Shown piece after piece: positions 1 through 32,000 of a stretch of DNA of 32,000 nucleotides. The translations under genes were made by a program, and so were the position numbers. Each line of letters opens with the position of its first letter. Positions within the stretch are counted from its first letter, which is position 1. Under the pieces are notes generated by a model. It ran no database searches and had not been told where the DNA came from. It was given only the letters and a program-made list of their open reading frames with translations. The stretch is from Microcystis aeruginosa NIES-843 (GTDB lineage: Bacteria > Cyanobacteriota > Cyanobacteriia > Cyanobacteriales > Microcystaceae): positions 180,001-212,000 of the forward strand of contig NC_010296.1 of NCBI RefSeq assembly GCF_000010625.1. The letters are read 5' to 3'.

Positions 1-485
1 AGAATTTGCGCGGCCTGTTGACTCACATGGCGATCACTCGTCCAAATCCCCTCAAAACGGCGATTATTATCCATAGCTGCCCCATTTTCCCCCTCTGCTG
101 TCAGATGGGTTCGTTCCCGACAGATTAAACAACTAGCATAATGGCCACCGATAACCACTAGATGCCATTCTTGGGCTAAACTGTCCTCCGGTTGAAAAGC
201 GATCGTCTCGTAAATGTCGGAACTATGCTTAAAATCGGTTTCTGGGGCCGACAAAACATAAACTTGCCCGCTTTTGTGGGCAATGCGTCGATAGCGATGG
301 GCCTCTTGACGATAAAAGCGCTCACGCTGAAAACTGGCAATCACTAACGGTTGATCGTCTTCCGCTAAAACCTGATCCTCCATGGCGTGGGATAGCGCGG
401 TCAGGGATGCTTTGAAGTACATCTGCGATCGCCATTGGGGGAGTAACTGCAACAGTTCTGTTAAAACAGAAGTTGATCTGCTCAT
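1..485 (-). CDS. DICT-like sensory domain protein, 5' part (gene runs off the window start)
   Basis: My own minus-strand translation from the ATG at 485-483 gives MSRSTSVLTELLQLLPQWRSQMYFKASLTALSHAMEDQVLAEDDQPLVIASFQRERFYRQEAHRYRRIAHKSGQVYVLSAPETDFKHSSDIYETIAFQPEDSLAQEWHLVVIGGHYASCLICRE... The frame stays open to position 1. It is absent from the ORF track because there is no stop inside the window. The FQRERFYRQE..RYRRIA..VYVL pattern is recalled from cyanobacterial DICT-domain proteins. Confidence 0.5.
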   Translation of the reverse strand, partial: MSRSTSVLTELLQLLPQWRSQMYFKASLTALSHAMEDQVLAEDDQPLVIASFQRERFYRQEAHRYRRIAHKSGQVYVLSAPETDFKHSSDIYETIAFQPEDSLAQEWHLVVIGGHYASCLICRERTHLTAEGENGAAMDNNRRFEGIWTSDRHVSQQAAQI

Positions 486-653
486 CGATGATCTGTCTCG
501 AGTCGGGTGTGACTAGCAAGCGCAATAGAGGGAACTGGCAATTTCTACCTCGACCCTATCCTACACGCTCAAGGGGACAAGAGGTGAGATTGTGACGGCA
601 AGAAATTTAAACCGAGTGATGCCAAAAGTGAGCGAAATTATTCTAGCTAACTA

Positions 654-865
654 GATGTTGCTGAATAAATCTAAACCTTGTTGGGTAAGACTTTTAGACT
701 TTTGGGAAACCAAAAAGTACCCGCCATTGGAGGGATCGGGGGGAAATTTTAGGGACTTTTTCCCTGAAAATTAGGTAATTTATCAGATGAAAAGGGGTAA
801 AACCCTACACCCTACACCCTACACCCTACACCCTGCCCCCACGAGAAACTTTTTGCCGCAAACCC
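654..865. mobile_element. ~213-bp MITE-like element, copy A (inverted relative to copy B at 12294-12506)
   Basis: It aligns by eye over its full length with the reverse complement of 12294-12506. Shared blocks include gctgaataaatctaaa..ccttgttgggtaagacttttagac, gggactttttccctgaaaattaggtaatt and a (CCCTACA)4 array at 803-830. The ends resemble TAGGGyTGGCTGAAwAA inverted repeats. It is flanked by the direct repeat TAACTA(GATGT) at 648-658 and 866-876. Confidence 0.6.
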
Positions 866-868
866 TAA

Positions 869-1003
869 CTAGATGTAGGCGACTTTCATTGCCCAAAGGA
901 TCAGAGCAATAATACTACCGATAACGATAATGGACGATATCGCCACTACTGCCGGTTTATCGGCCCCCTCGAATTTCATGATGCCACGATTTAAGTCTGA
1001 CAT
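869..1003 (-). CDS. small (44 aa) single-pass membrane protein, family not recognised
   Basis: Below the ORF-track size cutoff. The minus-strand ATG at 1003-1001 is preceded by aaaaGGAGttaagggca. Translation is MSDLNRGIMKFEGADKPAVVAISSIIVIGSIIALILWAMKVAYI, ending in one clear hydrophobic helix. The TAG stop is at 871-869. Confidence 0.45.
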   Translation of the reverse strand: MSDLNRGIMKFEGADKPAVVAISSIIVIGSIIALILWAMKVAYI

Positions 1004-1085
1004 TGCCCTTAACTCCTTTTCATGAGATGGATGTAGAAAGTATGAGACACTTTAGGATCATAAATTAGCGAACTCTCATCTATCC

Positions 1086-2024
1086 GTGTTATTAGAAATT
1101 GGTATCATTCGGCTGTCTTTAATCATTCTAGGCGTTCTTTTCGCCCTTGCCCTTTTCCTTGAGGCTATTTTAAGAATTGTCTTCGGGTTCGGTAATCCGC
1201 TTATTTACGAAGCTGATGCCGAAATTGGCTATCTTTTGGCTCCTAATCAACAAATACGCCGGTTTTCTAATCTTATCGCCGTTAATCAGTATTCGATGCG
1301 GAGCGAGCCGATTACAACCCAACGGCCCCCGGAGACGACGAGAATCATGTTAATCGGTGATTCGATCGCTAATGGCTCCTGGTGGACAGATCAAAAAGAG
1401 ACCATTGCTGCTTTAATCGCCAAAAATTTAGGCCAGAATCTGACGGGTTCAGTGCAGGTTCTCAATGCTTCGGCTAATTCTTGGGGACCGCGCAATCAAT
1501 CGGCCTATCTGCGACGTTTCGGCACCTTTGAATCCCAGGTGATTGTGTTATTAATGAACACCGATGATCTGTTCGCTTTAGCTCCTAGTTCGGCGGTGGT
1601 GGGACGAGAAATTAATTATCCCGCTCGCCGGCCGGCTTTAGCTTTAATCGAGTTGTACGATCGATATTTTAAGCGCTATCCTCCCTTGCCACTGGTGCAA
1701 GAAGGAGGCGATCGAGTGGGCAATAATTTAACCGCTCTTGCCCAAATTCAAGCCCTTGCTCAGGCTAATCAAGCCCGTTTAATTATCGCTATTACTCCCC
1801 TCATTCGCGAAGCTCAAAAACAGGGGCGAGATTATGAATTAAAAGCCCGTCAAAGACTAGCGGATTTCACCAGCAACCAGCAGATTTTTTATCTAGATTT
1901 TCTGCCCATTTTTCAAGCCCATCCCAATCCCGATTCCCTCTATATCGATAATATTCATCTCAGTGGAGACGGTAACGAGTTAATTAGTCAAAAACTGACC
2001 GAGGCAATCAAAAATGTCTTTTAA
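1086..2024 (+). CDS. SGNH/GDSL-family hydrolase with N-terminal membrane anchor
   Basis: ORF track, 312 aa. It has an N-terminal hydrophobic helix, the block I motif IMLIGDSIANG (GDS catalytic Ser) and a C-terminal DNIHLSGDG (DxxH block). Confidence 0.7.
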   Translation: MLLEIGIIRLSLIILGVLFALALFLEAILRIVFGFGNPLIYEADAEIGYLLAPNQQIRRFSNLIAVNQYSMRSEPITTQRPPETTRIMLIGDSIANGSWWTDQKETIAALIAKNLGQNLTGSVQVLNASANSWGPRNQSAYLRRFGTFESQVIVLLMNTDDLFALAPSSAVVGREINYPARRPALALIELYDRYFKRYPPLPLVQEGGDRVGNNLTALAQIQALAQANQARLIIAITPLIREAQKQGRDYELKARQRLADFTSNQQIFYLDFLPIFQAHPNPDSLYIDNIHLSGDGNELISQKLTEAIKNVF

Positions 2025-2040
2025 TTAGGGTTTACTGAAT

Positions 2041-2296
2041 CAGTTATCAGTTATCAGTAATCAGTAATCAGTTATCAGTTAAGTAGGTAGGCGTTAAAAA
2101 TTATCAGATCCCCCCGCCTATCGGCACCCCCCTTATCAAGGGGGGCAGGGGGGATCGAACCTAAAATCGATTTTAAATTTAATTATAACCAGTTACTTAT
2201 CAGTGATCAGATGTGAGTTTTCAGTTTACATTTTTATCAGTAATCAGTAATCAGTTCACTGTTTACTGATTACTGTTCACTGATTACTGTTTACTG
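2041..2296. repeat. heptamer arrays in inverted orientation, (CAGTTAT/CAGTAAT)n ... (TACTGAT/TACTGTT)n, with an internal G/C hairpin
   Basis: 2041-2080 reads cagttatcagttatcagtaatcagtaatcagttatcagtt. 2237-2296 reads atcagtaatcagtaatcagttcactgtttactgattactgttcactgattactgtttactg and is self-complementary. 2127-2147 is the hairpin ccccccttatcaagggggg. The block fills the gap between convergent genes. Confidence 0.85.
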
Positions 2297-2314
2297 AAAA
2301 TACACCCCACTTCC

Positions 2315-3442
2315 CTAACAACCATACCAAAGCTTTTCTATCTGTTTTGCTAGGGCCAATAACTCAGAGCGATCGCTTGTATCCCTTAAGAGGGTGACAT
2401 GGCCTAATTTTCGACCGGGACGGGATTTTTTACCATACCAAAAAACCTGAGCGTCTGGAATTGCCGCTAAAATTGCTCTTTTTTCGCCATAATCGCCGTC
2501 ACTATCCTCAAAACCCAATAAATTAACCATGACTGCCCCAGCAGATTTTAAGTCCGTGGCTCCGAGGGGCAAATTAGCCACTGCTTGCAGTTGTAGGGCA
2601 AATTGGGAGGTAAGACAGGCAGAAAGGCTGTAATGACCCGAATTATGGGTACGGGGAGCGATTTCATTAATCAATACCTCTCCCTGCGGAGTGACAAATA
2701 ACTCTATCCCGAAAACACCCACCGCCGACAAACTACTTAACAGATGATGGGCGATAGATTCGGTTTGAGCCTGTAATGATTGGTTAAGAGCGGCGGGAGC
2801 AATCACCCAGTGACAGACTTGCTCCTCTTGATAGGTTTCCACCACGGGATAGGTGACGATTTCCCCGGTTAATCCCCTAGCGGCAACGATGGCTAATTCT
2901 CGCTCGTAGGGAATATAAGCTTCTAACATCAAGTCAAGACGCTCTAATTGCGGCTTTTTGGCGTTTAATTCTTCAGGAGTGCGGATAATAAAGGTTCCTT
3001 GACCATCATAACCCTGTCGTCGCGCTTTCAGCACTAGCGGAAAAGGATAATTTTCTAGTGGGGATAAATTATCTATCGCCCAAAAATCAGGCACAGGCAA
3101 CCCTAGGGAGCGTAAATAACATCTTTGCTCGTATTTATCCAATAGGGGGCGCAGATTTGCCAAACTAGGATAGAATTTCACTCCTGTGGCCGCTAATTCT
3201 TCTAGGGCATCTAAATTAACAAACTCATTTTCAAAAGTGATCAGATCACAATGTTGAGCTAGTTTTTTTGTGCCTTCCACGTCAGCTATTTCCGCAAAGA
3301 CAACCCCGTCAGCTAAAGCAACGGCGGGATCATCGGGGTGTGGTGTTTGTACAATTAGAGAAATGCCTAATTTCTTGGCTTCCTGTGCCATCATCCATGC
3401 TAATTGTCCACCACCAATAACACCAACCCTTGTTTGCATCAT
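2315..3442 (-). CDS. purK: N5-carboxyaminoimidazole ribonucleotide synthase (ATP-grasp)
   Basis: ORF track, 375 aa. It has the N-terminal VGVIGGGQLAWMMAQEA, then NEIAPRTHNSGH and GRKLGHVT, colinear with E. coli PurK as I recall it. Confidence 0.9.
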   Translation of the reverse strand: MMQTRVGVIGGGQLAWMMAQEAKKLGISLIVQTPHPDDPAVALADGVVFAEIADVEGTKKLAQHCDLITFENEFVNLDALEELAATGVKFYPSLANLRPLLDKYEQRCYLRSLGLPVPDFWAIDNLSPLENYPFPLVLKARRQGYDGQGTFIIRTPEELNAKKPQLERLDLMLEAYIPYERELAIVAARGLTGEIVTYPVVETYQEEQVCHWVIAPAALNQSLQAQTESIAHHLLSSLSAVGVFGIELFVTPQGEVLINEIAPRTHNSGHYSLSACLTSQFALQLQAVANLPLGATDLKSAGAVMVNLLGFEDSDGDYGEKRAILAAIPDAQVFWYGKKSRPGRKLGHVTLLRDTSDRSELLALAKQIEKLWYGC

Positions 3443-3948
3443 TGATCACATCCTAAAGATTCCGGGGTAGAGATGCCGGTTTTTGAGTTGACACCCTCGG
3501 CTCTTTCACAGAGATTTTTGATTTGTTGAGCGTCAAGCACGGCAAAACTAAAATCAGCACCGTTGATATTGACTCCCTCAAAAATGGTACGCAGCATAAT
3601 TGCTTCGGCAAAAATGGCATCGCTTAAATCGGAATTTTTAAAGGTACTCAGATAGGCTAACCCATTGGTTAAGTCCGCTCCATGAAAATTGCCTTCGATG
3701 ATAGAGGCTCCGTTAAACACTGCTCCGCGCAAATCGGCAGAACTAAAGTTAGAATCTTGCAGATTAACGTTAGTAAATTGGGCAGATTGCAAATTTTGTC
3801 CCGAAAAATCCTTTCCTGTCAGATTCTGGTTTTCATAACTGGCATTGGCTCCTGTGACAGCAGCAGAACTGGCAGCTAAGGCATTGACAGGAGATAGGAT
3901 AAATAGTAAGGCAAAAAAAGCGATCGCTAATCGAAAGATAGTCTTCAT
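3439..3948 (-). CDS. secreted pentapeptide-repeat protein
   Basis: The ORF track gives 3439..3999. I prefer the internal ATG at 3948, which yields MKTIFRLAIAFFALLFILSPVNALA, a signal peptide. The body is tandem A(D/N)LxX pentapeptides (NLQDSNFSSADLRGAVFNGASIIEGNFHGADLTNG). Its stop overlaps the purK start (ATGA), so the two are likely co-transcribed. Confidence 0.75.
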   Translation of the reverse strand: MKTIFRLAIAFFALLFILSPVNALAASSAAVTGANASYENQNLTGKDFSGQNLQSAQFTNVNLQDSNFSSADLRGAVFNGASIIEGNFHGADLTNGLAYLSTFKNSDLSDAIFAEAIMLRTIFEGVNINGADFSFAVLDAQQIKNLCERAEGVNSKTGISTPESLGCDQ

Positions 3949-4132
3949 TGGCGGAAAATTCCATCGGTGGGCATTCTTGATTTTATAGCAGTAAGCCATC
4001 AGCCGTCAGCTTTCCGCCAGCCGCCAGAAATTGCTGGCACACAAACCCTTATAGCCCGTCTAGTGATCCAGGTGAAACCGTCTATTCGTGATAGCATAGA
4101 GTTAGACTTCCACCATTTGGGAGAGGCAAACT

Positions 4133-4522
4133 ATGATAGATTATAATTTGGATGCCGCCCATAGCATTCTCTATATGCAACCTACATCTGCACTGGCGGC
4201 GGAAGATTTTATCAAGATTGCGGAGGCAGTGGACCCCCACATTGAAGCCACTGGTGGTCTTGCTGGCGTAATCATCGAAGTCCCTAAGTTCACCGGTTGG
4301 GAGAGTTTTGGTGCCTTGGTTGCTCATTTCCGGCTGATACGCGACCATCACAAGTACGTCAGTAAGGTTGCCGTGGTGACTGATTCCACTCTGGTTAAAC
4401 TGATTGAAAGTCTGGCTTCCCACTTTGTCGCCGCTGAAGTCAGGCAGTTCCCTTGGGGGGAAACTGAGGTAGCGACCCAATGGATCTTGGGCGACTCTAC
4501 ATTACCCCTAGTGGTTTCCTGA
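4133..4522 (+). CDS. STAS/SEC14-like (SpoIIAA-like, DUF3478-type) domain protein
   Basis: ORF track, 129 aa, with a GGGAGAGG ribosome-binding site upstream. The sequence pattern (ILYMQPTSALAAEDF...VSKVAVVTDS...FPWGE) is recalled from STAS/SEC14-domain proteins. The antisense ORF 4082..4480 is judged an artefact. Confidence 0.6.
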   Translation: MIDYNLDAAHSILYMQPTSALAAEDFIKIAEAVDPHIEATGGLAGVIIEVPKFTGWESFGALVAHFRLIRDHHKYVSKVAVVTDSTLVKLIESLASHFVAAEVRQFPWGETEVATQWILGDSTLPLVVS

Positions 4523-4565
4523 CTTTTCAAACATTCTCTAAGTCCCTGTTTTGTTGTTTTGATAA

Positions 4566-6302
<1,737 letters not shown>

Positions 6303-6509
6303 TCTTCTTTCATTCATAGGTAGGGTCTGCTGAAAAAGTTTATAATAGCTGTCTAGGCTTATACTGCCATGCAATTTGGTCTAAACAAAAATATTTAAGC
6401 CACGGGCCCCCAGCTTTCAGCTAAATAAAGTAAAAGACAAAAGTTAATTCATTTTCTCTCTCCTGACTCCTATTTCTAAGGACAATTTCTGATTTATACA
6501 AGAGGTTTG

Positions 6510-7373
6510 ATGGATACACCGCAACTTTTATTCAATGGTTTAGCCGTCGGCAGTATTATTGCTCTGGCTGCTGTTGGGTTAACCCTTACCTGTGGCATTT
6601 TGCGTCTGTCTAATTTTGCCCACGGCGATTTTATGACTTTGGGTGCTTACATAACTTGGGTGGTAAATGCTCAAGGGATTAATCTCTGGTTAGCGATGCT
6701 GGTGGGGGCAGCAGTGACAGCTATTGCCATGCTCATTGCCGAGAGATTATTATGGAAACCCATGCGCGATCGACGGGCTGATTCTACCACTTTAATTATT
6801 ATTTCGATCGGTTTGGCTTTATTTCTTCGCAATGGTATTTTAATGATCTGGGGCGGTAGTAATCAACGCTACGATCTGCCTGTGATGACCGCTACAGAAA
6901 TTTTTGGGATTAAAGTAGCTTTCGATCGCTTGTTAGTTATTGGTTTGGCAATTATAGTTATTATTGCCCTCCATTTGTTATTGCAAAAAACTAAGATCGG
7001 TAAGGCGATGCGTGCCGTAGCTGACAGCACCGATTTAGCTAGAGTAACCGGAATTAACGTCGAATGGGTTGTCTTCTGGACATGGATAATTACGGGAGTT
7101 TTAACTGCTTTAGCCGGAGCGATGTTCGGGTTAATTACTGGGGGAGTGCGTCCCAATATGGGCTGGTTTTTAATCTTACCAATGTTTGCCGCCGTGATTT
7201 TAGGTGGTATTGGTAATCCCTACGGAGCGATTGCTGGGGCTTTAATTATTGGTGTTGCCCAAGAAATTAGTGTTCCCTTAATTGGTTCTGATTATAAATT
7301 AGCCGTGGCTTTATTAATTATGATCCTGCTGTTATTATTCCGTCCCCAAGGTTTATTTAAAGGCACGGTTTAA
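6510..7373 (+). CDS. livH: branched-chain/neutral amino-acid ABC transporter permease (LivH family)
   Basis: ORF track, 288 aa, taking the ATG at 6510 just after the TTG. It is polytopic and has LivH-family blocks (LSNFAHGDFMTLGAY, GKAMRAVADS..LA...GINV, ILGGIGNPYGAI). No partner livM/G/F genes are adjacent. From memory, the cyanobacterial nat genes are scattered, which would fit this. Confidence 0.75.
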   Translation: MDTPQLLFNGLAVGSIIALAAVGLTLTCGILRLSNFAHGDFMTLGAYITWVVNAQGINLWLAMLVGAAVTAIAMLIAERLLWKPMRDRRADSTTLIIISIGLALFLRNGILMIWGGSNQRYDLPVMTATEIFGIKVAFDRLLVIGLAIIVIIALHLLLQKTKIGKAMRAVADSTDLARVTGINVEWVVFWTWIITGVLTALAGAMFGLITGGVRPNMGWFLILPMFAAVILGGIGNPYGAIAGALIIGVAQEISVPLIGSDYKLAVALLIMILLLLFRPQGLFKGTV

Positions 7374-7375
7374 CA

Positions 7376-7590
7376 GTTATCAGTTATCAGTTATCAGTTA
7401 TCAGTTATCAGATGTAAGTTTTAAGTTTGAAGTTTTAAGTTATTTATAGCGCTTTTCACGTTACTGAGGTATCGACAAGTTTTGCCAACAAAGGACTTAA
7501 GCCCCTTGCCCATGCCTCATTCTGATGAAAACTGCTATATTTACTGTTTACTGATTACTGTTTACTGATTACTGTTTACTGATTACTGAA
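7376..7590. repeat. composite intergenic repeat: (CAGTTAT)5 array, AGTTTTAAG repeats, a 95-bp MITE, then a (TACTGTT/TACTGAT)n array
   Basis: 7376-7412 reads cagttatcagttatcagttatcagttatcagttatcag. 7541-7590 reads ttactgtttactgattactgtttactgattactgtttactgattactg, the inverse complement family. The block lies between convergent genes. Confidence 0.85.
7445..7540. mobile_element. ~95-bp MITE-like element, copy 1 (second copy at 24752-24846)
   Basis: TATAGCGCTTTTCAC...gttactgaggtatcgacaagttttgccaacaaag..cttaagccccttgcccatgcctcattctgatGAAAACTGCTATA. The terminal inverted repeats are about 13 bp (ATAGCGCTTTTCA versus ATAGCAGTTTTCA), with TA at both borders. The near-identical copy at 24752-24846 is in the same orientation. 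Confidence 0.65.
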
Positions 7591-7601
7591 AAGCCCAATC
7601 T

Positions 7602-7985
7602 TTAATCCTGAATATATTCTTCCCCGGTGATTAAAGCGTATTCAGCGCGGGTGAATTCTCGACCTAAATAAGCAGCATGATCGAACATAGTAATCGGACA
7701 AGGTTGGGTTTCTTCGATCACTTTGACGGCTAATTCTTTGGCAGTCCTGGCGGTGTAAATAGTCTCAGGATTGCGATCAAGTTTTTGCCTAACACCGATA
7801 ACTTTTCCCGTTTCTGGATCGACGGCTAAACCTTTTTCATTGATAATATTGCTGTAATGTTTGGCACAGATTAACCCTGCTTCTCGGTCTAGATAAATAA
7901 TAAAATATCCTGCGGGATCGAGAGCGATCGGACGTTTGGAAAGTTGATGATCAATAGCCGTGATTTGTGATTTTAATTCGCTCAT
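7602..7985 (-). CDS. DUF4346-like protein (MtrA-related small domain)
   Basis: The ORF track gives 7602..8030. I prefer the ATG at 7985 (MSELKSQITAIDHQL...). LDPAGYFIIYLDR..GLICAKHY and MFDHAAYLGREFTRAEYAL..G.EYIQD are recalled as the DUF4346 signature. Confidence 0.55.
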   Translation of the reverse strand: MSELKSQITAIDHQLSKRPIALDPAGYFIIYLDREAGLICAKHYSNIINEKGLAVDPETGKVIGVRQKLDRNPETIYTARTAKELAVKVIEETQPCPITMFDHAAYLGREFTRAEYALITGEEYIQD

Positions 7986-8415
7986 TTTCTTGACAAAATC
8001 ACTTAAATATGTAGATGAAAGCAAGAGCAAATTATATCACATACCATCATCCTTTTTCTAGAGCATTTTGTAGATATAGGCCGTATGTATTTTCTGTGAG
8101 CAAATCTGACCTACTGAGCAATAATACTAAATCCTGTTTAAAAAGTATAGGAGCGTGGGGAGCGTTGGAGGAGGGAGAAACAATCCATAACCTGAGAGTT
8201 AATCGGACTATTAATACTAAATCCGTTGAGTATAGGCTACATATCAGGACAGGCAAAGGGCAAGAGGCAAGAGGCAAAAGGGGGAATAAATAATCAGTCT
8301 TTAATAACCGGATTTAGTATAAAAACGGATTTGGTATCATACCAGCTGCAATGTGGGGGCGCAAAGCTCGCGCCCATAATGTATGGTCGAGAAATAACAG
8401 GCTGATAGCTTAATG

Positions 8416-9810
8416 CTATAAATCTTCTTCTACCAAAGCCTCAACCCGTCCTGTTTTGACCGCTTCCACCAAAGCGGCGTGATCTTGTTCTGTCTGCTCG
8501 GCATAAGCGATCGCAAATTCGCCCATCGCTAGATCGAACTGATCTCCTTTCCCCAAATAACCGCTAATGGTGGCCGCATCTCCAGATTTAGCGTGGGCGC
8601 GGGCTAAGGTCCAGCCACAGAACTCGGCGTAGCGTTGCAGTTGGGCGGCCGACACTCCCTCAATGGGCAGGGAAAACTTCATATCCCGCAGTTGCCGTAA
8701 ATAGAAGTTATTGCCCCGTCTTCCCTGGGTCCAGCCTAAAAATATGTCGCTAGAGGATTGCATCAATCTCTGGCCTGTAACCACCCGTTGTCCCTGATTT
8801 TCATACTGGCTCTTGGCGGTATAGGGTTCAAGAACCGAAGGGCAAGCCTCCTTAACTTGTAGGATGAGGGGATGGTTATCTTCCGAGAAAAATAGGGCGA
8901 TATAACATCTGGTGCCGACACTGCCAATGCCTACCACTTTCAGGGCAAAGTCCTCTAACCGGTAGCGATCAAACAGGACCCGGCGTTCCTCCGGCAGGGA
9001 TTGGCGATAGTCTTCCAGACCCTCACGCACGAGAGTCTCCCAATCCGGTTCGTTGACATGGTAGAGAATGGGCGGCTGATCGACAAAGCGATTGCGTCCC
9101 GCGGTTTGGGTGACGATCTTGGGGTAGAGATGTTCGATGATGCGCTCGCGGGCTTTTGTCATCATCTGTTCCCGTATCTTCCGCGTCTTTTCGTCGGGAG
9201 CCATCTCGATCACCTGTTCTACTCCTATGCGCGTGTACCATACCTCTAACGGACTGAGGCGAGAATATTCCCGCAGGTGTTCCCGATAGGAACGAGCGCA
9301 ATCGATCGCCGCCGCCTTCGATTCTCGATCGGATAGATCGCTATCCCTGCCGGCGATGACAAAGCTGACCACTAGACGCTTGAGATCCCATTCCCAAGGT
9401 GCGGGTAGGGTTTCGTCGAAATCGTTAATATCGAAGACTAAATTGCGTTCGGGGGTGGCAAAAAATCCGAAGTTCAAGAGGTGGCAATCCCCGCAGGCCT
9501 GCACGATAATGTCGGTTTTGGGAGTGGTGGCCAGATCGTAGGCCATCAAAGCAGCGGAACCGCGCAGGAAGGTAAAGGGACTCCGCAACATTCGTCCGTA
9601 GCGGATAGGAATCAATTCCTGTAATCGCCCTCGATTTGATGCTTCGATGATCTCGATCGGCTCTCGACCAGCTGCGGGGGGTTGCCAGATAGCGTGGCGA
9701 GAACGCGGCAATCGCTCCCGGAGGGATTTACCGATCTGGATGCGTTCCTCCCGTGAACGGAATCGAGCTTGAGAGGGTGACCGGATCGGGGTTTCTATTT
9801 GGTGGTTCAT
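8416..9810 (-). CDS. DUF2252 domain protein
   Basis: ORF track, 464 aa. The N-terminal R.ERIQ.GK.LR...PRS.H..W and LIPIRYGRMLRSPFTFLRGSAALMAYDLA are recalled as typical DUF2252. Its GC content is visibly higher than the neighbouring genes. Confidence 0.7.
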   Translation of the reverse strand: MNHQIETPIRSPSQARFRSREERIQIGKSLRERLPRSRHAIWQPPAAGREPIEIIEASNRGRLQELIPIRYGRMLRSPFTFLRGSAALMAYDLATTPKTDIIVQACGDCHLLNFGFFATPERNLVFDINDFDETLPAPWEWDLKRLVVSFVIAGRDSDLSDRESKAAAIDCARSYREHLREYSRLSPLEVWYTRIGVEQVIEMAPDEKTRKIREQMMTKARERIIEHLYPKIVTQTAGRNRFVDQPPILYHVNEPDWETLVREGLEDYRQSLPEERRVLFDRYRLEDFALKVVGIGSVGTRCYIALFFSEDNHPLILQVKEACPSVLEPYTAKSQYENQGQRVVTGQRLMQSSSDIFLGWTQGRRGNNFYLRQLRDMKFSLPIEGVSAAQLQRYAEFCGWTLARAHAKSGDAATISGYLGKGDQFDLAMGEFAIAYAEQTEQDHAALVEAVKTGRVEALVEEDL

Positions 9811-10354
9811 AGCGACTTTTTCCCCTGAATGAGATTACATCCCTTGCTGTTAGATGACTAAATGAATACAAGCAATAGGAAATAGATAAGTTAAGACTGA
9901 TGGTTCCCCTTCTTGGATAACTTTCTAACATTTCCTCCTGTAGAGATAGCTTCTGATGCTCGGTTCAACAATTAATCTTCACTCGCCTCTTATCCGGGGA
10001 AGATCAACATCATCGATGATACATTTTTTTCTGGAATGGCTATCTCTTAAATTTGCTTAACTTTTAGCCCAATGGCAGCCCTACTATTTCGATTATATCT
10101 TGCTCAAAAATTGCTGGCGGAATGCTCGTAACAAAATTTTATCTAATGGTCAGCCTTCAGCCAGGGGCTAAAATCTCGCTCTTTTGTCGGGAAAAGGGGG
10201 GTATATTTCAGGTTAAAGGTGAAAATTTCCCCCTTGCCCGACTTCTGTAAGAAGTTTTCTGTTTATTTTTTTGGGTGATGATTTGGTAGTATTAGTTTAG
10301 GTCTGTGAACCGAGAATTTCCCCCTAGATTGTCTAGAAATGAGCGATGAAAGTG

Positions 10355-12100
10355 TCAATCTTGAGCAGGGGATGATGGGGGTGGGTTACGATGATGAAAC
10401 GCCTCGATCGCTTCCTCTAGGGTTGGATAAATACGTTCGGTCGAGATCGTCTCGGATAGGTCTCCTTTTTTTAATTGCTGATATAAATCTTGCTTCACCC
10501 GCGCCATGGCAAAAGTAATACCACTACCGATTAATTCTCGATGTAATTCTTTCAACATATCGACCGCCGTAATATCGATATCTAGAATCGCTTCGGCGTT
10601 GAGAACGAACCACTCGACGGGGACTTTCTCCGCCTCGATCGCCGCTATTACCCGTTTCCGAAAATTCTCGGCGTTGGCGAAACAGAGGGGCGCGTCGTAA
10701 CGGTAGAGAACCAATCCGGGGATCGTCGTTGCGCCCTGCCAATCCTCGATGTCGTGCAGGCCCGCGAGATTCGGCACTTCCCCCAAAACCGCATCGTGTG
10801 GTCGCATCAGCCGCGTGAACAGATCGACCACCGATAACCCCACGGCAACGCCCACCCCGACGAGGATATCGGTGGCCAGGACACCGAACATGGTGACGAG
10901 TGCCAATCGGAACTCACTGGTTTTGAAACAACGCAGACGGTTGAACTCCGATATCTCGATCAGACGGAGCGCGGCGTAAATCACGATCGCCCCCAGGGCC
11001 GGTTTCGGAAACAGGGATAGTAGCGGACGTAAGAACAAGAGTACCAAAATCACGATCAGAAAAGCCACGAGGGAAAACAGTTGCGATCGACTGCCCAGAG
11101 AATCGCCGATCGCCGTGCGACTGCCGCTACTGCTGACGGGAAAGCCTTGCATGATGCCGTTACCGATATTCACCGCTCCCAGGGCGAGTAATTCCTGATT
11201 GCCATCGATGCGATAGTTGTTTTTCGCCCCGAAGGCGCGGGCGGTCAAGACGTTATCGGAATAGCCAACGAGGGCGATACCGATGGCCGAGGAGAGTAAA
11301 TAGACGAGCTGCTGGGAAGAAAAACCTCTCGGTACTTTCAAACTCGGTAAACCGGCGGGAATTTCCCCGATCACGGCGATGCCTCGCTCGTTCAGATCGA
11401 ACAAATATACTGCCGATGTCGCCAGTAGAACCGCGAGTAAAGGGCCGGGGGCATTGGGAAAGCGACGTTGTACCACTAGCAGGAAAATTAGAACAGCGGC
11501 GGCGAGAATCAGAGTTGGTGGGTGAATCTCGGATAAATGTCCCGAAAATTCCCCGATCTGTCCGAAAAGCGATTCCGCTTTCAGTGACATCCCGCTAATT
11601 TTTCCCAACTGACCGACGATCATGATCACCGCTACTCCGGCCATGTAGCCGACGAGGATCGGTTTGGAGAGGAGATCGGCGAGAAACCCCAACCGGGCGA
11701 AAGCGGCGACGCAGCAGACGCTCCCCACGAGTAGGGCCAATAGACTGCACAGACTGGCGTAGTTGCTACTATCCCCGGCGACGAGGGGCATGATAGCGGC
11801 GGCGGTCATTACTGCCGTCGTCGATTCTGGCCCGACGGAGAGTTGTGGTGAGGAACCGAGCAGGGCATAGATGAGCAGCGGCGGTAGGATCGCCCATAAT
11901 CCGGCGATCGGTTGTACTCCGGCCAGTTCCGCATAGGCCAGACATTGGGGAACGAGATAGGCCGCCACGGTGATCCCCGCGATGACATCTCCCCGCAACC
12001 AGGCCGAGCGATAGGATCGCAGACGCTTTAACCCGGGTAGAGAAAACCGCTCCCTAGAAAAATTTAATCGAGTAGGCATCCTCATCTCTTCTCCTGTCAT
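10355..12100 (-). CDS. SulP-family anion permease with C-terminal STAS domain
   Basis: ORF track, 581 aa. It has the N-terminal SulP signature region (LRGDVIAGITVAAYLVPQCLAYAELAGVQPIAGLWA), about 10-12 hydrophobic segments and a C-terminal STAS domain (VLYRYDAPLCFANAENF...ILDIDITAVDML.EL...L...GI.FAMARV). It is not BicA-like at the N-terminus. Confidence 0.85.
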   Translation of the reverse strand: MTGEEMRMPTRLNFSRERFSLPGLKRLRSYRSAWLRGDVIAGITVAAYLVPQCLAYAELAGVQPIAGLWAILPPLLIYALLGSSPQLSVGPESTTAVMTAAAIMPLVAGDSSNYASLCSLLALLVGSVCCVAAFARLGFLADLLSKPILVGYMAGVAVIMIVGQLGKISGMSLKAESLFGQIGEFSGHLSEIHPPTLILAAAVLIFLLVVQRRFPNAPGPLLAVLLATSAVYLFDLNERGIAVIGEIPAGLPSLKVPRGFSSQQLVYLLSSAIGIALVGYSDNVLTARAFGAKNNYRIDGNQELLALGAVNIGNGIMQGFPVSSSGSRTAIGDSLGSRSQLFSLVAFLIVILVLLFLRPLLSLFPKPALGAIVIYAALRLIEISEFNRLRCFKTSEFRLALVTMFGVLATDILVGVGVAVGLSVVDLFTRLMRPHDAVLGEVPNLAGLHDIEDWQGATTIPGLVLYRYDAPLCFANAENFRKRVIAAIEAEKVPVEWFVLNAEAILDIDITAVDMLKELHRELIGSGITFAMARVKQDLYQQLKKGDLSETISTERIYPTLEEAIEAFHHRNPPPSSPAQD

Positions 12101-12293
12101 CGAAGTTCCTGTTGTGGGAATATTGGTGGCAAGAAAGCGTTAAATATCCGTGAGTGGGAATGTCTTTTTTGCGGGACTTTCCCTTCAAAAGCGACCTCGA
12201 CCTTTAGCCCTGGCGGAAAACTTTCCTGTCGGCGAGCGATCGCGTTTTTCCTCGCCTCTCCAGAGGGTTATCAATAAAAGCGATCGCTATTTA

Positions 12294-12506
12294 GGGTTGG
12301 CTGAAAAAGTTTTTCCTGGGGGCAGGGTGTGGGGTGTAGGGTGTAGGGTGTAGGGTTTTAGCGATTTTGAGGGGGTCAATTACCTAATTTTCAGGGAAAA
12401 AGTCCCGGAATTTTCCACCCGATCACTCCGGGATCTGGCACTTTTTGGTTTCCAAAAAGTCTAAAAGTCTTACCCAACAAGGTTTTTAGATTTATTCAGC
12501 CAGCCC
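12294..12506. mobile_element. ~213-bp MITE-like element, copy B
   Basis: The terminal inverted repeats are GGGTTGGCTGAAAAAG... and ...GATTTATTCAGCCAGCCC. It contains (GGGTGTA)n and is flanked by the 6-bp direct repeat TATTTA at 12288-12293 and 12507-12512. It is the reverse complement of copy A. Confidence 0.7.
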
Positions 12507-12967
12507 TATTTACAGGCCATTACCGCGATCGTGTAGGCGTTATTATTCATGCCGTTAATATTAAAATTAATCTGATAGGGCTGTCTACCCGTGGGTGATT
12601 GGAAGGGTAAAGAATAGGTTTCGCCCCGTTTCATTTCGACATTTTTCTGGAAGGCGCTATTGACTGAATTATCGGGATATTTGAGATTGATCGTCACTCC
12701 GTATTTGCCATCGTTTTCGGGAACCATTACCCCTTTAAAAGAGGCGAATTTCACCCCGGAGGGAACGGCGAAATCGGTGTTAAAGTTATTCTTTCCTATG
12801 GCATCGATCTGTTTGCGGATATGGGTCTGATTAGTGGCTACTTCCTTGAGGTACTGACAGTTTTTCGGAAGTTCGGTAGCCTGATCTTTGGTACTGGCGA
12901 CAACGGCCATCGAGGTCAGTCCGAGGATTAAACCAGCCCAGAGAAAGCTGAAAGTTTTTGTCAACAT
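12506..12967 (-). CDS. hypothetical secreted protein (signal peptide), family not recognised
   Basis: ORF track, 153 aa. MLTKTFSFLWAGLILGLTSMAVVAS looks like a signal peptide. The rest has a beta-rich composition. The stop codon abuts the MITE border. Confidence 0.5.
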   Translation of the reverse strand: MLTKTFSFLWAGLILGLTSMAVVASTKDQATELPKNCQYLKEVATNQTHIRKQIDAIGKNNFNTDFAVPSGVKFASFKGVMVPENDGKYGVTINLKYPDNSVNSAFQKNVEMKRGETYSLPFQSPTGRQPYQINFNINGMNNNAYTIAVMACK

Positions 12968-13320
12968 GATAGTTTTTCCCGTTAAGTTTTTCTAAAATTG
13001 GCTCTTCGGGGACGATTAAAGATAATTAAGCCTTAATTGTCCCGCCTTGACTTTTTCCGTGACCAAAGTTCTCACTAATTCTAATTTTTGGGGCCGGACT
13101 TGGTCATTATCGCTCGCAGTGGAGCGAGTTCTCCTGTTTCTTCTGGGGTTAATTTTTGTGCGTCAACCCGTGAGATGTTCAGAGAATTGCTCCTCGTTTT
13201 TACTCTCCGAACCAAGCACAAACCGCTCACATACCCAAGAAAGCTAGGATTCAATATTTACCTTAAATGTCGGTTTGAAGGAACTCTCGGTTTCACCGAC
13301 GAGATGAAAAACCGACCAGT

Positions 13321-13640
13321 TTGACATCCTCACCGCCGTAAACGAGCGGTGATTCCTCACCACGCCACCTTTTTAGGATGGTCGTTGAATGGGGTTGACG
13401 CTTCACAGGATACTGCTACCTTAGCGGTAGTCTTATGCCTTCCGACCCGTCCATTTAAAGTCGAACGTATGTCCTCCGGCGACCAATACTTTTTTGGGTT
13501 TGTACATACCGACCTAGGTTACGTTTTGCCTCTAGCATGGGGTTTCCAGCGGCCGTCAGCTTCCCCTTACTCATCCTCAACCCGTTGCAGGACTTTCAAC
13601 CTAGTATGTTTATTGGAGGAGTATCTATGATAGGGCGGGT
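13321..13640 (-). pseudogene. decayed tnpB 3' remnant plus omega-RNA-like terminal hairpin and GTCAA right end of an IS200/IS605-family element
   Basis: The minus strand reads ...GGTGAGGAATCACCGCtcgtttacGGCGGTGAGGATGTCAA, ending at 13321. The intact tnpB element ends with the same architecture (GGGAATCCCgaagcgcttgagtgcgatGGGAGCGTCAA at 16925). Upstream minus-strand frames give broken TnpB-tail-like peptides (VLVAGGHTFDF..., GKLTAAGNPMLEAKRNLG, compare D.D.NAA.NIL). No intact ORF remains. Confidence 0.4.
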
Positions 13641-13670
13641 TTTTTAGACCACTAGAATCCTAACACAAAG

Positions 13671-13694
13671 CCGTCCTAAAAGGACGGGGTTTTC
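13671..13694. terminator. hairpin CCGTCC-taaaa-GGACGG followed by GGTTTTC; possible terminator downstream of tnpA
   Basis: A perfect 6-bp stem is read directly. There is a T-run on the plus strand and a weaker cTTTgTgTT on the minus strand. It lies about 100 nt downstream of the tnpA stop. Confidence 0.35.
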
Positions 13695-13720
13695 AACCCA
13701 AATTTTCGATAAAACAGCAC

Positions 13721-13779
13721 TTCGACACATTTCGACACATTTCGACAGGCTCAATGTAAAGGCTCAATGTAAAGGCTCA
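13721..13779. repeat. two adjacent short tandem repeats: (TTCGACACAT) about 2.7 copies and (GGCTCAATGTAAA) about 2.5 copies
   Basis: Read directly: ttcgacacatttcgacacatttcgaca then ggctcaatgtaaaggctcaatgtaaaggctca. They sit immediately 3' of the tnpA stop. Confidence 0.8.
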
Positions 13780-13795
13780 GTGAGACGAAGCACAG

Positions 13796-14215
13796 CTAAT
13801 ATTCAGGGGAATCCTGATTCTCTACATATTTCTTAAGTTGGTCTATTGTGACACCGCCACAACTAGCCACAAAATATGCCCCTGTCCACAAAATTCTCTT
13901 ATCTTGACCATATATCTCTTTCAAGTGGTCTGAAAAGTTATCCCACATCAGCTGGCAAGAAGTTGATTTTAAGTTAGCGATTAGACTACTTAACAGCTTA
14001 TGGGGTGGGTAAGTCAGAAGGATATGGATATGGTCTGATTCTCCGTTAATCTCTATTACCTTCGCCTTCCATTTCTCAGCTATGTTTTGAAAAACTATTC
14101 TCAAAAACTCTAAATGCTTTTTCTGGAATACCTTTCGGCGATATTTTGTCACAAGAACTATATGTACGGTGAGTTTAAAGATAGCTCTACGAGTCTTAAA
14201 ATAATTAGCCTTCAT
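13796..14215 (-). CDS. tnpA: IS200/IS605-family Y1 (HUH) transposase TnpA
   Basis: ORF track, 139 aa. It has the HUH motif SDHIHILL, LVTKYRRKVF and the C-terminal catalytic Tyr region WTGAYFVASCGGVT. Confidence 0.9.
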   Translation of the reverse strand: MKANYFKTRRAIFKLTVHIVLVTKYRRKVFQKKHLEFLRIVFQNIAEKWKAKVIEINGESDHIHILLTYPPHKLLSSLIANLKSTSCQLMWDNFSDHLKEIYGQDKRILWTGAYFVASCGGVTIDQLKKYVENQDSPEY

Positions 14216-14411
14216 GCTATTGACACTTTTTACAATGAATTACTATACTCATAATATAAGTGGGTGGGTGGAATTAAATATAAGATGAACGTAGCGATTG
14301 TCTTAAAAGTCAAGGGGAATAAAGAAAATCTTTTGTACCCCAAATAGGCAAGACAAAGTAACGGCACCAGTCATCCGTTTTGTCAGCGATGAAATTGTTC
14401 GGAAAACTGGA

Positions 14412-15348
<937 letters not shown>

Positions 15349-15560
15349 CGTTTATGCTGGGGTTAAGTTATTTTGTCCCTTTGGTAACTCGTCCTTGCGA
15401 ATACGAGGTTAATCCTCCAGCGATTGTTCGAGCTTGTCTCATCGGGATGACGGCGTGGCTCCGGTGGCTACCCAACGGTGTCAAGCACCTCGGTTGAACT
15501 GGATGTCCACGCCCTTTTTCAGAATATAGGCACCCAAGCTACAAAGCGGTATTTTTTACC
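15349..15560 (-). ncRNA. candidate bridge RNA in the 5' non-coding end of the IS110 element
   Basis: The call rests on position (directly upstream of an IS110-group recombinase) and visible structure on the minus strand. GGCGTGG...CCACGCC encloses about 50 nt and a CTCGT-attcgcaagg-ACGAG hairpin follows. No covariation evidence is available. Confidence 0.25.
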
Positions 15561-15702
15561 TAGGTTGGGACGGGTTGCCTACTTCTCAAGATACAAGGTT
15601 GGGTTGAAGCATGAAACCCAACGCCTGCTCATGTTACGCTACCGCTAACCCATCCTACAAATAATTGTGCCTCCCTACTTAACACATTGAGAGGTCGAAT
15701 CG

Positions 15703-16884
15703 ATGCGAGTCATAGAGTTTAAGTTAAAAACCAATTCACACCAGAAAATAGCCATTCAAGAGGCTATCAGGGTGGGACAGTTTATTCGGAACAAATGTCT
15801 AAGATTTTGGATGGACTCTACCAAAGAAGATCAGGTTAACTATGGTACTTTGTGTAAATTAACTACAGAATTAGCTAACAGTTCTGAATTTTCTTTTGTT
15901 GGTAAACTCAACTCTATGGCTCGTCAAGCAAGTGCCGAAAGAGCTTGGTTTTCTATATCCCGTTTCTACGACAATTGTCAAAGGGGTTTGGCAAAAAAAG
16001 GCTATCCCAAATTCAAAAAGTTTTCAAGGTCTGTCGAGTACAAAACTTCTGGTTGGAAACTAACAGAAGACAAAAAGTTTATCCACATCACGGATAAAAC
16101 AGGGATAGGAAAATTAAAGCTAATCGGTACTTTTAACCGTGAGATTCTCGATAAATCTACTATCAAAAGAGTCAGGCTTATTAAACGAGCCGATGGCTTT
16201 TATTGTCAATTTGTCTTAGACATTGAGAGAGTAGAAACCTTTGACTCTACAGGAAAAGAAGTAGGGATTGATTTAGGTTTAAACCATTTCTTAACTGACT
16301 CTAATGGGGATAAAATTGATAACCCACGGTTTCTTCGTAAGTCGGAAAAAAGACTAAAAAAGGCTCAACGTAAACTCTCAAAAAAGAAAAAGGGAAGCCA
16401 AAAAAGATTAAAACAGAAATCTAAAGTAGCTCGCCTTCATCTAAAAGTTTCTAGACAGCGTAAAGATTTTGCCGTCAAGACAGCAAAAGCGTTAATCCAA
16501 TCTAACGATTTGGTAGTCTATGAGGACTTGAAGGTATCTAATATGGTGAAAAATCCTAAGCTTGCTAAATCTATTTCAGATGCAAGTTGGTCAATGTTCA
16601 CCGATTGGTTAGACTACTTTGGGAAAATACACGGGAAGTTTGTGGTAGCGGTAAATCCACAATATACTAGCCAACAATGTTCTAGTTGTGGTAATATTGT
16701 CAAGAAAACATTATCTGTAAGAACTCATGTTTGTTCTTGTGGGTGTGTCTTGGATAGAGACGAAAACGCCGCTATAAACATTCTCGCACGGGCAAATACT
16801 GTCGGGCGGACAGAAATTCAAGCCCTCGGACAGACTACCCACTGTCTATTAAGTGAAAGCTTAGTAGATCAGGTAACTGGATGA
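15703..16884 (+). CDS. tnpB: TnpB (IS200/IS605 OrfB, IS1341-type RNA-guided endonuclease), apparently intact
   Basis: ORF track, 393 aa. RuvC triad candidates are GIDLGLNHF, VVYEDLKVSNM and LDRDENAAINIL. The zinc finger is CSSCG...CSCGC. A GAGAGG ribosome-binding site lies upstream. Confidence 0.9.
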   Translation: MRVIEFKLKTNSHQKIAIQEAIRVGQFIRNKCLRFWMDSTKEDQVNYGTLCKLTTELANSSEFSFVGKLNSMARQASAERAWFSISRFYDNCQRGLAKKGYPKFKKFSRSVEYKTSGWKLTEDKKFIHITDKTGIGKLKLIGTFNREILDKSTIKRVRLIKRADGFYCQFVLDIERVETFDSTGKEVGIDLGLNHFLTDSNGDKIDNPRFLRKSEKRLKKAQRKLSKKKKGSQKRLKQKSKVARLHLKVSRQRKDFAVKTAKALIQSNDLVVYEDLKVSNMVKNPKLAKSISDASWSMFTDWLDYFGKIHGKFVVAVNPQYTSQQCSSCGNIVKKTLSVRTHVCSCGCVLDRDENAAINILARANTVGRTEIQALGQTTHCLLSESLVDQVTG

Positions 16885-16925
16885 ACAGGGAATCCCGAAG
16901 CGCTTGAGTGCGATGGGAGCGTCAA
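16740..16925 (+). ncRNA. candidate omega (re)RNA scaffold overlapping the tnpB 3' end, ending at the element right end ...GGGAGCGTCAA
   Basis: In established TnpB biology the guide-RNA scaffold spans the tnpB 3' end up to the right end. Here the terminal hairpin is GGGAATCCC...GGGA, followed by GCGTCAA at 16919-16925. IS608-type right ends finish in TCAA. The 5' limit is a guess. Confidence 0.35.
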
Positions 16926-17016
16926 TTAGGCAAGAAAATTTAGAAAGAAGATAGGAGATAAATAGCCTTAAAATTAATTAGCAGGAGGAAATATTACCAA
17001 TTAAAGGTTCGCTGCT

Positions 17017-17679
17017 ATGAAATTCCGTCAATTGATGCGGGCAACAGAAAATAAATACAATCGGCTGCTGGCAAATCTAGTCTTGCTCTACATTATTTAC
17101 CCATTTTTAGTATATCTACCCCTCGGAGATTTGCTAGTTTTCTTTTTCTTCTCCCTCTCTGTGATCATCGCCGTCTATCAGATCGATCGCAGTAAATTGG
17201 CTTTAAGATGTAATATCGGTCTGTTTCTAATTGCCCTCATCCTGCGAGTATTCGGCACGATTATCCCTATAAATAGGGATTTAACCGGTTGGTTCGATCT
17301 GTCTAGTACATTAATTTCTCTAGCTTTTATTAGTTTATGCGTGTACTCGATTTTACAAGAATTAATTCTCGCCGAACAGGTAACATCCGATATCATCAAA
17401 GGGGGAATTTGTGTCTATTTTCTCCTAGGATTTTTCTGGGCATCCGCTTATAGTATCGTCCAGATTTTTGAACCCGATTCCTTTAGCTCCGCCGCTAAAA
17501 CCGTCAACCAGGCGGATCTACTTCATTTCAGCTTTACTACCCTGGCCACGGTTGGTTACGGTGATATAGTTCCTACCAGTAAAGTCGCTAGAGTTTTAGC
17601 CAATTTAGAAGGAATGACTGGAGTTCTCTATCCCGCCGTTTTTATCGCTCGTTTAGTCAGTTTACACAATGGTCGTTAA
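17017..17679 (+). CDS. two-pore-helix type potassium channel protein
   Basis: ORF track, 220 aa. It has several TM helices and the selectivity filter TLATVGYGD. Confidence 0.8.
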   Translation: MKFRQLMRATENKYNRLLANLVLLYIIYPFLVYLPLGDLLVFFFFSLSVIIAVYQIDRSKLALRCNIGLFLIALILRVFGTIIPINRDLTGWFDLSSTLISLAFISLCVYSILQELILAEQVTSDIIKGGICVYFLLGFFWASAYSIVQIFEPDSFSSAAKTVNQADLLHFSFTTLATVGYGDIVPTSKVARVLANLEGMTGVLYPAVFIARLVSLHNGR

Positions 17680-17712
17680 CCAAAACAATCCAGCGCCTTG
17701 GGGGAATATTAG

Positions 17713-18489
17713 ATGATTATGCGTCGCTTTATGCCGATTCTTTCTTTACTTTTGCCTTGGGTCACTGCCGCAGGAGTCTTGGCGGAAATACCGACTCTAT
17801 CCCAGGAAATCCGCCCAAAAACGGCGGAACAGGTGATCGAGCAACTCTGTGCTAATTTAACCAAACAGCGATCGTTCACCGTCAATATGGATGTCACCTA
17901 TGACGATGTACTCGACTCCGGGGCGAAAGTTCAGTACAGTGCCTATCAAAACATCTGGGTAGAGAAACCCGATCGCCTGCGCTCGGACTACACTGGGGAT
18001 GAACGAGTTACCCGCTTTTTTTACGATGGTAAAACCTTCACCCTCGCGGATCTGGAACGGGATCTATACGTCACGAAACCGGCAGCGAATACTCTAGATG
18101 AAGCCTTAGACCAAGTAGAGCAAAGGTACGGAATCACTATTCCCATGTCCAATCTGGCAGCGAACGATCCCTGTGCAGATCTAATGGCCGATGTCGGGCA
18201 AATTATTTTTATCGGCAACAACATGGTCAATGGCGAACAAATGTATCACCTGCTGCTGATTGGTAGCGATCGCGATTATCAAATCTGGGTCACGCAGGAT
18301 GCCACCCCCCTACTGAGGAAAGCGATTATTACCTATAAAACTCTACCCGGTTCACCCCAGTACACGGCAATATTATCCGACTGGAATTTTAATCCCAGTA
18401 CACCCGCCGATACTTTCACTTTCCAACCGGGATCAGAGTCGATCCCTATCGAACTTCTACCCCCTAGGGATAATCAATCCCAGCCTTAA
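17713..18489 (+). CDS. DUF2092-like periplasmic (LolA-fold) protein
   Basis: ORF track, 258 aa. It has a signal peptide (MPILSLLLPWVTAAGVLA). KPDRLRSDYTGDERVTRFFYDGKTFTL and ITYKTLPGSPQYTA..SDWNF are recalled as DUF2092 blocks. Confidence 0.6.
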   Translation: MIMRRFMPILSLLLPWVTAAGVLAEIPTLSQEIRPKTAEQVIEQLCANLTKQRSFTVNMDVTYDDVLDSGAKVQYSAYQNIWVEKPDRLRSDYTGDERVTRFFYDGKTFTLADLERDLYVTKPAANTLDEALDQVEQRYGITIPMSNLAANDPCADLMADVGQIIFIGNNMVNGEQMYHLLLIGSDRDYQIWVTQDATPLLRKAIITYKTLPGSPQYTAILSDWNFNPSTPADTFTFQPGSESIPIELLPPRDNQSQP

Positions 18490-18580
18490 ACGCCGTTCAT
18501 AAAATGCGATCGCTTGTCGGTATTCCCCTAAATCAGCGTTTTGATATACTTTGAATATCTAACGAATTCGAGGTGGGATA

Positions 18581-18823
18581 ATGAAGTCGCAGATTGGACG
18601 CTGGGGTAATTCTTTAGCGATTCGGATTCCCAAGTATGCGGTGGAAGCACTAAACCTCAATCCCAATGACGTTGTTGAATGTTCTGTGGAAAACGGAAAG
18701 CTAGTAATTGAGCTAATTCAAGCCTTGCCTGAGTTAAGCCTAGAAGAACTACTGGCTGAGGTTGTTGAATCACCGGAGCCGGAAGTGGATTGGGGACGGC
18801 CAATGGGAGAGGAGGTTTGGTGA
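18581..18823 (+). CDS. AbrB/MazE/SpoVT-family antitoxin-like DNA-binding protein
   Basis: ORF track, 80 aa. It contains GRWGNSLAIRIPKYAVEALNLNPNDVVE..ENGKLVIE (swapped-hairpin barrel motif) and has a GAGGTGGG ribosome-binding site. Confidence 0.75.
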   Translation: MKSQIGRWGNSLAIRIPKYAVEALNLNPNDVVECSVENGKLVIELIQALPELSLEELLAEVVESPEPEVDWGRPMGEEVW

Positions 18824-18846
18824 CATACATTCTAAGGCGTTGCTGA
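18820..18846 (+). pseudogene. 8-codon stub of the cognate toxin gene (VapC/PIN-like start VTYIL...)
   Basis: A GTG overlaps the antitoxin stop (tGGTGA), the usual toxin-antitoxin coupling. It reads VTYILRRC then stops. The stop lies inside the left arm of the inverted repeat at 18836-18846. Confidence 0.3.
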
Positions 18847-18958
18847 TTTGAGATATGAATCTTCTTTTCTGGTATTTTTAAAACCTAGAGCCAAACTAAC
18901 TTTTGCATCTGATGCAAAGTTGGCATTCATACCTTGATTCAGCAACGCCCGTTTTTTT
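18836..18958 (+). repeat. 114-bp inverted-repeat element / large hairpin followed by a T7 run
   Basis: GGCGTTGCTGA (18836-18846) pairs perfectly with TCAGCAACGCC (18939-18949). The inner palindrome is aacttttgcatc/tgatgcaaagtt (18898-18921). cgTTTTTTT follows at 18950-18958. Confidence 0.5.
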
Positions 18959-19026
18959 GCACCAGAAACCGTCGAACGCTTGCAGAAAATAATCTGGGAA
19001 GATAAAAAAATCAAGGAGTCCGGGCC

Positions 19027-19920
19027 ATGAAAAGATCTTTATGTCAAAACTTATGTGTTCTTGCCGCCCTCCTCTTGGGTACAAGTTTACTGGTAACGGA
19101 TTATGTGGACGCTCGCGGTGGCGGTGGCGGCGGTAGTCGTGGCGGTGGCGGTGGTAGTCGTGGCGGTGGTGGAGCTTCCCCACGGGTTAACCGCAGTAGT
19201 GATCTGCAAAACCGAGGGAATTTTAGTAATCGTTCCCAACCCTCTAGAGATTTTTCTGGAAGACAGGGTGAACGGCAAACCGGTCAACAAAACCGTCAAG
19301 GGGAACGCACGGAAAGACAGGGTGAACGGCAAACCGGTCAACAAAACCGGCAGGGTGAACGCAGCGAAAGAACCGATACCCGTCAAGGGGAACGCAGCGA
19401 AAGACAGGGTGAACGGCAAACCGGTCAACAAAACCGGCAGGGTGAACGCAGCGAAAGAACCGATATCCGTCAAGGGGAACGCACCGAAAGACAGGGTGAA
19501 CGGCAGCAGCAGGTTAGCGATCGCCAACAGAACCGTCAGAACTTTATTGACGATAATCGCAACGGTTACTGGCGTGGTGGCGGTTGGTACGGTGGCGGTT
19601 ATTATGTCCCCCCGGGTTGGGGTTGGGTGGGGTTGACCACTGGCCTAGTCATCGGTTCAGCGATCGCTACTCTCCCCCCATACTACGATACTGTCTATAT
19701 GGGTTCTACTTCCTACATTTACTCGGACGGCATCTATCTTCAGCCTAGCGGTAGTTCCTACACGGTGGTGGCCCCGCCAATCGGCGCAATTGTCACCTAT
19801 ATCCCAGACGGCTGCACCACAATTACGGCTGACAATACGCTTTATTACAATTGCAGCGGTATTTACTATCGGCCTCTGTTTGAGAATGGTTCCACGGTTT
19901 ATCAGGTCGTTCGCTTCTAA
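19027..19920 (+). CDS. secreted low-complexity repeat protein (Gly/Arg tract, QGER-rich tandem repeats, Tyr/Gly-rich C-terminal domain, possibly DUF6515-like)
   Basis: ORF track, 297 aa, with a signal peptide. It has (GGGGGSR)n, then RQGERQTGQQNRQGER(S/T)ER... units encoded by one 54-nt and two 87-nt DNA repeats (about 19258-19500). The C-terminus has YY..G.YY-type motifs. The overlapping ORFs 19087..19527(-) and 19103..19636(+) are repeat artefacts. Confidence 0.7.
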   Translation: MKRSLCQNLCVLAALLLGTSLLVTDYVDARGGGGGGSRGGGGGSRGGGGASPRVNRSSDLQNRGNFSNRSQPSRDFSGRQGERQTGQQNRQGERTERQGERQTGQQNRQGERSERTDTRQGERSERQGERQTGQQNRQGERSERTDIRQGERTERQGERQQQVSDRQQNRQNFIDDNRNGYWRGGGWYGGGYYVPPGWGWVGLTTGLVIGSAIATLPPYYDTVYMGSTSYIYSDGIYLQPSGSSYTVVAPPIGAIVTYIPDGCTTITADNTLYYNCSGIYYRPLFENGSTVYQVVRF

Positions 19921-22900
19921 TCGGTTTCTTCTTCATCAATAATTGCCGATCGATCTAATAATAATAAATCTCGCAGGCGATCGGTATCTAATTCTGTTAA
20001 CCAATTTTCCCCAGCATCTACGGTTTGTTCCGCTAATTGTTTCTTGCTTTCGATCATCTCATTAATGCGTTCCTCTAGGGTTCCCGTACAGATGAATTTA
20101 TGTACCTGAACATTGCGTTTTTGTCCGATGCGGAAAGCGCGATCGGTGGCCTGATTCTCTACGGCCGGATTCCACCAACGATCGATATGAAAAACGTGAT
20201 TAGCGCGGGTTAAATTTAATCCTGTTCCCCCCGCTTTCAGGGAGAGAATAAAAATCTTTGGTCCTTGGGGATCATTTTGAAAGCGCTCGATCATTTCTAC
20301 CCGATCTTTTGCTTTGGTAGAACCGGAGAGAAATAATATTTCCTCGGCTAATTTTTTCTGGAGATGGGTTTGTAGGAGTTTTCCCCACTCGGCAAATTGT
20401 GTAAAAATTAAAGCTCGATCGCCTTCTGCTATCACTTCCTCTACCATAGCTTCTAAACGTAATAATTTTCCCGATCTTTGACTGGTTTCTAAACTATTTT
20501 CTTTCAAAAAATGGGCGGGATGATTACAAATTTGTTTTAGTTGCATTAGCAAGGTTAAAATTAATCCATGTTTCTGAATTCCTTGAATTTCTTCAATTTT
20601 CTGGAGCGTTGTCTCGACTAATTGTTGATAAAGTTGTCCCTGTTCTTTCGATAAACCACAAAAAATATTCATTTCCTGTTTTTCTGGTAAATCTTCAATA
20701 ATATTTTTATCGGTTTTTAATCTCCGTAAAATAAAGGGACGGACAAGGGAACGCAAATTATGCAGGGATTCTTGATCGCCGTATTTTTCAATGGGAAGGG
20801 CAAAACGACGCTGGAAAAATGTTTGAGTTCCTAAAAAATTGGGATTGAGAAAATCCAAAATTGACCACAATTCTGTCAGGCGATTTTCTACGGGAGTTCC
20901 CGTTAAGGCAATCCGAAATCCTGCGGGTATTTTTCGCACTGCTTGGGATTGTTTAGCCGTAGAGTTTTTAATATTTTGAGCCTCATCTAAAACTAAACCT
21001 TGCCATTGTACTGCTTCCAAAGTGGACAGATCGCGATAGATTAAAGGATAACTGGTAATAACAACCGATTTATTTTTTACCTCTTGAGCAAAAGCTTGAC
21101 CTTTTAATCTTTTTTCGCCATGATGCACAAAAACAGCCAGGGTGGGAGCGAATTTTCTTAATTCATGTTCCCAGTTATTGACCACAGAAGTGGGAGCCAC
21201 CACTAACACGGGATTAACTAACATATCCTGTTCTTTTAATGCTAGTAAAAAAGCGATTAATTGCGGGGTTTTTCCTAAACCCATATCATCGGCTAAACAA
21301 GCACCTAAACCCCACTTTTCTAGGAAAGCTAACCAACTAACTCCCTTGATTTGATAGGGACGTAATTCCCCCCGAAATTCCCGCGGTGGGTTGATTAATT
21401 GAATCCCTTGATTGTTATTTAAATTATCAATTAATTCCTTTAATGCTCCCTCCGCTTGGAAATTAACTACCGGCAGTTTAGCAATTAGATTATTATCTCC
21501 TGAACTCAAGCGCAGGGCATCCTCCACCGAGAGATTAAGGGGAGCGATGGTATTATTTAAAATTGCCTGAGCTGCTTTGACATCCGTAGGTTGTAGGATT
21601 AACCATTTGCCTCCCACTTCCACCACTGGCGATTTTTTCTCTAATAACTTATCAAAATCTTTTTTCGATATTTCCTGTTCCCCTACCACTAATTTAAGCT
21701 GAAAGTTTAACAAACTGGTTAAACTTAATCTTTCTCCTTTTTTGGGAGTTACACTGGCAGCAATCTTAATTCCTAATCTTTGTTCATTACTACCAGCAGT
21801 TAAACCCGTTGGCAAAATTACCCCTAATCCCTGATCTTGCAATTGCCAAGCGATCGAGCGAATAAACTGATAAACTTCGAGCGAATCAAGAGAACATTCC
21901 TCCGGGTGTCTTTGCTCTAAACTAATTCTAATTGGTTCGTACAATCGCGCCGCTAATCCCAATCCTTTTAAGAGAATTTCCTGAGGATTATTGACAACTC
22001 TTTGATAACTATGATAACTTTCTTTGCCCTCTAACCAAATCAACTTGGCACTAATGAGAAATTCGGGAGCATCTAACGCTTGTAAATAATAGGTGAGTTT
22101 CCACACTGTCCCTAGACTGGGAGGTTGTAAAGATAAACAGACACGGTATTGATTCTCGATTAATTGGCGATTATTGCCATTAACCAAACTTTCTTGGATA
22201 GGAAACACCCAGTTATGATAAGCATTTTCTAGACGCTGTAAATTCTTGGCTTCTAAGGCAATCTCATGATGATCACCGCTTAAAGATTGTAGCCAGGGTT
22301 TTACCATCAATGACGGCGAAATATTAACACTACTATCTATCTTTTGTCGCAAACGAGCATCGACAATATTTTTTAAGCAATCGAGAATAATTGTTTGTGG
22401 TTCGCTATTTTCTTGATAGGCAAGACAGACCGGGGGGATGGTTTGGATAAACTTAGCTAAACGAGTGCGATCGATGGTACTATCTAGCAGGGGATACCAG
22501 CAACTTTCACCCTGATTTATTCCCGCTAAAAACTTTCCCCTTGCTAATAAATCTAAACTCCAACGGTGCAAATACAGCCAAAATCGTAGATCATTGCCGA
22601 TAAATTCGGCCTTAGCTAGGGGTAATTTCTCCCATAACCGCACTATCATCCCCGCAGAAAAAGTTAATCCCGATACCTGCCATGGTTGCCAAGACAAGGA
22701 TTTAGCTGTGGGTTCGAGAATTTGCCCAGACAGCAGCGGTAAAAAATATTTTTTCCTAGGGGGGGAATAGCTCGGCAAACTGAGCTTGATTGATTCTGGA
22801 GAATAGCGGTCAAGCTGAGGAGAAAATTTCTCGATAAATTGGGCTAATGCCCCAGATTCTAGACAAAAAGGATGATTTTCTTGGGTTTCACTTAATTCTT

Positions 22901-22979
22901 TCCCTTGCCACTGTTCACCCCAAAGAAAAAAAACACTATCCTGCGAACGAATCAGCCAATTACCGTGTAGAGTAGTCAT
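19917..22979 (-). CDS. SNF2-family DEAD/H helicase with long N-terminal SNF2-associated domain
   Basis: ORF track, 1020 aa. Helicase motifs are LADDMGLGKT (I), LVLDEAQNIKN (II) and ALTGTPVEN (III). The C-terminal lobe has LIFTQF, SLKAGGTGLNLT and DRWWNPAVENQATDRAFRIGQ. Confidence 0.9.
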   Translation of the reverse strand: MTTLHGNWLIRSQDSVFFLWGEQWQGKELSETQENHPFCLESGALAQFIEKFSPQLDRYSPESIKLSLPSYSPPRKKYFLPLLSGQILEPTAKSLSWQPWQVSGLTFSAGMIVRLWEKLPLAKAEFIGNDLRFWLYLHRWSLDLLARGKFLAGINQGESCWYPLLDSTIDRTRLAKFIQTIPPVCLAYQENSEPQTIILDCLKNIVDARLRQKIDSSVNISPSLMVKPWLQSLSGDHHEIALEAKNLQRLENAYHNWVFPIQESLVNGNNRQLIENQYRVCLSLQPPSLGTVWKLTYYLQALDAPEFLISAKLIWLEGKESYHSYQRVVNNPQEILLKGLGLAARLYEPIRISLEQRHPEECSLDSLEVYQFIRSIAWQLQDQGLGVILPTGLTAGSNEQRLGIKIAASVTPKKGERLSLTSLLNFQLKLVVGEQEISKKDFDKLLEKKSPVVEVGGKWLILQPTDVKAAQAILNNTIAPLNLSVEDALRLSSGDNNLIAKLPVVNFQAEGALKELIDNLNNNQGIQLINPPREFRGELRPYQIKGVSWLAFLEKWGLGACLADDMGLGKTPQLIAFLLALKEQDMLVNPVLVVAPTSVVNNWEHELRKFAPTLAVFVHHGEKRLKGQAFAQEVKNKSVVITSYPLIYRDLSTLEAVQWQGLVLDEAQNIKNSTAKQSQAVRKIPAGFRIALTGTPVENRLTELWSILDFLNPNFLGTQTFFQRRFALPIEKYGDQESLHNLRSLVRPFILRRLKTDKNIIEDLPEKQEMNIFCGLSKEQGQLYQQLVETTLQKIEEIQGIQKHGLILTLLMQLKQICNHPAHFLKENSLETSQRSGKLLRLEAMVEEVIAEGDRALIFTQFAEWGKLLQTHLQKKLAEEILFLSGSTKAKDRVEMIERFQNDPQGPKIFILSLKAGGTGLNLTRANHVFHIDRWWNPAVENQATDRAFRIGQKRNVQVHKFICTGTLEERINEMIESKKQLAEQTVDAGENWLTELDTDRLRDLLLLDRSAIIDEEETD

Positions 22980-23180
22980 TATAAAATAGGGAAATTTCTC
23001 TAAAAAACCTGCTGTTGAAAAGGTAACAAATCTCGATTTTGTCGCTTCTTCTGACGTTAAGAGCCTCTAATCTTCTATTTTAGTGGACAAGGGCTGATTT
23101 CTCAAGCAGAATCTAGTTAAGCGATTAGCCCCGATCGAATGGTTATTATCAGTAATAATAAATAGATTTATTTTTAAACT

Positions 23181-23969
23181 ATGTACAAATCGATCGCCCT
23201 CACCCTCGTCCTCAGTCTTCCCCTGAACTTCTCCCTAGTTGGTTATGGGGAAGATTTAAACCATCTACAGCAATTATTATCCACCCGAAAATGTCCCCAA
23301 TGCGATCTGAGCGGTTCGGGGTTAGTGCAATCGAATCTAGTCGGGGCAAAATTAAATGGGGCCAATCTCGTCGGGGCCAATCTTAGTCAAGCTAATTTAA
23401 GTGGGGCGGATCTGAGTGGCGCAAATTTAACTGGAGCCTCTCTTTTTGGTGCTAATCTGACTGGAGCGAACTTAACCGGGGCAATCTTGACGGGTGCGGA
23501 TTTAAGAGGCACTTATCTCAATAATGCTAACCTCGACAACACCAAACTAGACACTGCCTATGTACAGGGTGCGGTGGGAATTCCCAGTAGTGCCGGTACT
23601 CCTGAACTATTCTATGGTCTAGGAATGGTGGAAGGAAAACAGGGACGCACCAGCGCCGCTATAGAAAATTTTAATAAGGCCTTGACAATTAACTCAGAAT
23701 ATGCTCCAGCTTATCTGGCCCGGGCTATGGCTCACTATCGTCTGGGACAAAATGCTCTAGCGGCCCAGGACGCTCAAATGGCTTCGACTCTCTTTGAACG
23801 ACAAGGTAATACCCCCGGTTACGAAGCGGCAGAGAATTTTATTAAAGGCATGGAAATCGCCCTAAAACCGCGAGAACAAGGTGGTGGCAACGCTCAATTA
23901 GACCAAATGGTGCAGGGGATTGGTTCTCTGCTCTTACAGTTTGTTTTACCCGCTTTGGGACTGTTTTAA
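23181..23969 (+). CDS. pentapeptide-repeat protein with C-terminal TPR-like segment
   Basis: ORF track, 262 aa, with a signal-like N-terminus. It has a long run of ANLxG pentapeptides ([51 protein letters not shown]), then [31 protein letters not shown]. Confidence 0.75.
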
Positions 23970-24337
23970 TCCTCGTCCGCTGGTTCTTCTAAATGTTCCG
24001 AGACCGCGTAATAAAGGTCAAGAACATGATGATCGGCAAGACGATAAAAGACTCTCCGTCCCTGTTTTTGGTATTTAACTAATCTTAAGGCTCTTAGGGT
24101 TCTTAACTGGTGCGATACGGCCGATTCACTCATCCCTAAGTCGTCGGCTAAGTCACAAACACATAATTCTTGTTTGGCTAAAAGCGACAGAATTCTGAGG
24201 CGGTTGGCATCCCCCAAAAGGCTGAAAAATTCGGCCATTTTTTGGGCTTTTTCTAGTTCTAATCCCTGCAAGTTCTGGAATTTCCCCTCTTGGTGATGGG
24301 ATTCCCCACAAACCGGTGCTATTTTCTCTATGGCCAT
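23966..24337 (-). CDS. smtB: ArsR/SmtB-family metal-sensing repressor
   Basis: The ORF track gives 23966..24445. I prefer the ATG at 24337, giving 123 aa, close to the 122-aa SmtB. The winged [68 protein letters not shown] is colinear with Synechococcus SmtB as recalled. It lies directly downstream of a metallothionein gene. Confidence 0.8.
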
Positions 24338-24435
24338 ATTTTTTCCTGATCGGTTATTAAGGGAAAGTTGAGAAAGGGAGGTATCGATCAAATCTTCCAT
24401 GCCGATACTTGTCCCCTTCTCCCCAATAACTAAAT

Positions 24436-24606
24436 TTAAACGCAACCACAGCCCTGGTGTCCACAGCCTTTCTCGTTCTCGTTAACGTGACCATTGGCAC
24501 AAGCTTGGGAACAGTAGTATTGATCGTTTTCTTTGATGGCATCGGCGATCGATACTACACACAAACAGGATTTACAAGCACATTTCATCATGGTGACAGC
24601 GATCAT
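24436..24606 (-). CDS. smtA: bacterial metallothionein (SmtA/BmtA family), 56 aa
   Basis: Not in the ORF track because it is under 60 aa. My own translation is [56 protein letters not shown]. The Cys/His pattern and length match Synechococcus SmtA (..KCACEPCLC...YYCSEACADGH...GCGHTGCNC..). A GAGGT ribosome-binding site sits 8-12 nt upstream. Confidence 0.85.
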
Positions 24607-24638
24607 GGTTACTACCTCTGAACTTCTTTACTGACTTT

Positions 24639-24663
24639 AGTATAACATCTGAACAGATGTTCA
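24639..24663 (-). promoter_or_regulatory. candidate SmtB operator overlapping a TATACT -10-like box
   Basis: TGAACA-GA-TGTTCA is a perfect 6-2-6 dyad at 24650-24663. It overlaps the perfect 8-2-8 dyad AACATCTG-AA-CAGATGTT at 24644-24661. On the minus strand a TATACT box (24644-24639) immediately follows, about 35 nt upstream of smtA. As I recall, the smt operator of Synechococcus contains TGAACA-GT-TATTCA. Confidence 0.6.
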
Positions 24664-24751
24664 TGGATTGAATAAAGTTAAATTTTTCTAAAACTCAGAC
24701 GGGTGGGAAGTTCTCCTTGATCAGTGATCAGATTTGAGTTTTCAGTTTGCA

Positions 24752-24846
24752 TATAGAGCTTTTCACGTTACTGAGGTATCGACAAGTTTTGCCAACAAAG
24801 AGTTTAAGCCCCTTGCCCATGCCTCATTCTGATGAAAACTGCTATA
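24752..24846. mobile_element. ~95-bp MITE-like element, copy 2
   Basis: It is near-identical to 7445-7540 (TATAGAGCTTTTCAC...GAAAACTGCTATA) and is preceded by the same tgatcagat(t/g)tgagttttcagttt motif seen at 2205-2228. Confidence 0.65.
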
Positions 24847-24919
24847 TATAGTCTAAGGTAGAAAAAAGTTAAATACTGACTAAACCGCCCAATCATAACA
24901 ACTTAGGCGACAAATTCTG

Positions 24920-25564
24920 ATGTTATTAGCATTAAAACAACTAACTGTTACCCCAGGCGACCGCCTGTTGTTAACTTCACTCACTTGGCAAGATTATGAA
25001 AAAATTCTTGACGAATTGGGAGAGCGACGGTCAATTCGTCTATCTTATAGTCAGGGAACTTTAGAAGCAATGACTCCTCTTTTTATTGATGAAAACACCA
25101 AAGTTTTAATCGGGGATTTGGTTAAAGTTCTCCTGGATGAATTAGAGTTAGACTATGAACCCGCTGGATCGACAACCTTTAAAAATCAGCAAATGGATCA
25201 AGGAATAGAACCAGATGAGTCTTTTTATATCGAAAATTGTGCTGCTGTTAGGGGAAAAAAGCGACTTGATCTGGCTATTGATCCCCCTCCCGATTTAGCA
25301 ATTGAAATTGATATTACTAAGCGAACCCGATTTAATAATTATGAGCGATTGGGTGTTCCTGAATTGTGGCGATATAATGGAGAGAGACTGGAAATCAATG
25401 TTTTGCAAGGATCGGAATATGTTGAATCTTCCCAAAGCCGACTATTTTCTCAATTTAATCTAATAGAAAAAATTCCAGAAACGCTACAAAATAGTCAAAA
25501 AATAGGTAGTGCAATGGCATTAAAACAATTCCGAATTTGGGTCAAGCAAACGCTTAATCCCTGA
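24920..25564 (+). CDS. Uma2-family (DUF820) PD-(D/E)xK endonuclease
   Basis: ORF track, 214 aa. It has LTWQDYEKILDELGERRSIRLSYSQGTLEAMTP, EPDESFYI and PPDLAIEIDIT, typical of Uma2 proteins that are abundant in cyanobacteria. Confidence 0.75.
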   Translation: MLLALKQLTVTPGDRLLLTSLTWQDYEKILDELGERRSIRLSYSQGTLEAMTPLFIDENTKVLIGDLVKVLLDELELDYEPAGSTTFKNQQMDQGIEPDESFYIENCAAVRGKKRLDLAIDPPPDLAIEIDITKRTRFNNYERLGVPELWRYNGERLEINVLQGSEYVESSQSRLFSQFNLIEKIPETLQNSQKIGSAMALKQFRIWVKQTLNP

Positions 25565-25596
25565 CTTTAAATGGACAACGAAGTCAGGGAACTTTT
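25559..25596 (+). terminator. 9-bp-stem hairpin CCCTGACTT...AAGTCAGGG followed by aacTTTTg; shared by the convergent Uma2 and PEP-CTERM genes
   Basis: Read directly. The stem begins inside the last Uma2 codons. An almost identical hairpin is at 27120-27150. Confidence 0.5.
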
Positions 25597-25615
25597 GCCG
25601 ATGATAATTTAGGGG

Positions 25616-26403
25616 TTACAGTTTTCGCTTTAAAGCCGCACCTATTCCTAATACTCCTAAACTCAGTATTCCTAGAATTGATGAGGGTTCGGGGATAGAA
25701 GTGACAGGAGGTGGGGGAGTAATTTCTAATTGTAGTGTTGGTGGAGCAAATTGAGTAGCTTCCTTACCAGCAAAATTTTGGGTAGAAACGTTAAAATTAT
25801 CGCGCGTGATGATTAGCGTTGCTAGATTGTTCGTATCATTCTGTAAAAAGCTGACTAATTTAGGATCGGAAAAACTAATTATCGTACCAAATGGTGTACT
25901 TGTAGGATTAAAAGAGAATAATCCTAGAAAAGTGGTTTGGCTGGAATCAATCGTGTTACCTCCCCCGTTAGCAGGTGCATTATTCCAAGTAATTGTGGAT
26001 TCGTTCCAGTTCTCTCCAGCATTTCCATCATTTAACCCATAGACACTGTAGCTAGACAGTGGAGGAGTAGAGTTATTATCAACATAAGTCCAATTGAAAA
26101 TAGCGTTACTAATGTTTGATTTATTGATGGAGTTTAGATCGAATCTTAGGTATCCTTTCCTTATGACAGTAGAATCACCCTTAATTGCAACTGTTGGATC
26201 TACTGCATTGAAATTTGTATCAGGATTAATATTAACAACAAAAGTATCTGCACCATTGCCAAAAGCTGTTGTACGATTAACAGTTGCTGCTTGAACAGGT
26301 GCTATAACAAAGGTACTAACAGCTAAAACAGAAGATGTAATCGCTATCTTGGATAAGCAATTCTTACCCCCCCCGCAAAATTAATCAGTTTTGCTAATGT
26401 CAT
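25616..26403 (-). pseudogene. PEP-CTERM protein with DNRLRE-like carbohydrate-binding-type domain, out of frame at a G8 tract
   Basis: A 245-codon minus-strand frame runs without a stop and contains no ATG, GTG or TTG, which is why the ORF track misses it. It reads KNCLSKIAITSSVLAVSTFVIAPVQAATVNRTTAFGNGADTFVV...RKGYLRFDL...ITWNNAP...IPEPSSILGILSLGVLGIGAALKRKL. The only plausible ATG (26403) is in the +1 frame and joins the long frame only if the C8/G8 run at 26367-26374 gains one base. Confidence 0.6.
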
Positions 26404-26549
26404 AATTGAAAAGCCTCTGGAGAATTAGATTTGAGTGATTGTTTAGTTGTATAGTAGTATAGTAATGAAGCTTTCTGGATTGCTCAGGGGAAATTTAAGG
26501 AAATCTTTGGGATCGCTTTAGGAAAGTTAATCATTGGATAAAATCAATG

Positions 26550-26897
26550 CTAGGGAATATTTAAGGATTTTTTGAGGGCAGTTTGAACTTGGTTTAGGAT
26601 GTCTGAGGGTAAAATGCCTAGTTTCTGTTGAAAAACGGACTGGTTGACCGTCGCAATCTTGTCAGTTCTGATTACAGAGGTCTTTTTTAAGCCTGTTTGT
26701 GAGAAGTTGGGATGTCCTTCCCTAACCAGTATCCAAGTTTCCCACCACTCTCCAGGGGGGATTTTGGAGAAGATTCCCAGGATGATTTGTTCTTCTCGAT
26801 GTACAGCTAAAACTAGCGCGGGTCTGAGTTTTGTGGTGCTAAGGTCGCTGAAGGGAAAGCGAACTAACCAAATTTCGGCAGCTTTAGGGTTGGACAT
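26550..26897 (-). CDS. PemK/MazF-family type II toxin (endoribonuclease)
   Basis: ORF track, 115 aa. EIWLVRFPFSDLSTTKLRPALVLA and TSVIRTDKIATV fit the MazF/PemK SH3-like fold signature. Confidence 0.75.
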   Translation of the reverse strand: MSNPKAAEIWLVRFPFSDLSTTKLRPALVLAVHREEQIILGIFSKIPPGEWWETWILVREGHPNFSQTGLKKTSVIRTDKIATVNQSVFQQKLGILPSDILNQVQTALKKSLNIP

Positions 26898-27069
26898 TGT
26901 AAATATCTTCCTCTGGGTCGTTCCATTCTGGAAAGCCTGTTTCTGCTAGTTTCATGAGGGTGAGGGTTTCTAGCTTGTCTTCGAGGTCTTCTAAGAGAGA
27001 AATTTGTTCTGAGAGGGGAAGTTGATAGACTAGGGTTTTGATTTCTTCAAGGGTTAGGGTGGAAATCAT
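26884..27069 (-). CDS. putative cognate antitoxin (61 aa, acidic C-terminus), family not recognised
   Basis: ORF track. It overlaps the toxin start by 14 nt, is small and acidic (LEDLEDKLE...WNDPEEDIY) and lies upstream of the toxin. Confidence 0.55.
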   Translation of the reverse strand: MISTLTLEEIKTLVYQLPLSEQISLLEDLEDKLETLTLMKLAETGFPEWNDPEEDIYNVQP

Positions 27070-27101
27070 AAGACTCTGGGGTTGTCGAGATATACATTTA
27101 T

Positions 27102-27262
27102 GTCAAGCAAACGCTTAATCCCTGACTTTAAATGTACAAGGAAGTCAGGGAACTTTTGCCGATGATAATTTAGGGGTTATAGTTTTCGGTTTAAGGCTGC
27201 ACCTATTCCTAATACTCCTAAACTCAGTAACCCTAGAATTGATAAAGGTTCGGGAACTGATC
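27102..27262. repeat. direct repeat of 25541-25700 (last 8 codons of a Uma2 gene, hairpin, PEP-CTERM 3' end)
   Basis: gtcaagcaaacgcttaatccctgactttaaatg.acaa.gaagtcagggaacttttgccgatgataatttaggggtta.agttttcg.tttaa.gc.gcacctattcctaatactcctaaactcagta..cctagaattgat is shared by eye with few mismatches. Confidence 0.8.
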
Positions 27263-27941
27263 CGGGAAGAGTACCCTGTATAAAACTATAACTGCTTATC
27301 TCCGCTAGTGCATTAGTGTAACCTGTTGCATCCCCAAAGAAAAGTCCGTCGGAAGCATTTGGGGTAACTCCACTCAAAAGGGCTAAAGTGGCAATCGGTA
27401 GGTCGTCAATGTATAATTGAGCGTTTCCGCTGTTAAATGAACCTTCCAAGCGATAATTATGAAACACGGTATTGTTAAATGATCCTGGCAGTATTTGAAA
27501 TGCTGAAATGCCGATTGCGTCAGTCCCAAACCCAACCGTAAAACGTTGTGATGAACTATTGATGCTTAATCCCAAACCAAAGAAATTTTGAGGATTTAGT
27601 ACAAATTCATCTTGAAGCACTCGTGATCGCCAAGATAAGGTAAAAGGCTGAGTCGTGTCAACGACATTCGCTAACCTATAGCCGTTAACACCATCACCTG
27701 ATCCTAATGTATTTTGAGTGAGGACACCGTTACTGATAGAAAACACATCTGTCTCCGTTGCTGTATTACCATCTACCAAATACGTCCCTCCTTGTGAACT
27801 TGGTAAGGTATTAAAGTTCAAGGTGACGTTAGAAGCGTTAACAGGTACAATCACGAAGGTACTAACAGCTAAAACAGAGGATGTGATCGCTATCTTTGAT
27901 AAGCAATTCTTATTGCTAATGTCATAACCGTAAAACCTCAT
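27177..27941 (-). CDS. PEP-CTERM sorting-domain protein with LamG/concanavalin-like middle domain
   Basis: ORF track, 254 aa. The signal peptide ...KNCLSKIAITSSVLAVSTFVIVPVNA is shared with the 25616-26403 gene. The C-terminal VPEPLSILGLLSLGVLGIGAALNRKL is a PEP motif, TM helix and basic tail. Confidence 0.75.
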   Translation of the reverse strand: MRFYGYDISNKNCLSKIAITSSVLAVSTFVIVPVNASNVTLNFNTLPSSQGGTYLVDGNTATETDVFSISNGVLTQNTLGSGDGVNGYRLANVVDTTQPFTLSWRSRVLQDEFVLNPQNFFGLGLSINSSSQRFTVGFGTDAIGISAFQILPGSFNNTVFHNYRLEGSFNSGNAQLYIDDLPIATLALLSGVTPNASDGLFFGDATGYTNALAEISSYSFIQGTLPGSVPEPLSILGLLSLGVLGIGAALNRKL

Positions 27942-28076
27942 TCAAATGAATATTACCTCTCAATGACAACCGTTTAGTATTTACCAGAATGTGCTTCCGA
28001 TGACCACTTAGGCGATCGCCATTCGTCTCCTCTGGTAACATATTGTCTGGGAACATATTGGGTGAGGCGAATGCAA

Positions 28077-28169
28077 TTAGCCTTCTAGTTCTAATCCCTG
28101 CAAGTTCTGGAATTTCCCCTCTTGGTGATGGGATTCCCCACAAACCGGTGCTATTTTCTCTAGGGCCAT
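28077..28169 (-). pseudogene. truncated smtB (first 30 codons only)
   Basis: [30 protein letters not shown] then stop. It is identical in register to the start of smtB at 24337. Homology to copy 1 ends at about 28086. The ORF track lists it as part of 28077..28280. Confidence 0.7.
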
Positions 28170-28261
28170 ATTTTTTCCCGAGCGGTTATTAAGGGAAAGT
28201 TGAGAAAGGGAGGTATCGATCGAATCTTCCATGCCGATACTTGTCCCCTTCTCCCCAATAA

Positions 28262-28432
28262 CTAAATTTGACTGCAACAACAGCCCGGGTGTCCACCGCC
28301 TTTCCCTTTAACGTGACCATCGGCACAAGCTTGGCAACAGTAGTATTGATCGTTTTCTTTGATGGCATCGGCGATCGATACTACACACTTACAGGATTCA
28401 CAAGCACATTTCATGGTGGTGACAGCGATCAT
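28262..28432 (-). CDS. smtA: second metallothionein paralogue (SmtA/BmtA family), 56 aa
   Basis: Not in the ORF track. My own translation is [56 protein letters not shown]. It has the same ribosome-binding site and 5' region as copy 1. The C-terminal Cys cluster has diverged. The plus-strand ORF 28268..28471 is the antisense artefact. Confidence 0.8.
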   Translation of the reverse strand: MIAVTTMKCACESCKCVVSIADAIKENDQYYCCQACADGHVKGKGGGHPGCCCSQI

Positions 28433-28464
28433 GGTTACTACCTCGGAACTTCTTTACTGACTTT

Positions 28465-28489
28465 AGTATAACATCTGAACAGATGTTCA
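28465..28489 (-). promoter_or_regulatory. second copy of the TGAACA-GA-TGTTCA / AACATCTG-AA-CAGATGTT operator with TATACT box
   Basis: It is identical to 24639-24663 and sits at the same distance from smtA copy 2. Confidence 0.55.
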
Positions 28490-28613
28490 TAGATTGAATA
28501 AGGTTAAATTTTTCTAAAACTCAGAGGGGAAAGTTAGAGCAGTCATCTCATATTTACTGCTCACTGATTACTGATTACTGCTCACTGTTTACTGTGTTTA
28601 GACGCGGAACAGC

Positions 28614-29186
28614 CTACCAGCGATCGCCAGCATCGTAAATTGTTAAACGTCCGACTCCTAGAGCTAATCCGGGAGAATTCTCCCCGGGGGGATAAGCAGT
28701 AATTCCAAACTGATAGACACCACCATAATCAGGATTTCGTACTGGTTTCAGACCGATGGAAACGGTATTACCAGGGGGGACAGGAGGATCAAAAATGACA
28801 GTAATCGTCTGAGTCTTGGGGTCAAAAGTAGTGGATTTTAGGGTTAATTTTTCGCCTCGCTGATTGCGATCGCCAAGAAAAGCAAAGGTTTGATCGAGAA
28901 GAAAAGCAATAGTTTGAATATTAGGCTGCTGTTGTATGGTTACTTTACCCAAGGGCACCCCGAGAGACGGCGGTAGAGCGATGGTAAGATAGTATTTGGC
29001 TCCCCAAGCACGCACGGATTGGAAAGTAGCGGAGAAATTAACCAGAGTGGGAGAACTCTCAAAAAATACTCTGCCATCGGGAAATTGTCCTGCGAGAGAG
29101 ACAGAATCATCAAAAGCGAGTATAGCAATCAAAGCGAGTTTAGATAGACTTTCAGTCTGTTTTAAAGGCAAAAAGGGAATCTTCAA
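28614..29186 (-). CDS. DUF2808-like protein
   Basis: ORF track, 190 aa. F.SSPTLV....T...VRAWGAKYYLTI.LP......LGKVTIQQ is recalled as a cyanobacterial DUF2808 pattern. The start codon is uncertain. Confidence 0.5.
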   Translation of the reverse strand: MKIPFLPLKQTESLSKLALIAILAFDDSVSLAGQFPDGRVFFESSPTLVNFSATFQSVRAWGAKYYLTIALPPSLGVPLGKVTIQQQPNIQTIAFLLDQTFAFLGDRNQRGEKLTLKSTTFDPKTQTITVIFDPPVPPGNTVSIGLKPVRNPDYGGVYQFGITAYPPGENSPGLALGVGRLTIYDAGDRW

Positions 29187-29254
29187 GGTACTATAAAATA
29201 CTGATTGTCAAGGGGAATTATAGCAAATTCACTTAACCCTCAACCGCTGCCATG

Positions 29255-29311
29255 ATCAGTTGTCAGTTATCAGTTATCAGCTGTTTTCTCCCCACTTCCC
29301 ACTTCCCACTT
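29255..29311. repeat. (CAGTTAT)n followed by (CCCACTT)3 heptamer arrays in the recF upstream region
   Basis: gatcagttgtcagttatcagttatcagctg, then cccacttcccacttcccactt at 29291-29311. Confidence 0.8.
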
Positions 29312-29337
29312 CATAATTCCCCAACCCCCAACTTGCA

Positions 29338-30465
29338 ATGTATCTAGAACACCTGCACCTTCACAGTTTTAGAAATTATGCCGAACAGGTGCTAAAATTC
29401 GAGTCCAAAAAAACAATATTATTGGGCAATAATGCTCAGGGAAAATCTAATTTACTAGAAGCGATCGAACTTTTGGCCACTCTCAAGAGCCATCGAGTCA
29501 GCAAGGATCGGGATCTGGTGCTAGAATCGGACTCGGAGGCGAGAATTTTTGCTAGGGTTAATCGTCTTTATGGCGCATCAGAATTAAGTTTAATTCTCCG
29601 TTCTTCTGGTCGTCGCACCGTGATCCGTGATCGTCAACCCCTGCGCCGTCATCTTGATTTTTTGGGCGTGATTAATGCGGTACAATTTTCTAGTCTCGAT
29701 CTGGATTTAGTGCGCGGTGGTCCGGAAGCTCGCCGAGATTGGTTAGATACTTTATTAATTCAATTAGAACCCCTATACGTTCATATTTTACAGCAATATA
29801 ATCAGGTTTTACGACAAAGAAATGCTCTCTTAAAAGAGATTCGTAAACAGGAATTAGAGGGAAAAGTTTATGGGGATTTATCCCAGCTAAAACTCTGGGA
29901 TTTACAACTAGCAGAAACCGGTTCAAGAGTAACGAGAAGAAGGGCGCGAGTCCTGCAAAGATTAATTCCTTTAGCCCAAAAATGGCACGAAAGTATTAGC
30001 GGAAAAACCGAACTTTTAGAATTACAATATATTCCCAATGTGCCTTGGGTAGAAGATGATGTCAATGGGGTACAAAGGGCTTTTTTAGATAAGATTGAAA
30101 CCCGTCGTTTGGCAGAGAAACAACTAGGGACATCGGTAGTCGGTCCGCACCGGGATGAAGTGGATTTTTTAATTAACCAAAACCCCGCTAAATCCTACGG
30201 TTCCCAAGGACAACAAAGAACTTTAGTTTTAGCCTTGAAATTAGCGGAATTACAGTTATTAGAGCAGATTATCGGGGAACCTCCCCTACTACTCCTCGAT
30301 GATGTTTTAGCGGAATTAGATATCGAACGACAAAATCAATTATTAGATGCGATCGAAGACCGTTTTCAAACTTTAATTACCACCACTCATCTCAGTTCTT
30401 TTGAGTCCCGTTGGTTGCAATCTTCCCAAGTATTTTCTGTCAAAAAGGGACATATTTTTTATTAG
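29338..30465 (+). CDS. recF: DNA replication and repair protein RecF
   Basis: ORF track, 375 aa. It has FRNY, Walker A GNNAQGKSNLLEAI, the signature SQGQQRTLVLALKLAE and Walker B LLLLDDVLAELD. Confidence 0.9.
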   Translation: MYLEHLHLHSFRNYAEQVLKFESKKTILLGNNAQGKSNLLEAIELLATLKSHRVSKDRDLVLESDSEARIFARVNRLYGASELSLILRSSGRRTVIRDRQPLRRHLDFLGVINAVQFSSLDLDLVRGGPEARRDWLDTLLIQLEPLYVHILQQYNQVLRQRNALLKEIRKQELEGKVYGDLSQLKLWDLQLAETGSRVTRRRARVLQRLIPLAQKWHESISGKTELLELQYIPNVPWVEDDVNGVQRAFLDKIETRRLAEKQLGTSVVGPHRDEVDFLINQNPAKSYGSQGQQRTLVLALKLAELQLLEQIIGEPPLLLLDDVLAELDIERQNQLLDAIEDRFQTLITTTHLSSFESRWLQSSQVFSVKKGHIFY

Positions 30466-30811
30466 CCTATAGCCACCAGCCTTCAGCCATATTCAGTTAT
30501 CAGTTATCAGGTTTTTCTCCCTATCTTTCCACTCTCTAGTCACCTCAGCAGTTTAACCCTAAACTAAAGCTACTCATTCAGTAAATAGCTGCGATATCTC
30601 GGTAGTTTGCTCTAGAAAATTTCTCATATCTTCTGGTTTAATTGTTTGGTTTAATTTATAAATTACTAACCATTCACCACCAGCTTGCAAATACCAACCA
30701 TGGTTCTGTCCAAAAAATTGTCAGGTGTCAAAATTAAAGATTTCTCGGATAGTAGATTCTTACCATAATACGATCTCAAGCTTATGAACCTTTATTTACA
30801 GACCATTGCTG

Positions 30812-31261
30812 TCAATCGCGGTCATCCTGATTGCTGGCTAAATTGTTGCTGTTAGAAAGTCCGTATAGCTCCTTAACCGATTGGCGGGAAAGGACGATAA
30901 TTGTGAAGACTCCGAGAATTGTACCCAACGGGGTGAACAAGCAGAGGATGCAAGCTATCACAAAAGAAAACCAGTATTTCTTGTGACGGCTGAGAAATCG
31001 ACCCGAAAAAATCGCAGAAATCGCTAAAGCTTCTCCTAGCAGTACTGTTGTTGCACCTAGAGCGGCGAATAGATATCCAAATGCTTTGGGGGGTAACTCT
31101 CCCGACGGCTCCATCGGGAATGATTCAGGGGAGGTAATCATGCTTATTCCTATAAAAAAATGACCCAAGAAAATAAGAGAGAAAAAAGCAATTACTCCTC
31201 CCACAATGTAATGAAATATTGACAATAATCTTAGGTGTTTTCGGTCGTTATTTGTGTTCAT
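30812..31261 (-). CDS. hypothetical integral membrane protein (about 4 TM helices)
   Basis: ORF track, 149 aa, with four clear hydrophobic stretches. The family is not recognised. Confidence 0.5.
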   Translation of the reverse strand: MNTNNDRKHLRLLSIFHYIVGGVIAFFSLIFLGHFFIGISMITSPESFPMEPSGELPPKAFGYLFAALGATTVLLGEALAISAIFSGRFLSRHKKYWFSFVIACILCLFTPLGTILGVFTIIVLSRQSVKELYGLSNSNNLASNQDDRD

Positions 31262-31300
31262 ATAGGTAACTCATAATAGAAATCTACATAATATTATATC

Positions 31301-31423
31301 GGGGAGCATCTCATTTATCCAAGTGAGTAATTATACTTATCCCTAAAACTGTTTTCTAGCAAGGCTTTCAAAATAGCTTGACATAAAAACCTGATTTAAG
31401 GGTTACAAAGGTGAGATGCTCCC
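31301..31423. mobile_element. 123-bp MITE-like element with 12-bp perfect terminal inverted repeats
   Basis: GGGAGCATCTCA (31302-31313) pairs with TGAGATGCTCCC (31412-31423). ATTATATC is found immediately outside both ends (31293-31300 and 31424-31431). The right flank continues as an (A)TTATATC microsatellite. Confidence 0.45.
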
Positions 31424-31837
31424 ATTATATCTTATATCATTATATCGAAGCTGAAAACTTTTCTAGTCAAGGGATTTACTCGAATAGAAATGATTCTAAT
31501 TCTCCCATAGTTTTTCGATGAAATTGAATTAGTAACGAAAGACATACAGTTCAGCTATCGAACTATTTTTATTAGTATAGATGAGAAAAGCAGACCGTGA
31601 TTGGGTTGTCGCTTTTGGGGATATCTCGTGTAATCATCTCGACATCACCTCCCTTGCCTAGCTTCAGGTAATTCCGATTCTGAGGGTTAACTCTCGAAGG
31701 TATTGACTTCTGGCAATAGCTAGAGATTTGTTATTAGCTAAAAGCAAATATTATTTGAGCCAAAATTGCTCGATTCCCCCTAACGATGGGTCTGGTAAAA
31801 CGTCCTTGACTTTTTTCTTTGTCTGTATATACCCATA

Positions 31838-31866
31838 ATAACAAAACAGGCCGCAGGCCTGTTTCA
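31838..31866 (-). terminator. rho-independent terminator of rpiA
   Basis: The minus strand reads gaAACAGGCC-tgc-GGCCTGTTTTGTTATTAT. This is an 8-bp GC-rich stem followed by a T-rich tail, about 25 nt after the rpiA stop. Confidence 0.7.
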
Positions 31867-31890
31867 CTGTTAGATTAAGAATAATTAATC

Positions 31891-32000
31891 CTACCTAATC
31901 TCGCGCACTACCGGCTTACCGTCAATAATTTCACCGACGAGAATCAGATCAGCAACCCCGACAAATAAACCATTTTCTAAAACCCCCGGCATATTATTAA
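31891..32000 (-). CDS. rpiA: ribose-5-phosphate isomerase A, C-terminal end (gene starts beyond the window end)
   Basis: My own minus-strand translation is ...[34 protein letters not shown] then a stop (TAG at 31893-31891). The (I)PGV.E.GLF...AD..I.G pattern is the RpiA C-terminus as I recall it. Confidence 0.6.

Follow-up and report, generated by a model that had tools for sequence, protein, structure and literature searches.

The metallothionein locus in the window (the whole stretch of 32,000 nucleotides of Microcystis aeruginosa NIES-843 DNA that was analysed) is probably, at an estimated 65 per cent, a haplotype of single origin in which the smtA-smtB operon was segmentally duplicated, so that two allele classes of smtA stand under one intact SmtB serving both promoters. 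One illegitimate junction, between smtB codon 29 and the upstream region of a PEP-CTERM gene, would have put a second promoter-operator-smtA unit beside DUF2808, at a distance of 3.4 kb from the smtA-smtB operon that is intact. The elements of the locus, by window position, are:

23966..24337, minus strand: smtB, the sole intact ArsR/SmtB-family repressor gene of the locus, 123 aa (HTH_5 E=1.7e-19)
24251..24709, minus strand: repeat copy 1 (S1), with promoter/operator, smtA1, 98-nt spacer and codons 1-29 of intact smtB; 94% identical to copy 2
24436..24606, minus strand: smtA1, class I metallothionein, 56 aa (PF02069 E=1.6e-23)
24650..24663: predicted SmtB-type operator core TGAACA-GA-TGTTCA upstream of smtA1
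24920..25564, plus strand: Uma2-family putative endonuclease gene, 214 aa
25535..25693: inner repeat copy 1, with Uma2 3' end, hairpin and PEP1 3' end
25614..26378, minus strand: PEP1, CBM96-type PEP-CTERM gene; no in-frame start codon in the window
26550..27069, minus strand: type II toxin-antitoxin (TA) pair; antitoxin of 61 aa, 27069->26884, and PemK/MazF toxin, 26897->26550
27096..27254: inner repeat copy 2, with PEP-CTERM 3' end, hairpin and last 30 nt of a Uma2 gene
27177..27941, minus strand: PEP2, PEP-CTERM protein, 254 aa; lies in the same orientation as smtA2 and the smtB stub and downstream of both
27942..28082, minus strand: segment j, which natively lies upstream of a PEP-CTERM gene; here its distal end abuts smtB codon 29
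28077..28169, minus strand: smtB stub, 29 smtB codons plus Gly and stop (GGC TAA)
28083..28535, minus strand: repeat copy 2 (S2), with promoter/operator, smtA2, spacer and smtB codons 1-29; 94% identical to copy 1
28262..28432, minus strand: smtA2, class III metallothionein, 56 aa, KGGGHPGCCCSQI (PF02069 E=3.7e-20)
28476..28489: identical predicted SmtB-type operator core upstream of smtA2
28553..28594: heptamer repeat array separating DUF2808 from S2 (minus-strand unit CAGTRAN)

A preliminary description of this DNA had claimed direct repeats of about 450 bp, and the self-alignment that it proposed as a check shows them to be real: 24251-24709 and 28083-28535, on the minus strand, are about 94% identical. 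They align in two blocks (24251-24482 with 28083-28314, and 24476-24703 with 28302-28529, 94% each) separated by a 6-nt indel within the smtA coding sequence. In other strains the homology of the S2 upstream flank reaches about 20 nt further, to about 28552, where copy 1 of the window has a 32-nt deletion. The nested repeat claimed to lie between the smtA copies was also found, at 25535-25693 and 27096-27254 with 92% identity, and the gene order smtB-smtA-Uma2-PEP1 / TA / Uma2tail-PEP2 / smtBstub-smtA2 stands as described.

Both metallothioneins belong to the BmtA/SmtA family, SmtA1 scoring 83.1 bits and SmtA2 72.3 bits against Metallothio_Pro (PF02069), whose curated cut-off is 33. The full ligand set of SmtA, according to work that Blindauer and co-workers are said to have published in 2001, is Cys9His2; SmtA1 has 9 Cys (9, 11, 14, 16, 32, 36, 48, 53, 55) and 2 His (40, 50) at positions aligned to those of SmtA. 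In SmtA2, which aligns to PDB 1JJD with E=4.4e-12, Gly stands where SmtA has Cys47, and Cys residues have been added at 33 and at the position of Asn53. The exact SmtA1 protein is common across Microcystis, and the exact SmtA2 protein is WP_080506919.1. The two were thought to differ mainly in the last Cys cluster, but the 15 aligned nucleotide differences are spread along the coding sequence and affect residues 6, 12, 15, 33, 38 and 42-56.

The smtB product matches SmtB of PDB 1R1T with E=1e-34 and conserves the alpha5 DHH...H..E motif ('ladhh...sehlee' pairs with 'lqdhh...ldhlqe'); it has both the HTH_5 domain and the ligand motif of an ArsR/SmtB repressor. The stub of 30 aa in copy 2 contains neither. 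That copy 1 continues into a full smtB and copy 2 into a stub had been described correctly; 29 codons are shared before GGC TAA. smtA and smtB are co-directional, smtA first, and not divergent; in Synechococcus PCC 7942 the two genes are divergent, unlike the Microcystis pair. The sequence TGAACAGATGTTCA occurs exactly twice in the 32-kb window (0.08 occurrences expected by chance), which agrees with the earlier claim of a 56-aa SmtA-type gene with an identical operator in each repeat. The predicted operators lie 44-57 nt upstream of each smtA start and have an SmtB-type 12-2-12 core, identical to that of the 12-2-12 site at Anabaena nmtA, to which a repressor of the SmtB family binds (PMC8790569).

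The locus resembles smtA/smtB of Synechococcus PCC 7942/6301 (PDB 1JJD, 1R1T) in its BmtA-type metallothionein with a Cys/His cluster, its ArsR/SmtB repressor and its inverted-repeat operator of TGAACA-N2-TGTTCA type, and differs from it in having two smtA copies, one truncated smtB, and a class III copy without the Cys47 equivalent. Acting in trans at the identical 12-2-12-type operators, the single intact SmtB would repress both promoters; once Zn or Cd had freed SmtB, the cell would make two metallothionein isoforms that differ in their ligand sets. The stub, lacking a DNA-binding domain, would be inert.

The evidence for a single origin is the junction itself. At 28082|28083, GAACTAGAA|GGCTAATTGC, smtB codon 29 meets segment j, and this novel junction does not differ between any of the two-copy loci in which it was directly read; the alignment of L100 and L101 runs through it uninterrupted. 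This identity points to one origin, and the comparison indicates, at the sequence level, that the two-copy arrangement is an old, single-origin rearrangement common to some strains. A BLAST search of j against all loci detected only one homologue, a partial one, which precedes a PEP gene in the single-copy locus L021, so j is native PEP upstream sequence. Scanning metagenome contigs with a 33-mer from j, to find j lacking the smtB stub, yielded only two contigs, both two-copy, and a donor haplotype with j in full native context beside DUF2808 was not found in the metagenome contigs or the loci compared. HIP1-mediated deletion of smtB is not supported, the breakpoints not being at GCGATCGC palindromes: the nearest HIP1 to 28082|28083 is at 28012-28019, 63 nt off, and there is none at 24251.

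Copy number and breakpoints do vary between genomes when the locus is compared across Microcystis, a comparison that had been proposed as a check. Among about 45 Microcystis loci, the sampling of which outside the window is biased by the query proteins, four architectures occur:

architecture 1: DUF2808-smtA-smtB
architecture 2: DUF2808-Uma2-smtA-smtB
architecture 3: DUF2808-TA-PEP-Uma2-smtA-smtB
architecture 4, two-copy: the window, L001/L002, L003, L007, L100-L103 and L106

Since none of 11 GTDB species-representative loci is two-copy, the two-copy haplotype may be rare. Recombination between the 450-bp repeats would permit precise loss of the 3.4-kb interval, and the single-copy loci L097-L099 (NIES-87 type) match the predicted product: their sequence follows that of window 28083-30500 colinearly and continues with 24250 downward. 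They have the same deletion adjoining DUF2808 as the two-copy loci. Neither the identity between NIES-87-type single-copy and two-copy loci, 95-97% on both flanks, nor the SNP mosaic along the repeat favours insertion over deletion or the reverse.

The preliminary description had explained the locus as a decayed, possibly metal-driven tandem amplification of at least three [smtA-Uma2-PEP] units, in which internal deletions took away most of the units and truncated one smtB. The smtA repeats are indeed direct, as are the repeats of PEP 3' end, hairpin and Uma2 tail, and the smtB codon 29|j junction is the product expected of a tandem duplication of [j...smtB codon 29]. Moreover, in L019 a PEP2-type gene directly adjoins Uma2, so that the Uma2 tail behind PEP2 is truly left over from a time when PEP2 and Uma2 were neighbours. 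There is also a precedent, as Gupta and co-workers are said to have found in 1992 that Cd-selected Synechococcus PCC 6301 had amplified smtA; HIP1-mediated smtB deletion in such cells is attributed to Gupta et al. 1993 in PMC6331805. Nevertheless, we regard this explanation as very unlikely. PEP1 and PEP2 match only over 28 N-terminal (signal peptide) and 27 C-terminal (PEP-CTERM) residues, their central domains being unrelated (best E=0.42), and their upstream regions (x for PEP1, j for PEP2) have no mutual similarity. The model would call for a minimum of two duplications and two deletions, besides insertion of the TA pair and the exchange of a cassette. All of the approximately 45 loci have one or two smtA copies and none has more, and in place of contiguous, near-identical head-to-tail units there are 94% repeats with 3.4 kb of non-unit DNA between them. 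The repeats are not young: the divergence between them is about what separates two alleles drawn at random from the population; the 6% divergence of the copies matches pre-existing allele classes. The distance of the breakpoint from HIP1 also speaks against it. The locus shares with Cd-selected PCC 6301 an extra smtA dosage and a disrupted smtB copy, but it is natural, old and of single origin, has exactly two diverged copies, keeps an intact smtB and has its breakpoint off HIP1. It gives no evidence for recent metal-driven amplification, and any tie of the duplication to metal selection would be by analogy.

The haplotype of single origin is also distinguished by the relation of its two smtA genes to those of other strains. 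In L093-L099 and L107-L113 there is one smtA only, which precedes a full smtB and encodes a protein of the SmtA2 type (class III, KGGGHxGCCCSQI). At the protein level smtA is unusually variable, with a pooled pN/pS of 1.8 as against 0.09-0.20 in five neighbouring genes; most metal-ligand residues are fixed. By these comparisons smtA1 and smtA2 appear to be two allele classes (I and III) of one locus within one genome, and since there are other strains whose only smtA is of class I, and others whose only smtA is of class III, the two-copy haplotype would act as a fixed heterozygote. What looks like a duplication pair can thus instead be two population alleles united. A diversity-generating retroelement was rejected as the source of the smtA variability, the substitutions not being adenine-specific and no such element being seen.

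Alternatively, a tandem duplication in situ followed by one deletion could have left initially identical copies that diverged under positive selection, class III being a paralogue that later spread by homologous recombination to the smtB-adjacent position elsewhere. The coding sequences of S1 and S2 differ by 9%, with 13.5 nonsynonymous and 0.5 synonymous changes, and the flanks by 1-4%, about the between-strain mean; the nonsynonymous divergence exceeds that of the flanks (Fisher p=0.002), as this model would have it. The 5' parts of smtB in the two window copies, which differ at 1/87 positions and are nearer to each other than to most orthologues, are in keeping with it as well. In L003 class I is encoded by the copy on the DUF2808 side, and a class III-like C-terminus by the one on the smtB side, a mosaic arrangement from which exchange between copies can be concluded. 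However, class III stands beside Uma2 and a full smtB in many haplotypes that have neither the junction nor the DUF2808-side deletion, and many of the S2-versus-S1 differences are common to class II alleles of single-copy strains, so that much of the divergence predates the duplication or is independent of it. Divergence of identical copies in place is therefore, in our view, unlikely.

For the single-origin haplotype two routes, which we infer to be equally parsimonious, can be envisaged. A NIES-87-like single-copy class III haplotype could have taken in a class I haplotype, one end of which was joined by homologous crossover and the other illegitimately; or a tandem duplication of [j...smtB codon 29] could have been followed by deletion and then by exchange of the copies with population alleles. 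A possible model is homology-facilitated illegitimate recombination, or Campbell-type integration, during natural transformation, e.g. in Acinetobacter baylyi (PMC3410848, PMC8116780). The trace expected there, direct duplication of the homologous anchor around the insert and one novel non-homologous junction, is the same; in contrast, for Microcystis the mechanism would be one suggested by analogy, and the donor haplotype has not been found.

More tentatively, the Microcystis locus possibly maintains at least three functionally distinct isoform classes by diversifying or balancing selection, with the ligands rewired in class III (Cys47 equivalent to Gly, Cys gained at 33 and 53) and the two-copy haplotype as a fixed heterozygote holding two classes under one SmtB. 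If so, metal-niche adaptation of a bloom-forming cyanobacterium would be recorded in allele classes and structural polymorphism; metallothionein copy number and isoform type govern its Zn, Cd and Cu buffering. Multiple bmtA paralogues with variable site-C ligands occur in marine Synechococcus and Acaryochloris (Barnett et al. 2012, PMC3323870). Those genomes likewise have several BmtA isoforms in which the C-terminal ligand region varies and the zinc-finger site is invariant, but their genes are dispersed and often without SmtB, whereas here they are alleles of one locus in tandem orientation with one SmtB operator type. The two-isoform haplotype and its single-isoform relatives of each class thus offer a comparative system for the role of the variable C-terminal ligand region of BmtA. 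In the literature, neither a second smtA copy nor smtA allele classes were found described for Microcystis.

Rfam and tRNA scans of 20-32 kb of the window detected no structured RNA and no tRNA, and hence no sign of a tRNA-targeted island; a terminator scan between smtA2 and PEP2 gave counts not above those in shuffled sequence. The heptamer array at 28553-28594 differs in copy number among strains and coincides with rearrangement breakpoints, and the Uma2-adjacent slot holds at least five different central cassettes in other strains. Heptamer arrays and conserved PEP gene ends would make the whole locus a rearrangement hotspot, which illustrates how short repeat arrays and conserved gene ends may drive structural turnover of Microcystis genomes. 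The toxin matches PF02452 (E=5e-12) and the 61-aa upstream ORF overlaps its gene by 14 nt, as in PemK/MazF toxin-antitoxin pairs. The 5' end of PEP1 contains a homopolymer tract, C8 on the plus strand, at 26367-26374.

The direct repeats of the locus (24251-24709, copy 1, and 28083-28535, copy 2) are 94% identical, and the single 6-nt indel between them lies within coding sequence. The preliminary description was right that each repeat carries an smtA gene and that copy 2 retains the 5' end of smtB, and its inner repeat (25535-25693 and 27096-27254, 92% identity) and gene order match what we found; the operon orientation needs correction, the order being smtA then smtB, co-directional. All relevant genes at the locus are on the minus strand:

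24606->24436, minus strand: smtA1, 56 aa, in copy 1
24337->23966, minus strand: full smtB, 123 aa, in copy 1, separated from smtA1 by a 98-nt spacer
28432->28262, minus strand: smtA2, 56 aa, in copy 2
28169->28077, minus strand: smtB stub ORF, the first 29 smtB codons followed by GGC TAA

SmtA1 and SmtA2 match Pfam Metallothio_Pro far over the cut-off, SmtB matches HTH_5, and the exact SmtA2 protein is Microcystis aeruginosa WP_080506919.1. The differences between the two metallothioneins, previously assigned mainly to the last Cys cluster, are scattered along the protein sequence. The repeat seems to stop at 24709 because 32 nt present upstream of smtA in most strains are missing from copy 1 (24704-24711, compared with 7866-7897 in locus L005); the deletion is flanked by AACTTCCCACC and AACTTTCCC, which are imperfect direct repeats.

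Approximately 45 Microcystis loci (designated by L numbers) were gathered by exact-protein look-ups and by an SmtB scan of species-representative genomes. The interval from the conserved DUF2808 gene to smtA-smtB has four main architectures:

Type A: DUF2808-smtA-smtB
Type B: DUF2808-Uma2-smtA-smtB
Type C, the two-copy form: the window, L001/L002, L003, L007 (AP019314), L100, L101, L102, L103 (LEGE 00239) and L106
Type D: DUF2808-(PEP 3' remnant)-hairpin-Uma2 tail-TA-PEP-Uma2-smtA-smtB

Copy number varies between Microcystis genomes: the ~45 loci carry one or two smtA genes and none carries more, and the locus is naturally polymorphic in copy number. Type C was found in 0 of 11 species representatives. 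In L007, from a closely related strain, the PEP2 gene is broken by a DDE transposase IS and IS605/TnpB fragments (2217-5443); elsewhere in the locus its identity to the window is 99.7-100%.

The junction GAACTAGAA/GGCTAATTGC, which joins smtB codon 29 to segment j (27942-28082, upstream of PEP2), is the same in every type C locus where it is readable, and L100 and L101 can be aligned through it uninterrupted. In the single-copy locus L021 a homologue of j precedes the PEP gene adjoining Uma2. Segment j is thus the native upstream sequence of a PEP gene, which makes the connection to smtB codon 29 the novel junction, and this junction probably arose once. A ~100-nt deletion between the DUF2808 heptamers and TGAGATGAC is common to the type C loci and the single-copy loci L097-L099 (NIES-87 type), which are colinear with window positions 28083-30500 and then with intact smtB. 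The structure of L097-L099 would be exactly the product expected of recombination between the two repeats, but it would equally be the recipient haplotype expected before insertion, and the identities to type C (95-97%) are compatible with either direction, insertion or deletion. That the repeats mediate loss of the 3.4-kb interval, as had been suggested, is plausible, with the direction of change going either way.

The inner repeat had been taken as a sign that at least three tandem [smtA-Uma2-PEP] units were formed and then reduced by internal deletions. The similarity of PEP1 to PEP2 is confined to 28 residues at the N-terminus (86%) and 27 at the C-terminus (85%). Their central domains (~190 aa; best E=0.42) are unrelated to each other, as are the upstream regions, x and j. 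Therefore the inner repeat goes back to gene ends held in common and to an old PEP-Uma2 neighbourhood rather than to recent copying of a unit. The decayed three-unit amplification is not supported: besides the unrelated centres and upstream regions, it requires many more events than a single junction, and copy number, with a maximum of two smtA genes per locus, lends it no support. Judged from their sequences, the PEP-CTERM genes of the locus behave as cassettes, in which a ~28-aa signal peptide, a ~27-aa sorting signal and a 3' hairpin are conserved and the centre is exchanged (at least five unrelated kinds: CBM96, PEP2 type, 277-aa protein, 221-aa protein and DUF642). The cassettes, including those in the Uma2-adjacent slot of other strains, are:

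25614-26378 (window): PEP1
27177-27941 (window): PEP2
10074-10907 (L003): 277-aa protein
~7990-8800 (L019): PEP2-type gene
345-1010 (L021): 221-aa protein
10307-10954 (L103; same type in L102): DUF642 protein

The reading frame of PEP1 (26378->25614) lacks a start codon in the window. The PEP-CTERM genes have an alternative start (ATGACATTAGCA) closely followed by a homopolymeric G tract, which counts 8 nt in the window (26367-26374, read as C8 on the plus strand, at the PEP1 5' end; no in-frame start), 10 in L007 (6220-6231) and 12 in L021 (~370-381; in frame). The tract could act as a slipped-strand on/off switch, mark a pseudogene or be an artefact of sequencing.

SmtA2 is of a type here named class III, defined by the segment KGGGHxGCCC(S/R)QI. 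Compared with Synechococcus SmtA (PDB 1JJD), class III has Gly at the Cys47 position and gains two Cys, one at residue 33 and one in place of Asn53. In many strains class III is the only smtA and lies directly upstream of full smtB, in type B (L093-L096, L110), type A (L097-L099) and type D loci (L108, L109 from PCC 9809, L111, L113); in other strains the same position is held by class I (the SmtA1 type) or by the 54-aa class II. In L003 the DUF2808-side copy encodes a class I protein within S2-type (copy 2) flanks and the C-terminus of the smtB-side copy is class III-like, which shows exchange between the copies or with foreign alleles. The flanks of the two window copies diverge by 4.2% (upstream), 3.1% (spacer) and 1.1% (smtB 5' end), close to the between-strain means for the same segments (2.0%, 4.1% and 4.2%), so the divergence of the copies is roughly that of two alleles drawn at random. 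These comparisons suggest that smtA1 and smtA2 are two allele classes of Microcystis. A reading of the locus as the footprint of a metal-driven amplification of several units finds no support; a better description is a single-origin rearrangement that keeps together, within a single genome and under one repressor, two metallothionein allele classes that existed before it.

The more interesting lead is the unexpectedly high diversity of the SmtA protein, which is hypervariable across the ~45 loci; the protein search gave 13 or more clusters at 90% identity. Pooled pN/pS was 1.80 for smtA, compared with 0.09 (recF), 0.12 (smtB), 0.12 (pentapeptide), 0.17 (Uma2) and 0.20 (DUF2808). The minimum numbers of nonsynonymous and synonymous changes were 31 and 7 for smtA (51 sequences) and 8 and 29 for smtB (Fisher p=2e-7). 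Between the window copies, 15 of 165 aligned CDS nt are substituted (13.5 nonsynonymous, 0.5 synonymous), compared with 8 of 280 flank nt (p=0.007). Apart from the class III switch, the ligand Cys and His residues do not vary. The whole-gene ratio of 31:7 is near the neutral site ratio of ~4:1, and what can safely be said is that ~20 codons of smtA, non-ligand and C-terminal ones, evolve in a strongly relaxed or diversifying manner. The region where the classes differ agrees with C-terminal site C of BmtA, which is least conserved and may tune metal binding (Barnett et al., PMC3323870).

The inverted repeat TGAACAGATGTTCA occurs exactly twice in the 32 kb (0.08 expected), 44-57 nt upstream of the smtA start in both copies. 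Both smtA genes are intact and have the same operator core, which is also that of the 12-2-12 site where an SmtB-family repressor binds upstream of nmtA in Anabaena (PMC8790569). Only one SmtB is intact, and its HTH domain and alpha5 ligand motif align to PDB 1R1T; the stub lacks the DNA-binding domain. Both smtA promoters would be repressed in trans by the single SmtB and derepressed by Zn or Cd, upon which the cell would produce two isoforms with differing ligand sets. Since j and PEP2 have the same orientation as smtA2 and the stub, transcription continuing past smtA2 could put PEP2 under metal control; a terminator scan of the stretch between smtA2 and PEP2 yielded no more hits than shuffled sequence.

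Rearrangement breakpoints concentrate in heptamer arrays, the hairpin and the conserved PEP gene ends. Most coincide with the arrays, CAGTRAN downstream of DUF2808 (window 28553-28594) and CTGATMA upstream of smtA (window 24714-24735), which have from 2 to >12 units depending on the strain (equivalent flanks in L009, L014 and L022). The HIP1 octamer nearest to the breakpoint between smtB codon 29 and j is 63 nt away, and in this the window differs from the smtB deletion of PCC 6301 (Gupta et al. 1993, cited in PMC6331805). Several strains have, directly upstream of the smtA promoter, a ~130-nt insertion with a long hairpin (…CAGAAAACGGGTTTCTCGGAGAAACCCGTTTTCT…) that looks like a miniature inverted-repeat element (L001 ~4240-4380, L023 ~9360-9500, L094 ~8760-8900, L021 ~2150-2290); the window lacks it. 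A second site of insertions or breakpoints is the smtA-smtB spacer, with insertions of ~100-120 nt in L006 (8226-8326) and L023 (9856-9976). In L105 unrelated DNA, encoding a PLD/helicase protein and an SMC-like ATPase, begins 55 nt past the smtA stop (from 2293 on).
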